From NCBI GenBank assembly GCA_963848295.1, contig CAWKDB010000010.1, positions 3,424,001-3,488,000 of the forward strand: a stretch of DNA of 64,000 nucleotides, read 5' to 3'. This document shows positions 1 through 64,000 of the stretch, piece after piece. A model generated the notes under the pieces. It was not told where the DNA came from. It searched no databases and saw nothing but the letters and a program-made list of their open reading frames with translations. Both the position numbers and the translations under genes were made by a program. Numbering within the stretch: position 1 is the first letter of the stretch; every line of letters starts with the position of its first letter. This DNA comes from an uncultured delta proteobacterium (GTDB lineage: Bacteria > Myxococcota_A > Polyangia > Haliangiales > Haliangiaceae).

Positions 1-318
<318 letters not shown>

Positions 319-436
319 GCACTTGAGTACAGCGACTCGCGGCGGGACTCGCGTGGTGGTGGACACTTTAAGTCTATCTTCAGCCGTTCGGGGTGGTTCG
401 CCTCACGCGGTGGGGCACGATGTCCGGCATTTTCGG

Positions 437-1096
437 TCAGTCGGCGTCGCGTTCGCCCCGCAGCCACGCGAGCGCGAGCGCGAAACCGATCGCGAACCCG
501 ATCCATCGCCCCGAATCGAGCTGAGCTTGCCACGACGGCGGCGCCGCGTAGCCGAGCACGCCGGTCGCGAGCGTGCCGACAACGAGAAAGCCCGAGAGCA
601 ACCAGCCGCGCAGGTTGGTGCGGGGGATCGCGAGGCCGAGCAGCGCCAGGCCGATGTACGAGCAGGAGAACTTCGTCGCGCTCTCGGCGACCTGAAAGCC
701 GATCTCGCCGGCGCTCGGTAACACCCCGTATTGCGCGGCGTCGAGCATCGCGAGGATGTGATGGTCCTCGACGAGATCGAGCCCGGCGGTCACGACGATC
801 AGGATCAATCCGAGCATCGCGAACGGCCGGCTACGAGCCGACAGATAGCGCGCGAGCGCCGCAAAGAATGCGGTGTAGAGCGCGATGAACGCGACGTCGA
901 GCGCGAATACGAGCCGCAACGCGCCGGCATGCTCGAGGAGGCCGGCCGCGTAATCCGGCGGAAGATGATAGTGCTCGTGCGCCTCTTGCGTCGCCCCGGT
1001 CGCGAGCGAGACGCCGACCATCACGGCGAGCACCGCGAGGGTCGCGCCGCCGAGATGGAGCGCGACCTTGCGATCGGACGCCGGCGCCGCGGTCAT
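437..1096 (-). CDS. Multi-pass membrane protein (DUF4386-like)
   Basis: MTAAPASDRK... with ~6 hydrophobic segments. ATGA overlap with the upstream gene. Confidence 0.7.
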   Translation of the reverse strand: MTAAPASDRKVALHLGGATLAVLAVMVGVSLATGATQEAHEHYHLPPDYAAGLLEHAGALRLVFALDVAFIALYTAFFAALARYLSARSRPFAMLGLILIVVTAGLDLVEDHHILAMLDAAQYGVLPSAGEIGFQVAESATKFSCSYIGLALLGLAIPRTNLRGWLLSGFLVVGTLATGVLGYAAPPSWQAQLDSGRWIGFAIGFALALAWLRGERDAD

Positions 1097-2997
1097 ACGA
1101 TCAGCCGCGTCCGGACGTGACCGGCGAGCCCGGCGTCGACCTCGACGACATCGCCCGGGCGGAGCAACGCGTTCGACGTCGCATAGCTCGACACGAGGTG
1201 CTCGGCCTTGCGCACCCGATCTTTGACGATCGAGGCGAGCGCGCGCTGGATCGCCGACATGCGCAAGCCGACGCCCGCCGGCGTGCCGGTCGAGATCACG
1301 TCGCCGCGAGCGAGCGGCCGACCGAGCACGACCTTCGCGGCGCGGACGATCGCGACCAGATCGTACGCGAGCTCCTTCGTCGAGGCGCGCTGCCGGCGAT
1401 CGCCGTTGACCCTCGTCTCGATCACGAGCTCGGGGATCGCGGTGATGCCACCGGCCGGAGCCCAGACGCGGTCGGCGACCGGCAAGAACTGCGGGAACGA
1501 CTTCGCGGCGGCCCAATACGCGTATTGCCGATCCATGCCTTCGCCGAGCACCTGGACGAACCGCGCGCTCAGATCGTTCGCGGCGGCGAGGCCGAACGGC
1601 TGCGCGGTGCCGGCGGCGAGCGCCGCGTCGTCGATGTCGCCGAGCGCGACGAGCGCGAGCTCGCCTTCGTAGTCCATCACCGCGGGCACGTGCTCGCCGA
1701 GCCGCTCCGTGATCAGCGCCGCGAGTCCGGGCTCGGTCGCTTCGAGGACCGCGAGGACGTCGCGGCTGTCCGGGGCTCGGACCGAGCAATCGCCGCGCAC
1801 GAACGTCCGCGCGTGCTTCGCGAACGCGATCGGCGGTGTCTTCGCATCGATCGTCTGGCCAGCCTCGCGCGCGTGATCGGTGTAGGTCAGGCCGAGTGCG
1901 ACGATCGCGGTGACGTCGGGCCAGTCGACCTCGTCGCCACGCCGTGGCGCGGGCTGCTCGGTGCCGCCTCGTTGTCGAGCGAGTGCGTCCCACGCGAGGT
2001 ACTTGACGCCGGGTAACGGGGCGCGCTGGTGGATCTCGACCGCGACGCCGCCGGTGGTGCGACGCTCGTCGATGCGCTTCCACGGCAAGCCGGGCGCCGA
2101 TCGCGCGAACACTTCGAGCTGCGCCGAGCCGATGTCGCTCTGCGCGATCATCAGGTCGCGCTCGTCGGTGTCGCGATACGCGTAGCCGACCATCTGCGCC
2201 GGCTCGGCCCACGCTCGCGCATGGATCAACTTGCGCGCGCCGGCGACGGTCGCGGTGACGAGCCCGTGCGGATGGGCCGCGGTGCCCGGGCTGCCATCGA
2301 GCTTCTGCGGCCCGGACAGCTTCAGCGACGACAAGCCCATCGCGAACCGATCGCGCAACGACACCGCGGTGACCTCCAGGCTGCCATCGCCGAGCCACGG
2401 CGCCCAGATCCAGTGCAGCGTCGGGACCCGGCGCTTGCCCCACAGATGCATCGCGAACGCCTTGCCGTGCAGCGTCTGCTCGGCAGCGTCGACGGCGGGG
2501 GCGTGCGGCGCGGTTCGATCGACCATCACGGTCGCGGTCGCGTCGGCGTCGTGGGCGATCACGTGCGCGTGGGTCGGCGCCGGCAACCACGCGGGTAGGT
2601 CGCGCCCGCTCGGATCGGTGCCGCCCGTCCAGCTCGCGTTCCACCGTAGACCTTCGACCGTGCCTCGCGCGCCGGTCCGCGCAAACGTGCTGCCGTCGAT
2701 CTCGATCAGCGCGTCCGGTGCCCCGGGATGGAGCGAGCCGGACTCGCTCTTGGTCGCGGGATCGATGTTCATCTGATCGATCGCGGTGCGGCGCTTCGCG
2801 GCGCGGCTCGGTGGCGTCGCGTCGGCATCGAACCACGCGCCCCAGATCGTCGCGCGTGCATCGCCGCGCTTCGGGACGAACAGCGTCTGGCGTACCCACA
2901 GCGCACGCCGCCGGCTGTCGTCGAGGATGACCGCGAACCAGATCTCGAACCACGGTTGCTGGCCACGCCACACCGGTCGGTCGAGGTCCCGCGCCAT
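1093..2997 (-). CDS. Fusion: N-terminal tocopherol-cyclase/lipocalin-like domain + C-terminal fumarylacetoacetate hydrolase family domain
   Basis: C-terminal half has LGLTY..H, DYEGEL, ANDLSAR, KSF and GDVISTGTPAGVG. N-terminal half is Trp-rich (WFEIWF, HLWGK, WIW). Confidence 0.75.
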   Translation of the reverse strand: MARDLDRPVWRGQQPWFEIWFAVILDDSRRRALWVRQTLFVPKRGDARATIWGAWFDADATPPSRAAKRRTAIDQMNIDPATKSESGSLHPGAPDALIEIDGSTFARTGARGTVEGLRWNASWTGGTDPSGRDLPAWLPAPTHAHVIAHDADATATVMVDRTAPHAPAVDAAEQTLHGKAFAMHLWGKRRVPTLHWIWAPWLGDGSLEVTAVSLRDRFAMGLSSLKLSGPQKLDGSPGTAAHPHGLVTATVAGARKLIHARAWAEPAQMVGYAYRDTDERDLMIAQSDIGSAQLEVFARSAPGLPWKRIDERRTTGGVAVEIHQRAPLPGVKYLAWDALARQRGGTEQPAPRRGDEVDWPDVTAIVALGLTYTDHAREAGQTIDAKTPPIAFAKHARTFVRGDCSVRAPDSRDVLAVLEATEPGLAALITERLGEHVPAVMDYEGELALVALGDIDDAALAAGTAQPFGLAAANDLSARFVQVLGEGMDRQYAYWAAAKSFPQFLPVADRVWAPAGGITAIPELVIETRVNGDRRQRASTKELAYDLVAIVRAAKVVLGRPLARGDVISTGTPAGVGLRMSAIQRALASIVKDRVRKAEHLVSSYATSNALLRPGDVVEVDAGLAGHVRTRLIV

Positions 2998-3084
2998 CGC
3001 CTCTGATATCGCATGGTTCGCGCGCATCCGATATGGTGTCCACCGGGAAGGCGTCTCGCGGATCTACGGTTCAGCGTGGAGCAC

Positions 3085-3693
3085 ATGTCCCTCACCGGAG
3101 CCCGGCTAGACGTGGCGACTCGAGCAGATGCTAGGAGCCGGCTGCTGGTGGAGCTCGCCGGTGCGCCGGCGCGGCGCGGCTATGCGATCGCGTACGACTT
3201 GCTGCGCGATCGCGCCGAAGCCGAAGAGGCGGTGCAAGATGCGCTCGCCCGCGCGTGCGCGTCGATCGGCGACCTGCGCGATCCCGACGCGGCGCCGGGT
3301 TGGTACTTGCGGATCGTGACCACGATCTGCCTGCGCGTGCTTCGCCGCCGCAAGCTCAAGCGCGCGCTGCTCGGCTGGCTGCCCGGCACCTCCGGCGACG
3401 GCGACCAGCTACCTGCAGGCGAGCCCGCCGCGGAGGGTGTGGCTGCGCGCGTCCATGCCGCCGCCGAGCCCGCCGCGAGCGAGGCGCTGGTCGATCACGA
3501 GCTGCTCGCCGCGATGTTTCGACGCCTCGATCAACTGTCGGCGCAACAGCGCGCCGCGCTCGTCTTGCGCTACGGCCACGATCTGCCGGTTCCCGAGATC
3601 GCCGAGCTCCTCGGCGTCGAGCTCGCGACCGCCAAGACTCACCTCGTGCGCGGGCTCGCCCGTCTGCGCGACCTGATGGAGGAGCACCGATGA
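3085..3693 (+). CDS. ECF RNA polymerase sigma factor
   Basis: AEEAVQDAL (region 2) and LSAQQRAALVLRY...EIAELLGV...KTHLVRG (region 4). Confidence 0.9.
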   Translation: MSLTGARLDVATRADARSRLLVELAGAPARRGYAIAYDLLRDRAEAEEAVQDALARACASIGDLRDPDAAPGWYLRIVTTICLRVLRRRKLKRALLGWLPGTSGDGDQLPAGEPAAEGVAARVHAAAEPAASEALVDHELLAAMFRRLDQLSAQQRAALVLRYGHDLPVPEIAELLGVELATAKTHLVRGLARLRDLMEEHR

Positions 3694-4163
3694 TGACCCC
3701 CTGTGATCGAGTCGCCGAACGGATCGCGCTCGGCGAATCGCTGGACGAGCACACCGACCACATCGCGAGCTGCACGAGCTGCCAACGGCTCGTCGCGTTG
3801 TCGGCGCAGCTCGGCGCGACCAAGCATGCGATCGATCCCGGCCTCGGCTTCTCGGCGCGGATGACGGTCGGTGCGCAGCAGCGGATCGCGTCGCGCCGCC
3901 GGCGTCAGCTCGCGGCCGGAGCGCTCACCGCGCTCGCCGCGTGCGGCGTGTTCGCATTCCTCGCGATGCGCGGCCCGGATCGGCCCGCCGTCGCGACGCA
4001 GGGAGTGCAATCGAATCCGCAGCAGCGTCGCGAGATCGATCCCGATGTCGCCTCGCTCGTTCACCTCGCACGCGCCGAGCGCGTCCACGTCTCGGCGCGA
4101 TGGGGCGCGATCGAAAAACCGCTGAAGCCTTACCGCAAGCTGCTCGAAGGAGTCACGCCATGA
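3690..4163 (+). CDS. Putative zinc-binding anti-sigma factor
   Basis: HIASCTSC (HxxxCxxC), one TM segment, translationally coupled to the ECF gene. Confidence 0.75.
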   Translation: MMTPCDRVAERIALGESLDEHTDHIASCTSCQRLVALSAQLGATKHAIDPGLGFSARMTVGAQQRIASRRRRQLAAGALTALAACGVFAFLAMRGPDRPAVATQGVQSNPQQRREIDPDVASLVHLARAERVHVSARWGAIEKPLKPYRKLLEGVTP

Positions 4164-5164
4164 CCTCCGCAAAGCTGTTCATGATCGCGATCGCCGGCGG
4201 CCTGCTGCTGTCGAGCGCGTTCGGGCTCGCCGACGACAACAAGCCGCCACCGGCCCCGCCCGCGCCGCCGGCCACGATCGTGCCGCCGATCGCGCCGATG
4301 CCGCCGATGCCGCCGATGCCACCGATCCCGGGAGCCGGCTCCGGCTTCTCGGTGCAGCTCGACGGCGGCAAGCTCGAGATCGCCGGCCTCAAAGGCTTCG
4401 TCGACCAGCAGCTCGACGATGCGCTCGCGAAGGTCGCGGCGGAGAAGAGCCTACCGCCCCAGGTTCGCGACAAGCTGACGAAGCGGCTCGCGAAGATCCG
4501 CGACAAGCTCGGCAAGCGGCTCGACAAGCTCGACATCACCGACATCGATCAGCTCGGCGACGAGCTCGGTGACATGGGCGACGAGATCGGCCAGGAGATG
4601 GAAGGCTTCGGCGACGAGATGGAGAAGTGGGGCGACCAGTACGGCAAGGACTTTGCGAAGGACTTCAAGTTCAAGTGGAACAAGGACCCACACGGCAAGA
4701 TCAACGGCCACCTCCACGCTCGGGCCGACGACGACGACGACGACGACGATGACGCCGATGTCTCGGTGCCCGACCCCAGCGACGACGACGATGACATCAA
4801 GGACGCGCTGCGGGACCTCGGCGACCTCGCGCTCAAGCCGGCCCAGCGCGATGCGATCGGCAAGCTGCGCACCGAGTCCGACAAGCAAGTCGCGACCGCG
4901 AAGAAGGAGCTCGATCGCCAATCCGATGCGTTGAAGGGCCTGCTCGCGAGCCCGAACGCGAGTGACGCCGACGTCGCGCGCGCGGTCGATGCCGTGAGCT
5001 CGCAAGAGGCCGCGATCCGCAAGGCGCGGTTGCTCGCCTGGGTCGACGCGCGCCGCGTGCTCGACGCCGGCCAGCGCGCGAGGGTCGAAGCGGCCGCGAA
5101 GCCGCCCGCTGCGCTGAAGGCACCGAAGCCGCCAGCGCCGCCCGCCGCGCCGAAGACGAAGTAG
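4160..5164 (+). CDS. Secreted Spy/CpxP (heavy-metal sensor)-like protein
   Basis: Signal peptide, Pro-rich and acidic linkers, C-terminal LALKPAQRDAI...RRVLDAGQR motif. Third gene of the ECF module. Confidence 0.65.
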   Translation: MTSAKLFMIAIAGGLLLSSAFGLADDNKPPPAPPAPPATIVPPIAPMPPMPPMPPIPGAGSGFSVQLDGGKLEIAGLKGFVDQQLDDALAKVAAEKSLPPQVRDKLTKRLAKIRDKLGKRLDKLDITDIDQLGDELGDMGDEIGQEMEGFGDEMEKWGDQYGKDFAKDFKFKWNKDPHGKINGHLHARADDDDDDDDDADVSVPDPSDDDDDIKDALRDLGDLALKPAQRDAIGKLRTESDKQVATAKKELDRQSDALKGLLASPNASDADVARAVDAVSSQEAAIRKARLLAWVDARRVLDAGQRARVEAAAKPPAALKAPKPPAPPAAPKTK

Positions 5165-5204
5165 TCGCGGCCCGCGCGAACGGGGCGCGTGTTATGACTC
5201 GCAG

Positions 5205-5798
5205 ATGGTTCGGCTGGCGTACCTCGCGACCATCGCGACGGGCGTGTGCGCCGGCTGCGGGAGCAAACCCGACAGGCCGCCTGCAGTGGCGGTCGTGCAC
5301 GACGCCGGGGTCGATGGCATCACCTCGATCCCGCCATTCGATCCGATGTCGAACATGCACCTCGACGAGGTCACCGCGCCTCGCACGGCCGCACCCGCAC
5401 ACGCCAAGGCCAGCCACGAGATCGCGCTGACGCTACGCTCGACGCCGCCGGGTGCGATCGCGCGGGTCGATGGCGTCGAGGTCGGCCTGACCCCGACGTT
5501 CTGGAGCAGCGCGTTCGACGGCGAGCCGCACGACTTCACGTTCACACTCGATCACTACGCGACCCAAGAGTACAAGTTCGTGCCGGTGACCAGCGGCGTC
5601 GTTCACGTGCGGCTCGATCGGGTCCTCGTCGAAGTCGATGCCGGCGTGCCGGAGCCGATGCTGCGCCATCCGCCGCCCGTCGTGACCCCACCCGATGCCG
5701 CTGCGGCGATACCACCTGACGCGGCCTCGGCGCCCCCACCACCGCGACCGGTGACGATCGATGCGGGCACGACCGGCCTCGGGCCACCGCCGTTCTAG
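5205..5798 (+). CDS. PEGA-domain lipoprotein
   Basis: Lipobox-like CAGC and STPPGAIARVDGVEVGLTP. Confidence 0.75.
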   Translation: MVRLAYLATIATGVCAGCGSKPDRPPAVAVVHDAGVDGITSIPPFDPMSNMHLDEVTAPRTAAPAHAKASHEIALTLRSTPPGAIARVDGVEVGLTPTFWSSAFDGEPHDFTFTLDHYATQEYKFVPVTSGVVHVRLDRVLVEVDAGVPEPMLRHPPPVVTPPDAAAAIPPDAASAPPPPRPVTIDAGTTGLGPPPF

Positions 5799-5870
5799 GC
5801 CGCGAGTGCGTTGCGTTCGCGAGCGACGGGATCTTGCGCACCGGCGTGCCGCGACGTGACAATAGCGAAA

Positions 5871-7136
<1,266 letters not shown>

Positions 7137-7143
7137 CGGCGGC

Positions 7144-7899
7144 CTAGCGACGGGGTTCGATGCGCGAGACGTGGATCTCGGTCGCCGTGCGCAGCGTCGC
7201 GCCGTCGACGTCGAGCTCGACCGCGACGCCGAAGCGATCGCACGAGCTCTGATACGCCTCGTGGGCGGGAAACGTCACGGCGAGGTCGAGGTCACGCTTT
7301 GCGCGGACGGCCTCCGGTGCGAGCGTCGCCTTCGGCAACGCGAACGGATTCCCCGGCACATTGCATTGCGAGTCGTGCAGCCACGCCGCGGATCGCAACG
7401 TCACGTGCGCGGCGGTCGAGCCGCGGTTGTAGATGTGAAACGTGCCGAGGCCGATGTGCGCCGCATCGCCACCGTGGGTGTGGATCGCATAGCCGGGCAC
7501 GCCGACCACCTCGACCGATCCGGCGACCCCCCAGCGCTCGCCGCTGAGCTCGGTGTTGCCGACCGCGAACGTGTCGGGTGCGAGCCACGCCGAATAGCTT
7601 CTCGGTGCGCCGTCGCTCGCGGCGGGTTGGACCATGACCTCGTAGCGGCCGTCGCGAACCGCGACCGTGATCCGGCAGCGGCGCGGATCGGCGTTCTCCG
7701 CCGGGTCGCCACAGGTCGGCTCGGTGTTCGCGCAGCTCGCGAGCGCGGCGTCACTTACGCCGGCGGTCTTCGCCGCGGTCAGCGCTACCTTCGCGGCGCG
7801 ATGGAGCGCGGTGGCTTCACACCGAGGCGGCTTGGGGTCGGCGACCACCGACCGGCCCGAGGCGCCCACGACGACGACGACGACGATCAGCGTCCGCAT
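7144..7899 (-). CDS. Secreted Cys-containing hypothetical protein
   Basis: MRTLIVVVVVVG signal; natural amino-acid composition. Confidence 0.6.
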   Translation of the reverse strand: MRTLIVVVVVVGASGRSVVADPKPPRCEATALHRAAKVALTAAKTAGVSDAALASCANTEPTCGDPAENADPRRCRITVAVRDGRYEVMVQPAASDGAPRSYSAWLAPDTFAVGNTELSGERWGVAGSVEVVGVPGYAIHTHGGDAAHIGLGTFHIYNRGSTAAHVTLRSAAWLHDSQCNVPGNPFALPKATLAPEAVRAKRDLDLAVTFPAHEAYQSSCDRFGVAVELDVDGATLRTATEIHVSRIEPRR

Positions 7900-7937
7900 C
7901 CCACAGTATGGATCGCGCGAGGCGAGCTGTGACGCTT

Positions 7938-8648
7938 TTAGCCGACGCTCGCCCGACGAACGAGGTGCGCGCCCAGCCCGGCGCCGACCGGGGCACCCAC
8001 GAGCAAGAACATCCCCCAGAACGTGATGCGCTCGCCCCCGAGCGTCGGGTGCAGCACCGCTTGTTCGAGGAGGCTCCACAGCATCAGCACGAGCACGCCG
8101 AGCGCGATGCCGCGCACACCGTCTCCGCCGACGACCGTTTGCACGAGCGCGCCGGCCGCCGCGGCTGCGACGATGCCGAACACGGCAAGCGTTGCGGGGT
8201 CGGCAGGCAGGCCGAACGTGTAGCCGATCCTGCCGCCGAGCTGGATCGTGCATGCTGCGACGAGCGCGGCGACGGTTGCCAGCCACACACGGCTCGCCAC
8301 GGCGGGGACGCGCGCACCGAGCGCGCAGGCGAGGCCACTCGCGATCGCGACGACCGGCACCAGGATGATCGCATGCGAGCTGCGTGCGGCGGTGAGCTTG
8401 AACGCGCGCGGCAGTGCGTATGTGATGAACGCGAGCAAGGCGACCGCGACGACGCCGCCGAGTAACGCCGCGAGCTGCGACGCCGATGCGGTGCGACCCA
8501 GCGCCAAACCCGCGAGCAACGCGCCGAGTGGAAGCGCGACGTAGGGCAGCCACTCGGGCTCCAGCTTGAGCATCCACGCGGTCTGCAACACCACGAAGAA
8601 CGCGCCGATGACAGCGAGCGCGCACGCGACCATCCATAGCGGCCGCAT
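7938..8648 (-). CDS. Multi-pass membrane protein
   Basis: MRPLWMVACAL... with ~8 hydrophobic helices. Confidence 0.7.
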   Translation of the reverse strand: MRPLWMVACALAVIGAFFVVLQTAWMLKLEPEWLPYVALPLGALLAGLALGRTASASQLAALLGGVVAVALLAFITYALPRAFKLTAARSSHAIILVPVVAIASGLACALGARVPAVASRVWLATVAALVAACTIQLGGRIGYTFGLPADPATLAVFGIVAAAAAGALVQTVVGGDGVRGIALGVLVLMLWSLLEQAVLHPTLGGERITFWGMFLLVGAPVGAGLGAHLVRRASVG

Positions 8649-8656
8649 GGTAGCGG

Positions 8657-10609
8657 TCAGTAGACGCCCGGCGCCGGCTTCGTGATGTTCGCGACCGGCA
8701 TGCCGCCCGGATCGATCGTGAGGTCGAGCGTGAACACCGCGTCCTGACCATCGCAGTCGGCATCGCCGATGGCCTTCGCGGTGACCGACTTGCCGTCGGA
8801 GTGATAGCTGAAGCGATACATGCTCGGCTCGTCGACCGCGAAGCCGAGCTCGGCCCACGGCCCTTGCTGCCACTGCGCAGCGTCGACCGGGCACTTGTTG
8901 TCGATCACCTTCGTCTGCGGGTTACTCGCCTGGCCACAGCAGGTCGGCGGCGCCGCGATGTCGCCGATCGGGAACTTGCTGTTCTCGGCGTAATAGCGCT
9001 TCGCCGACTTGGCGATCTTGTTGAGCTCGAGCGTTGCTTCGGACTTCTTCGACTTCTTCATGTAGTCCATGAATGCGGGGACGCCGACCGCAGCGAACAC
9101 GCCGATGATCGCGGCGGGCAACATCATCCCGGATTGCCCGGACGCGACGTCGCCGGCGAACGGCGAGCTCGGCGCGGCGGCGGCGATCGCTGTAGCCTTG
9201 TCGCCGGCCTTGCCCGCGAGGAAGTCATCCGGGGTGATCTCGAAGATCTTCTTCACGACATCCGGCGGGTTCGCCCACGCCGTGCGAAACGCCATGCGGA
9301 CGCGGACACCGTCGTCGCCGATCTTTACGCCGAAGCCGATCTCCGACAGCAGGCCCATCGCGCGCAACGCGATCTTGGCCTCCGGCGGCAGCGCGAGGTC
9401 CGCCGGGATCTGAAACGGCACGACCGAAGGCGCGAGCAGCGAACCCCGGCCCCACAGCGCGAACGTCCAGTCGCCGGACGCGAGCTCCTTGCCGACCGCG
9501 GTGAGCGGCACGTCTTTGCCCTCTCCCGCGGCGCCTTTCTTCGCGCCCGCGCGCAGCTCGTTGCCTTCGACCCAGATGTCGATGCCGATGCCCGGCAGCT
9601 GCGGCGTTTCGATCCGACACGCGCCGTCATGCGCGGTGATCTTGACCGCGAGGGCAGCGCCGGCGAGATCGCCGCAGTGCTCGAGCAGCGTCGCGATCGG
9701 TTTAGGATCGGTGAGCGGCGCGTGGAGCTGGACGTCGAGCATGCCGGCGGGCAGCGTGATCAACACCGGGCCCTTGAGTGAGCGCGTGACATCGCGAACG
9801 GAGACGCCGCCACCGAGCGGCTGGTCCCCCGCGGCGAGCAACGCGGGGCCGATGTCGAACGTCGCGAACCCGGCGATGCGATTCGGATCGACCGCGAGCG
9901 GCTTCATCATCCGCGCGACGGTGAGCGGACCGGTCGGCGCGCCGGCGAGGAACGCGCGGACGTCGACCTGGCCTGGATCGAGCGCGATCACGACCGACAG
10001 CGCGCTCGGCATCCCGGGAATCGGCAGCTCGGGTGCATAGACCTCGATGTCGCCGCGGATGCCGCCGACCGCGGCCTTGCCGGGCACCGGGCCTTTGCCG
10101 AGATGGTCGAGCTGCGCGAGGTCCTCTGCGCAGGCGTAGACGCCGGCGACCGGCTTGCACTTCAGCTTGTCGATCTCGTCGACGTCGCCGCGCGTGCCGT
10201 TGAGCGACTTGACGAGCTTGTCGCGATCGCCGAGCGGGAGGATGAAGATCGGCTCGCCGGTCTTCATCGCGAACATCGCGCACGGCTTGGCCGCGAAGCC
10301 GAGATCGAGGAACTGGCCGGACGGCATGCCCGCTGCCGCGAGGGCGGCCTTGAGGATCGGTGCGTACTGCTCGGTCTCGGGCAAGCTCATCACGTCGAGC
10401 AGGGTCGGCACGACATGCGACGCGAGCTCGACGGCGCGCCCCGAGGCGACCCAGCCGACGAGCAGATTGTCGGGCGCGAGCTTCCACATCGCGTCGACGT
10501 CGCCCGCCGGGCGGGAAGCCGATGGGTCCGACGACGCATGGTCCTTGTGACATCCCACCGAGGCGAGCGCGAGACCCGCCATTGCCATTGCACCGGTCGC
10601 CAATTTCAT
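8657..10609 (-). CDS. Lipoprotein with C-terminal type IV pilin-like domain
   Basis: Lipobox SVGC. C-terminal IIGVFAAVGVPAFMDYMKKSKKSEA...GDADCDG resembles deltaproteobacterial PilA. Confidence 0.75.
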   Translation of the reverse strand: MKLATGAMAMAGLALASVGCHKDHASSDPSASRPAGDVDAMWKLAPDNLLVGWVASGRAVELASHVVPTLLDVMSLPETEQYAPILKAALAAAGMPSGQFLDLGFAAKPCAMFAMKTGEPIFILPLGDRDKLVKSLNGTRGDVDEIDKLKCKPVAGVYACAEDLAQLDHLGKGPVPGKAAVGGIRGDIEVYAPELPIPGMPSALSVVIALDPGQVDVRAFLAGAPTGPLTVARMMKPLAVDPNRIAGFATFDIGPALLAAGDQPLGGGVSVRDVTRSLKGPVLITLPAGMLDVQLHAPLTDPKPIATLLEHCGDLAGAALAVKITAHDGACRIETPQLPGIGIDIWVEGNELRAGAKKGAAGEGKDVPLTAVGKELASGDWTFALWGRGSLLAPSVVPFQIPADLALPPEAKIALRAMGLLSEIGFGVKIGDDGVRVRMAFRTAWANPPDVVKKIFEITPDDFLAGKAGDKATAIAAAAPSSPFAGDVASGQSGMMLPAAIIGVFAAVGVPAFMDYMKKSKKSEATLELNKIAKSAKRYYAENSKFPIGDIAAPPTCCGQASNPQTKVIDNKCPVDAAQWQQGPWAELGFAVDEPSMYRFSYHSDGKSVTAKAIGDADCDGQDAVFTLDLTIDPGGMPVANITKPAPGVY

Positions 10610-10660
10610 CGCCGCAGCCTATCAGCTGACACCACCGACCGGGCGCGCTATGTAATCCAG

Positions 10661-12472
10661 ATGTCCGCGCCGTACGTCGAGGGTACTGACGGCGATTCGG
10701 CCGGCGAGCGGCCGCGCGGTCAACGCCGCCTCGCGGTGTTGTGGCGGCTGACCGCGCTGATCAGGCCGCACCGCGGGCGGTTCTTGCTCGCGCTCGTCAC
10801 GCTGGTCTTGGCCTCGGGGATCACGCTGGTCTATCCCCAGGCGGCGCGGTTCGCGATCGATTCGGGGTTGACCGAGGCGACGACCGAGAAGCTCGACTGG
10901 ATCGTGCTCGGGCTGTGCGGCTTGTTCGTGATCAACGGCTGCTTGATCTGGCTGCGCCACTACAGTGTGAGCTGGCTCGGCGAGCGAGTCGTCGCGGATC
11001 TGCGCGGGCTCGTCGTCGATCGGATCCTCACGCTGCCGCTCGGCTGGTTCTACGATCGGCGCTCGGGCGAGCTCGTCGGCAGGCTCGCGTCGGACGTCAC
11101 CGTGATCGAAGACGTCGTCGGCAGCGAGCTGTCGATGGCGACGCGCAACGCGGTGCAGATGCTCGGCTCGATCGTGATGTTGTTCGTGATCAACTGGCAG
11201 CTCACGCTCGAGATGCTCGCGATCGTTCCGCCGATCACGTTCGCGACCGTGTTCTTCGGCCGCAAGATCCGCGTGATGACCCGCGGCGTGCAAGACGAGC
11301 TCGCGAAGGTCTCGGGCGAGGTCCAGGAGTCGTTCGGCGCGATCGCGACCGTGCAGGCGTTCGTGCGCGAGGGCCACGAGGCGAAGCGTTATCGCGCCGG
11401 GGTCGAGGGCGCGTTTCGCAAGACGCTCGAGCTCGTGCGCTGGCGTGCGTCGTTCTTCGCGACCGCGTTGACGACCGGTTCGGCCGGGATCGCCGTCGTC
11501 GTGTGGCTCGGCGGCACCGCGCTCGTCCATCACCACATCAAGGCGGGCGAGCTGACGTCGTTCTTCTTCTACACGTTCATCGTGTCGGCGGCGATCGCGG
11601 ACTTGTCGGGGTTGTGGGGCTCGCTGCAGCGCGCCGCCGGTGCGACCGATCGGCTGTTCGCGGTGATCGACACCGTGCCCGAGATCCGCGATCCCGACGC
11701 ACCGCAGCCGTTGCCGGCGGGCGAGGGCGCGATCGCGTTCGAAGGCGTGACGTTCGCGTATCCCGCGCGGCGCGGCCAAGCGGTGCTGACCGACGTGGAT
11801 CTGACGATCCGCCCGGGCGAGGTGGTCGCGCTCGTCGGACCGTCGGGCGCGGGCAAGTCGACGATCCTGTCGCTGCTGTATCGGTTCTACGATGTCGATG
11901 CCGGCCGCGTGCTGTTCGAGGGCGTCGACATCCGCGAGCTGTCGCTGCGCGAGCTGCGCGGGGCGCTCGCGATGGTCGCGCAAGAACCGGTGCTGTTCAC
12001 CGGGACGGTTCGCGACAACATCGGCTACGCCCGCGACGGTGCGAGCCAAGCCGAGATCGAGCAAGCGGCGCGCGACGCGTATGCGCACGACTTCGTGACC
12101 GGATTTCCCGACGGGTACGACACGGTGATCGGCGAGCGCGGCACGAAGCTGTCGGGCGGCCAGAAGCAGCGGATCGCGCTCGCCCGCGCGTTGCTCGCGA
12201 ACCCACGCGTGTTGATCCTCGACGAGGCGACGTCGAACCTCGACGCCGAGAGCGAGGCGGCGGTGCAAGCCGCGCTCGCCCGGCTGATGAAGGGCCGGAC
12301 GACGATCGTCGTGGCCCATCGCCTCAGCACGGTGCGCGACGCCGACCGGATCGTCGTGATCGAGAACGCTCGCATCGTCGAGCAGGGGGCGCACGACGAG
12401 CTGATGGAGCGGCGCGGCACGTACCATCGGTTAGTCGAGCACCAGCTGATCAGCGACCGCGCAGCGTCGTAG
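10661..12472 (+). CDS. ABC transporter, fused permease/ATPase (MsbA-like)
   Basis: 6-TM domain, GPSGAGKST, LSGGQKQR, ILDEATS. Confidence 0.95.
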   Translation: MSAPYVEGTDGDSAGERPRGQRRLAVLWRLTALIRPHRGRFLLALVTLVLASGITLVYPQAARFAIDSGLTEATTEKLDWIVLGLCGLFVINGCLIWLRHYSVSWLGERVVADLRGLVVDRILTLPLGWFYDRRSGELVGRLASDVTVIEDVVGSELSMATRNAVQMLGSIVMLFVINWQLTLEMLAIVPPITFATVFFGRKIRVMTRGVQDELAKVSGEVQESFGAIATVQAFVREGHEAKRYRAGVEGAFRKTLELVRWRASFFATALTTGSAGIAVVVWLGGTALVHHHIKAGELTSFFFYTFIVSAAIADLSGLWGSLQRAAGATDRLFAVIDTVPEIRDPDAPQPLPAGEGAIAFEGVTFAYPARRGQAVLTDVDLTIRPGEVVALVGPSGAGKSTILSLLYRFYDVDAGRVLFEGVDIRELSLRELRGALAMVAQEPVLFTGTVRDNIGYARDGASQAEIEQAARDAYAHDFVTGFPDGYDTVIGERGTKLSGGQKQRIALARALLANPRVLILDEATSNLDAESEAAVQAALARLMKGRTTIVVAHRLSTVRDADRIVVIENARIVEQGAHDELMERRGTYHRLVEHQLISDRAAS

Positions 12473-12613
12473 ATTCTCCGACGGCGAGCCGGCGTTCACG
12501 CATGGCGAGGTACCCGGGTGGGTCGGCTAGCACCCCGGGGACCACGCGCGATCTTCGCGAACTCGCTAGCCCCGTCGACTCGGTAAGCTGGCTCGCTAGT
12601 CGCAATTTACCTG

Positions 12614-13321
12614 GTGATGCGCGCTGCCACGACCCGCCGAGACCGTCTCATCTCCACCCACATCGAGACCGTCCGCCGGATCGCGCTCCGGATCGCTCGT
12701 CGCTGCCCGGACTGGATCCAGCGCGACGACCTGATCTCGGCCGGCATGGTCGGCTTGGTCGAAGCGGCGGATCGGTTCGACGAGTCGCGCGCCGAGCCGT
12801 TCATCGCGTTCGCCGAGCGCCGGATCCGCGGCGCGATCATCGACGAGCTGCGCTGCGGCGACATGATGCCGCGCCGGGTCCGCAAGCTCGCGCGCAAGGT
12901 CGTACGCACGATCCGCGAGCTCACCCAGGAAAGCGGTCAGCCGCCGACCTCCGAGCGGATCGCGGCCGCGCTCGGCGTCACGATCGACGAGTACCACGAT
13001 CAGCTCGCGTTGCTCGCCGACTTCGCGGTGGGCTCGCTCGACGACGAGCTCGTGCGGATGCCGGTGAGCGGCACCGCGGCGCCCGATGTCGTGGCCGAGC
13101 GCAGCGAGGTGCTCGCGATGGTCGCGGCCGCACTCGACCAGCTCGAGCCGCGCGATCAGACGATCCTGAACCTCCACTTCATCGACGAGCTGACGTTCGC
13201 CGAGATCGGCCTCGTGCTGTCCGTGACGCAGTCGCGCGTGTGCCAGCTGATGTGGCGTGCGATCGATCGGCTGCGCCGGCACATCGGCCCGAGCGAGCAC
13301 TACGTCGCGCGCGCGGCGTAA
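12614..13321 (+). CDS. FliA/WhiG family sigma factor
   Basis: DDLISAGMVGLVEAADRFD, RIRGAIIDELR, EIGLVLSVTQSRVCQL. Confidence 0.9.
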   Translation: MMRAATTRRDRLISTHIETVRRIALRIARRCPDWIQRDDLISAGMVGLVEAADRFDESRAEPFIAFAERRIRGAIIDELRCGDMMPRRVRKLARKVVRTIRELTQESGQPPTSERIAAALGVTIDEYHDQLALLADFAVGSLDDELVRMPVSGTAAPDVVAERSEVLAMVAAALDQLEPRDQTILNLHFIDELTFAEIGLVLSVTQSRVCQLMWRAIDRLRRHIGPSEHYVARAA

Positions 13322-13327
13322 CCTGGC

Positions 13328-15238
13328 TCAGCTGCCGATCGCCGCGAGCACGATCGACGCGATCACCGCGACGAGCGCTTCACCCGCGATCAGCCCCGAT
13401 GCGAGCGGGACCATGTAGATGTCGGCGGTCGCCTTGCTCTTGCGCTCCCAGATGTAGCCGATGATGCCGCCGATGAACATCGTGAACACGACGTTGAACG
13501 TGACGAGGATGCCGATGCCGACCCCGGTCGGTGACGGTACCCACTTCTTGAGCTTCGGGTTCGCCTCGAGCACGGTGAACACGACGCCGAGCACCGAGAA
13601 GATGATCAGCGCGTAGAACGCGGAGGTCGGCAGACTGCTCGCGCCATCCTTGAGGATCGTCGCGAAGCCCGCCCACTTCGCCGAGATCGGCGAGTTCAGC
13701 TTCGGCGCGATCGTCGAGCCATCCGGCGCGATGCGATCGACGATGCCGTACGCCTTGCTCAGCGCCGGATACATCCACGACACCGCCGCGGCGCCGACGG
13801 GCACCGCGAGCAGCTGCATGATCGTGAGGTTGCGCGGCTTGGTGCCGATCACTTCGCCGCACTTGTAGTCCTGCATGATCGCTTCGGACGACGTCGCGAT
13901 CGTGCCGGTCGTGCCACTCGCGACCATGTTCGCGGCGATGTTGCCGGGCGCGAGTGCGGCGAACACGCCCTGCATCATGTTCGACAGCGCGCTGATCGGT
14001 CCCCAGTTGGTCTCGCCGAGCACGCGCAAGCCGACGAGCATCAGCGGCAGCGACAGCACGATCGCGGTGAGCGTCATCCACACCGGCATGGCGAGCAGCG
14101 ACGCTTGGATCACGCACAACGCGACCGCGGAGATCGCGACGCCGACGATCACGAACGACAGCGGCAGCTCGTCGCTGCCGATCTTCGCGTGGCGCAGGCT
14201 GCGGAACGTCTCGATCAAGATCCGCCAGCGCAACGCGAGCGCGGTGAGGCCGCCGGCGACGAGCATGCCGGTCGCCGGCCACATCACCCAGAGCAAGACG
14301 TCGTTCCTCGTCGGGGTCGGCCACGCGACGAGCACGTTCGTCGCCGTGTCGTGATGGATCGGCACTCCGTACTTCGTCAGGAAATACGGCGCGACGACCC
14401 ACGCGAGCACGCCGCCGATCATCATGCTGATGTTGATCCTCAAGCCGACGATCATCCCCGAGCCGATGCTGAGCAGGCTGAACGACGCGCCGACGCCGAT
14501 CTGGCCGAGGAACACGCCTTGCGGCGCGATCGTCAGCCAGCCGTTCGCGGTCTGGCCGAGCGAATCGAACCCGAGATAGGTCCACGACGGCGCCCACCCG
14601 CTCGGCAGGATCGAGATCCCGGGGATCTTCGTGTCTTCGGTGAAGATCATCAGCACGCCCGACATCGCGAGCCCGATCATGACCGCGCGAAACGCCGCGA
14701 GTGCGTTGCGCTTGACCTCGGCGCTCGCCGACTTCGGCGGATCGAGCACGGTGATCGTCTCGGCGGTCGCGAGCCCGTCGACGTACGGCAGCTTCTCGTC
14801 GACCACGAAGTGGCGACGCAACGGCACCGCGAGCAGCACACCGAGCGAGCACGCGGCGCTCAACCACAAGAACGACTTGATCGGCGTGAGCTCCATGCCG
14901 AAAATCTCCGGCCGGTTGTGGCGGAGGATCTCGAACGCTCCGAGCAACACGCACATGAACGCGGTCTGCGCCGCGCTCGTACCGGCCGCTTCGGCGAGGT
15001 TGTTCTGCCAGCGGTCGTAGCGCGAGCCGACCATGATCTGAAACAGCCGCAGGAACAGGAAGCCGAAGAACGCGGCGACGACCGACACGTTCGGTCCGAA
15101 GCCGAGCTTCAGCACCATGTACGGGTAGGACGCGCCCATGATCGCGGCGACCAGCAGGCCCGCGACGATCGTCGCGCCATCGAGGTGACCCTTGAGCTCG
15201 GTCGGATGCCCGTCGGGCACCACGGATTGTTCGGTCAC
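13328..15238 (-). CDS. OPT family oligopeptide transporter
   Basis: YMVLKLGFGP, LPYVDG.ATAE, GETNWGP, MQDYKCG, ASGLIAGE. Confidence 0.92.
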   Translation of the reverse strand: MTEQSVVPDGHPTELKGHLDGATIVAGLLVAAIMGASYPYMVLKLGFGPNVSVVAAFFGFLFLRLFQIMVGSRYDRWQNNLAEAAGTSAAQTAFMCVLLGAFEILRHNRPEIFGMELTPIKSFLWLSAACSLGVLLAVPLRRHFVVDEKLPYVDGLATAETITVLDPPKSASAEVKRNALAAFRAVMIGLAMSGVLMIFTEDTKIPGISILPSGWAPSWTYLGFDSLGQTANGWLTIAPQGVFLGQIGVGASFSLLSIGSGMIVGLRINISMMIGGVLAWVVAPYFLTKYGVPIHHDTATNVLVAWPTPTRNDVLLWVMWPATGMLVAGGLTALALRWRILIETFRSLRHAKIGSDELPLSFVIVGVAISAVALCVIQASLLAMPVWMTLTAIVLSLPLMLVGLRVLGETNWGPISALSNMMQGVFAALAPGNIAANMVASGTTGTIATSSEAIMQDYKCGEVIGTKPRNLTIMQLLAVPVGAAAVSWMYPALSKAYGIVDRIAPDGSTIAPKLNSPISAKWAGFATILKDGASSLPTSAFYALIIFSVLGVVFTVLEANPKLKKWVPSPTGVGIGILVTFNVVFTMFIGGIIGYIWERKSKATADIYMVPLASGLIAGEALVAVIASIVLAAIGS

Positions 15239-15281
15239 GGCGCGTGCATAACATGGGTGAGACCTTTGATAACGTGGAGCC

Positions 15282-16445
15282 ATGACGGACTTGCCCCACT
15301 CGCCAGCGTCGGCTGGCTCGTTCCGTATCGGGCTCCAGCTCGGTACGGCGACCGCCACGCTCGAGGGCATCACCGCGCGAGTGTTCGCCGGCCGCGACCC
15401 CGAGGCGTGTCAGCTCGCGTTCGCCGACCCGACGCTGTCTCGGCGTCACGCCGAGATCTACGTCGAGGGGGGTCAGGCGTTCGTGCGGGACCTCGGCTCC
15501 GCGAACGGCACGTGGGTCGACGGCGTTCATCTCGGCCACGAACCGGCGCCGCTGCATCCCGGCAGCCAGGTCTGGCTCGGGCAGATCCAGCTCGGCGTGA
15601 GCTGGAACGTCGACGGCACGGCGACGGTGATGGCGACCGACGTGCCCGAGCAGCTCAAGGCGATGATCGCGGCTCGCCAGCAACAGCAAGCCGCGCAGAT
15701 GCCGGCGACGCCGAGCACGTCGACCCCGACGCCGGCCGCGATGGCCTATCGCAAGCAAGGCAACAACTCGAACGGCGTGCTCCTGCTCGCGCTGCCGCAA
15801 GACACATTCTTCAACGGCGCGTACATCGACGGTTACGTCGAGTTCACGTCACTCGACAACCAGACGATCGCGTCGATCACGGTCGAGCTCGTCGAGTATC
15901 ACAAGAGCGGCGCGAAGACCGGTCATGTGTGGGACCGCTTCCTCGTCCGCCAGGGGCCGTGGCAGGCCGCGCACAACGACGTGTTGCCGTTGCCGTTCCA
16001 GCTGCGGGTGCCACCGGGCGTCGCGATGTCGAACCGCGACGTCAACTGGGAGATTCGCGGCAGCGTCGACATCAACTGGTCGTTCGATATTCACGACTCG
16101 ATCCCGATCACGATGCGCAACCAGGACATCGAACGGCTGCGCGACGGCCTCGGCGCGATGGACTTTCGCGTCATCGACATCACGACGACGGCGACCGGCC
16201 AGCACTTCGAGGGCAAGTTCGCTCCACCGGCGCAGGCCGCGGCCGCGATGGGCATCAACGAGATCGATCTGACGATCGAGTACCTCGGCGCAAACCTGAA
16301 GCTTCGCATGCTGCTCGACCGCAAGGGCTTGCACCACTCGCGCGCGATCGATCAGGTGTTCGAGCTCGGCCGGCTGCGCGCCGCGTCGCAAGCCGAGGTC
16401 AACGCGACGCTCGCGACGATGCTGCAGCAGCTCGAGCAGAAATAG
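15282..16445 (+). CDS. FHA domain + Spo0M/arrestin-like domain protein
   Basis: GR...SRRH...DLGSANGT (FHA). C-terminal LPFQLRVP...SVDINWSFD..D..PI...EGKFAP...EIDL resembles Spo0M. Confidence 0.75.
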   Translation: MTDLPHSPASAGSFRIGLQLGTATATLEGITARVFAGRDPEACQLAFADPTLSRRHAEIYVEGGQAFVRDLGSANGTWVDGVHLGHEPAPLHPGSQVWLGQIQLGVSWNVDGTATVMATDVPEQLKAMIAARQQQQAAQMPATPSTSTPTPAAMAYRKQGNNSNGVLLLALPQDTFFNGAYIDGYVEFTSLDNQTIASITVELVEYHKSGAKTGHVWDRFLVRQGPWQAAHNDVLPLPFQLRVPPGVAMSNRDVNWEIRGSVDINWSFDIHDSIPITMRNQDIERLRDGLGAMDFRVIDITTTATGQHFEGKFAPPAQAAAAMGINEIDLTIEYLGANLKLRMLLDRKGLHHSRAIDQVFELGRLRAASQAEVNATLATMLQQLEQK

Positions 16446-16504
16446 CCCGAGGCACGAACCGCGCCGAGCGCTCCCGCTCGACGCGCTGTTCGATCCTCGC
16501 CGCG

Positions 16505-18469
16505 CTACTTGTGCGGCGGCGGCTTCTTCTTCGCGTCCTCGTCAGCCTTCTTCTTGGCTGCCGCGTCGGCGTCGGCCTTCTTCTTGTCGTCGGCCGCTTT
16601 CTTCTTGTCCTCGTCGGCCTTCTTCTTGTCGTCGGCGGCCTTGGCCTTCGCCTCGTCCTGCTTCTTCTTGTTTTCGTCCGCCTTGATCCGGGCGTCGTCC
16701 GCCTTCTTCTTGTCGGCGTCGGCTTTCTTCTGCTCTGCGTCGTGCTTCTTCTGATCCTCGGCGGCCTTCTTGGTCTCGGCGTCCTTCTTCTTCTGATCCT
16801 CGGCGGCCTTCTTCTGCTCTTCCTGCTGCTTCTTCTGCTCTTCGGCCGCGTGCTTCTTGTCGTCGGCGGCCTTCTTCTTGTCTTCGTCGGCCTTGAGCTT
16901 GGCCGCCTCGGCGTCCTTCTTCTTCTGGTCCGCGTCGGCCTTCCTCTTGTCGGCGTCGGCTTTCTTCTGGTCTTCAGCGGCGTGCTTCTTGTCCTCGTCC
17001 GCCTTCTTCCTGTCTTCGGCGGCCTTTTTCTTGTCTTCGTCCGCCTTCTTCCTGTCCTCGGCGGCCTTGAGCTTCGCGGCCTCGGCGTCGTGCTTCTTCT
17101 GCTCGGCGGCCTCGCGCTTCTGCTCCTCGGCGGCGTGCTTGCGATCCTCTTCGCCCTTCTTGCGCGCCTCGTCTTCTTGCTGCTTGTGCCGCTCGTCGTC
17201 GAGCGCCTTTCTCTCGGCCTCGTGCTTCGCCTTGTCCTGCTCGAACCGCTTCGCGGCCTCTTCCTGCCGCTTGTTGTCTTCGGCTTGATGCTTCGCTAGC
17301 TCTTCCTGTTGTTTCTTCGCCTCGTCGTTGCGGCGGCGCTGCTCGTCTTCCGCGCGCTTGCGGCGATCCTCGTCGATCTTGCGCTGCTGGTCCTCGAGCC
17401 GCTTGCGATCGGCGTCGGTCCTCGCGTTGCGTTGCTGCTCTTGCAGCTGGCGCCGCTGGTTCGCGAGCCGACGCGCCTCGTCGTTGCGACGCCTCTGCTC
17501 GGCGTCGTCGCGGCGCCGCTGGTCGTCGAGCTGGCGTTGGATCTGCGCGTCTTGGTGGCGGCGCTCGTCCCATTCTTTCTGGCGCGCATGAGCACGGGCC
17601 TCGGCGTCGCGCCGCTCCTGCGCTTGCATTCGCCCGAGCTCGCTCGCTTCGAGCCGCTCGCGTTGGGTGTTGATCCGTTGGCGGCGCAGCCACTCGTCGT
17701 TCGGTCCGGCGACCCACTGATCGCTCTTGTAATGGTTGTAGCGATAGATCGGCGTCGTCGAATCGATGTAGTGGCGATAATCGCGGTTGATCAAGTGGTG
17801 ACCGAGATCGGCGTCCACGAGATCGGGACCGGCGACGATCCGCCAGCTATCGTCGGGGATATACGCCGCGCTGGTAAAGCCGATCGGCGCCCAGGCGACG
17901 TAGCCGTCGCTGATCCGCCACTGGACCCACGCGGGGCCCCACGTCGTGTCGGGCTTCCACACCCAGCGGTTCGCCCACACCCAACGGCCGTAGTGATCGG
18001 TCGCGTAGCCCCACGGGTCGGCCGACACCCACGTGAAGCCGTAGTCGCCGTTGACCCAATGACCGTTCGTGTAGGGCTGATAGTTCGGCGTCGGCGGCAC
18101 GAACACGTAGCCGTACGTCGGATCGTCGTACCATTCACCGTACGGATCGAGATCCGTATAGAACACGTCGACGCTCGGCACGTTTTGGCCGCTGACTTCG
18201 ACGGTTGCAGGTAGCTCGTCGACTTCCGGGTCGGAGTCGTACGAGACATCGACCGCCGGTGCCGGCGTTGGCGCCGCCACGGGTGCGGGCGCAGGCTCGG
18301 GTGCTACTGGCGCGGGCGCGACTGGAGCTGGCGCGGGCGTGACTGGAGCCGGCGCGGGCGCGACGTAGACCCTAGCGGGCGTGGTGGGCGCCGGCGCGGT
18401 GGTTACGGTGCAGCCCGCGAACAGCAGCGAGCACAGCGCGGAGCGGAACGAGATGGATCGGAAGAGCAT
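16505..18469 (-). CDS. DUF6600-type lipoprotein with very long charged helical tail
   Basis: Lipobox FAGC. LDPYGEW, PYTNGHW, PWGYATDHYGRW, WGPAWV, WAP motifs, then E/K/D/R/A-rich repeats. Confidence 0.85.
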   Translation of the reverse strand: MLFRSISFRSALCSLLFAGCTVTTAPAPTTPARVYVAPAPAPVTPAPAPVAPAPVAPEPAPAPVAAPTPAPAVDVSYDSDPEVDELPATVEVSGQNVPSVDVFYTDLDPYGEWYDDPTYGYVFVPPTPNYQPYTNGHWVNGDYGFTWVSADPWGYATDHYGRWVWANRWVWKPDTTWGPAWVQWRISDGYVAWAPIGFTSAAYIPDDSWRIVAGPDLVDADLGHHLINRDYRHYIDSTTPIYRYNHYKSDQWVAGPNDEWLRRQRINTQRERLEASELGRMQAQERRDAEARAHARQKEWDERRHQDAQIQRQLDDQRRRDDAEQRRRNDEARRLANQRRQLQEQQRNARTDADRKRLEDQQRKIDEDRRKRAEDEQRRRNDEAKKQQEELAKHQAEDNKRQEEAAKRFEQDKAKHEAERKALDDERHKQQEDEARKKGEEDRKHAAEEQKREAAEQKKHDAEAAKLKAAEDRKKADEDKKKAAEDRKKADEDKKHAAEDQKKADADKRKADADQKKKDAEAAKLKADEDKKKAADDKKHAAEEQKKQQEEQKKAAEDQKKKDAETKKAAEDQKKHDAEQKKADADKKKADDARIKADENKKKQDEAKAKAADDKKKADEDKKKAADDKKKADADAAAKKKADEDAKKKPPPHK

Positions 18470-18603
18470 GTGGCCTTTCGACGGTGACCGGCGCGCATCG
18501 GACGACCGCGACCGGCAGTAATTCACGACACCATAGACGAAATGCCCCGTGCGGACAGCGCGATTGGGGCTTGCAATTTGCAGTCGGAGATTTTCTGAGC
18601 TGG

Positions 18604-19143
18604 TCAGTTTCCGGCGGCGCGTTGTAGCTTCTTCGCGATCGTGAGGAGGCGTTGGTGAAGCCCGTGCGCCTGCTCGGCGATCTCGGCCAGCTCGGCGGTG
18701 CGGGCCTGGCCGGCGAGCTGCTCGGCGCGAGTCGATAGCGCCATCACCGTTTCGGCGACCGCGGCGGCATCGGTGTCTCCCGCCGGCGCCACGGTGGCGT
18801 TGAGTGCGCCGACCTCGCTCGCGATCGCGCCGAGTGCGGCCATCAGCTCGTTGATCTGTTGGTTGCGGGTCTGGACCTTCGGCGCGTGCTGGACGACCTG
18901 TTCGGCGAGCTGCTCTTGCACGCGGCGAGCACCGGCGAGCGCCTCGATCATCTGCTGCCCGGCCTGCTGTAGACGTTGCTCGCACGCGGCGAGCTCGCCG
19001 AGCGTTCCGTTCGCGCGCTCGACCTGCTTGAGCGTCTCGAGCGGCGTTCGCAGGAACAGCTCGCCGAGCCGGGCGTAGGTCGCGAGCTCGTGGTCGAACG
19101 CGCTCGCGGCGGTGACGAGCGCCGAAGACTCCGGCTTGGTCAT
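18604..19143 (-). CDS. Coiled-coil hypothetical protein
   Basis: Ala/Leu/Glu/Gln-rich heptads. Confidence 0.7.
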   Translation of the reverse strand: MTKPESSALVTAASAFDHELATYARLGELFLRTPLETLKQVERANGTLGELAACEQRLQQAGQQMIEALAGARRVQEQLAEQVVQHAPKVQTRNQQINELMAALGAIASEVGALNATVAPAGDTDAAAVAETVMALSTRAEQLAGQARTAELAEIAEQAHGLHQRLLTIAKKLQRAAGN

Positions 19144-19272
19144 GGCCGGACTCTAGCCGGCCGGCGTGCCGAATTGGCGGCTCGGTGCTCCGCCGCACGC
19201 CAGCGCGTCATCTTCTCGGCGAAGCGATCGCTTTCTTGCCCTGCTCGTCGAATCGCGCCAACACTTGGCCTC

Positions 19273-20169
19273 ATGCGCCCGCTCACCGTCTCGGCCATCC
19301 TCGCCACGGCGTTGCTCGGTAGTAGTGCCCACGCGGATGGCGACGGGCTCACCGATATTCTCGGCCCGCGCGAAATCGCGGTCGGCGAAGGCTTGCGCGG
19401 CGGCGCCACCGGCGAATCGGCGGTAGGCCTCAACCCGTCGGGCTTGCCGCTGAGCCGCGAGCTCGTGTTCGAAGGTGGCTACGGCTATCGCGGCGCCGAC
19501 GCGGCGTCGCTCGTCGGCGTCTCGGCGTGCGATTCGACGAATGCGTTGCCTGGCTGCTTCTTCTACAACTACGCGAGCACGAATCCCGACTCCGACGGGA
19601 TGAGCTTGCACAGCACGGCCCAGGTCGGCGGGCTCACGGTCGCGTACCCGATCACGCCTCGCGTGTTTCTCGGTACGACCGCGAAGTACTTCCACTACTC
19701 GACGGATCTGATGGGCCAGTCCAACTCGAGCGGGTTCTCGAACGACGTCGGCCTGACCGTGCGGATGACCGACATGGTCAGCCTCGGTGCAGCGGGCTAC
19801 AACATCCTCGGCGCGACGTCCGACGACTTTCCGCGCGCGTTCGGCACCGGCCTCGTCATCAAGCCGTTGCCGATCTTGCGACTCGGCTTCGATTCGCGCT
19901 GGAAGTTCGACGGTAGCGGCGGCACCCGCTACGGCGGCGGCGCGGAGCTGATGTTGAGCTCGGGCCAGATGGCGTTTCCGATTCGCGCCGGCGCGCTGCG
20001 CGATACCGCGCTCGAGGATACGTACTTGTCCGGCGGCCTCGGGGTCGCGACCGTGAACTTCAGCGTCGACGTCGCGGCGCGCTTCGCGGTGAGCGGACCG
20101 AAGGACACCGAGGTCATCGCGAGCTTGCGGTTCTTCGGGCCGCGCATGCCGGCGCCCGGCGTGAATTAG
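19273..20169 (+). CDS. Outer-membrane beta-barrel (PorV/FadL-like)
   Basis: Signal peptide, GPREIAVGE...LNPSGL N-terminus, alternating beta strands. Confidence 0.65.
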   Translation: MRPLTVSAILATALLGSSAHADGDGLTDILGPREIAVGEGLRGGATGESAVGLNPSGLPLSRELVFEGGYGYRGADAASLVGVSACDSTNALPGCFFYNYASTNPDSDGMSLHSTAQVGGLTVAYPITPRVFLGTTAKYFHYSTDLMGQSNSSGFSNDVGLTVRMTDMVSLGAAGYNILGATSDDFPRAFGTGLVIKPLPILRLGFDSRWKFDGSGGTRYGGGAELMLSSGQMAFPIRAGALRDTALEDTYLSGGLGVATVNFSVDVAARFAVSGPKDTEVIASLRFFGPRMPAPGVN

Positions 20170-20183
20170 CGGAGGACTAGCGG

Positions 20184-20585
20184 CTAGAACGCGGTCAGCG
20201 CGAGCCACAGCGCGCCGAGGTGGATCGCGTAGCCGATCGCGATCGCGATGGGCCATAGCACGGCGACGAGCATCATCGCTGCACCGTCGCCGATCGCGAG
20301 CGCGCGGCCGACGATCAGACCGGTCACTGCACCTCCGAGGGCGGTGCGCGCCAGGATCGCGAGCGGGGCGTGGTAGCCGAGCACAGCGACAATCGGGTCG
20401 GCGACCGCGAGTGCGCAGCCGCATAACAACGCGGGCAGCCAGCGGCGCGGCGTGCCGGCCGGCTCGTCGACATCCGCATCGCTGCCCCGGCTGCCGCGCA
20501 GCGAGTGGACGACGTCGGCAGCCACCAAGCCGCACACCACGACCAGCGGTCCGAACAGCCCGACGCCGAGGATCAGCTTGTTCAC
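20184..20585 (-). CDS. Small membrane protein
   Basis: About 4 hydrophobic segments; start uncertain. Confidence 0.5.
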   Translation of the reverse strand: MNKLILGVGLFGPLVVVCGLVAADVVHSLRGSRGSDADVDEPAGTPRRWLPALLCGCALAVADPIVAVLGYHAPLAILARTALGGAVTGLIVGRALAIGDGAAMMLVAVLWPIAIAIGYAIHLGALWLALTAF

Positions 20586-20601
20586 GTGGGTTGGATGCAA
20601 A

Positions 20602-20847
20602 CTAGCGGTGACCGCGTTGCTGCGTCCGGCATGAAGAAAACCGACCCCGAACCCACAATCCGAACAGCCCCTGACGCCACGATGGTTGGTTCCATGGATC
20701 GATTTGGGTGCAGATCTCGGTTCCGGGTGGTAGCCTCCCAGCCTTTCGCGGATCGCGGGTAAACGCACGCACCGCTTGACCACCGTGCACGAGCTGCCTC
20801 ACAAGCTGAGAACCGATGGTGCCGGTGGAACCGATGACTAGGATCAT
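20602..20847 (-). pseudogene. Truncated NmrA-like NAD(P)H-binding protein
   Basis: MILVIGSTGTIGSQLVRQL...VRAFTRDP (Rossmann start). Similarity is lost after ~47 aa. Divergent from MarR. Confidence 0.75.
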
Positions 20848-20899
20848 GGGGCGTTCCTATCGAGGGTCATCACCTGGCCGATGATTTGACCGTCAAACT

Positions 20900-21376
20900 A
20901 TGCGGAGGTCAAACGATCGAGACGCTCTGATCGCGACCCTAAGTGCGCTCATACCCAAAGCTCAGACCGAGACGCATGGCGTAGATGACGCCGCGAGCGC
21001 GCGTCTCGGCGTGAACCGCACGGACCTGCGTTGTCTCGGGACGGTGATCGAGCACGGCCGGCTCTCTGCCAGCAAGCTCGCCGACAGCGTCGGGCTGACA
21101 CGGGGATCGATGACGATCGCCCTGGATCGGCTCGAGAAAGCTCAGCTGATCCGACGCACTGACGATCCGCACGACCGGCGCGCCGTCCAAGTCGAGGCAA
21201 CGCCGGTTGGGAAAAAGGCGATCCGCGAGATCTGGGAGCCGGTGCGCGACGCCGGGATGGCGTTGCTCGAGACCTACGACGACGACGAGCTTCGAATACT
21301 CATTAGGTTCTTCGAGGCATACGTCGATCTCCAGCGCGCCCAGGCCGAGCGGCTACGTCGCCCCAAGCGACGATGA
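20900..21376 (+). CDS. MarR family transcriptional regulator
   Basis: LGVNRTDLRCL, DRLEKAQLIRR..DPHDRR. Confidence 0.92.
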   Translation: MRRSNDRDALIATLSALIPKAQTETHGVDDAASARLGVNRTDLRCLGTVIEHGRLSASKLADSVGLTRGSMTIALDRLEKAQLIRRTDDPHDRRAVQVEATPVGKKAIREIWEPVRDAGMALLETYDDDELRILIRFFEAYVDLQRAQAERLRRPKRR

Positions 21377-21817
21377 TGAGTCAGTGTTCATGGCTTGGCG
21401 AGCGAATATATCTGCCGCGATGAAGCCCCAGTTCTCAACTCACGCCGCGCAACAGCTCGAAATCGATCCCGTTAGGTGGTGCAAAGCGGGAACTGTACCC
21501 GATCGACTTGAATCATCGACGAATGGAAGACGACGCTCCGTCCTTCTCCCCAAAACACCAAGAAAAAAGGTCTTGGTGGCAGAGCCTGTGCGGCGGTGCG
21601 CCGCTACGTCGGTCGCCTCGTGGTCATCGCGATCGATCGCGGCGCAGCCGTCCAAGTGAGCGAGGTCAGCCGCGGACGGTCGATGGCGAGGACCTCGATC
21701 GGCGGCGCGAGCGGCTGTCCGCGCGAGCGGCATCGTCCACAGGCCGGCCCTGGGTTTGTGCAAGCACGTACTAGATCACGTACAATTGAATACGATAAAT
21801 TATAAGCGAAATCAAAG

Positions 21818-22543
21818 GTGGCGAGCTATGCTCGGATCGTGGCGGGTCGTCAACAAAAGCTCGTCTTCTCGCGCCGCGGCGGGAAACGCGATGGTGCTGG
21901 CCGGCCGCCTACAGGCAAGTACGGCATCCGCCACGCCGCTCGCATTCGCGTGAAGAACCACGAGCCGATCCACGTGTCGCTGCGCGCTACCAAGCGCGTC
22001 GGCAACCTCCGGCGCGATGCGATCTACGCCGCGATTCGTGGCGCGACCACCGTCGTGTCGCGTCACCTCGGCTGTCGGATCATCCACGTCAGCATCCAGC
22101 GCACGCATGTCCACCTCATCCTCGAGGCCGATAGCGGAGCGGCGCTGACCGAGACGATGCGCAGCTTCGAGATCTCGGCGGCGCGTCAGATCAATCGCGC
22201 GCTCGGCGAGGGCGGACAGGTGTTCGAGCGCTATCGCGCGAACGCGCTGAGCTCACCGCGTCAGGTGCGCAACTGCCTCGCCTACGTGCTGAACAACTGG
22301 CGCCACCACGGCGAGCATCAGCGCCACGCGACCGCGCGGTGGACGATCGACAAGTACTCGAGCGCGATCAGCTTCGATGGTTGGAAGGAGCTCCGCGCCG
22401 GTGCGCGATTCGCGATGCCGCCCGAGTACGAGCCGCTCAACGTGTGGGAGCCGAAGCGGTGGCTGCTTCGCGAAGGCTGGCGTCGTCACGGCCTGGTCAG
22501 CGTCGCCGAAGTGCCGGGTGGCTCGTTCGAACGACGTGGCTAA
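21818..22543 (+). mobile_element. REP-associated tyrosine transposase (RAYT, Y1/HUH family)
   Basis: HVSLR, HUH motif THVHLILEA, VFERY, catalytic Tyr in YVLNN, N-terminal GGKRDGAGRP. Confidence 0.85.
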
Positions 22544-22552
22544 GCTCGCGCA

Positions 22553-22945
22553 CTACGGCTGCGGGGCGATCTGCGCCGAGACGGCGAAGCTCTGCACGAT
22601 CTCGTCGAGCTCGGCGGTCACGCGACCGGTCAGCGTCATCGGCTTGTTCGAGTCGGCGTCGAGCGGCACTTCGACCACGACCGTGCCTTCGGCGGGGACG
22701 TCGCGCGACAGCGGCACCTCGCCGGTCGACACGGTCGCACCGTCGGCGGCGAACTTGTACTCGATCTTCGTCAGGTGCATCGGGCGGTCGGCGGGGTTCG
22801 TGACTTGGACGAACACGACTTGATGACCCGTGTCGTGGACGCCGAGGACCTGCAGCTCCGGCGGCTTGGTCGGATGGCAACCGGTGGCAAGCGACAGGGC
22901 GCCGACCGAGAGCGCTAGTGACGTGAGGGTGAGCAACCGCAACAT
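22553..22945 (-). CDS. Lipoprotein (LEA-2-like)
   Basis: Lipobox ATGC; VQVTNP...IEY. Confidence 0.7.
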   Translation of the reverse strand: MLRLLTLTSLALSVGALSLATGCHPTKPPELQVLGVHDTGHQVVFVQVTNPADRPMHLTKIEYKFAADGATVSTGEVPLSRDVPAEGTVVVEVPLDADSNKPMTLTGRVTAELDEIVQSFAVSAQIAPQP

Positions 22946-23109
22946 GGGCGAAAAAGTATTCTGCTGCTTCTGTGCCAGCGGGCAACAAAACGCAAGTCCG
23001 CGCGGCGCCTTTACTGTCGATCGTGGTCGCATCGCCAGCGCGCCCCGCAGTTCACGGATCCCTGGCGGACCTGTCGCGGTTTGGCACGTGATTGCGCTAA
23101 CGTCGGCGC

Positions 23110-23583
23110 GTGAAGATCGAGAAGGGACGTCGCATACAGCTCAAGGTCGACCTCTCCGTCGCGGGTGGGCAGCAGCTCGAGAAGAGTACGGTCGAGTATG
23201 TCCAGGGCGCCGGTACGATGCTGGCCGGGCTCGAAGCCGTGCTCGAAGGCCTCGAGAAGGGCGCCAAGCGCGACGGTGTGATCAAGGCCAAAGACGCGTT
23301 CGGCAACGTCGCGATGCACCCGCTCAAGAAGATGAAGCGGACCGACTTCCCGAAGGACGCCAAGCTCAACGAGGGCGAGAAGCTCGTAGCCGCCGGCGCC
23401 GATAAGGCGCACATGAACGTGATCCTGCAGATCGTCAAGGTCTCCGGCGATGACGTCGACGTTCGGCTCGTCCATCCGCTCGCGGACAAAGACATCAAGT
23501 ACTCGGTCGAGATCCTTCAGGTCAGCGATCCGCGCCCGCCGCCCATGCCGGCGCAGGCGCTGAAGCTCGAAGAAGACAAATAG
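23110..23583 (+). CDS. FKBP-type peptidyl-prolyl isomerase, SlyD-like
   Basis: YVQGAGTMLAGLE..LEG, DAFG, HPLADKDIKYSVEI. Confidence 0.85.
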   Translation: MKIEKGRRIQLKVDLSVAGGQQLEKSTVEYVQGAGTMLAGLEAVLEGLEKGAKRDGVIKAKDAFGNVAMHPLKKMKRTDFPKDAKLNEGEKLVAAGADKAHMNVILQIVKVSGDDVDVRLVHPLADKDIKYSVEILQVSDPRPPPMPAQALKLEEDK

Positions 23584-23592
23584 CGACGGGCG

Positions 23593-24345
23593 ATGCACGC
23601 GCGCCGGCTCTACGCTCATCGCGGCGCCTCTGCCGAGCGACCGGAGAACACGTTGCCGGCGTTCGAGCGCGCGGTCGAATGCGGAGTCGACGCGCTCGAG
23701 ATGGATGTCCAGCTCACCCGCGATGGCCAGCTGATCGTCGCGCACGACGACACCGCGCAGCGGACGACCGGCGTGCCGCTGCCGTGGAGCGAGCTCGATC
23801 TCGCAGACGCGCAGCGGCTCGATGCCGGTTGGGGATTTCTTGCAGCCGATGGCTCGCGGCCGTTTGCGGGCAGAGGCATCGCCGTGTCCACGTTCGAGCA
23901 CGTGCTCGCGACGTTCTCGGGCGTGCGCATCAACGTCGATCTCAAAGGGAGCTCGGTCGACGCGATGCTCGACATCGTCGCGAAGCACGGCGCCGCCGAC
24001 CGCGTCACGCTCGCGAGCTTCCAGCTGCGCACGCTGCTCGAGGTGCGCAAGCGCGGCTACGCAGGCGAGACCGGGATGTCGCAGACCGAGGTCGCATCGC
24101 TGGTCGCGCTACCCGCCGTGGCGTGGCGCCAGCTGCCGCGCACCGGCAACGCGGCGCAGGTCCCGGTGAAGCAGGGTCCGCTGCGCTTCGATCGCCCGGC
24201 GTTCATCGCGAAGTGCCACAGCGTGGGTCTGCGCATCGACTACTGGGTGATCGACGATGTCGCCGAGGCGAAGCGCCTGCTCGATCTCGGCGCGGACGGG
24301 ATCATGACGAATGATCCGGCCGCGGTCGTGTCGCTGTTTCGGTAG
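23593..24345 (+). CDS. Glycerophosphodiester phosphodiesterase
   Basis: AHRGAS..PENT, EMDV, HD, DGIMTN. Confidence 0.93.
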   Translation: MHARRLYAHRGASAERPENTLPAFERAVECGVDALEMDVQLTRDGQLIVAHDDTAQRTTGVPLPWSELDLADAQRLDAGWGFLAADGSRPFAGRGIAVSTFEHVLATFSGVRINVDLKGSSVDAMLDIVAKHGAADRVTLASFQLRTLLEVRKRGYAGETGMSQTEVASLVALPAVAWRQLPRTGNAAQVPVKQGPLRFDRPAFIAKCHSVGLRIDYWVIDDVAEAKRLLDLGADGIMTNDPAAVVSLFR

Positions 24346-24348
24346 GCG

Positions 24349-24387
24349 TTGACATGTACATCTCGCGCTATCATCATGTACATGATG
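24349..24387 (+). promoter_or_regulatory. Toxin-antitoxin promoter/operator
   Basis: TTGACA at 24349. Palindromes ATGTACAT (24354-24361) and a perfect 16-bp CATCATGTACATGATG (24372-24387) over the start codon. Confidence 0.75.
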
Positions 24388-24663
24388 GCGGCGCCGAAGA
24401 AATGGACGATCACGACGGTGCGGCAACACCTGCCGGCGGTGATCCGGTCGGCCGCGCGCGAGCCACAGCGCGTGTATCGCCGCGCGAAGCTCGTCGCCGC
24501 CGTCGTCGGGCCCGAGCTCGCGACCAGACTGAAGCCGAAGCTCGCGGCCCGGCTCGCTGAGCTGCGCGAGATCTGCGCGGAGGATCGCTACGAGCTCGCG
24601 CTGCCGCCGCGGCGTGATCGTCCGAATTCGTTCGGCACGGGACGGAAGCGTCTTACGCGATGA
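24376..24663 (+). CDS. Phd/YefM family antitoxin
   Basis: WTITTVRQHLPAVIRSAAREPQRVYRR..LVAAVV; coupled to the PIN gene. Confidence 0.8.
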   Translation: MYMMAAPKKWTITTVRQHLPAVIRSAAREPQRVYRRAKLVAAVVGPELATRLKPKLAARLAELREICAEDRYELALPPRRDRPNSFGTGRKRLTR

Positions 24664-25055
24664 GCGCGCTCGTCGATACGAATGTGCTCAGCGAGCTCGT
24701 TCGCGCCCGGCCATCGGCGCGCGTCGTCGCGTGGTTGGGTGCGCTCGACGAGGTTCACATCAGCGTCATCACGATCGAGGAGGTGATGTTCGGGCTCGCG
24801 CACAAGCGCAACGCCCGGGTTCAGCGCTGGTTCGAGAGCTTTTTCGACTCTGCGTGCAAGGTGGTGGAGGTGAGCGCAGCGATCGCGCGCCAAGCGGGCA
24901 TCTTGCGCGGCCAGCTCGCAGCGCGCGGGCGGACGCGGACCCAGGCTGACATGCTAATCGCGGCGAGCGCGGCGCAGCATGGTCTGTCGCTGGCGACGCG
25001 CAACGTCCGCGACTTCGCGGATTGCGGCATCGCCGTCGTCGATCCGTGGGCCTAG
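24660..25055 (+). CDS. vapC: VapC PIN-domain toxin
   Basis: LVDTNVLSE, ADMLIAASA, LATRNVRDF. Confidence 0.92.
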   Translation: MSALVDTNVLSELVRARPSARVVAWLGALDEVHISVITIEEVMFGLAHKRNARVQRWFESFFDSACKVVEVSAAIARQAGILRGQLAARGRTRTQADMLIAASAAQHGLSLATRNVRDFADCGIAVVDPWA

Positions 25056-25182
25056 TCGAGCATTTTCGACGTGTCAGGAACCCGACACGTCCGAATTGCC
25101 GTCACCAGCCGTTCGCTTCCGCTTGAAAGCGGTTCGGTTCGGGGGCAAGGTCCCCGCTTCAACGACTCTCGGAGTACGTGCC

Positions 25183-26502
25183 ATGGCTCTAAAAAAAGGC
25201 GTCGACGTCAAGCCGGCTCACGGCAAGCTCGGAATCCTCATGCCGGGCATGGGCGCGGTCGCGACGACGTTCATCGCGGGCGTCCAGTCGATCCGGCGAG
25301 GTCTCGGCAAGCCGATCGGATCGCTCACCCAGATGGGCCACATCCGGCTCGGCAAGCGCACCGAGGGCAACTCGCCGCGCATCCAGGACTACGTCTCGCT
25401 CGCGAAGCTCGACGACATCGTGTTCGGCGGCTGGGACATCTTCGAGGACAACGCGTACCAGGCCGCGGTCCGCGCCGGCGTACTCGACGAAAAGCACCTC
25501 GCTCCGCTCAAAGAGGAGCTCGAAGCGATCAAGCCGATGACCGCGGTGTTCGAGCAGGCGTACGTCAAGAAGCTGAACGGCCCGAACGTCAAGAAGGGCA
25601 CGTCGAAGATGCACCTCGCCGAGCAGGTGATGGATGACATCAAGGCGTTCAAGGCACACCACAAGTGCGATCGCCTCGTCGCCGTGTGGTGCGGTTCGAC
25701 CGAGGTCTATCGCAAGCCGACCGACGTGCACATGTCGCTCGCGAAGTTCGAAGCGGGGCTCAATGCTTCGCACGACGACATCGCGCCGTCGCAGATCTAC
25801 GCGTACGCGTGTCTCAAGATGGGCGTGCCTTACGCGAACGGCGCACCGAACCTTTCGCTCGATACGCCGGCGCTGCTCGAGCTCGCGCGCAAGCAGTCGC
25901 TCCCGGTCACCGGTAAGGACTTCAAGACCGGCCAGACGCTGATGAAGACGATCCTCGCGCCCGGGTTCAAGGCGCGCATGCTCGGCCTCGATGGCTGGTA
26001 CTCGACGAACATCCTCGGCAACCGCGACGGCGAAGTGCTCGATGATCCCGAGTCGTTCAAGAGCAAGGAAGTCTCGAAGCTCGGCGTGATCGACTCGATC
26101 TTGCAGCCGGACAAGTATCCGGACCTCTACGGCAACATCTCGCACGTCGTGCGAATCAATTACTACCCGCCGCGCGGCGACGCCAAAGAGGGCTGGGACA
26201 ACATCGACATCCGCGGGTGGCTGGGCTACCCGATGCAGATCAAGGTCAACTTCTTGTGCCGCGACTCGATCCTCGCGGCGCCGATCGTGCTCGATCTCGC
26301 GCTGTTCCTCGACTACGCGGCGCGCGCCGGGATGAACGGTATCCAAGAGTGGCTGAGCTTCTACTGGAAGTCGCCGATGACGCCGGACGGGCTGTACCCG
26401 GAGCACGATCTATTCATCCAGCTGATGAAGCTCAAGAACACCTTGCGCTACACCAAGGGTGACGAGCTCATCACGCACCTCGGTGCCGAGTACTACGACT
26501 GA
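25183..26502 (+). CDS. ino1: Inositol-3-phosphate synthase
   Basis: GKDFKTGQT, NILGNRDG, KEGWDNID, CRDSILAAP. Confidence 0.95.
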   Translation: MALKKGVDVKPAHGKLGILMPGMGAVATTFIAGVQSIRRGLGKPIGSLTQMGHIRLGKRTEGNSPRIQDYVSLAKLDDIVFGGWDIFEDNAYQAAVRAGVLDEKHLAPLKEELEAIKPMTAVFEQAYVKKLNGPNVKKGTSKMHLAEQVMDDIKAFKAHHKCDRLVAVWCGSTEVYRKPTDVHMSLAKFEAGLNASHDDIAPSQIYAYACLKMGVPYANGAPNLSLDTPALLELARKQSLPVTGKDFKTGQTLMKTILAPGFKARMLGLDGWYSTNILGNRDGEVLDDPESFKSKEVSKLGVIDSILQPDKYPDLYGNISHVVRINYYPPRGDAKEGWDNIDIRGWLGYPMQIKVNFLCRDSILAAPIVLDLALFLDYAARAGMNGIQEWLSFYWKSPMTPDGLYPEHDLFIQLMKLKNTLRYTKGDELITHLGAEYYD

Positions 26503-26604
26503 GCCGAGCTTGCTCGCGTCGCGTCCAGCGAAGCAAGGACGCGATGTCCTTGCGGCGAAGGAATCCCTTTAGGGACGACTAGCGGTTCGCGATATCATCG
26601 TGGA

Positions 26605-27765
26605 ATGTTCCGGGTTGCAGTCGTATGGGCGGCTGGCGCAATTGGATGCTACTCGTCGAATCCGGCGACCGGCAGCCACTGCGATGACTCGACGCACTGT
26701 CCGGCCGGCCTCGTGTGCTCGCCCGCGTCGATGACCTGCGAGCGCTCGGCGGTCGACGCGCAGCAGATCGACGCGCACCAGATCGACGCGGACACCTGCC
26801 TCGGCGATGGCTACACGCGTTACTGCTTTGCCGCGCTGCCGACCAACACGCTCGACCTGTCGTTCGCCGCCGGCATCTCCACCGATGCGGTCGGAGGTAG
26901 CACATTCTGTTCGGCCGACTTCGCGGACGTATGCGTGGTCGCCGCGGGCGCGATCGCGATCGACGCGATGGGCACGGCGACCGGTACGCGGCCCCTCGCG
27001 TTGGTCGCGACCACGACGATCACCGTCGGAGCCGGAGGCGGGATCGATGTCGCGAGCCACGGCGGAACAACCGTCGGCGCGGGCGCGGACCCGAGCGACT
27101 GCGTCGCGGGCACGCCGCCAGTGATGGTCGCCGGCAGCTACGGGGGGAGTCTCGGTGGCCTCGGCGGCAATGGCGGCCTCGGCTCGGCCGGCGCGCTCGG
27201 TGGGATTCCAGCGCCTGCGATCACGCCGAGCTCGTTGCGCGGCGGTTGCGCGGGTGGCAACGGCAGCGGCACGAATCCGACCGCCGGCGGTCAGGGCGGC
27301 GGTGCGGTCGCGCTCGTCGCCGGGAGCTCGATCACGATCGCGGGGCAGGTCAACGCCTCCGGAACGCGCGGCGGTGGATCGGCGGCGGGAGCCAGCGGTG
27401 CTGGCGGCGCGGGTGGTGGCTCGGGCGGCTTGATCGTGCTCGACGCGCCGACGCTGATGGTGTCGGGGCTCGTGATCGCGAACGGCGGTGGCGGCGGCGA
27501 GGGTACCGACGGCATGACTGCCGGCAATCCCGGCTCCGATCCAGATCTGACCAACCCGACGACGCCGGCGTCAGGTGGCGCGAACGGTTCGACGTTCGGC
27601 GGCAACGGCGGTGCGGGCGCTGCGGGGCCCACCGCGGCGGCGGTCGGATCGAACGGCACCGGCGGCGTCGGCATCGGCGGTGGTGGGGGCGGCGGTGGTG
27701 CCGGTTATATCCAGACGATCGGTAGCGTGATGAACAGCGGCACGATCTCGCCGGACCCGATATGA
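26605..27765 (+). CDS. Gly-rich lipoprotein (paralog A)
   Basis: Lipobox IGC, Cys-rich N-terminus, LRGGC.GG.G and GGGSGG.IVLDA motifs. Confidence 0.8.
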   Translation: MFRVAVVWAAGAIGCYSSNPATGSHCDDSTHCPAGLVCSPASMTCERSAVDAQQIDAHQIDADTCLGDGYTRYCFAALPTNTLDLSFAAGISTDAVGGSTFCSADFADVCVVAAGAIAIDAMGTATGTRPLALVATTTITVGAGGGIDVASHGGTTVGAGADPSDCVAGTPPVMVAGSYGGSLGGLGGNGGLGSAGALGGIPAPAITPSSLRGGCAGGNGSGTNPTAGGQGGGAVALVAGSSITIAGQVNASGTRGGGSAAGASGAGGAGGGSGGLIVLDAPTLMVSGLVIANGGGGGEGTDGMTAGNPGSDPDLTNPTTPASGGANGSTFGGNGGAGAAGPTAAAVGSNGTGGVGIGGGGGGGGAGYIQTIGSVMNSGTISPDPI

Positions 27766-27769
27766 TCGC

Positions 27770-28954
27770 GTGATGTTCCGGCTCGCGATCGCCGCGACCG
27801 CTAGCGCTGCGGCGTGCTACTCGTCGAATCCGGCAACGGGCAGTCACTGCGATGACTCGACGCAGTGCCCACCCGACCTCGTGTGCTCGCCCGCGACGAT
27901 GACCTGCGAGCGCACCGCGATCGACGCGAGCGTCGACGTGCCGCAGCTCGACACGAACACCTGCATCGGAGATGACTACACGCGCTACTGCTTCGGCGCG
28001 CCGCCGACCGGCGACAAGGCGCTGTCGATCGCGGTCAACATCGTCACCGATCTCGATGGCCAGTTCTGCTCGACTGAATTCGCCGATGCATGCGTGATCG
28101 CCGCCGACACGATCTCGATCAGCGCGGACGTCACCTCCAGTGGGAGTCGACCGCTCGTGTTGGTCGCGTCGACGTCGATCACGGTCGCCACCGGCGGGTT
28201 GATCGACGCGGCTAGCCACATGGGAACGATCGTCGGCCCGGGCGCCGATCCGGCCGATTGTGGCGCCGGCGCCCCACCGCAAGACATCGCCGGCGGGTCC
28301 GGTGGCAGCTTCGGTGGCAAGGGCGGCAGCGGCGGAGGCGACGCGACCGGAGCGTCAGGAGGCATCGCGAGCGCGGCGATCGTGCCGACCGGTTTGCGCG
28401 GCGGGTGCAGCGGCGGCAATGGCACCGGAGCGAACCCGACCGCGGGCGGGCAGGGCGGAGGCGCGGTCGCGCTCGTCGCGGGGAGCTCGATCGAGATCCA
28501 GGGCGAGATCAATGCGTCCGGAACGCGCGGCGGCGGCTCGGCGCTAGGCGCGCTAGGCGCCGGTGGTTCGGGAGGTGGAGCAGGCGGCATGATCGTGCTC
28601 GACGCTCCGGACGTGATGATCGCGGCCGGTGGGATCGTGATGGCAAACGGCGGCGGCGGTGGCGAAGGCACCGATGGGATGACGGTCGGAGACCCAGGCG
28701 ACGATCCCGACCCGACCAAGCCGGCGACGGTCGCCGCAGGCGGCAGCGGTGGCTCGGCGAACGGTGGCGATGGCGGCGCGGGTGCGGCGGGTGCTTCCGC
28801 GGCGGCGAACGGTGGTCCGGGCGTTCAAGGGAGCACCGCTGCTGCCGGGGGAGGTGGCGGTGGCGGCGGTGGAGCCGGCTACGTCCACACGGTCGGAACG
28901 CTGATGAACGCGGGCACGATCTCGCCCAGCATGGAGAGCACGACCGTTCGTTAG
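27770..28954 (+). CDS. Gly-rich lipoprotein (paralog B)
   Basis: Collinear tandem paralog of 26605-27765. Confidence 0.8.
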   Translation: MMFRLAIAATASAAACYSSNPATGSHCDDSTQCPPDLVCSPATMTCERTAIDASVDVPQLDTNTCIGDDYTRYCFGAPPTGDKALSIAVNIVTDLDGQFCSTEFADACVIAADTISISADVTSSGSRPLVLVASTSITVATGGLIDAASHMGTIVGPGADPADCGAGAPPQDIAGGSGGSFGGKGGSGGGDATGASGGIASAAIVPTGLRGGCSGGNGTGANPTAGGQGGGAVALVAGSSIEIQGEINASGTRGGGSALGALGAGGSGGGAGGMIVLDAPDVMIAAGGIVMANGGGGGEGTDGMTVGDPGDDPDPTKPATVAAGGSGGSANGGDGGAGAAGASAAANGGPGVQGSTAAAGGGGGGGGGAGYVHTVGTLMNAGTISPSMESTTVR

Positions 28955-29514
28955 TTGACGCCGCGACCGGTGAACAAGCTCTCGGGATTGATCCCGAGCG
29001 TGCGCATCGCGACCTCCCACATCGTGTCGGCGGGCGTCTCGAAGATCAGCTGAGGCTCGGCCGACGTGTGCAGCCACGCGCCGCGCGACATCTCGGCCGC
29101 GAGCTGACCGGGTCCCCAACCGGAATAGCCGAGCAGCAGGCGGATGTTGCGCGGCGGTGCGCTCGCGATCGCGCGGAGCCGATCCGGCGAGGTCGACAGC
29201 GAGATCGTCGATGTGATCTCGATCGTGCCGCCATTGCCGGGCGTGGCATGGCCGACCGGCTCGTGCAGCACCCAGCCGGTGCTCGGGCTGACCGGACCGC
29301 CCGCCCACACGACCGCAGAGTCCTCGCCGCGCCAGCTCATCTCGAGACTCTCGAGCAGCTCGGTCGCTTTGATCGGGCTGGGATGGTTGATCACCAAGCC
29401 GAACGAGCCGAGCTCGCTGTGCTCGATCATCAAGACGACCGCGCGGGAGAAGTTCGGGTCGGCGAGCTGAGGCATCGCGAGCAGCAGGCCCGGTGCGAGG
29501 TTCGACGACTCCAC
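28951..29514 (-). CDS. YqgE/AlgH family protein
   Basis: LLLAMPQLADPNFSRAV, GGPV, LGYSGWGPGQL. Confidence 0.93.
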   Translation of the reverse strand: MESSNLAPGLLLAMPQLADPNFSRAVVLMIEHSELGSFGLVINHPSPIKATELLESLEMSWRGEDSAVVWAGGPVSPSTGWVLHEPVGHATPGNGGTIEITSTISLSTSPDRLRAIASAPPRNIRLLLGYSGWGPGQLAAEMSRGAWLHTSAEPQLIFETPADTMWEVAMRTLGINPESLFTGRGVN

Positions 29515-29590
29515 TCGTTTGGAGTGTTCCGCAAATTCCACAGGGATGCCCGCGGAATCGTAGAAAAACGCCGGTGTGCGATTAGGTGGG

Positions 29591-29749
29591 CTAGTGCAAT
29601 GACGGGTTCGTCGCGGCGTCGGTAGCGGCGACGCTGTTCTCGGCGCGCTTCTTATCGTCGAGGCCGATCTGCGGCGCGATCTTGCGGAACAACGCCGAGC
29701 CGAGCGCGAAGGCGAACCCGGTAGCGATGGCACGAACGAAGAACTTCAT
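29591..29749 (-). CDS. Small 52-aa protein with hydrophobic N-terminus (absent from ORF track)
   Basis: Read manually: MKFFVRAIATGFAFALGSALFRKIAPQIGLDDKKRAENSVAATDAATNPSLH*. Confidence 0.6.
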   Translation of the reverse strand: MKFFVRAIATGFAFALGSALFRKIAPQIGLDDKKRAENSVAATDAATNPSLH

Positions 29750-29764
29750 GGCCAAAGCGTAGCG

Positions 29765-31417
29765 TCATTTGTGGGCGTCGTCGACGATGGTTTGGTACGG
29801 CTCGCCGTAGAGCTGAGACCACACCGTCCGGGCCGCCTCTCGCAGCTGGTCGTCGGGGACGCCGGTCAGCGGGAGTGCGAGCGCGGCGAGTTGCTCGCGG
29901 TCGAGCCGGCCGCGAGTGTAGAGCTGGCGGGTGGGGACCACGCCGAAGCGCTTCGCGAGCGCCTCGATGACGACCGCGCCGGCGATCGCCTCGGGGGAGC
30001 CTTCGTGGTGGTGGTTGAACGCGTGGCTCGCGAGGTTCCACAGCGCGAGTTGCGGCGCGATCCGCTCGCTCGCGATCTGGCTAACGTACGCCGATAGCTC
30101 GCCGTTCGTGCGGCGGACGAAGGGATCGGTGACGACCGCACGGTTGATGCGCAATGCCAGTGGGATCGACAGCGGGTCATCGCGCTCGGCGTCGAACGCG
30201 TGCTGCGCCTCGTGGTGGCGCACGCCGGTCGTGACGACCGAAATCAGATCTTGCCCGGCGAGCTCGTGGCGGACCGCAGCGCCCGCCGCCGCGGCGAGCC
30301 GATGACCGGTCGAGGTCGATAGCCAGTCGCTGTCGCCGAGCTGGTACGGATCTCCACCGCTGACCACCGGTTCGAGCTTGTGGACGGTGAACTCGTCGAC
30401 TTGGTCGAGTAGGACCATCGGATCGCCCGCGTCAGTCGATTCCATGCCGAGCAGCGAGTGCTCGAGGTCGAGCGGATCGAGCCGGCGCAGCTCGAGCACG
30501 CGGTGGCGTTTGTCGCCCGCATGCACGAACGACACGCGCTCGACGCGATAGGCGAGCAGCGCGGCATGTGCGGCGTGATCCTCGACGAACACGCTCGCTT
30601 CGAGGTAGTAGCCGATGCCGAGCGCGGCGAACTGATCCGACACGGCGTGGGCGGCGAGCCTGAGCTCGGTCTCGGCCTCGCGGTAGCCGCGCGCGTGCAG
30701 CGGCTCGTCGAGCCAATGATCGAGCGCGGTCAGCATGTCGTTCCACGCGGCGACGAGCTCCGGTCCATGCGCGGCGATCTCGGGTGCTTCGCGCAGACGC
30801 GCGAGCAGCGCGGCGCGCTCGGGTTGCCGATGGTCCGGATCGTGATCGGCGCTCGCGCCGTAGATGCTCGGGTCGTCGGAGGCATCGCCGTGGCGATCGT
30901 GATCGCCGGCGACCGAAAGATCGGCGAGGTCCCCGGTGAACAGCTCCGCCAGCCCGCGGTCGTAGGCCGGCACGCCGCCGGTGAGGTACGCGCCGGTGCC
31001 GGGCGGCGAGGCCATCCGCCGGTGATGCGATCGATGGTGGACCGCGAACCACGCGGTGGCGCACACGCACACGACCGACAGCGCCGCGATGATCGTCGCG
31101 AACGGCAAGCGCGGGATAGCCGTTCGCGGCAGCGCGCGAAACGCTTCGGACACGCCGGCGCGATCGGTCGCATCGACTTGGTAGCGCCCCGCGACCGTCA
31201 GCGCCGCGACCTGTTGGACGTGGCGCACCGCCATCGGATCGGCAGCGCTGACCAGCCCACCCGAAATCAACGCGGCATCGATCAGCGCGTATTCGAGTCG
31301 GCGGCGCGCCGGTCCGCGCAGCAAGGGGTCGGCGCGCGCGATGGTCTGCCTCGCGACCTCGTCATCGCCGGCTTCGGCTCCGGCAGACAGCGCCGCCAGG
31401 ACGGTTCGCCGGATCAC
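29765..31417 (-). CDS. Membrane-anchored protein with HExxH motif
   Basis: One TM segment; RHHEAQH with downstream GELSAY. Confidence 0.65.
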   Translation of the reverse strand: MIRRTVLAALSAGAEAGDDEVARQTIARADPLLRGPARRRLEYALIDAALISGGLVSAADPMAVRHVQQVAALTVAGRYQVDATDRAGVSEAFRALPRTAIPRLPFATIIAALSVVCVCATAWFAVHHRSHHRRMASPPGTGAYLTGGVPAYDRGLAELFTGDLADLSVAGDHDRHGDASDDPSIYGASADHDPDHRQPERAALLARLREAPEIAAHGPELVAAWNDMLTALDHWLDEPLHARGYREAETELRLAAHAVSDQFAALGIGYYLEASVFVEDHAAHAALLAYRVERVSFVHAGDKRHRVLELRRLDPLDLEHSLLGMESTDAGDPMVLLDQVDEFTVHKLEPVVSGGDPYQLGDSDWLSTSTGHRLAAAAGAAVRHELAGQDLISVVTTGVRHHEAQHAFDAERDDPLSIPLALRINRAVVTDPFVRRTNGELSAYVSQIASERIAPQLALWNLASHAFNHHHEGSPEAIAGAVVIEALAKRFGVVPTRQLYTRGRLDREQLAALALPLTGVPDDQLREAARTVWSQLYGEPYQTIVDDAHK

Positions 31418-31485
31418 GTTGCTTGGACAACGACCGCGGCGGCGCGTTGCAGGAATCTGCACCGGGCCAAGCCGGTGATCTCAGG

Positions 31486-32031
31486 TCAGAACCGGCCGGC
31501 GAGCGCCAAACCGGGCGTGATGCCGCTCGGCGTCGCGAGCGCGGTCGGCACGATCGTGGCGTGCTCGCGGTTGTAGCGGCGGACGACGCGGCGCGACGTC
31601 GCGATGTCGTAGATCGCGCCGGTCGCGAGCGCGACCACGCCGCCGGCGATCAGCACCCCGCCGACCGGCGAGAATTCGATCTTCGACGGATCGCCGTACG
31701 GTCGCGACCACTCGTACGCACCGAGGGCTGCGAGGCCGGCGCCTGCGACGCGCAACGCGAGCCCGGGTGACAGCCAATCGCCGGCGTAGATGTGGCCGAT
31801 CGCGGGCGCCACGACCGCGCCAGCGAGCTCGACCGCCGCGGGCTTCCACTCGGCGGCGGTGTGATCGCCGGCGGCCCCGACCAGGAATACCGCGCCGATC
31901 GAGCCCAGGATCGAGAGGTTCGTCGCGACATCCTCGTCGCGCGGACCGGACGGCGCCGGCTCGGCACCGGCGACCGAGCTCGCGAGCACGAGCGCAGCCG
32001 CCGCAACGACAGGCTTGGCCAAGACTTTCAT
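31486..32031 (-). CDS. Secreted/membrane hypothetical protein
   Basis: Signal peptide, PAIGHIYAG, C-terminal GLALAGRF. Confidence 0.7.
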   Translation of the reverse strand: MKVLAKPVVAAAALVLASSVAGAEPAPSGPRDEDVATNLSILGSIGAVFLVGAAGDHTAAEWKPAAVELAGAVVAPAIGHIYAGDWLSPGLALRVAGAGLAALGAYEWSRPYGDPSKIEFSPVGGVLIAGGVVALATGAIYDIATSRRVVRRYNREHATIVPTALATPSGITPGLALAGRF

Positions 32032-32146
32032 GGAGCGATGACACCACGGTGGCGGGCGGATCGCGCTGGCACGAAGCGAGGCTGCCGGCGCCTGCCGCGA
32101 TGCGCCGACTTGCGACTGTTATCCCACATCGAGCGTCTGGAGCTGT

Positions 32147-33619
32147 ATGCGTTGCTCTCTCGCGATCTCGCTCCTCGCCGCGTGCGGCGGTTCGAGCATG
32201 ACCACGCCGGATGCCCCGACCACCGGCCCGACGTGCGATCTCACCGGCGTCGCCGCCGCCTCGGCCGACTTCGCGCTGCCCGGGCTCGGTGGCGGCTATC
32301 CGACGATGGCGTTTCCGCAGATGGCGGACACCGCGGCGTGCGCCGGCGATGGCGAGTACAGCTACGCGACGCTCGATCTCCACGGCAGCGGCTCGCGCGA
32401 CCTCGTGCTGACCCAAGGCTGCGGCGATCCGACGATCGGCGCCTCGAAGTGGATGGTGTTCCCCGGCGGTTCGGACGGGTTCACCCCCGGCGTGTCGATC
32501 GCGTTGCCCGGGCTCGGTGGCGCCTATCCGACGCCGACGTTTCCTCAAACCGCCGGCGCCGCAGCATGCACGGGCGATGGCGAGTACGCCTACGCGACGT
32601 TCGATCTCGACGGCGATGGCCAGCTCGATCTCGTGCAGACCAAAGGCTGCGGCGATCCGACGATCGGCACGTCGCAATGGACCGTGTTCTTCGGCACCGG
32701 CAACGGCTTTGCCGGCGGCACCTCCTTCACGCTGCCCGGGCTCGGCGGCGCGTATCCGAGCCAGACGTTCTCGTCGACCGCGGGCACCGCGGCGTGTAGC
32801 GGCGACGGCGAGTACAGCTACGCGCTCCTCGACCTCACCGGCGACGGCAAGCCCGATCTCGTGCTGACCGGCGGCTGCGGCGACGACACGATTGGCACGT
32901 CGAAGTGGATGGTCTATCCGAACACCGGCAAGGCGTTCGGCCCGGGCCAGTCGTTCGAGCTCCCCGGCCTCGGCTCGAGCTTCCCGAGCAAGGCGCTGCC
33001 CGCGGTCGCCAGCTCGTCCTCGTGCTCGAGCACCGGCGAGTATCTCTACGCGACGGTCGACATCGACGGCGATCACAAGCCGGACCTCGTGATGTCGCAG
33101 AGCTGCAGCGATACGACGATCGGCGTGTCGGCGTGGTTCGTCTATCCGAACACCGGCACCGGCTTCGGGCCGGTGCAGCGCTTCATGCTGCCCGGCCTCG
33201 GCGGTGCTTATCCGACCACGACCTTCTCGGCGATCGATGACACCTCGTCCTGTTCCGGCGATGGCGAGTACAGCTTCGCGACCGTCGATCTGACCGGCGA
33301 CCACAAGCCAGACCTCGTCTTGACCCGCGCCTGCGGCGACGACACCGTCGGCACGAGTCACTGGATGGTCTATCCCAACACCGGCTCCGCGTTCGGGCCC
33401 GGCCAGACCTTCACCCTGCCGTCGTTGCCCGCAGGATTTCCGACCCAGCCCCTCGACGAGCTCACGTCCACCGCGTCGTGCGCGAATACCGGCGAGTACT
33501 CCTACGCGCTCGCGCAGCTCTCCGGTCAGCCCGGCATCGTCATGACCCGAGGCTGCGGCGACACCACCATCGGCACCTCGCGCTGGCAGGTCTACGCCGG
33601 CCACTGCGCAAATCAGTGA
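32147..33619 (+). CDS. Lipoprotein with six FG-GAP/VCBS-like repeats
   Basis: Lipobox LAAC. Six 76-aa (228-nt) repeats with DLTGDGKPDLV and two Cys each. Confidence 0.88.
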   Translation: MRCSLAISLLAACGGSSMTTPDAPTTGPTCDLTGVAAASADFALPGLGGGYPTMAFPQMADTAACAGDGEYSYATLDLHGSGSRDLVLTQGCGDPTIGASKWMVFPGGSDGFTPGVSIALPGLGGAYPTPTFPQTAGAAACTGDGEYAYATFDLDGDGQLDLVQTKGCGDPTIGTSQWTVFFGTGNGFAGGTSFTLPGLGGAYPSQTFSSTAGTAACSGDGEYSYALLDLTGDGKPDLVLTGGCGDDTIGTSKWMVYPNTGKAFGPGQSFELPGLGSSFPSKALPAVASSSSCSSTGEYLYATVDIDGDHKPDLVMSQSCSDTTIGVSAWFVYPNTGTGFGPVQRFMLPGLGGAYPTTTFSAIDDTSSCSGDGEYSFATVDLTGDHKPDLVLTRACGDDTVGTSHWMVYPNTGSAFGPGQTFTLPSLPAGFPTQPLDELTSTASCANTGEYSYALAQLSGQPGIVMTRGCGDTTIGTSRWQVYAGHCANQ

Positions 33620-33713
33620 CGCTGTCTCTTTTGTCACTTTGCGCCGTCGGGCAGCGCGCGCAACTCAGCGATATCCAACCAGAAGCGATGGGGACGCTGT
33701 CTCTATTGTCACC
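33616..33713 (+). repeat. REP-like direct-repeat pair (copies 1-2)
   Basis: GTGACGCTGTCTCTTTTGTCAC (33616-33637) and GGGGACGCTGTCTCTATTGTCACC (33690-33713); period 75 bp. Confidence 0.9.
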
Positions 33714-33737
33714 TTGCGGGTCAGCGGCGAGTCGGAT

Positions 33738-34574
<837 letters not shown>

Positions 34575-34630
34575 GCGCCGACCCTAGCAGGCTCCGCGAT
34601 CACGGGCTGGGGTCTGGTATATGTCTCGGG

Positions 34631-35074
34631 GTGAAGCTGAAGGTCGGTCCCGAGGTCGAAGCACAGATCGCGGCGCTTGGCGCGGGCTTTCTCCCGGCGC
34701 GAAAGTCCGGCGCGCTCGACGAGGCTGAACGAATCGTGCTCGGCACCTGGGCGCTGATTCCCGAGCCGAAACTCGAGTACGACTACTACGCGCAATCGCT
34801 GTCGCGGACGATCGTCGAGTTCTATCGCGACACCAAGCAACACGAGAAAGCCAAGCAATGGCTCGCCACGCTCGCCGCTGCCTACGAGGTCGAGGATCTC
34901 GCGAGTGACCCGTCATGCGCGATGCTCGCGGGCACCGTGCACTACGAGGCGGGTGAGCACGAGCGGGCATTTCTCTACTTCCGCAAGCTCTACGCCGACT
35001 ACAAGCGCCGGCCGTTCAAGCGCTACGACCCGCGTTACCTCGAGTTCACGCTCGACCGCCTGGGCAAGCGCTGA
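34631..35074 (+). CDS. TPR-like hypothetical protein
   Basis: Helical repeats, IPEPK..Y, AGTVHYEAG...A...F, DPRYLEF. Confidence 0.65.
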   Translation: MKLKVGPEVEAQIAALGAGFLPARKSGALDEAERIVLGTWALIPEPKLEYDYYAQSLSRTIVEFYRDTKQHEKAKQWLATLAAAYEVEDLASDPSCAMLAGTVHYEAGEHERAFLYFRKLYADYKRRPFKRYDPRYLEFTLDRLGKR

Positions 35075-35118
35075 TAGTAAAGTGTGTGCTTGACTATCGG
35101 GCTCGCCCCGGCTTATTA

Positions 35119-35136
35119 CTTAAGCAGATGCTTGAG
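35119..35136 (+). promoter_or_regulatory. Probable ArsR autoregulatory operator
   Basis: Imperfect palindrome CTTAAGCAGATGCTTGAG over the ArsR start codon. Confidence 0.5.
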
Positions 35137-35454
35137 CAACGACTCGACCGCGTGTTCTTCGCGCTCGCCGATCCGAGTCGCCGCGCGATGGTCGAACGGC
35201 TGACCCGCGGGCCAGCCTCGGTCAGCACGCTCGCCGAACCACTCGACATGACGCTCGCGGCGGTGGTCCAGCACCTCCAAGTGCTGCAAGACAGCGGGCT
35301 CGTTACGACGACGAAGCAGGGGCGCGTGCGGACGTGCCGCGTCGAACCTGCGGCGCTGGGCGCTGCGGAGGACTGGATCGCGAAGCGCCGTGCGCTATGG
35401 GAGCGCCGGCTCGATCGATTGGGCGAGGTACTCGCCGAAAGGAAAGCAAAATGA
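35128..35454 (+). CDS. ArsR/SmtB family regulator
   Basis: FFALADPSRR, VVQHLQVL, KQGRVRTC. Confidence 0.92.
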   Translation: MLEQRLDRVFFALADPSRRAMVERLTRGPASVSTLAEPLDMTLAAVVQHLQVLQDSGLVTTTKQGRVRTCRVEPAALGAAEDWIAKRRALWERRLDRLGEVLAERKAK

Positions 35455-35909
35455 CGACCACGATCATCCACGACACGTTCACGCTCGATCGCACCTACGA
35501 CGCCAGCGTCGCGGAGGTCTGGAAGGCGTGGACCGATCCCGCGCTGCGCAAGACCTGGTTCCACGGCCCCGATGGCTACGTCGAGTCGGAGCGCTCGATC
35601 GATCTGCGCCCGGGCGGTCACGAAGTGCTCAAGGGCCACATGAAGGACGGCACGAGCACCAGCTTCGTGTCGACGTTCCACTTCATCCACACCGAGCACT
35701 TCATCGTGTCGTCGTACGACATGGAGCTGAACGGCAAGCCGCTATCGTCGACGCTCGCGACCATGCAGCTCGAGCCCGCCGGCAAGGGCACGCGCCTGCG
35801 CTACACCGAGCAGGGCACGTACCTCGACGGCAATCCCGAGGCGGCGGCGAGTCGCAAGGGTGGCACGTCGTGGCACCTCGACAACCTCGGCAAGCTGTTT
35901 GCGCACTAG
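35451..35909 (+). CDS. SRPBCC/AHSA1 domain protein
   Basis: VWKAWTDP..RKTWF, DLRPGG, TRLRYTEQG; coupled to ArsR. Confidence 0.9.
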   Translation: MTTTIIHDTFTLDRTYDASVAEVWKAWTDPALRKTWFHGPDGYVESERSIDLRPGGHEVLKGHMKDGTSTSFVSTFHFIHTEHFIVSSYDMELNGKPLSSTLATMQLEPAGKGTRLRYTEQGTYLDGNPEAAASRKGGTSWHLDNLGKLFAH

Positions 35910-35943
35910 CCGTGGAGATTTCGTAGCGGTGGCCGGATCTGCA

Positions 35944-36094
35944 ACAGGCACAAGTTGACAAAAGAGACAGCGTCCCCACGATCTCCACAGGCACAAGTTG
36001 ACAAAAGAGACAGCGTCCCCACGATCATAGCAATGGTTTCATTGAGTTAGCCGACGTCCGGAAATCCGGATGGTGACAAAAGAGACAGCGTCCC
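35944..36094 (-). repeat. REP-like repeats (copies 3-5), inverted relative to copies 1-2
   Basis: Perfect 40-bp duplication 35944-35983/35987-36026, plus GGTGACAAAAGAGACAGCGTCCC at 36072-36094. Confidence 0.92.
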
Positions 36095-37090
36095 TCACGC
36101 GGGCTGCTGCTGCGTACAGCAGTGAAAGCCGCCGCCGCCGACGACGACCTCGCGACACGGCAGGCCGATCGCCCGCCGCGTCGGGAACAGCTTGCCGATC
36201 GCGGCGACCGCGCGCTCGTCGGCGGCGACGCCGTAGGTCGGCACGACGACGACGGTGTTCGCGATGTAGAAGTTCATGTAGCTCGCGGGGAGCAGTGCGC
36301 CGGCGGCGTCGCGGATTTCACCGGGCGACGGCGTTGTCACGACCTCGAGCTTCGCGGCGCGCAGATCCGCGAGGATCCCGGCGAGCGCGTCGCGATTCGG
36401 ATCGCCAGGCGCCGGCTCCATGCACGCGACGACACCTGGCGCGACGAACCGGGCGAGCGTGTCGATGTGGCCATCGGTGTGATCGTTCTCGAGGCCGCGA
36501 TCGAGCCAGACGATGCGGTCGGCGCCGAGCGCCCAGCGCAGCCTAGCTTCGAGCGCCGCGGCGTCGAGCCCCGGGTTGCGCGCGCCGCCGAGCAAGCATT
36601 GCTTCGTGGTGAGCAACGCGCCGGCGCCGTCGACCTCGATCGCGCCGCCCTCGAGCACGAAGTCGAACGCTGCGCCGCGCACGCCGGTCCACGCCATGAC
36701 GCGCGCCGAGACGTCGCTATCGCCGGCCATGACGTACTTGCCGCCCCAGCCGTCGAACCGGAACCGCGCCGCGGCGATCTCGCGATCGCGGGTCACGAAG
36801 ATCGGGCCGGTGTCGCGCAGCCAGACATCGCCGTAAGCGACGTGGTGGAACGCGACATGCGCCGCGGTCGCGCCGAGCAATGCGCGCGCTTCGCCTTCGT
36901 CGCCGGCATCGCGCACGAGCAGGTCGATGCGCTCGCCGCGGCCGCCGTCGCTGATCGCCGCGCACATCGCCATCAACGCGCGCTGTGGTGCGGCGAGCCC
37001 TTCGGCCCATTGCTCTCGATCGTGCGGCCACGCGGTCCACACCGCGGCATGCGGAGTCCACTCGGCCGGCATGCGGAACTGCGAGATCAC
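36095..37090 (-). CDS. aguA: Agmatine deiminase
   Basis: RMPAEW, WLRDTGP, EGGAIE.DG, DHTDGHID, SYMNF, GGGFHCCTQQQP. Confidence 0.95.
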   Translation of the reverse strand: MISQFRMPAEWTPHAAVWTAWPHDREQWAEGLAAPQRALMAMCAAISDGGRGERIDLLVRDAGDEGEARALLGATAAHVAFHHVAYGDVWLRDTGPIFVTRDREIAAARFRFDGWGGKYVMAGDSDVSARVMAWTGVRGAAFDFVLEGGAIEVDGAGALLTTKQCLLGGARNPGLDAAALEARLRWALGADRIVWLDRGLENDHTDGHIDTLARFVAPGVVACMEPAPGDPNRDALAGILADLRAAKLEVVTTPSPGEIRDAAGALLPASYMNFYIANTVVVVPTYGVAADERAVAAIGKLFPTRRAIGLPCREVVVGGGGFHCCTQQQPA

Positions 37091-37611
37091 TCGTCGCTCT
37101 CCGGCTTTCGAGCCTGCGCCTGCGCCTTTAGCACCGTCACGAGCTCGCGGAACAGCGAGCGCGCTGCGCCGGGTGGCTTGCCGGTGTCGCGTTCGCGGCG
37201 CGCGTCTTGGATCGCGCGAGTCAAGTCGTCGGTCGCGCCGCCGGGAAGCTCGGCCGCCGCGGCGATGCCCTCGGTGATCAACCGCGTGCGCCACTGCTCG
37301 GCGAGCTTGAGCAGCGCCGGTGCCGCCGCGCCAGTCGTCTCGACCGTCGCGAGGCGTTGCTCGAGCGCGCCGAGATCTTCGCCGCGGAGATCGCCGGCGA
37401 GCGCGCGTTCGGCGCGGCGCCGCGCCCCGAGCGTCTTCGTGCCGCGCGCGCGATCGACCATCTCTTTCAGCTCGTCTTCGAGCTGGAGCTTCGCGATCAC
37501 GGCGTCCGAGAGCGTCATCAGTGTTCGCGCGAGCGCGGCCGATCGATCGCCCATCCGGCGTTGCTTGCGGCGCTCGATCTGGCGCTTGCTCTCACCGCGG
37601 TCATCTTCCAC
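37087..37611 (-). CDS. Ribosome-associated YjgA (DUF615) family protein
   Basis: SKRQI, ARRR, AEQWRTRLI, ARSLFREL. Confidence 0.75.
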   Translation of the reverse strand: MEDDRGESKRQIERRKQRRMGDRSAALARTLMTLSDAVIAKLQLEDELKEMVDRARGTKTLGARRRAERALAGDLRGEDLGALEQRLATVETTGAAAPALLKLAEQWRTRLITEGIAAAAELPGGATDDLTRAIQDARRERDTGKPPGAARSLFRELVTVLKAQAQARKPESDE

Positions 37612-37623
37612 CGCACGACGATA

Positions 37624-39225
37624 CTACCGCCACGCCTCGTCGGGGACCGCGAGCGCACCGCCGATCCCGCGGCGGGCGGCGATGAACGCCTGCGCGAACG
37701 CGAGCGCCGAGCGGAACCGCTTCGTCTTGTCCTTCGCCATCGCGACCGCGAGCACGTCCTCGATCGCGCTCGACACGCGGCCGAGCGAGCTCGGGCGCAC
37801 CGGCGGCGTCTGCACGACCTGAAACACGAGCTCGGCGAGGTCCTTGCCGCGAAACGGCGAGCGGCCGGTCACGCAGCGATACGCGATCGCGCCGAGCGCG
37901 TAGACGTCAGCGAGATGATCGACGTCCTTGCCGAGCGCTTGCTCCGGCGCCATGTACTGCGGTGTCCCGACGATGCCACCGCCGGTCAGCGTGCCCTCGC
38001 TATCGAGCAACTTCGAGACGCCGAAATCGAGGATCTTCCAGCTCCCGGCTGCGGTGTTGAAGATGTTGTGTGGCTTGAGATCGCGGTGGACGATGCCGGC
38101 GGCGCGCGCGACCTCGAGGCCGCGCGCGACTTGATCGAGCAGCACGACGAGCTCGTCTTGCGGCAAGCGACTCTCGGCGCGCAACCGCGTCGCGAGATCC
38201 GTCCCGTGCAAGCGCTCCATCGCGATGTACGGCACGAGCGCGCCGGGCGGCGCCAGCTCGAGCACCCTGACGATGTACGGCGAGTCCAAGCGCGCCGCGA
38301 CTTCCATCTCGCGATGAAACCGCTCGAGGTGCGCCGGCGAGCCTGCCGCCTGCGCGTTGACGAGCTTGACCGCAGCGGGTTCGCCGTCGTTGCCGATCGC
38401 CTCGTAGACCTCACCCATCGCGCCGCGTCCGATCACGAGGCCGAGTCGATAACTGCCCATCGCCTGGCCGGTCCACCTGCCTTCGTTCACCCGCTTCGCT
38501 TTCGCGGCATCGTCGACGACCTCGGCGAGCGCTTGCTGCTGGTCGCCGATCAGCCGCATCGCGCTCTGCAGCTCGGCGAGCGCCGTCGAGTTCGTCTTTC
38601 GCGCCCACCGTCCGAGCGCATAACCCGAAGTCAAGAACACGACGATCAATGTCTCCGCCACCGCGAGCTGGGTCCGGCCCGCGACGATGCTCGACAACAC
38701 GCCGGGGTCGCGCAGCCAACCGAGTGTCATCGGAATCGCGAGCGCGAGGTGGCCGCCGATGCAGATGCAAGCGGTCGCCGCGGCGGTCCACCGGACGCGG
38801 CCGAGCGAGATGAACACGATGCCGAGCATGTCGACCATGACGACGGCGGAGAACGGCCCGAAGTAGTAGACCGCGCCCTGCACGCCGACGGTCGAGAGGA
38901 TCCACATCAGGCCTACCGCGGTCGGCTCGTAGCGCTTGGCGTCGAGCGTGAGCCAGGTCAGCACGATGTTGCAGCCCGAGATCATCCCCGCGCCGATCCA
39001 GAACAGATGGCGCGCGAACGGGTCGCCGCCGATCATCACCGACATCACGACCGCGGCGACCGGCGAGAAGATGCCGAACACGTGGAACATGCGCAGTCGC
39101 GCGAGCTCGCCGCGGTCGAGGACCTCGCCGGCCGTCGCCGTCACGCGCAACGACACGGTCGGTGTCTGCGTCTGGCGCAGCACCGGATCCGCCGTGGTGG
39201 CGTCGAGTTCTTCGGCGGCGGGCAG
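37624..39225 (-). CDS. Membrane Ser/Thr protein kinase (paralog B)
   Basis: About 6 TM segments, then GRGAMGEV, HRDLKPHN, DFG, GTPQYMAPE. Start uncertain (CTG 39225 or GTG 39183). Confidence 0.9.
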   Translation of the reverse strand: MPAAEELDATTADPVLRQTQTPTVSLRVTATAGEVLDRGELARLRMFHVFGIFSPVAAVVMSVMIGGDPFARHLFWIGAGMISGCNIVLTWLTLDAKRYEPTAVGLMWILSTVGVQGAVYYFGPFSAVVMVDMLGIVFISLGRVRWTAAATACICIGGHLALAIPMTLGWLRDPGVLSSIVAGRTQLAVAETLIVVFLTSGYALGRWARKTNSTALAELQSAMRLIGDQQQALAEVVDDAAKAKRVNEGRWTGQAMGSYRLGLVIGRGAMGEVYEAIGNDGEPAAVKLVNAQAAGSPAHLERFHREMEVAARLDSPYIVRVLELAPPGALVPYIAMERLHGTDLATRLRAESRLPQDELVVLLDQVARGLEVARAAGIVHRDLKPHNIFNTAAGSWKILDFGVSKLLDSEGTLTGGGIVGTPQYMAPEQALGKDVDHLADVYALGAIAYRCVTGRSPFRGKDLAELVFQVVQTPPVRPSSLGRVSSAIEDVLAVAMAKDKTKRFRSALAFAQAFIAARRGIGGALAVPDEAWR

Positions 39226-39228
39226 TGT

Positions 39229-40884
39229 CTAGCTCCAGGGATCGAGCGGCGGATCGAGCTTAACCGCACGACCGCGCCGTGCCGAGATAAACGCCTGCGC
39301 GAATGACAGCGCCGACGGAAACCGCCGGCGCGGGTCCTTGGCCATCGCGACCGCGAGCACCTCCTCGATCGCGGGCGAGATCCTCGCAAACGCGGTCGGT
39401 GCCGCCGGTGGCACGTGCACGACTTGATAGACGAGCTCGGCGATGTCCTTGCCGGCGTGCGGCGCGCGACCCGTGATGCAGCGATACGCGATCGCCGCGA
39501 GCGCATAGACATCGGCGGCGTGGGTGACCTCGCGCCCGGCGGCCTGCTCCGGCGCCATGTACTGCGGCGTGCCGACGATGCCCTCGCCGGTCAGCGTGCC
39601 CTCGTCGCCCAACAGCTTCGACACGCCGAAGTCCAGGATCTTCCAGATGCCACCTTCGTTGTTGAACAGGTTGTGCGGCTTGAGATCGCGATGGACGACG
39701 CCGGCGACCCGCGCGACCTCGAGTCCCCGGCCGACCTGGTCGAGCATCACGACGAGCTCCTCGAGCCAGATCCGGTTCTCGTTGCGCAGCCGCGTCGCGA
39801 GATCGGTCCCGTTCAACCGCTCCATCGCGATGTACGGCACGCGCGCGTCGGGCGGAGAAATCTCCAACACCTTGACGATGTACGGCGACGACAGCCGCGC
39901 CGCGACCACCATCTCGCGGTGAAAGCGCTCGACCAGGCTCGTGCTCGCGGTCGACCGCGCGTTCAGCACCTTGACCGCGGCGATCTCGCCGGTCGGCGTC
40001 TTCGCCTCGTAGACCTCGCCCATCGCGCCACGGCCGAGCACGAGCCCGAGGTCGAAGCTGCCGAGCTTGCGTCCGGTCCACCGGCCCTCGTCGATGCGGT
40101 TCGCGCGCGCGGCGTCGTCGCGCACTTCGGCGAGCGCTTGTTCTTTGTCGCCGAGGATCCGCATCGCGCTGCGCAGCTCGGAGAACGCGGCGGTGTTCGT
40201 GCGTCGCGCCCACCGACCGAGCAAGTAACCCATGAACAAGAGACTCGTCAGTAACCCACCGGTCATGTAGAGCGTCTTCGGCGCGATGCCGGCCGAGGTC
40301 AGCAAGCTGTGGTCCGCGATCGTGCCGCTCGCGATCGCCATCGTCATGACGAGCTCGCTCGTCGCGCAGATCGCGACGGTCATCGCCGCGACGATGCGGT
40401 GCCTGCCAAACGTCACGAACGCGATGCCGAGTACGTCGATCATGACCGCGCCCGAGAACGGCCCGAAGTAGAAGATGATCGTGCGCACGCCGATCACCGA
40501 GGTCAGCCAGCACGCCGCGGCGAGCCGTTCGCGATAGCGTTCGGACCGCGACGTCAGCCACAGCAGGGCGAGATTCGATAGCGACACCACGACCGCGCCG
40601 ATCCAGAACGCGAGCCGCACGTCGCGATCGCCGCCGAGCACGAACGACAGCGCGATCGCCGCGATCGGCCCGACCGCACCGAACAAGTGGAACGCGTGGA
40701 GTCGTGGCTCGGCATCGGGTCCGAGGTCGGGCGATGCCGACGGCGACGATTGCGACGACGACGAACCGGTCGTGTGCGAGCGCGTGCCGTGCGCGATGGC
40801 ATGAGGAGTCTCGGCCTCCGTGCCGCCGGATGCCGTGCCCTCGCCGGCCAGGACCGCCGTCGCGTCCGCGTCCGGATCCAACAC
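39229..40884 (-). CDS. Membrane Ser/Thr protein kinase (paralog A)
   Basis: Same architecture and motifs as paralog B. Confidence 0.92.
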   Translation of the reverse strand: MLDPDADATAVLAGEGTASGGTEAETPHAIAHGTRSHTTGSSSSQSSPSASPDLGPDAEPRLHAFHLFGAVGPIAAIALSFVLGGDRDVRLAFWIGAVVVSLSNLALLWLTSRSERYRERLAAACWLTSVIGVRTIIFYFGPFSGAVMIDVLGIAFVTFGRHRIVAAMTVAICATSELVMTMAIASGTIADHSLLTSAGIAPKTLYMTGGLLTSLLFMGYLLGRWARRTNTAAFSELRSAMRILGDKEQALAEVRDDAARANRIDEGRWTGRKLGSFDLGLVLGRGAMGEVYEAKTPTGEIAAVKVLNARSTASTSLVERFHREMVVAARLSSPYIVKVLEISPPDARVPYIAMERLNGTDLATRLRNENRIWLEELVVMLDQVGRGLEVARVAGVVHRDLKPHNLFNNEGGIWKILDFGVSKLLGDEGTLTGEGIVGTPQYMAPEQAAGREVTHAADVYALAAIAYRCITGRAPHAGKDIAELVYQVVHVPPAAPTAFARISPAIEEVLAVAMAKDPRRRFPSALSFAQAFISARRGRAVKLDPPLDPWS

Positions 40885-40950
40885 ACCTCGAGCGTATCAG
40901 GCTTCCGGTCGCGGGCTTCCCGGATCGCGGGAGGTCAAACAGCCCCGACG

Positions 40951-41643
40951 CTACCCGTCGAGCCCGACGTAGATGTGCTGGACGTCATCGTCTTCGTCGA
41001 CCTCGGCGAGAAACTGTTCGACTTCTGCGCGCGCCACGGGATCGGCGACCTTCACAGGATTCTTGGGTCGCCAGCCGAGCCGCATCGTCGCCACCGTCCA
41101 GTCACGACCGGACAGCGACTTCGTGACCGCGTCGAGATCGCCGGTCTCGGTGTAGAACCGAAATCCGCCCTCGCCATCCGGCTCGAAGTCCTGCGCACCC
41201 GCTTCGATCGCGGCTTCTTCCGGGTCGGCGCCGGCGGGCGGGGTCGCATCGACGATGCCGACGTGCGTGAAGTCCCACGCGACGGCGCTGAGCTGGCCGT
41301 TGCGGAAGTGATGGCGAATGTTGACCGAGGTCCGCTTGTTGTTGTCGGTGAGGCACTCGACGATCACCGGCACGCGATGCGGCGCGAAGCCTTCGTAGAC
41401 CACCGTCTCGTAGGTCGTCACGTCATCGAGTAGGCCGGCGCCCTTCTTGATCGCGCGCTCGAGTGTGTCGCGCGGCATCGAGGCCTTCTTCGCGGCTTCG
41501 ACCGCCGCGCGCAACCGCGCGTTGGCCGCCGGGTCGGCACCGGCCTTCGCGGCGATGATGATCTCCTTCGCGAGCTTCGAGAACACCTTGCCCTTCGCGG
41601 CCGCGCTCGCGAGCCGACCCGCGTGCTTCCATTGTGCGCCCAT
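40951..41643 (-). CDS. YebC/PmpR family protein
   Basis: [33 protein letters not shown]. Confidence 0.93.
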
Positions 41644-41673
41644 GGCCGGCTTGTAACGTTGTACGTTGCCGCC

Positions 41674-42360
41674 ATGCAAGGCCGACGTGTCCTCGTCACT
41701 GGTGCCACCGGCGCGCTCGGCGCCGGCGTCGTCGCGAAGTTGCTAGCCGCGGGCGCCGACGTCTACGCGCCGATCCTCGAGGCGGCATTGCCGGCGCACT
41801 TGCCATGGCGCGCCGATCCGCGCGTGCACGCGATGCCGAACGCGTCGCTCGACGACGAAGCGCAGGTCGGCAAGCTCTACGACGTGCCCGAGCTGTGGGC
41901 CGCGATCCACCTCGTCGGCGGCTTCGCGATGGCGCCGATCACGTCGACGTCACTCGCTGACCTCGAGAAGCAGTGGCGGCTCAACCTCGTGACCTGCTTC
42001 CTCGGCTGTCGGGAGGCGGTGCGCGCGATGCAACGCGGCAAGGCCGGTGGCCGGATCGTCAACGTCGCGGCTCGGCCGGTCGTTGCGCCGGTCGGCGGCA
42101 TGCTCGCGTACACGACGGCGAAGGCGGGCGTCGCGGCGCTGACCCAAGGGCTGGCCGCCGAGGTCCTCGGCGAGGGCATCCTGGTCAACGCGGTGATGCC
42201 CTCGATCATCGATTCGGCGGCGAATCGCGCGGCGATGCCGAACGCCGACTTCGCGAGCTGGCCGAAGCCGGCCGAGATCGCCGAGACGATCGCGTACCTC
42301 GTCTCGCCCGCGAACGCGCTGACATCGGGAGCGCTCGTGCCGGTGTTCGGGCGCGCCTAA
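41674..42360 (+). CDS. SDR family oxidoreductase
   Basis: [22 protein letters not shown]. Confidence 0.9.
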
Positions 42361-42363
42361 CCC

Positions 42364-43449
42364 GTGACGTCCGCGGTGGTGCCGGCGACCGCGCGCGCCG
42401 CGATCGATCGCTGCGAGCGCGCGTCGCTGGTGTTCGATCTCGAGACGATCGAGAGCACGGTGCGCCGCGTCGCCGAGCTCGCGCATGCGCATCGCATTCG
42501 CGTGTTGTTCGCGGCGAAGTCGTTTCCACATCCGGCGGTGCGCGCGGTCGCGGCGCGGCATCTCGACGGCTTCGATGTCGCCTCGCCGGCGGAGCTCGGC
42601 GCTTGTGCGCCGCTCGTGCAGATGATCTCGATCGCCGATCCATCGGGCGCTGCGATCGCGGCGGCGGCGAGCACGAACGGCCGGCTGATCGTCAGCTGCG
42701 ACACCGTCGAGCACGTGCGGGCAGCGCCGGCGCATGCGGCGATCGCGATCCGCTTGTCCGCATCGTTGACCGGGCGCGATCCGGCGATCGGCGCGGTGCT
42801 CGACGGCAACGGCCATCATCGCTCGCGGTTCGGGCTCGATGTCGATCCCGCGCGCCGGCGCGCCGCGGTCGGCGAGCTCGTGCGCGCGGCGGCGGGGAGG
42901 CCGATCGGCTTGCACGTCCATCACGGGCCGATCGTCGCGGCGTCGGCGGAGCGATTCGTCGCGACCGCTCGGGCTGCGCTCGCCGCCGTCGAGGTCGCGC
43001 CCGCGTTCTTGAACCTCGGCGGCGCGTGGCACGGCATCGCCGATCTCGACGCGGCGTTCGCGACGGTGCGCGCGGCGGTGCCCGCCGACCTCGAGCTCGT
43101 GATCGAGCCGGGCCGGTTGTTCTCCGCCGGCGCCGGCTTCGCGGTCGGCCGAGTCACGGCCGCGCGTTCGCTCGACGATCGCGAGCTGCGACTGCTCGAC
43201 CTGTCGCGGATCTGCCACCTGCGCTGGAGTCCGATCGAGCTCGTCGCGCGCGCGCCGGCGCCGGGCGAAGGCCGCGCCGTGCTCTACACCGGCCCGACGT
43301 GCTTCGAGGAGGATGTGCTCGGCGAGTGGACCGTCGCGCCCGCGGTCGCGGCGGAACCGCGCGCGGTGTTCCGCGGCGTGACCGGCTACGCGCTCGCGTG
43401 GAACGTCGGGTTCGCGGGCGTCCCGCCGGCGGACGTCATCGTCTGCTAG
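42364..43449 (+). CDS. PLP-dependent fold-III decarboxylase (DAP/Orn/carboxynorspermidine family)
   Basis: FAAKSF, FDVAS, SRFG, NLGG, EPGR, GPTCFEED. Confidence 0.8.
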   Translation: MTSAVVPATARAAIDRCERASLVFDLETIESTVRRVAELAHAHRIRVLFAAKSFPHPAVRAVAARHLDGFDVASPAELGACAPLVQMISIADPSGAAIAAAASTNGRLIVSCDTVEHVRAAPAHAAIAIRLSASLTGRDPAIGAVLDGNGHHRSRFGLDVDPARRRAAVGELVRAAAGRPIGLHVHHGPIVAASAERFVATARAALAAVEVAPAFLNLGGAWHGIADLDAAFATVRAAVPADLELVIEPGRLFSAGAGFAVGRVTAARSLDDRELRLLDLSRICHLRWSPIELVARAPAPGEGRAVLYTGPTCFEEDVLGEWTVAPAVAAEPRAVFRGVTGYALAWNVGFAGVPPADVIVC

Positions 43450-43469
43450 CGCCAATGCCGCTCAGATAA

Positions 43470-43968
43470 CGTTGACCTTGACCTGAACGGTGAACCTGAA
43501 CTTGAACGGCACCTTAGACGTTGTCGTTGACACCGCAACTCCAGAGTTGTGTGGCCGATAGCCCGGTCATGCTCAGCTTCCAGAAGCTTCGCGTCGATCA
43601 ACGCTCGATCGAGTTCCTCGCGCTGGCACTGGAGATCATCGGCGAGCTTCCGAAGGGTCATGCCGAGCTTGCCGATCAGCTGGTCCGCGCCGCGCAGTCG
43701 CAACCGCGTAAGATCGCCGAGGGTGCGGGTCGTCGCACGAACGTCGATCAGGCTCGCCTCTACGCGCACGCGCGCGGCTCCGCGATGGAGGCCGCAGCGG
43801 CTTTGGACACGATGCGAGTCCTGAAGTTGGTCGGCGAGACGACCTACGCGCGCGGCATCGATCTACTTGAAGCATCGTGGCGATGCTCACCAAGATGACC
43901 TGATCGGGTCGACGTCAATGTCCAAGGTGGCGTTGATGTTCATGTTCATGTCGAGGTCAAGGTCAACG
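43470..43968. repeat. ~61-bp imperfect inverted repeats built of hexamers, flanking the four-helix-bundle gene
   Basis: 43470-43531 CGTTGACCTTGACCT...CACCTTAGACGTTGTCGTTGAC matches the reverse complement of 43908-43968. Confidence 0.85.
43569..43903 (+). pseudogene. Four helix bundle protein (23S rRNA IVP/bAvd-like fold) with apparent 1-nt frameshift near the C-terminus
   Basis: MLSFQKLRV.QRS...LADQLVRAAQS...IAEGAG...ARGSAME. The shifted frame at ~43872 gives IVAMLTKMT*. Confidence 0.8.
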
Positions 43969-43986
43969 CACTTATCTGAGCGGCAT

Positions 43987-44157
43987 GTGCGCCAGGCCAA
44001 GCCTGGGAGAGGAGAACGGATGGATATCCGCCTCTTCCGCCCAAGGTCGTCCACAGCATCTACCGGACGTAGCGAACCCGTGGACGAAGAGCCGGATGCC
44101 GGAAATCGGCACGTCCGGATCTGTGGGAGCCCCGGGTCACACCCGGGGCAACCCGAC
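43987..44157 (+). mobile_element. Internally deleted (miniature) group II intron
   Basis: 5' GTGCG; domain V GAGCCGGATGCCGGAAATCGGCACGTCCGGATC (44089-44121); domain VI hairpin ending CCCGAC. Its removal restores the TIR. Confidence 0.9.
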
Positions 44158-44175
44158 TGCTGCTAGCGCGTGCTG

Positions 44176-45567
44176 TTACTGGTCCGCGGGCGGCGCCTCT
44201 TCGACCGGCGCGTCGGGCACGACCGGCTCGGCGCCACCGCCCGCCGGCGCGAGGTCCGAGCGATCGACGCGCAAGCTGTCGGTCGAACGCGGCAACGCAT
44301 CGGCGCGGCGCGGCGGGAAGGTCAGCGCGAACGTGAAGTACACGGTGTTGCGCAGGTACGACGGGATCAGCAGCGCCGCGCGCGAGTCGCCGTTCTGCGC
44401 GAGCAGCTCGTAGCGCAAGCCATAGGTCTGGTTCGGCGCGGGCGAATAGGTCACGCCGAGGTCGAAGTGGGTCACGTAGAACGTCCCGTCGTTCGCACTC
44501 GTGTTCGCGTCGAGCAGCTCGGTGAGATCGAAGCCGATCGAGCCGAGCAGGTTGACCTTCGGCGCGCCGGTGTGGGTCGTGCCCAGCCAACTCAGCGGGA
44601 GTGCGAGCTGGAGGAGCGCGAGGTCGTCGCGGGTGTTCTGCGCGATCAAGAGATTTGGCGCGACGGTCTGGCGGACCTGCAACGTCGCGCGCCCCCAGGT
44701 ATCGGCGTACGCGACGAGCGCTCCGCCGGCGGGCAACACGGTCGCGTGCTGCGCTACGGTCGTGTCGATCGTGTGCAGCGGCACGATGGCCACGCCGCCG
44801 GCGTCGACGTTCATGCTCCAGCGGCGACCAAAGTCGCGGCGCCAGATCACGCGCGCCCGCGGATCGATCTGCTCGGCGAGCTGAACCGGGCCGACGACGC
44901 CCATCGCCAGCGTCTGCTGATCGAGCCGGAGGTATGCTCCGCCGAGCTCGAGGGCGAGCGAGTCGTGGTCGAAGGTACGCTCGATCGAGCCGAGCGCGCC
45001 CGCCTCGGCCGAGTCGATCGTGTCGTTCATCGCATCGGTGGTATCGACCACGTGGCCGTAAGCGGTCTCGGTGAGCCTCGACTTCTCGGTCACCTCGTAC
45101 GAGGCGGATTCGCTGACATCGGCCTGGCGGACCGTCTCCTGGCCCGCCGGCTGGACCATGACGCCGGTCTGGTCGGGCGACGTGCGCGCCGCCAGGGCGC
45201 TGAGCTTGCCGGTGCTCGCGTCGACCAGCGTGGTGACCTGCGACCGCGGTCCGGGCGTCCAGAACGCCCGCCACGCCGCGCGGAATTGCAGCGATGGTTG
45301 GTCGTTGTGGACCACGTACTCGAGCACCTCGGCCTCGGCGGTCAGCTCGTCGATCAGGGTCGGGCCCTCGTGGGCGAGCAGCAGGCCGGGCCGGACGTCG
45401 AAGAACACGTCGGCCTCGCGGTCGCCGTCGGCCGGCGCCGCCAGGGCGTTGTCGGTCGTCGCCACGCTCCCGTTGGCCGTGACGTGGTACGTGGTATCAG
45501 CGCGAGCATACGAGGCAGCCAACGCGATGACGCTTCCAAACGCAACCGCGGGCAGGGGCCAGCGCAC
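44176..45567 (-). CDS. Outer-membrane beta-barrel, possibly polysaccharide-export associated
   Basis: Signal peptide, TTDN near the N-terminus, alternating beta strands; lies near polysaccharide genes. Confidence 0.65.
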   Translation of the reverse strand: MRWPLPAVAFGSVIALAASYARADTTYHVTANGSVATTDNALAAPADGDREADVFFDVRPGLLLAHEGPTLIDELTAEAEVLEYVVHNDQPSLQFRAAWRAFWTPGPRSQVTTLVDASTGKLSALAARTSPDQTGVMVQPAGQETVRQADVSESASYEVTEKSRLTETAYGHVVDTTDAMNDTIDSAEAGALGSIERTFDHDSLALELGGAYLRLDQQTLAMGVVGPVQLAEQIDPRARVIWRRDFGRRWSMNVDAGGVAIVPLHTIDTTVAQHATVLPAGGALVAYADTWGRATLQVRQTVAPNLLIAQNTRDDLALLQLALPLSWLGTTHTGAPKVNLLGSIGFDLTELLDANTSANDGTFYVTHFDLGVTYSPAPNQTYGLRYELLAQNGDSRAALLIPSYLRNTVYFTFALTFPPRRADALPRSTDSLRVDRSDLAPAGGGAEPVVPDAPVEEAPPADQ

Positions 45568-45668
45568 CGCTTTTCTTGTAGCACGGGCTGCCGATGTCCA
45601 AAGGTCGCGCTAGTGGTTGACAGCCCTCGCTGGCGCCGTGCTTAGAATCTCTAGAAGGCATCTTACAA

Positions 45669-46595
45669 ATGCGCAGTGATCCTCCCGAAGAGCTCCCACC
45701 CCTGTTTGCCGCTGCCCCGCGCAAAGTCGAGCGCGAAGAGGACGAAGAAGACGCGGGCGATGAGGACGACGACGACGCCGAGGACGAGGACGACGACGAC
45801 GATGTCGGCGGCGCCGATGACGACGATGAAGAAGAGGACGAGCCCGACGACGAAGACGACGGTGCCGACAAGGTAGCCGACGAGGGCTGGTCACCGGCGA
45901 CGCCCGCCGACGACGAATGGGTCGAGGGCGAGGAGAAGCCCGAGGAAAAAGACAAGGACGAAGACGAGGAAGAGGACGACGCCGACGTCGGTGGTTGGCG
46001 TGAAGGCACCGCGCGCCCGCCGTGGGCCGGCGAAGAAGACGAGGACGACGACGACGATGATGATGACGACGACGAGGACGACGAAGAAGACGACGACGAT
46101 GACGTTGACGACGAGGACGACGAGGACGAAGAAGAGGACAAAGTAGCCGCTCGCCCGCGCGCGATCATCCGCGACGACGGCGACGACGACGACGATCCGC
46201 CGGCGAAGGACGACGACGACGAAGAAGAGGAGCGCGACGAGCGTCCGCCGCGTGGCCCGATCCCACCGCGCCCGGCCAAGCCGTTGCCGATGGGGAAGCA
46301 ACCGATCGTGGTTCCGGCCAAACCGGGCACCACCCCCGTCAGGCCGCTGGTTCCGGTCGCCAAGACACCGGTCGCGCCTGCGCCGGCGAAGCCTACGCCA
46401 CCTGCGAAGCCGACTTCGCCGCCGCCTGCGCCAGGCAAGCCGGCTGCGCCGCCGCCCGCCGCGAAGCAGCCACCCGCGAAGCCCGCGGCGAAACCGGCCG
46501 CCAAGCCCGCCGCTAAGCCCGCCGCCAAGCCGGCCGCCGCGAAGAAGCCAGCGCCGAAGAAGCCGGCGGCCAAGAAGCCCGCGAGGAAGAAGTAG
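45669..46595 (+). CDS. Low-complexity protein: acidic D/E block + Pro/Ala/Lys histone-H1-like tail
   Basis: Codon-structured GAC/GAA/GAG tracts and KPAAK repeats; fills the gap between genes. Confidence 0.7.
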   Translation: MRSDPPEELPPLFAAAPRKVEREEDEEDAGDEDDDDAEDEDDDDDVGGADDDDEEEDEPDDEDDGADKVADEGWSPATPADDEWVEGEEKPEEKDKDEDEEEDDADVGGWREGTARPPWAGEEDEDDDDDDDDDDEDDEEDDDDDVDDEDDEDEEEDKVAARPRAIIRDDGDDDDDPPAKDDDDEEEERDERPPRGPIPPRPAKPLPMGKQPIVVPAKPGTTPVRPLVPVAKTPVAPAPAKPTPPAKPTSPPPAPGKPAAPPPAAKQPPAKPAAKPAAKPAAKPAAKPAAAKKPAPKKPAAKKPARKK

Positions 46596-46683
46596 CGCCC
46601 GATCTCGCGCACTTAGGAAATCGTTCGGGAGCGCTGCGACTTTCCGTTAGGGTCGGGGCGTCTCGTGGTCAGAGCCACGAACG

Positions 46684-47238
46684 ATGACCGATACGAGCCA
46701 TGCCTGGGACGAGCTGTCGGAGCTGCTCGCGCCGATCCACGACGACGTGCAGTTGTTCGCACGTCGGATCGCGCGATCGAACGCAGAGGGCGACGATGTG
46801 TTCCAGGAAGCCGTGCTGCGGGCCGCCCGCAAGCTCGGATCGCTGCGCGATCGGTCGCGCTTCAAGTCCTGGATGTTCAGCGTAGTCGCGTCGGTGCACC
46901 GCACGCGCTATCGCCGATCGTTCTGGACGCGGTGGATCAGTGACGAAGTCGCGCCCGATCCCGTCGGTGACGACGGATCGCGATGGGCCGATGATCGAGC
47001 GAGCGCGAGTCGTGCGACCGCGGCGCTCGCGACGCTGTCACCACCGCAGCGCGAAGCGATCGTGCTGTTCGAGCTCCACGGTAACTCGATCGACGAGATC
47101 GCCGAGATCCAAGAGACCTCGGTGTCGTCGGTGAAATCGCGCCTCGTGCGAGGTCGCGATCGGCTGCGCGAATATTACGTGCAGCTAGGAGAACCGGAAC
47201 CCCGTAACGACCTCACCGAGGAGGTGTGCCGTGGATAA
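46684..47238 (+). CDS. ECF RNA polymerase sigma factor
   Basis: DDVFQEA, FKSW, QREAIVLFELHG.SIDEIA, VKSRLVRGR. Confidence 0.9.
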   Translation: MTDTSHAWDELSELLAPIHDDVQLFARRIARSNAEGDDVFQEAVLRAARKLGSLRDRSRFKSWMFSVVASVHRTRYRRSFWTRWISDEVAPDPVGDDGSRWADDRASASRATAALATLSPPQREAIVLFELHGNSIDEIAEIQETSVSSVKSRLVRGRDRLREYYVQLGEPEPRNDLTEEVCRG

Positions 47239-47869
47239 CCGCCTGTCTGAAGATCTCGCCGCCCTCGGCGAACGCTCGCAGCATCAGCTGCGAACGATGG
47301 CAGCGACACGCGCACACATCCTCTCCGCTCAGGAGAATTCGAAGATGCGCTTTTTCAAGAATCGTCCAATGCTCGCCGTGTTGATGGTGCTCGCTCTAGT
47401 CGGTGTCGCCAGCGGCGCCGCTTATGCGGTCGACCGCGTGTTCCTGCAGGTCGATCCCGACGAGACCGCGCCGCAGATTCAACAGGACGTGACGACGCAA
47501 TTGCAGAACGCTGGCGTGACGGCTGATGTGCACGCCGACAAACGCGATGGCAAGATCGAAGTGAAGATCGCGACGAGTGATCCAACGTTACCCGGCCGAC
47601 TCGATGTCAGCGCGCTCGGTGGGGCCGAGGTCGAGAGCGACCAGGGCGAGCTCACGATCGAAGTGCAAGCCAAGCTCGGCGACGCGCAGATCGCGCAGTT
47701 GACCAGCGCCGGGTCGAGCACCGACGTGCTGACCGCGTTGGCGATCGCCGAGACCAAGGGCGACACCGCGCCACTTGCCGCTGCATTCGCAGCACACGGC
47801 TTTCACGACGTGACGATCAACGTCGCCGGCACGTCGGTGACGGTGACGATCACCGCACCGCCGAGGTAA
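47231..47869 (+). CDS. Putative anti-sigma/membrane protein
   Basis: Overlaps the ECF stop; one TM segment, then an extracytoplasmic domain. Confidence 0.6.
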   Translation: MDNRLSEDLAALGERSQHQLRTMAATRAHILSAQENSKMRFFKNRPMLAVLMVLALVGVASGAAYAVDRVFLQVDPDETAPQIQQDVTTQLQNAGVTADVHADKRDGKIEVKIATSDPTLPGRLDVSALGGAEVESDQGELTIEVQAKLGDAQIAQLTSAGSSTDVLTALAIAETKGDTAPLAAAFAAHGFHDVTINVAGTSVTVTITAPPR

Positions 47870-47872
47870 TGT

Positions 47873-49252
47873 CTAGACATAGCCTTTGATCCTGAGGAAG
47901 ATCGGCAGCACGACGATCGCGTAGAGCAGCGTGATCGCCGCGACGATGACCAGGTCGCGTGCGGTCATCGAGATCTTGAGCTCGGGGCGATGGTGGCGAA
48001 CCGCCGAGTACCAAGCGCCGACGATCCCGAACAGGATCCACAGCGACGGATGATACGTGAACGACAGCGTGTTGATCTGAAATCCGGCCCCGGCGAGCGC
48101 GGCGAGTAACGCCATGCCCCACCCGCGCGCCGATTCGGTGCCCGGCACACTCTCGAGCTCGCGCGTTCCGACGATCAGGATCTTGAGCGACAGGTACATC
48201 ATCGTCAAGAACAGGTAGAGACCGGGCAGGCCGAGCTCGGCGAGCGCGAGGACGTACGAGTTGTGGGCGGTCAGGTTGTGGTGGTGAACGAACTGACCGG
48301 CGCCGACGCCGAATAACGGGCTGTGACGGAACATCTCGAGCCCGGTCGCCCACGCCTCGTAGCGTTCTTGCGTCGATTGATCGGCATCGCCGCCACTGCG
48401 ACTGCCGAACACGAGCACCGGGATCACGATCAACGCGACCGGGATCACAGCTCGCCAGCCATAGCGTCTGATCACGAATACACCGGGGACGAGCATCGCG
48501 GCGATCAGGCCGCCGCGCGACTCGGTCATGAACACGGTGACCAGCACGACGGCACACGCCACCCCGGTCGTGAAGTAGGTGCCGGCCTTTCGTCTACGAA
48601 GCGCGAACCCGATCAGCATCGCGAGCCCGCACGAGCTCATCACGAGCGCGACTTCGTTCGGATCGTGGAGGTCGCCGCGATAGCGCACGCGATCCTCGAC
48701 GCTGTAGGTGCCGAACCAGCCGATGTGCTCGCAGCGATAGTCGAGGGTCTCGTCGACGCCCGGGCCGACGCATTGCTCCGACGTCTCGCACAGGCGGCCG
48801 TCCGGCGTGCCTTCGATCGCTCCGTTGTTCTCTTCGCCGGCGATGCATCCGCGAGGAGCGAGCCCTTGGTCGAAGCACACCGCGGTGATGAATAGCGTCG
48901 AGGCCGTGAGTGCACCGACGACGAACCCGAATGTGCGGAATCGCTGGACGCCGTGCGCGATCGTGCCGTACAGCGTCAGCAAGATCGCCATCTCGATCAG
49001 CTTCGGCACGATCGTGTCGGGTGCGGTGAACGCCGTCGCGATGCCCACCCACACCACGAACGCGATCGCCCAGGGCATCGTCGCGCTCGCGATCGGCTGG
49101 AGCCGGCGGAGCCGCACGTCGATCGCGTAGCCCACGAGCGCGAGCAACGCGAACAGATACAGCATCGGTATCTTCTGGAGCAGCGGTACGAACTCCTGCG
49201 GCCTCACCATGATGAAGACGATCAAGAGCCCGATGCCGGGGAGCGCGAACAC
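47873..49252 (-). CDS. O-antigen ligase/Wzy-like polymerase family protein
   Basis: DPNE, TESRGG, PLFGVG.G.F, AHNSYV...AELG. Confidence 0.88.
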   Translation of the reverse strand: MFALPGIGLLIVFIMVRPQEFVPLLQKIPMLYLFALLALVGYAIDVRLRRLQPIASATMPWAIAFVVWVGIATAFTAPDTIVPKLIEMAILLTLYGTIAHGVQRFRTFGFVVGALTASTLFITAVCFDQGLAPRGCIAGEENNGAIEGTPDGRLCETSEQCVGPGVDETLDYRCEHIGWFGTYSVEDRVRYRGDLHDPNEVALVMSSCGLAMLIGFALRRRKAGTYFTTGVACAVVLVTVFMTESRGGLIAAMLVPGVFVIRRYGWRAVIPVALIVIPVLVFGSRSGGDADQSTQERYEAWATGLEMFRHSPLFGVGAGQFVHHHNLTAHNSYVLALAELGLPGLYLFLTMMYLSLKILIVGTRELESVPGTESARGWGMALLAALAGAGFQINTLSFTYHPSLWILFGIVGAWYSAVRHHRPELKISMTARDLVIVAAITLLYAIVVLPIFLRIKGYV

Positions 49253-49330
49253 GCGGTGCGATCATCGCTTATATACGCGGCGTTTGGTGACGAACTGGAT
49301 CCGCGCGCCAGGGCAGCCGAAAATTTTCCA

Positions 49331-49729
49331 ATGCAGGACCATCGTCGCCAGAGCCCGCGCATAGCCGCCTCCGCCCTGTGCTGGGAGGTGATCGACGATC
49401 GCGAGACCTCCGCGCTCGTCGTGGATTTCTCGTCGACCGGCGCTCGCGTCGAGCGGCCGTACCTCGGAGGGCGGATCGCGCGCCACGTCCCGCTCCAGCT
49501 CGAGGTCCCCGGCATCGACGAGGTGATGTGGGCGCGCGCCGATCTCGTGTTCGATCAGCTCGTGCCGACGAAGCTGCTCGCGAGCCCGTTCGGGCTGCTG
49601 CGCCGCACCGGCTATCGGATCGCGCTCGCCGCGGCCCGCGATCTGCGCTTGCTCAAAGAGTTCGTGTTCGAGCGCGATCGCGCGCTGCAGTGCGAAGAAG
49701 CGTTGCTGTTCGCCAGTTGCTACCGATAG
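49331..49729 (+). CDS. PilZ domain protein
   Basis: RRQSPR (RxxxR) and DFSSTG (DxSxxG). Confidence 0.75.
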   Translation: MQDHRRQSPRIAASALCWEVIDDRETSALVVDFSSTGARVERPYLGGRIARHVPLQLEVPGIDEVMWARADLVFDQLVPTKLLASPFGLLRRTGYRIALAAARDLRLLKEFVFERDRALQCEEALLFASCYR

Positions 49730-49750
49730 CTGTCGGCGCTACAGCAGGGC

Positions 49751-52102
49751 GTGGCCGCCGCGATCGCCGACTGGTTGTGGGGCTGGGACCCGACGCCAGG
49801 GATCGTCTCGGTCGCCGCGGAGCCGGACGGCCGCGCGATCGTGTGGCGACGCAGCGCGGGCGAGCTGATTCGCGAAGACGTGCGGTTTCGGCCGTGGATG
49901 CTCGTCGCCGATGCGGCGGATCTCGGGCCGGCGGTCGGCGTGCACGAGCTCTCGGGTCCGGGCGCGCTGCGCTACTTCGTACGCGCCGACCATCTCGACG
50001 CACTCACCGCCGCGGTGTTGCGCGCGGAGTCGCGGCGGAGGGGCTACGGCGTTCGCCACCTGCGCGATCTGCCCGACGACACCGCGCTCGCGTTACCGCC
50101 CGAGGAGCAGTACCTCGTCACGACCGGTCGCGTGTACTTCCGCGGCCTGTCGTACGACGAGCTCCATCGCCTCCAGTTCGATCTCGAGACGACCGGGCTC
50201 GATCCGGACCGCGATCGGATCTTCCTGATCGCGGTGCGCGATCCGGATGGCGCGACGACGATCCTCGAAGCCGAAGGCGCCGGCGACCGCGATGCCGACG
50301 AGGCGGCGCTGATCGCGCGGTTCGTCGCCCACGTGCGTTCGGCCGACCCGGACGTGATCGAAAATCACAACCTGCACGGCTTCGATCTGCCGTTCCTCGA
50401 GCGTCGCGCACGGCTGCTCCACGTACCGCTCGCGCTCGGTCGCGCCGGGCCGCCGGGATTGCGCGCTCGCCCCGCTCGCCGCGGTGTCGCCGCGCGTGCC
50501 GGCGATGCCACGCGCAAGGTTCGCTACACGATCGTCGGCCGCGAGCTGATCGACAGCATGGATGCGGTGCGGCGTCACGACTTCGCCGCGCACGATCTGC
50601 CGAGCTACGGGCTCAAAGCGGTCGCGCGCCACTACGGCCTGGCCGAAGCCGAACGCGAAGAGCTTCCCGGGGCGCAGATCTACGACGTCTGGCGCCGCGA
50701 TCGCGCGCGGGTCGTGCGCTACGCCTCGTCCGACGTCGCCGAAGCGGCGGCGCTCGCCCGCTTGCTCGGCGGCGGCACGTTCGCGCTCGCGCAGATGGTG
50801 CCGCGGCGCTACGAGCGACTCGCCGAGACCGGCGCGGCGACCGGCATGGTCGATCCGCTGCTCGTGCGCGCGTACATTCGCTCGGGCGCCGCGCTGCCCG
50901 GACACGAGCCGAGCGACGGCACGCCGCACAGCGGGGCAGCGCTGCATCTGTTCGCAGCCGGCGTCGCGCATCGCATCGTCAAGGCCGACGTCGCGAGCCT
51001 GTATCCGTCGTTGATGCGGTCGTATCGGATCGGGCCGGCGCGCGACCGTCTCGGCGTGCTGCTCGCGCTCGTCGATCAGCTCGTCGAGCAACGGCTCGCC
51101 GCGAAGGCGCTCGGCAAGGCGGCGCCGCCGGGCTCGGCCGAGCGGTTTGGCCACGAGGCGGTGTCCGCGGCGATGAAGCTCGTCGTCAACTCGGCCTACG
51201 GCTATCTCGCGGCCGGCAGCTTGACGCGCTTCGCGGACGTCCACGCGGCGAACGAGGTGACGCGGCGCGGCCGCGAGGTGCTCGCGCTGCTGTGTCGAGA
51301 GCTCGCGGCGCGCGGCACGACGTTGCTCGAAGCCGACACCGACGGCGTGTACGTCGCGGTGCCCGAGGCGTGGATCGAAGCCGACGAGCGCCGCGTCGTC
51401 GCCGAGGTCGCCGCGCTGCTCCCCGACAAGGTCCACCTCGAATACGACGGGCGCTACGCCTCGATGCTGTCGCACGAACCGAAGAACTACGCGCTCCAGC
51501 GCTACGACGGCGGGCTCGTCATGCGCGGCGTCGCGTTTCGATCGAGTCGGGCCGAGCCGTTCGGCGAGCGGTTCCTGCGCGACGCGATCACCCGGTTGTT
51601 CGCGGGCGATGTCGCCGGCGTGCGCGAGGCGTATCTCGCGACGATCACCGCATTGCGCCGGCGCGCGATCGCGACCCGCGACGTGGCCGCGCGAGCGCGG
51701 TTGACGAAGCCACCGGCGGACTACTACGCCGCGCGCGAGTCGAGGCACGAGCCGCCGTACGAAGCGGTGATCGCGAGCGGGCGCGCGGACTGGACTGTCG
51801 GCGAGCGCGTCCATGTCTATCGCGCGGTGCGAGGTCGTCCCGCGGTGCTCCCCGAGGATGCCGATCCTCGCGACTACGACGTCGAGCACTATGTTCGCCT
51901 GCTGCGCGACACGTTCGCGACGCGCCTCGTGCGTGCGCTCGAGCCCGACGACTATGCCGCGGTGTTCGCGGATCCCGATCAGCTGTCGTTGTTCGCGCGT
52001 CCGCTGCACGCGGCGCGTCCGATCCTGACGGCGCTAGCGCGCGAACCGGGCGTAGAGCTCGAGGTAAGCGTCGACCATGGTCTCGGCGGAGAATCGCGAT
52101 AG
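49751..52102 (+). CDS. Family B DNA polymerase with 3'-5' exonuclease
   Basis: ExoI DLETTG, ExoII HNLHGFDLPF, ExoIII YASSD, motif A DVASLYPS, motif B KLVVNSAYG, motif C ADTDG. Confidence 0.92.
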   Translation: MAAAIADWLWGWDPTPGIVSVAAEPDGRAIVWRRSAGELIREDVRFRPWMLVADAADLGPAVGVHELSGPGALRYFVRADHLDALTAAVLRAESRRRGYGVRHLRDLPDDTALALPPEEQYLVTTGRVYFRGLSYDELHRLQFDLETTGLDPDRDRIFLIAVRDPDGATTILEAEGAGDRDADEAALIARFVAHVRSADPDVIENHNLHGFDLPFLERRARLLHVPLALGRAGPPGLRARPARRGVAARAGDATRKVRYTIVGRELIDSMDAVRRHDFAAHDLPSYGLKAVARHYGLAEAEREELPGAQIYDVWRRDRARVVRYASSDVAEAAALARLLGGGTFALAQMVPRRYERLAETGAATGMVDPLLVRAYIRSGAALPGHEPSDGTPHSGAALHLFAAGVAHRIVKADVASLYPSLMRSYRIGPARDRLGVLLALVDQLVEQRLAAKALGKAAPPGSAERFGHEAVSAAMKLVVNSAYGYLAAGSLTRFADVHAANEVTRRGREVLALLCRELAARGTTLLEADTDGVYVAVPEAWIEADERRVVAEVAALLPDKVHLEYDGRYASMLSHEPKNYALQRYDGGLVMRGVAFRSSRAEPFGERFLRDAITRLFAGDVAGVREAYLATITALRRRAIATRDVAARARLTKPPADYYAARESRHEPPYEAVIASGRADWTVGERVHVYRAVRGRPAVLPEDADPRDYDVEHYVRLLRDTFATRLVRALEPDDYAAVFADPDQLSLFARPLHAARPILTALAREPGVELEVSVDHGLGGESR

Positions 52103-53131
52103 CGCGACGGCGCGACCCTTGGCGCCCATCGCGCGGGCGAGCTCCTGATCGCCGGCGAGCTGGCCGAGCGCGGTGGCGAGCGCGGCTTCGTCGCCCGGAG
52201 ACACGAGCAAGCCGGTGACGCCGTGCTCGATCACCGCGGGCAGACCGCCGACCGCGGTCGCGACGACCGGCAAGCTCGCCGCCATCGCCTCGGGCACGAC
52301 CAGCGGCAGGCCCTCGCTCTTCGACGGCAGCGCGAACACGTCGAACGCCGGCATCAGTCGCGGCACGTCCATGCGGGGACCGGTGAGCACGACCCAGCGC
52401 GGGTCTGGCAGCGCGGCGACCGCGGCGTCGAGCTCGCCCCGGCTCGGCCCGTCGCCGACGATCACGAGCCGCACCCGCGACGACAACCGTGGCGCCAGCG
52501 CACGCACGAGCGCGATCTGGTGCTTGTTGGGATCGAGCCGACCGACCGTGCCGACGACCCACGCGTCGCCGAGCCCGAGCTCGACGCGAGCGGCCGCGCG
52601 CGCTTCCGGATCCGGCGCATAACGCCCGAGCCGGATGCCGTTCGGGATCGTGTGCAGCCGCGCGGCGGCGACATCCCGAGTGACGAGCGCCTGGGCCGCG
52701 GTCGCTTCCGACACCGCGACGAACGCATCGACGAGTCTCGCCGACAGCCGGCGCAACGCGAGCTGACCGCGCGACCCCGCGTTGACCCCGTGCTTCGTGT
52801 GGACGAGCACGGCCCGCACGAGTCGTGCAGCGGGAGCGGCGTAGATCAACGGATTCGGATTGTGGGTGTGGACGATATCGGCTCGCAGTCGCCGCAGCGC
52901 GCGCGCGAGCCGCGGCACGAGCCCGAGGTCGATGCCGTCGCGCTTGATCACGCGCTCCATCGCGATGCCGGCCGCGCGGAACTCGTCGGCCATCGCACCG
53001 TCGGGGGGCGGCGCGAACGAGATCACGCTGACGCGATGACCGCGCGCACGTTGGCCGATCGCGAGATCGAGCGCGACGCGTTCGCCACCGCCCACGCCGA
53101 AAGACGACAGGATGTGGACGATCGACCACAA
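52034..53131 (-). CDS. Glycosyltransferase family 4
   Basis: GGGER, VGRL..NK, EGLPLVVPEAMA, VGG. Confidence 0.92.
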   Translation of the reverse strand: MWSIVHILSSFGVGGGERVALDLAIGQRARGHRVSVISFAPPPDGAMADEFRAAGIAMERVIKRDGIDLGLVPRLARALRRLRADIVHTHNPNPLIYAAPAARLVRAVLVHTKHGVNAGSRGQLALRRLSARLVDAFVAVSEATAAQALVTRDVAAARLHTIPNGIRLGRYAPDPEARAAARVELGLGDAWVVGTVGRLDPNKHQIALVRALAPRLSSRVRLVIVGDGPSRGELDAAVAALPDPRWVVLTGPRMDVPRLMPAFDVFALPSKSEGLPLVVPEAMAASLPVVATAVGGLPAVIEHGVTGLLVSPGDEAALATALGQLAGDQELARAMGAKGRAVALSRFSAETMVDAYLELYARFAR

Positions 53132-53157
53132 GCGCGACGTACGTTACCATCATCGCG

Positions 53158-53763
53158 ATGTCCGAGACCGCCACCGACGAGATCGCCGCGCTCGAGGCGC
53201 TCGGCATCGCGCTCGATGGACCTCGGCAAGGCGAGCTCGACGCGGCGTGCGCTCAGATCGCTCGCCGGATCGTGACGGAGCGCGTGCGAGTGATCGGGTT
53301 CGTGCCAGCGGACGATCGCGTCGCGGTGCCGCCGTTGCTCGTCCACCTCGGGCTCGCCTTGTGCAACCTGACCGGTGCGACGGTCGCGGTCGTCGACGCG
53401 AACGTGCGCTATCCCGGACTGCCCCAGCTCAACCGCGGGCTCCAGGTCGATCACGAGCACTCGGTGTTCTCGACCCGATGGCTGCGCGGGTCGCTCGCCC
53501 TGCTGTCGCCGCCGCGGGTCGAGCGCGCCGGTGAAGTCGTGCCGCAGCTCACGCGCGTGCTCGTCGATGGCGCGGATCTGTTCGCACACGTGCTCGTCGA
53601 TCTCACCGGCTTCGAGCTGCTCGGCGAGCACGCGAGTGCCGCCGCCGGGATGGACGCGGTCGCGGTGGTCGGTCGAGCGCATCGCACGCGGGAGCGCGAG
53701 CTCGTGGCGCTTGCCGAGGTGATGCCGCACGGCCGGTTCCTCGGCGTCTTGCTCGTCGGGTGA
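53158..53763 (+). CDS. Degenerate CpsD/CapB-like tyrosine (pseudo)kinase
   Basis: VVDANVRYP and VLVD retained, Walker A absent, C-terminal LGVLL. Confidence 0.55.
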   Translation: MSETATDEIAALEALGIALDGPRQGELDAACAQIARRIVTERVRVIGFVPADDRVAVPPLLVHLGLALCNLTGATVAVVDANVRYPGLPQLNRGLQVDHEHSVFSTRWLRGSLALLSPPRVERAGEVVPQLTRVLVDGADLFAHVLVDLTGFELLGEHASAAAGMDAVAVVGRAHRTRERELVALAEVMPHGRFLGVLLVG

Positions 53764-53784
53764 AGCCATGTTCTCCTCCGTCCG

Positions 53785-55067
53785 ATGCGTTCACTGGAGC
53801 AAGAGAAGATCGCGGTCATCGGGCTCGGCTACGTCGGCCTGCCGGTCGCGTTGTCGTTCGGTCGTACGTTGCCGACGGTCGGCTTCGACATCCGGCAACG
53901 CCGGATCGACGATCTCAAGAAAGGCCAAGACGAGACGCGCGAGGTCACGTCGCATCAGCTCACGGCTGCGGCGAAGCTCGAGCTGACCGCCGATCCGAAG
54001 CGGCTGGCCGAGTGCACGTTCTACATCGTCGCGGTGCCGACGCCGATCGACGCCAACAACCGACCGGATCTCACGCCGGTGATCCACGCGAGCAAGACGA
54101 TCGCGCCGCACCTTCGCCCCGGCGATTGCGTCGTCTACGAGTCGACCGTCTATCCCGGCGTCACCGAGGAGATCTGCGGACCGCTGCTCGACGCGGGCTC
54201 GGGGCTCAAGAACGGCGTCGATTATTTCTTGGGCTACTCGCCCGAGCGGATCAACCCGGGCGACAAAGAGCACACGTTCGAGCGGATCCTGAAGGTCGTC
54301 TCCGGCCAGAACGCCGAGACGCTCGATCGCGTCGCGCGAGTCTACGGCTCGGTCGTCACCGCCGGCGTGCATCGCGCGCAATCGATCAAGGTCGCGGAGG
54401 CCGCGAAGGTGATCGAGAACACGCAGCGCGACTTGAACATCGCGCTGATGAACGAGCTCGCGCTGATCTTCGATCGCATGGGCATTCGCACCGGCGACGT
54501 GCTCGAAGCCGCAGGCACGAAGTGGAACTTCCTGAAGTTCTCGCCCGGACTCGTCGGCGGTCACTGCATCGGCGTCGATCCGTACTACCTGACGACGAAG
54601 GCCGAGGAGCTCGGCTATCTGCCCGAGGTGATCCTCGCGGGTCGCCGGATCAACAACTCGATCGGACCGTTCATCGCGCAGAAGTGCGTCAAGATGTTGA
54701 CCGCGATCGACGTGCCGCTTCGCAAGGCGAAGGTCGGCATCCTCGGGCTGACGTTCAAGGAGAACGTGCCCGATCTGCGCAACTCGAAGATTCCGGACAT
54801 CGTCGCGGAGCTCAAGCAGTACGGCATCGACGCGATGGTGCACGACCCGCTCGGCGATCCGCACGAGGCGCAAGACGAGTACAAGATCGTGCTCGCGCCG
54901 ATCGATACGTTCACGCACCTCGATGCGGTGATCGTCGCGGTCGCGCACTCCGAGTACATCAGCGACGTCGCCGCGATCTACGCGCGGGTCGCAGATGGAG
55001 GCGTCGTGATCGACGTCAAGGGCGTGCTCACGACACAACCACCGCGCGGCATCCGACTCTGGAGCCT

Positions 55068-55071
<4 letters not shown>
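53785..55071 (+). CDS. UDP-N-acetylhexosamine 6-dehydrogenase (TviB/WbpO type)
   Basis: GLGYVGLP, ESTVYPG, SPERINPG, GGHCIGVDP, FKENVPDLRN. Confidence 0.93.
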
Positions 55072-56099
<1,028 letters not shown>

Positions 56100-56110
56100 G
56101 ATTGTCGGCG

Positions 56111-56353
56111 ATGGCCGACGACGAGCTGCCGAAGCCCGAACCAAAACCGATCGACGAGAAGCTCGCGCTCGAGCTCAAGCACCTGTCGGAAGACGCGGTG
56201 CTCAAGGGTCAGCCGTACGGCGACGAGAAGTGCGGCAACTGCCTCTACTACCTCAACGCGGACGACAAAATCGCGTACTGCTGGCATCCGAAGCTGCGCA
56301 TCCTCGTCGGCACCGAGTGGTGGTGTCAGTGGTGGGAAAAGGTCGACGAGTAG
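56111..56353 (+). CDS. HiPIP-like small 4-Cys protein without signal peptide
   Basis: Read manually: ...CGNCLYY...YCWH...V...WWCQWW. Confidence 0.7.
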   Translation: MADDELPKPEPKPIDEKLALELKHLSEDAVLKGQPYGDEKCGNCLYYLNADDKIAYCWHPKLRILVGTEWWCQWWEKVDE

Positions 56354-56362
56354 ACCGCCGCG

Positions 56363-57136
56363 ATGCGCATCGAAGACCGAGAGATCGACGGTCCCGAGCT
56401 CGAACGCGCCCAGAATCTGCGCGCCACCGAGCTCGACGAAGGCAACGATCAGGCCGTCAACGATCACGGGACCGAGCTCGAGACCGAGCGGCGCACGACC
56501 GTGCTCGGCGCGATGAAGGCGATCTTCGCAGGCAATCATCTCGCGCTCGAGGGGCTGAAGCTGCCGGCGCGCGAGCTCGCGGCGCTCGAGGCGCTGAGCG
56601 AAGCGGTGGAAGGTCGCGACGCGTCGCTGTCCAAGTACATGTACGCGACCGATCGCAGCGACCTGCTCGAGCAAGCGCTCGCGGTGCTGCAACCGAACGT
56701 CGCGGAGCTGCCGGCATCGTTCGCGGTCGTGATCGAGCGGGTCGGCAGCTTGCGCAAAGATCTGCGCGAGCTCGGCGACTCGCAGGACGAGCTACTCGCG
56801 GGGCACCACGAGCTCGCGCAGATGAAGGGCAAGCCCGACGATCCCGACGCCAAGCCCGATGATGACGTCGATGCCGCGAAGCCGGCGAGCACGCTCGACG
56901 GGCCGGAGCGCGTCGAGCCGAAGAAGCCGCCAAGCACGCTGACCGGGCCCGACGTGCCCGAACCGAAGAAGCCGCCGAGCACGCTCGCTGGCCCGGAGGC
57001 GCCCGAGCCGCCGAGGCCCGCGAGCGATCTGTACGACGCGAGCGCCGACGAGTCCGAGCCGATCGCGCCGTCTGCGAAGTCCGCGGATGCGGCCTCCGAG
57101 CCTAAGAAGCCTTGGTGGCGGAGGCCGTTCGGATGA
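56363..57136 (+). CDS. Hypothetical protein with C-terminal 13-aa tandem repeats
   Basis: (K)PPSTL.GP..PEP x3-4, ends KKPWW; coupled to the ATPase. Confidence 0.7.
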   Translation: MRIEDREIDGPELERAQNLRATELDEGNDQAVNDHGTELETERRTTVLGAMKAIFAGNHLALEGLKLPARELAALEALSEAVEGRDASLSKYMYATDRSDLLEQALAVLQPNVAELPASFAVVIERVGSLRKDLRELGDSQDELLAGHHELAQMKGKPDDPDAKPDDDVDAAKPASTLDGPERVEPKKPPSTLTGPDVPEPKKPPSTLAGPEAPEPPRPASDLYDASADESEPIAPSAKSADAASEPKKPWWRRPFG

Positions 57137-59214
57137 GCGACGCCGACACCGAATTCGAGCTCGAGAACATTGTTCGGCAGTTTCGGCTGTTCGCCGAGGG
57201 TGCGCTCGTACGCAGACTAAACGCCGGCGCCGGGTTTGCCGACTCGAGGATCGCGTCCCAGATCTATCTACGGGACGAATCGGCATTGGCGCGAATCGCG
57301 GGTGGGACGCTTCGGCCGCAAGGGACGCATCGCAAGGCCGCCGACGAGATCCGCGTGGCGCTCGAAGCGGCCGACCGCGACGCGATGGACCGCGCGGGGC
57401 GAGAAGGGCGATGGACGCGGCTCGTCCGTGGCTTCAGCGAGCTCTCGGGCAGCGGGCCGTACTTCACGCTCGGGTTAGCGATCGCCTACGCGATCGATCA
57501 CGACGTCCGCGAGCTCTGCCACGCGCTGGCGGCGCGGCGGCGTCCGGGGCTTTACCTCGAGACCTGCGCAGACATCTTCGAACAAGAGCCGCCTCCGCCG
57601 ACGCGGACGATGGAGGCGCTTCGGGGATTGCCGCTTCTTCGCAACGCTCGGCTCATCCACGCTTCGGGCGACGGCCTCGATGCCGCGATCGAGGTCGCGC
57701 CGCAAGTGCTCGCGTGGCTGATCGGCGACGGCGAGGTCGACCCGCCGTGCGAGCTGCTCGCGGCGGATGCCGACCTCGGTGTCGTCTTGACGGGGCCAGT
57801 GGCCGCCGCGATCGATGCGCTCGTCGCGCGCGCGGATAACAAGATCGCGATCGTCCTTCGTGCTCCGCGTGGCTCCGGTCGGAAAGCCGCCGCGCATCGC
57901 CTCGCGCGCGCTCTCGGCCGTCCGCTGTTCGTCATTCCGGTGCCCGACATCGTGAAGCAACCGGGTGCAATCGCCGATGCACTATGTGCTGCGCGCCTGC
58001 GCGGCGCCGTGCCGTATCTCGCCGATGCCGACGCGCTCTACGACGCCGCAGGGGCGATGGCTGCCGACCACGCGCTCGCTATCGCCGACGTCCCGGGCGT
58101 GATCGCAGTCGGCTCGACTGGGCGCGGCGGTCACCTCGAGCTCAAGCGCCCCGCGCTGATTGTCGCGATGCCTAGGGTCGAGCTCGACGATCGCGAGCGT
58201 GCATGGAGCGCGAGCCTCACCACGCACGGCGGCCCGGTCGGCGACGCCGCCGAGCTCGCCGCGCGCTACGTCATCGGGCCGGGCGTGATCGCCGACGTGA
58301 TCAGCGAGGCCGCGAAGTACGCCACCGCCGCCGGCACCGCGCTCGATCTCAAAGCGCTCGAAGTGTCGGTCGCGCGCCGCCTGTCGCTCCGGCTCGGCAC
58401 GTTCGGCTCGATCGTCGCGCGCAAGGCGCTGTTCTCGGAGCTCGTGCTGCCCGATGACGTGCTCGACACCCTGCACGACATGATCGCGATGGTGCGCGAA
58501 CGCTCGTTGATCCTCGAGCGCTGGGGCTATCAACGCCACCTCGGCATCTCGCGCGGCGTCGCAGGCCTATTCTCGGGCGAGCCCGGCACTGGCAAGACGA
58601 TGGCGGCGTCGGTCGTCGCGTCGACGCTCGGCCTCGAGCTCGTGCGCATCGACCTGTCGGCGGTCGTGTCGAAGTACGTCGGCGAAACCGAGAAGAACCT
58701 CGGCCGGATCTTCGACGAAGCACAAGACTCGCACGCGATGCTGTTGTTCGACGAGGCCGACTCGCTGTTCGGTAAACGTACCGAGCTCAAGAGCGCACAA
58801 GATCGGTTCGCGAACCTCGAGGTCAACTACATCTTGCAGCGGATGGAGACGTTCGACGGCGTCAGCGTGTTGACCACGAATGCCGAGTCCGCGATCGATC
58901 CGGCGCTCCAGCGCAGACTCAACTTCCGAATCCGCTTCCCCGAGCCCGAGCAGGGCGAACGCGAGCGGCTGTGGAGGCAGTTGCTGCCACCGGCGACCGG
59001 GCTGCACGACCGCGTCGACTTCAACTCACTAGCCGAACGCTTCGACATGACGGGCGGTTACATCAAGAATGCGATCGTCCGCGCCGCGGTGATCGCGGCA
59101 CGCGCCGGCCGCGACATGGCCGCAGAAGATTTGTGGCTCGGCGCGCATCACGAGTACGTCGAGATGGGTAAGGTCATGCCGCAGTTGGATCCCCCGTCCG
59201 GAGGAAGCCTATGA
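57133..59214 (+). CDS. AAA+ ATPase (degenerate + intact module)
   Basis: APRGSGRK; GEPGTGKT, SKYVGETEKNL, LLFDEAD, DRFANLEVNY. Confidence 0.9.
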   Translation: MSDADTEFELENIVRQFRLFAEGALVRRLNAGAGFADSRIASQIYLRDESALARIAGGTLRPQGTHRKAADEIRVALEAADRDAMDRAGREGRWTRLVRGFSELSGSGPYFTLGLAIAYAIDHDVRELCHALAARRRPGLYLETCADIFEQEPPPPTRTMEALRGLPLLRNARLIHASGDGLDAAIEVAPQVLAWLIGDGEVDPPCELLAADADLGVVLTGPVAAAIDALVARADNKIAIVLRAPRGSGRKAAAHRLARALGRPLFVIPVPDIVKQPGAIADALCAARLRGAVPYLADADALYDAAGAMAADHALAIADVPGVIAVGSTGRGGHLELKRPALIVAMPRVELDDRERAWSASLTTHGGPVGDAAELAARYVIGPGVIADVISEAAKYATAAGTALDLKALEVSVARRLSLRLGTFGSIVARKALFSELVLPDDVLDTLHDMIAMVRERSLILERWGYQRHLGISRGVAGLFSGEPGTGKTMAASVVASTLGLELVRIDLSAVVSKYVGETEKNLGRIFDEAQDSHAMLLFDEADSLFGKRTELKSAQDRFANLEVNYILQRMETFDGVSVLTTNAESAIDPALQRRLNFRIRFPEPEQGERERLWRQLLPPATGLHDRVDFNSLAERFDMTGGYIKNAIVRAAVIAARAGRDMAAEDLWLGAHHEYVEMGKVMPQLDPPSGGSL

Positions 59215-59802
59215 CCGACGACATGATGCCGGAGAAGAAGGACAACCGCCCGCTCGCGATCGGGCTCGCCGTCGTCGCTGCTGCGTGCTTGCTGTTCGCG
59301 AGCTTCACGCAGAAGTGGCTCGTCAATACCCAGCTCGAGGTTGGGTTCGGCCTGCGCAGCAATCACGAGTGCGCCGGACCCGACTCGTGTCGGTCGGAGT
59401 CGAACAGCGCGCTAGTCAGCGAGCTCCAAGAAGCGGAAGGCAATTCCGACAACGCATCGGGAGCGTTCGCCCCGATGGGCTGGGTCACGTTCGGCGTGCT
59501 GATCGCCGCTGCGCTCGGCTTGCTCGGCGCCGCCGGCCTCGCTGCCGCGAAGAAGAAGCCGAGCTGGCCGATGGCGCCGACCACGGTCGCGTTGCTCGGC
59601 TTGATGATCTCGCTGATCACCGGCTGCGTGTTCGTCGCGACGAAGCCCGGCCCGGCTGGTGCGGTAGGTGTCGGCCTGAGCTTCTGGTTGTTCGGCGCCG
59701 GCGCCGTGCTCGGCATCGCGGCGGCGCAGATGCTCGCGAAGATCAATCGCCCCGACGATCCGGAACTTGATGGCCGGCGCGATGAACCCGGACCAGTTCT
59801 AG
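59211..59802 (+). CDS. 4-TM membrane protein with apparent 1-nt frameshift near its end
   Basis: Four TM segments. The frame-shifted tail LMAGAMNPDQF* ends at the stop of the convergent gene. Confidence 0.65.
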
Positions 59803-60416
59803 CCGGTCTTCTTAGGGTTCGCCGCAGCGGGCTTCGCGACGAGCGCGTCGATCTTCTTCGGCTTGACCACCTTCGGCTTCGCGGTGATGAACCCGAAACC
59901 CGCGCCGAGGATTCCGCCGAGGATGTGCGCACCGTGCGCGATGTTGTCGTTGTTCGCGAAGCTGCGATAGATCTCGCCGCCGAGATAGATCGCGGCGACG
60001 GCGATGAAGGTCAGTGGGATCTCGCCCATCCGCATGTTCCCGGTCGACGCGAGCACGATCATCATGAACGCGACGCCGCTCGCTCCGAGCAGCGGGTGAG
60101 TACCGAACGCGAGGTTCGCGAGCCCGCCGAGCAGCGCGGTCACGACGATCATGACGAACAGTCCGAAAGACCCGTAGCGCTCCTCGAGCAACGGCCCGAC
60201 GAGCAGGATGATCATGAAGTTCGACAGCAGGTGCTCCCAGCTCGCGTGGCCGAGCGCGTAGCTCACGAGGCCGACGTAGGTCTTCGCGCCGTCGAGGTGC
60301 GGATACGACACGAACCACGAATGCTCCGATTGGGGCAGCATGTACGCCACGATCGCCGCAATCGCGAAGGTCAGGATGACCGGTGCGTTGTAGGAGATGC
60401 GCAGCTTCACGATCAA
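59799..60416 (-). CDS. Rhomboid family intramembrane serine protease
   Basis: HASWEHLLSN, GASG, AHILGG. Confidence 0.92.
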   Translation of the reverse strand: MIVKLRISYNAPVILTFAIAAIVAYMLPQSEHSWFVSYPHLDGAKTYVGLVSYALGHASWEHLLSNFMIILLVGPLLEERYGSFGLFVMIVVTALLGGLANLAFGTHPLLGASGVAFMMIVLASTGNMRMGEIPLTFIAVAAIYLGGEIYRSFANNDNIAHGAHILGGILGAGFGFITAKPKVVKPKKIDALVAKPAAANPKKTG

Positions 60417-60432
60417 ACCGTAGCACGCGAGA

Positions 60433-62370
60433 TCAGGTGCCGCCGTACATCGGCTCGCGCAGGTCGCCGCACGCGCCTGTGGCGCACGTGCACGCTCCGG
60501 CGCAGGTGTCGTGGATCTCGCCCGTCGACCAGAAGTCGCGCATCATTTGTTGTATGGCGGTGCGCCGCCTCGGGTTCTCGTGCGCGTCGTTGTTGTAGTC
60601 GAACGTGACGTTCGAGTCGGGCGGGAGCGGCGTCGGGCTCTCGTCGATGATCGCGAAGCCGCGGCGCGTGGCAGATGGCCCCGTTGCGATTCCCCACGGC
60701 GTCTCGACCGCAGGCGTGATCAGCGTCATCCCGAGCGTGCGCGCTTGAAACAGCGCCGACAGGTTCGGCACCTGCGCATCGCCGACCGACATCTGCTGGA
60801 GGATCTGTTTGTCGGGCGTGCCCGGAATCGTCATCGTCCCGGCGGTCGCACCGTCGACCTGCTCCATGCCGATCTCCAAGATCTCCTGCATCAGCGAGGC
60901 ATCGGGCGGTGTCGGGTACGCGCTCTTGAGCGGCGCGCCGAACACCTCCCACTCGTTCGAGCGCTCGAACAGCACCGACCAGTTCTCGCCGCCGACGTGG
61001 AGCACGCCGCGCGTGACGAACGGATCGTAGGCCATGAACGTCGCGCCGAGGATGCTGCCCTGCGAGATGCCGAGGAAGTAGACGCGGCTCGGATCGACGA
61101 TCGAGGCGCCGGTGTCGTCGACGAGCACGGTGCTCGCGAACACGCCACGCAGCAATTGCTCGAGCGCGATCGTGTTGACCATGCCCTGCCAGACGCGCTC
61201 GCCGAAACCCGCCGCGCTCGACAGATCGCCGAGCGCGGCGAACGCGCTCTGCAGATCGCTCGATGACATCCCGACCCATTCGGTGCCCGCGATCACGAGG
61301 CAGCCGTCGGCCGACAGGTCGCGCAGGTACTCCGACGTCTTGAGCTCGTTCAAGTCGCCGAAGAAGCCGTGGCCGTACATCAAGATCCCGGCCGGTGTCC
61401 CCGCGGTCGCGCACGGCGGCACCATGAGGAACGCGTGCGCGATCTCGGTGCCGCGCGCCATCGGCAGGCCGTCGCTGCCGCGGTGATAGCCCTCGAGTCC
61501 CGGCCCGGCGACCTCGGGCGTCGTGAAGTCGATCGAGATCCGGCGCGCGATGCGCGGATCGGCCATCACCGTGCCTTCGTCGTCGGTGATCGTATACGTC
61601 AGGTTCGCGCCGAGTGGCCCCATCGCGGCGAGTGCAGAGTCGCGCGCGGCGACCGGGTCGGCGATCGCCGAGGCGTCGTCCTCGACCGTGAAGTCCCATG
61701 CGACGATCAGATCGCTATCCGGGACGCCGGCGGCGTAGAGCGCGGCGACCGCTTCGCGCAGGCGAGGGCGCGCGGCGTCGAGCCGTGCGTTGCCGGACGC
61801 GACGTCGTCGAGCACCGCTTGAAAGCCGGCGGTGCGTTGCAGCGGCGAGCCATCGGGGTGCGTCACCGCGCGGCGGACGCCGACCGCGTAGCGATGCCCG
61901 CCGACGAGGCGTTGCGCGGGTCGCAGGTAGATCGCCTGGTTCGTGAAGTCGGACGTGACGTTCGCGTCGACCTCCGCGAAGTGCGCGACGCGCTCGCCCG
62001 TCATCATGTCGACGATCGCGGTCGAGCCGGTGCCGTCGAGGCTCGCGCCGATGTTCGTCGCCGGGATCAGCGTCGCGGGATCGACGCCGCCCTCGACCTG
62101 CCACAAGATCGACAGCGCGGCCGGCCAGCCGGTGCGCTGGTCGAGCCGGGTCGGATCGAACGCCGTGCCGGTCAGCTTGCTCGGCGGCAACGCGCCGACT
62201 GGAAGGTCGATACGCACGCCGGTCGGCGACGACGGATCGCTGCGCTCGTAGACCGACGCCGGATACGGCAGCGCGTTCGAGCCGAGGCCGAGCGCGTTGA
62301 CCTCGGGCGGTAGCGCGGCCGTGTTGTCGCCACACGCCGCGACCAAGACTAGTGCGAGCAGGGTGCGCAC
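60433..62370 (-). CDS. Lipoprotein alpha/beta hydrolase (lipase-like)
   Basis: Lipobox VAAC, HGFFG, GISQG, GD.QVPN, late His. Confidence 0.8.
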   Translation of the reverse strand: MRTLLALVLVAACGDNTAALPPEVNALGLGSNALPYPASVYERSDPSSPTGVRIDLPVGALPPSKLTGTAFDPTRLDQRTGWPAALSILWQVEGGVDPATLIPATNIGASLDGTGSTAIVDMMTGERVAHFAEVDANVTSDFTNQAIYLRPAQRLVGGHRYAVGVRRAVTHPDGSPLQRTAGFQAVLDDVASGNARLDAARPRLREAVAALYAAGVPDSDLIVAWDFTVEDDASAIADPVAARDSALAAMGPLGANLTYTITDDEGTVMADPRIARRISIDFTTPEVAGPGLEGYHRGSDGLPMARGTEIAHAFLMVPPCATAGTPAGILMYGHGFFGDLNELKTSEYLRDLSADGCLVIAGTEWVGMSSSDLQSAFAALGDLSSAAGFGERVWQGMVNTIALEQLLRGVFASTVLVDDTGASIVDPSRVYFLGISQGSILGATFMAYDPFVTRGVLHVGGENWSVLFERSNEWEVFGAPLKSAYPTPPDASLMQEILEIGMEQVDGATAGTMTIPGTPDKQILQQMSVGDAQVPNLSALFQARTLGMTLITPAVETPWGIATGPSATRRGFAIIDESPTPLPPDSNVTFDYNNDAHENPRRRTAIQQMMRDFWSTGEIHDTCAGACTCATGACGDLREPMYGGT

Positions 62371-62479
62371 GATCCGGTCTTACCTCGTCGCGAAACCCAC
62401 GCGAAAGGAGTTTGGCCGCGACGCGACTTGCTGTTACATCGCGCCCGATCCAAGGTTCCCAGCTCCAACGGAGGCAGCT

Positions 62480-62932
62480 ATGGCGACCGTCGAAGTCACG
62501 GGTGACAACTTCAAGCAGACCCTCGAAAAAGGCGGCGTCGTCCTGCTCGATTTCTGGGCCGAGTGGTGCGGACCGTGCAAAGCGTTCGCTCCGGTGTTCG
62601 AGAAGGCATCGGAGAAACACCCCGACGTCGTGTTCGGCAAGATCGACACCGAGGCGCAGGAGGAGCTCGCGGGCGCCGCCGGGATCCAGGCGATTCCGAC
62701 GCTCATGTTGTTCCGCGACGGCGTGTTGCTGTTCCGCGAGTCCGGTGCGCTGCCGCCGGCCGCGCTCGACGAGCTCGTCGCGAAGGCGAAGGAGCTCGAC
62801 ATGGACAAGGTCCGCGCCGACATCGCCGAGCACGAGAAGCATCACGAGCACGGCCCGGGCTGCGATCACGATCATGACCACGAGCATCACGACCATAGCC
62901 ACGATGGTCACGGCCACGACCACGAGCACTGA
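62480..62932 (+). CDS. trxA: Thioredoxin with His-rich C-terminal tail
   Basis: DFWAEWCGPC, IPTL; GGAGG RBS. Confidence 0.9.
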   Translation: MATVEVTGDNFKQTLEKGGVVLLDFWAEWCGPCKAFAPVFEKASEKHPDVVFGKIDTEAQEELAGAAGIQAIPTLMLFRDGVLLFRESGALPPAALDELVAKAKELDMDKVRADIAEHEKHHEHGPGCDHDHDHEHHDHSHDGHGHDHEH

Positions 62933-62956
62933 TTCGATCGTGTTACCGTCGGATCG

Positions 62957-64000
62957 GTGAGAGCCAGGCTCGCGCTCGCGCTGATCGTCGTTAGCGCGGG
63001 TCACGCGCACGCCGACGACAGCAAGCCCGCGGTTCCCGACGACCCGCCGCCGCCGGAAAAGGAACGCGATGTGTTCGGCCTGTCGCCGCGCACGACCGCG
63101 CCGCCGCCGCTCGATTGCTCGGCCGGCGACGTGACGTTCGCGTGCGCGATGTCGACCGATCCGTTCGCGGCGGTCGCGCCGTTCACGCTGTCGACGTGGC
63201 TGTCCGGCAGTTACTTGATGTCGCTCCCGGTCGGCGACGCGACGCACGATCAAGTCGCCGCGTACGCGCTCGGCGCGAGTCGCGATGGCGCGGGCCCGTC
63301 GTTCGCCGGCGCGACCGGGCTCGAGAATCGCTGGACGATCGAGGGTGCGCCCGCCGACAACATCTTGACCGGCGGGGTCGACACCGTGGTCCCGCTGTCG
63401 TTCCTCGCCGGGATGCGGGTCGGTGCCGGCGGGTTCGCGGCGCGCGATCGGGTCAGCACCGGCGGCACGATCGACGTCGAGCTGATCCGCGGCGGCAAGG
63501 ACCACGTGATCGACGTCCGCGCTTGGGTCGGCGACAGCGCGAACGCGCGGGCGATCCCACCGGCGATCAACACGTACGCAGTCCGCCAAGGTCACACCGA
63601 TCCGGGGCCGACCGCGACCGCATCGATCGTCGCGAGCGGGCCGCTCGGCGATCTGCTCGGCGGTCGTGCGTGGTATGCGCTCGGGCTCGCGCCGTCGCTG
63701 CACTACACGAACTTCACGTGGCAGGCGTCGAAGCTCGTCGACAAGGATCACGACGGCGTGCCCGACGGCGTGCCCGGCTTACCCGAGCTCGATCCGATCG
63801 AGACGACGAAGGCGGCCGTGCCGTCGTGGATCGTGCCGGTGATGGCGCGCGCCGGGCTCGATCGCGGCGCCGACCATGTCGCGCTGACGCTGATCGGTGA
63901 AGCGACGCACACCACCTACAACCTGTACAACGCGACCGAGCAAGCCGCCGGCGTCGACACGCTCGACTACGTCGGTGACGCGATCGCGACGTATCGCCAC
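62957..64000 (+). CDS. TonB-dependent receptor-like (Oar-like) protein, 5' part only
   Basis: Read manually: signal peptide, then plug-like SFAGATGLENRWTIEG and GGFAARDRVSTGGTIDV. The frame is open to the edge. Confidence 0.7.
   Translation, partial: MRARLALALIVVSAGHAHADDSKPAVPDDPPPPEKERDVFGLSPRTTAPPPLDCSAGDVTFACAMSTDPFAAVAPFTLSTWLSGSYLMSLPVGDATHDQVAAYALGASRDGAGPSFAGATGLENRWTIEGAPADNILTGGVDTVVPLSFLAGMRVGAGGFAARDRVSTGGTIDVELIRGGKDHVIDVRAWVGDSANARAIPPAINTYAVRQGHTDPGPTATASIVASGPLGDLLGGRAWYALGLAPSLHYTNFTWQASKLVDKDHDGVPDGVPGLPELDPIETTKAAVPSWIVPVMARAGLDRGADHVALTLIGEATHTTYNLYNATEQAAGVDTLDYVGDAIATYRH

Follow-up and report, generated by a model that had tools for sequence, protein, structure and literature searches.

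A probable mobile cassette with IS4-type ends, a four-helix-bundle gene and a group II intron remnant in a Haliangiaceae genome

How did a 707-bp segment without a transposase come to lie between two convergent host genes, and is it a new kind of vehicle for the small gene that it carries? The segment (43453-44159) was found in the window, the 64,000-nucleotide stretch of DNA from an uncultured member of the Haliangiaceae analyzed here, between two copies of a 10-bp direct repeat (Table 1). Very probably, it is a transposase-less cassette with ends of the IS4 subgroup that encloses a four-helix-bundle gene in a hairpin and probably owes its insertion to an IS4-type transposase acting in trans. 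The core of this reading, a non-autonomous IS4-type cassette with a four-helix-bundle gene, had been put forward in the original prediction and was upheld; the checks proposed there (further copies, an empty site, cognate insertion sequences) all came out in its favor, as given below. Both copies of the repeat were located, the TAG stop of the decarboxylase (43447-43449) falls within the left one, and the 17-bp inverted repeat is perfect after removal of 171 nt: TTATCTGAGCGGCAT joined to TG is the exact reverse complement of CAATGCCGCTCAGATAA. As had also been claimed, the ORF list holds no transposase inside the element. Without the element, the stops of the two host genes would be 9 bp apart. 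The downstream protein had no Pfam family in a Pfam search, and scans of 43300-44300 found no promoter-like or terminator-like sites.

Table 1. Features of the element and its neighbors, in window coordinates.
Feature	Position	Strand	Basis
Upstream host gene, PLP-dependent decarboxylase-like	42364..43449	+	ORF; PF02784 at 7.6e-7
Left 10-bp target-site duplication CTGCTAGCGC, CTAG central	43443..43452	.	Direct repeat; further copies have this arrangement with different 10-mers
Left terminal inverted repeat CAATGCCGCTCAGATAA, IS4-subgroup type	43453..43469	+	Fit to end consensus
Left hairpin arm, hexamer-like repeats (TTGACC/CTGAAC...)	43470..43531	+	Pairs with 43908-43971; inverted-repeat search
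Cargo gene, 109-aa four-helix-bundle protein (23S_rRNA_IVP / TIGR02436)	43569..43898	+	PF05635, TIGR02436
Right hairpin arm	43908..43971	+	Pairs with 43470-43531; inverted-repeat search and RNA fold
Right terminal inverted repeat, inner 15 nt TTATCTGAGCGGCAT; also intron 5' exon (homing site)	43972..43986	-	
Group II intron remnant, 171 nt, nt 1-40 joined to last 133 nt	43987..44157	+	RF00029; BLAST against the 1681-nt copy
Right terminal inverted repeat, outermost 2 nt, TG (CA on other strand), separated by the intron	44158..44159	-	
Right 10-bp target-site duplication CTGCTAGCGC	44160..44169	.	Direct repeat
Convergent downstream host gene, 463 aa	44176..45567	-	ORF; empty-site comparison

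The ends of the segment point to the IS4 subgroup. CAATGCCGCTCAGATAA fits the subgroup consensus -AATR--------WTW----, with AATG at positions 2-5 and ATA at positions 14-16. The 10-bp duplication lies within the range of 10-13 bp that the original prediction had given for the subgroup, and Table 1 of PMC2266710 gives both this range and the subgroup ends. The E. coli IS4 end quoted in that prediction was correct when checked on the K-12 record, where the right end is identical to the window end at 14 of 17 positions. The two elements differ in their duplications, which are 12 bp long for IS4 (insG) of E. coli K-12 and 10 bp long in the window. The window element also has no transposase and has retained only 17-21 bp of each end.

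The same ends were found elsewhere in the genome. Eleven cassette copies are present: three are full (the window copy, C2:270988-271527 and C2:797062-797604), two are short and carry no cargo (73 and 81 bp), and six are truncated or rearranged. Perfect 10/10 duplications flank three copies (CTGCTAGCGC, GTTCTAGCGC and GCGCTAGATC) and near-perfect ones flank two more (9/10 and 8/10); where both flanks are readable, the duplications are 10 bp long with CTAG at the center. The flanks of two copies match crosswise, each other's, which indicates recombination between those copies. The orthologous locus in the related genomes G111 and G090 is an empty site. There the decarboxylase ends in ...CCTAGCGA and ...TCTAGCGA, respectively, with a single CTAG-centered stop codon, and the convergent gene lies within tens of bases of this end. 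Insertion-sequence-type ends, a passenger, several sites, an empty site and the lack of a transposase gene place the element among mobile insertion cassettes, or MITEs with a passenger. Contigs of four DNA sequencing runs cover the repeated parts only (43446-44183, without the unique flanks) and contain no joints.

In the proposed mechanism, an IS4-type transposase would bind the 17-bp ends and move the cassette by cut-and-paste; for a non-autonomous derivative of the IS4 subgroup, mobilization by such an enzyme is what we infer on sequence grounds. Subgroup transposases with matching ends on their own elements were found in relatives and not in the window's genome. A 1511-bp element in G002, with ends CAATGCCGTTCAGATAAG and CAATGCCGATCAGATAAG and the 10-bp duplication GGGCTAAGGC, encodes a 455-aa transposase that matches PF13006, PF01609 and NF033592 (245 bits). 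This protein contains Nterm_IS4 and DDE_Tnp_1 domains, and its full-length comparison with E. coli InsG gave 37% identity. Of 101 genomes of the family, 28 have homologues of the transposase, and in the genus the share is 17 of 53. Seven of 12 fetched transposase loci could be read at both ends and in both flanks, and five of these seven have perfect 10-bp duplications of the form NNN(C/T)TA(G/A)NNN. Within the genus, IS4-type elements have ends CAATGCCGNTCANNTAG and 10-bp duplications; in the full insertion sequences the ends are near-identical to those of the cassette and the duplications are centered on (C/T)TA(G/A). The expectation of a cognate IS4 transposase was thus borne out in the genus and family, and not in the genome itself (85% complete), where neither PF13006 nor a tblastn search with the G002 protein found a match. 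Most of the 15 DDE_Tnp_1 matches of this genome were rejected as the source, as they belong to two other insertion sequences with different ends, one IS1380-like (1647 bp, six copies) and one IS10-like (1285 bp, three copies). The cassette-rich genomes G066, G069 and G014 gave no transposase match either. Because no transposase was found in the genome or in these relatives, mobilization in trans is reasoned and not seen, and the copies may be stranded.

What does the cassette carry? By its profile scores, the cargo protein is a member of the 23S_rRNA_IVP (PF05635) / TIGR02436 four-helix-bundle family: it matches PF05635 at 1.1e-15 and 58.2 bits (curated cut-off 33.8) and TIGR02436 at 1.5e-14 and 54.2 bits (curated cut-off 24). 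An intact sister copy used as the query matched 2gsc_A at 8e-7. In the window copy, the loss of one base adjoining 43871 alters the final nine residues by a late frameshift, and the resulting C-terminus is unlike those of sister copies and relatives; metagenome contigs have an additional G after 43871. The predicted RNA fold of 43453-43986 contains a long terminal stem (z = -7.8). Across species, the cargo is conserved within the same ends in G066 (73% amino-acid identity), G069 (41% identity, with the perfect duplication GAACTAGCGC) and G055; the flanks of one cargo copy in G066 do not match. The dN/dS of the cargo is 0.17-0.18 against G066 and near 1 among the copies within the genome, the latter from 5-8 differences only.

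The cargo is also found outside these ends. Among 80 loci with cargo relatives, IS4-type ends were absent from 74, present on one side in four and on both sides in two. Because 74 of the 80 loci lack such ends, the gene-plus-hairpin module appears mostly to travel or persist without them. The original prediction had suggested a vehicle that spreads these small genes; with only two of 80 loci enclosed on both sides, the cassette is one of several such vehicles. These counts also bear on an alternative, in which the module itself is the primary mobile unit with a mechanism of its own and a short IS4-derived MITE is its secondary host. At L100, L102, L103 and L107, the four loci examined closely, an inverted-repeat search revealed hairpin arms of inverted hexamer repeats, 60-120 nt long, and nothing else of this kind. 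A further copy in this genome, the 51% identical relative at C8:9516-9824, is enclosed by (AGCCCG)n arms without IS4 ends, and the G069 modules combine different arms and their distant cargo with the same kind of IS4 ends. The duplications in this genome, however, directly adjoin the IS4 ends rather than the arms, the cargo-less short copies retain ends and a 10-bp duplication, and no enzyme or target signature of an independent route was seen. As the primary explanation, an autonomous module is rather unlikely, and it would add to the IS4-type cassette reading rather than displace it. Contig C8 was considered as an rRNA contig and rejected, as no Rfam model matched it at the gathering score.

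Other cargo was sought by comparing 146 of 156 stop-to-stop ORFs beside 14 further end matches in relatives with Pfam. PF05635 (L053) was the sole family inside an end pair. The remaining hits were set aside as ordinary neighboring host genes, together with one IS200-like hit beside a doubtful end match.

The cargo family has been linked to ribosomal RNA genes. In ORF-bearing 23S rRNA intervening sequences such as those of Coxiella burnetii, a long stem closes a loop that holds an S23p ORF, and short tandem repeats precede the start codon (PMC4990558). The window element shares the S23p four-helix-bundle family, the ORF in a long-stem loop and the upstream short tandem repeats with the intervening sequences as described there. 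It differs in having transposon ends and a target duplication and in sitting between two protein-coding genes, and so is not itself a 23S rRNA intervening sequence, a class that is located inside 23S rRNA genes and removed by RNase III. The origin of intervening sequences is called unclear in the relevant part of PMC4990558, where "remnants of a transposition event" is offered as a hypothesis only. One tentative reading, possible though not the likelier course, is that the hairpin-armed gene forms a selfish passenger module, one that captures insertion-sequence ends again and again, here those of IS4. ORF-bearing 23S intervening sequences would then be insertions of such cassettes, tolerated because the stem is cut out, and the protein would help the cassette and not the cell.

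The right end of the window cassette is split 2 bp from its tip by a group II piece, in agreement with the proposal that a retroelement later hit the cassette. The piece has the 5' and 3' ends of a group II intron, starting with GTGCG at 43987 and ending with AC, and RF00029 (domains V-VI) matches it over 44087-44157 at 45.2 bits (gathering score 40). Domains I-IV and the reverse transcriptase have been deleted. A longer copy of 1681 nt (G000:C2:795381-797061) matches RF02005 at 111 bits and RVT_1 at 1.9e-28, and its ORF is frameshifted and without its N-terminal part. The full intron is at least 1.7 kb long and homes into the inverted repeat of the cassette. All substantial intron matches in the genome adjoin cassette copies, always at the same point of one end or the other, and a single match of 25 nt is located away from them. 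TG directly follows the intron in two other copies in the genome, and in G114 TG plus NNN(C/T)TAGNNN follows three of three intron 3' ends. A candidate EBS1, AUGCUG (nt 218-223 in the long copy), is located in a hairpin loop and pairs with the final 6 nt of the end; no EBS2 was identified in the intron. In the proposed sequence of events, the intron would have retrohomed into the right end after the cassette had inserted. This site in the inverted repeat appears to be its regular target, as intron pieces are present in six of the 11 cassette copies. Splitting the end would disable it and immobilize the copy, and an internal deletion of about 1.5 kb would then have left the 171-nt remnant.

Could the intron depend on the cargo? 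Avd of diversity-generating retroelements belongs to PF05635, and the cargo protein has been considered as a partner of the intron's reverse transcriptase in the manner of Avd, given its family and the share of cassette copies that carry the intron. Such a coupling is very unlikely. The intron is found at either cassette end and in either orientation relative to the cargo gene, and it is also present in the cargo-less short copy C10:2116766-2116838. None was noticed in the six cargo relatives read (L100, L102, L103, L107, L105 and L109). The association of intron and cassette is explained by sequence-specific homing into the inverted repeat.

The original prediction had described the piece as a mini group II intron. 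Its group II origin stands; a small functional intron does not. An ORF-less intron that is spliced, or mobilized in trans by a reverse transcriptase from elsewhere, would be consistent with the retained GUGCG 5' end, domains V-VI above the gathering score and AC 3' end, and contigs from two soil/root metagenome runs contain the identical deletion, possibly from the same strain. However, nearly all of domains I-IV is missing, including the candidate EBS1, and the genome yielded no intact ORF for the reverse transcriptase of this intron. The deletion was also found only a single time in the genome, with the other five intron-bearing copies each deleted differently. A working mini-intron is thus extremely improbable. 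Read from its sequence, the piece is a one-off internal-deletion remnant, which would be non-functional and unable to splice because domains I-IV are missing.

The remaining question is whether the cassette is new. MIC231 of Bacillus cereus is reportedly a passenger gene between ends of IS231 (IS4 family), with no transposase, duplications of about 10 bp and presumed mobilization in trans. The window cassette has all of these in common with MIC231, but its ends belong to the IS4 subgroup proper and not to IS231, its passenger is a hairpin-enclosed 23S_rRNA_IVP gene and its target is centered on CTAG. MIC231 is cited in PMC2266710, the relevant section of which states that, as of 2008, the modular (cassette) aspect was not seen in other IS4 subgroups. 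The suggestion of an undescribed vehicle was not sustained: the vehicle is of an already known kind, and the locus reveals neither a new kind of element nor the role of the protein. A limited literature search found no paper linking PF05635/TIGR02436 to MITEs or cassettes. For the intron, the closest comparison is RmInt1 of Sinorhizobium meliloti, whose natural homing site, according to the section of PMC5894124 on this intron, lies inside the insertion sequence ISRm2011-2. The same section reports that RmInt1 insertion stops the spread of the host element and that intron remnants decay slowly. Both are group II introns with a homing site in an insertion-sequence-type element. The window intron differs from RmInt1 in targeting an IS4-type cassette at the terminal inverted repeat, in its RF02005 match and in that every copy in the genome is deleted.

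PF05635/TIGR02436 is a widespread family known from 23S rRNA intervening sequences, and the locus, its sister copies and its relatives provide comparative evidence for one concrete transposon vehicle of this family. The vehicle can be tested at the bench because it has defined ends, a 10-bp duplication, a preferred CTAG-centered target that is often at stop codons, empty sites and candidate transposases in the same genus. In addition, the locus shows how a group II intron uses a transposon inverted repeat as its homing site, an insertion that would put the end concerned out of action, and how cassette and intron have both decayed step by step.

That coincidence in G+C-rich DNA accounts for the direct and inverted repeats deserves next to no credence: the 10-bp repeat by itself could be chance, because a second exact 10-mer pair (D14) is present in the same kilobase, but the 15-nt core of the ends has 12 exact occurrences genome-wide against three hits in total for the reversed control pattern at <=2 mismatches (not split by mismatch number), and this count, the differing 10-bp repeats at the same ends and the empty sites refute it. 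In the window, the 17-mer at <=3 mismatches was expected 0.08 times and was found at the two ends only.

The 707-bp segment between the 10-bp direct repeats was predicted to be a non-autonomous IS4-type cassette with a four-helix-bundle gene as cargo. This interpretation is supported by additional copies, empty sites, the match of its ends and IS4-type relatives. It is refined in three respects: the intron is read as a remnant, the vehicle is of a known kind, and the cassette is one of several vehicles for the gene. The repeat and inverted-end structure was confirmed, with CTGCTAGCGC present twice. The right end is split by 171 nt that start with GTGCG and finish with AC; once joined across this gap, its two parts are exactly reverse-complementary to the 17 bp at the left. 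The reported absence of a transposase was also borne out, as an ORF scan found no transposase ORF within the element, and the cargo gene is the sole credible gene between the ends. A match to the Xanthomonas protein 2gsc_A (8e-7) was obtained with the cargo of the intact sister copy. In the RNA fold of the element, a long terminal stem encloses the ORF, which lies in the loop (z = -7.8; 0 of 100 shuffles as good).

Features of the window element, its copies in the same genome (G000) and related elements and cargo in other genomes of the family
Feature	Position	Details
10-bp direct repeat CTGCTAGCGC	43443-43452 and 44160-44169	left copy holds TAG stop of ORF 42364-43449
Left terminal inverted repeat CAATGCCGCTCAGATAA	43453-43469	immediately inside left direct repeat
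Right inverted repeat, split	43972-43986 and 44158-44159	TTATCTGAGCGGCAT and TG
Hairpin arms	43470-43531 and 43908-43971	~60 nt each, hexamer-like repeats, boxing cargo gene
Cargo gene	43569-43898	PF05635 (23S_rRNA_IVP) 1.1e-15; TIGR02436 ("four helix bundle protein") 1.5e-14
Group II intron domains V-VI	44087-44157	Rfam RF00029, 45.2 bits (gathering score 40)
Full copies with cargo (n=3)	window copy; C2:270988-271527; C2:797062-797604
Short cargo-less copies	C10:2116766-2116838; C10:4408267-4408347	73 and 81 bp
Cassette-plus-intron copies with crosswise flanks	G000:C2:795355-797624; G000:C11:720955-722232
Other elements at orthologous stop	L088 (G107:C52), L087 (G046:C210), L089 (G060:C3)	inverted-repeat-bounded, e.g. 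GGGGTCAGGGTCAACTTGCGCAACTT...
IS4-type element of G002		1511 bp; ends CAATGCCGTTCAGATAAG and CAATGCCGATCAGATAAG; 10-bp duplication GGGCTAAGGC
Cargo in G066		73% amino-acid identity to window cargo
Cargo in G069		41% identical; hexamer arms of another sequence; GAACTAGCGC duplicated perfectly
Cargo in G055		frameshifted

The upstream host gene, ORF 42364-43449, is PLP-decarboxylase-like (PF02784, 7.6e-7). An empty site was sought across the genus (61 genomes, counting G000) with 42900-44750 as the query, which was matched in 60 of the 61 (a tally that includes the unpublished G077 and G082). The element-free orthologous locus expected of an insertion was found in G111 and G090. Their decarboxylase genes end ...GTGACCTAGCGATCG... 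and ...CTGGTCTAGCGATCG..., respectively, and the convergent downstream gene follows at most a few tens of bases further on, without an intervening element. Removal of the element and one repeat copy from the window would leave 9 bp between the two convergent stop codons. These comparisons identify the segment as an insertion at a CTAG belonging to a stop codon, and the target duplication has left the decarboxylase stop intact. In three other species, the same spot behind this stop (window 43447-43449) is filled by three different, unrelated elements. Small mobile elements have landed repeatedly in the short gap that separates these convergent genes.

Within the window, the 17-mer end with up to 3 mismatches is seen at the two ends only (0.08 expected). 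Its 15-nt core has 12 exact occurrences in the whole of G000 (7.78 Mb, 11 contigs, 85% complete); a reversed control pattern had 3 genome matches in total at up to 2 mismatches, a total that is not split by mismatch number. A search for further copies, by BLAST of the element against the genome, yielded 11 clear copies in all. Besides the full and short copies in the table, the remaining 6 are truncated or rearranged. Perfect 10-bp duplications flank 3 copies, all different in sequence (CTGCTAGCGC, GTTCTAGCGC and GCGCTAGATC), and 2 further copies have duplications matching at 9/10 and 8/10 positions. CTAG is central in every readable duplication. In the short copies, the ends and the first part of the arms are retained, which suggests that they arose by deletion. 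The C2:797 and C11:722 copies have crosswise-matching flanks: GGGCTAGTAC, common to both, borders the end in one and the intron in the other, and GGTCTAGGGC and its counterpart GGT-TAGGGC are arranged likewise. This pattern points to a probable reciprocal recombination of one copy with the other and hence to a repeat-mediated chromosomal rearrangement. At G000:C10:3175866-3176872, an internal cassette fragment without either end adjoins a truncated IS1380-like transposase gene, with an open frame continuous from one into the other at the junction of the two decayed mobile elements.

The predicted likeness to E. coli IS4 holds at 14 of 17 positions of the end; the K-12 IS4 record has ends TAATGCCAGTCAGTTAAG and TAATGCCGATCAGTTAAG and a 12-bp duplication. 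The window ends also fit the IS4-subgroup row in Table 1 of "IS4 family goes genomic", which lists ends of -AATR--------WTW---- and direct repeats of 10-13 bp (PMC2266710). A cognate transposase was sought with partial success: IS4-type elements with similar ends are present in the genus and family, but none was matched in G000. Neither PF13006 (Nterm_IS4) nor tblastn gave an IS4-type match in this 85% complete genome. Its DDE_Tnp_1 matches fall mostly into two insertion sequences, one IS1380-like (6 copies) and one IS10-like (3 copies), whose ends differ from those of the cassette. The IS1380-like element (1647 bp; 6 nearly identical copies, at G000:C10:232571-233272 and five more places) has ends that read CCCGGATCATTCG; CTAG flanks each copy, which makes it a second CTAG-targeting mobile element in G000.

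The end was found with up to 1 mismatch in 15 of 101 family genomes, G000 included, by pattern search. One of these, G002, has two end pairs 1.5 kb apart, which bound the 1511-bp element. The 455-aa ORF of its IS4-type element matches PF13006 (9.5e-29), PF01609 (4.5e-19) and NF033592 (245 bits; cut-off 115), and is 37% identical to E. coli InsG over its full length. At E <=1e-10, 28 of 101 family genomes and 17 of 53 genomes of the window's genus have a homologue of this transposase (a tally that includes the unpublished G082); none was found in G000 or in the other cassette-rich genomes G066, G069 and G014. Among 12 transposase loci fetched, both ends and both flanks were readable in 7, and 5 of these have perfect 10-bp duplications (GGGCTAAGGC, GCGCTAGCCG, CGGTTAGCAC, GCCTTAGCGC and CGGCTAGCCG). 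Their ends read CAATGCCGNTCANNTAG and differ from the cassette end at 2-5 of 17 positions. Judged by these ends and duplications, autonomous partners with the same target habit are present in the genus, and they may have mobilised the window cassette.

The predicted mini group II intron was upheld as intron sequence but not as a working intron. By BLAST against G000, the 171 nt combine two stretches of a longer intron, namely nt 1-40 and the final 133 nt. The two lie ~1.5 kb apart in a 1681-nt copy (C2:795381-797061), which occupies the same inverted-repeat position at the opposite end of another cassette copy. The 1681-nt copy matches RF02005 (group-II-D1D4-6; 111 bits), RF00029 (45.2 bits) and RVT_1 (1.9e-28), and its ORF is frameshifted and has lost its N-terminal part. 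The intron has left sequence in 6 of the 11 copies of the cassette, each time with a different deletion, and several deletions extend into the cassette and remove part of it. The deletion in the window has its junction between ...GGATGGATA and TCCGC..., which share 2 nt of microhomology. Domains I-IV and the reverse transcriptase are missing from the window piece, whose form of deletion is found nowhere else in the genome; it is therefore read as a dead remnant. The intron would have immobilised the cassette, since it splits off the terminal CA/TG from the remainder of the end. A precedent is RmInt1, described in PMC5894124 as homing into ISRm2011-2 and thereby blocking it. In G114, all 3 intron 3' ends (each at a contig end) are followed by TG and a (C/T)TAG-centred 10-mer, which shows that its regular position is 2 bp inside ends of this type. 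The sequence AUGCUG, in a hairpin loop of domain I, can pair with CGGCAU, the final six bases of the 5' exon, and is a candidate EBS1; no EBS2 was found in the intron. Away from any cassette copy, the final 25 nt of the intron (end of domain VI) are matched exactly at a single place, G000:C2:1221122-1221146.

With IS-type ends, a passenger and no transposase, the window element qualifies as a mobile insertion cassette. The type case, MIC231, reportedly derives from IS231, another IS4-family subgroup, whereas the window ends are of the IS4 subgroup. The suggestion of an undescribed vehicle does not hold, as vehicles of this kind have been described. PMC2266710 cites MIC231 and describes this modular aspect as not seen in other IS4 subgroups as of 2008.

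The same gene family has been found within the same kind of ends in G066, G069 and G055, and a Pfam scan of ORFs adjoining further end matches in relatives gave no other recurrent cargo. Against the G066 gene, dN/dS is 0.17-0.18 (41 synonymous differences, 33-35 non-synonymous); the three G000 copies compared with each other give a value near 1, on 5-8 differences only. We read the protein as a passenger that is retained through selection on the cassette lineage, with purifying selection between species and drift within the genome. The window and C2:797 copies end in ...LEASWRCSPR, whereas the third G000 copy, G066 and the L100 DNA share the ending ...IVAMLTKMT, and soil metagenome contigs have an extra G behind 43871. 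The window copy has thus undergone a late 1-base loss that altered its last 9 residues.

Relatives of the cargo were collected from 80 loci in one-genome-per-species contigs (43-83% identical; mostly Myxococcota by record titles, with a few from other phyla). An IS4-type end was present on both sides in 2 loci, on one side in 4 and on neither in 74. Inverted repeats were searched in 4 of the loci and the sequence was read in 6; there, the gene is boxed by 60-120-nt inverted hexamer-repeat arrays without IS4-type ends. Another copy in G000 has (AGCCCG)n arms. The module of hairpin plus gene is thus the wider unit, and the IS4-ended cassette one of its several vehicles. ORF-bearing intervening sequences of 23S rRNA share the layout of a stem, short repeats and an S23p-type ORF; the window element is not one of these since it is not located in rRNA. 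The origin of intervening sequences is called unclear in PMC4990558, with transposition as one hypothesis only. No paper linking the PF05635/TIGR02436 family to MITEs or cassettes was found in the literature searched.

PF05635 has 31 matches in G000, 20 of which form ten divergent pairs ~1 kb apart (e.g., C2:1461565/1462744, C11:317095/318205 and C10:511346/512274), an arrangement that differs from the IS4-ended cassette. Elsewhere in the window, 45497-46612 is a stretch of very low complexity with long ORFs open on both strands, Ser-rich on the minus strand (45497-46612) and Asp/Glu-rich, then Ala/Pro/Lys-rich, on the plus strand (45669-46595).
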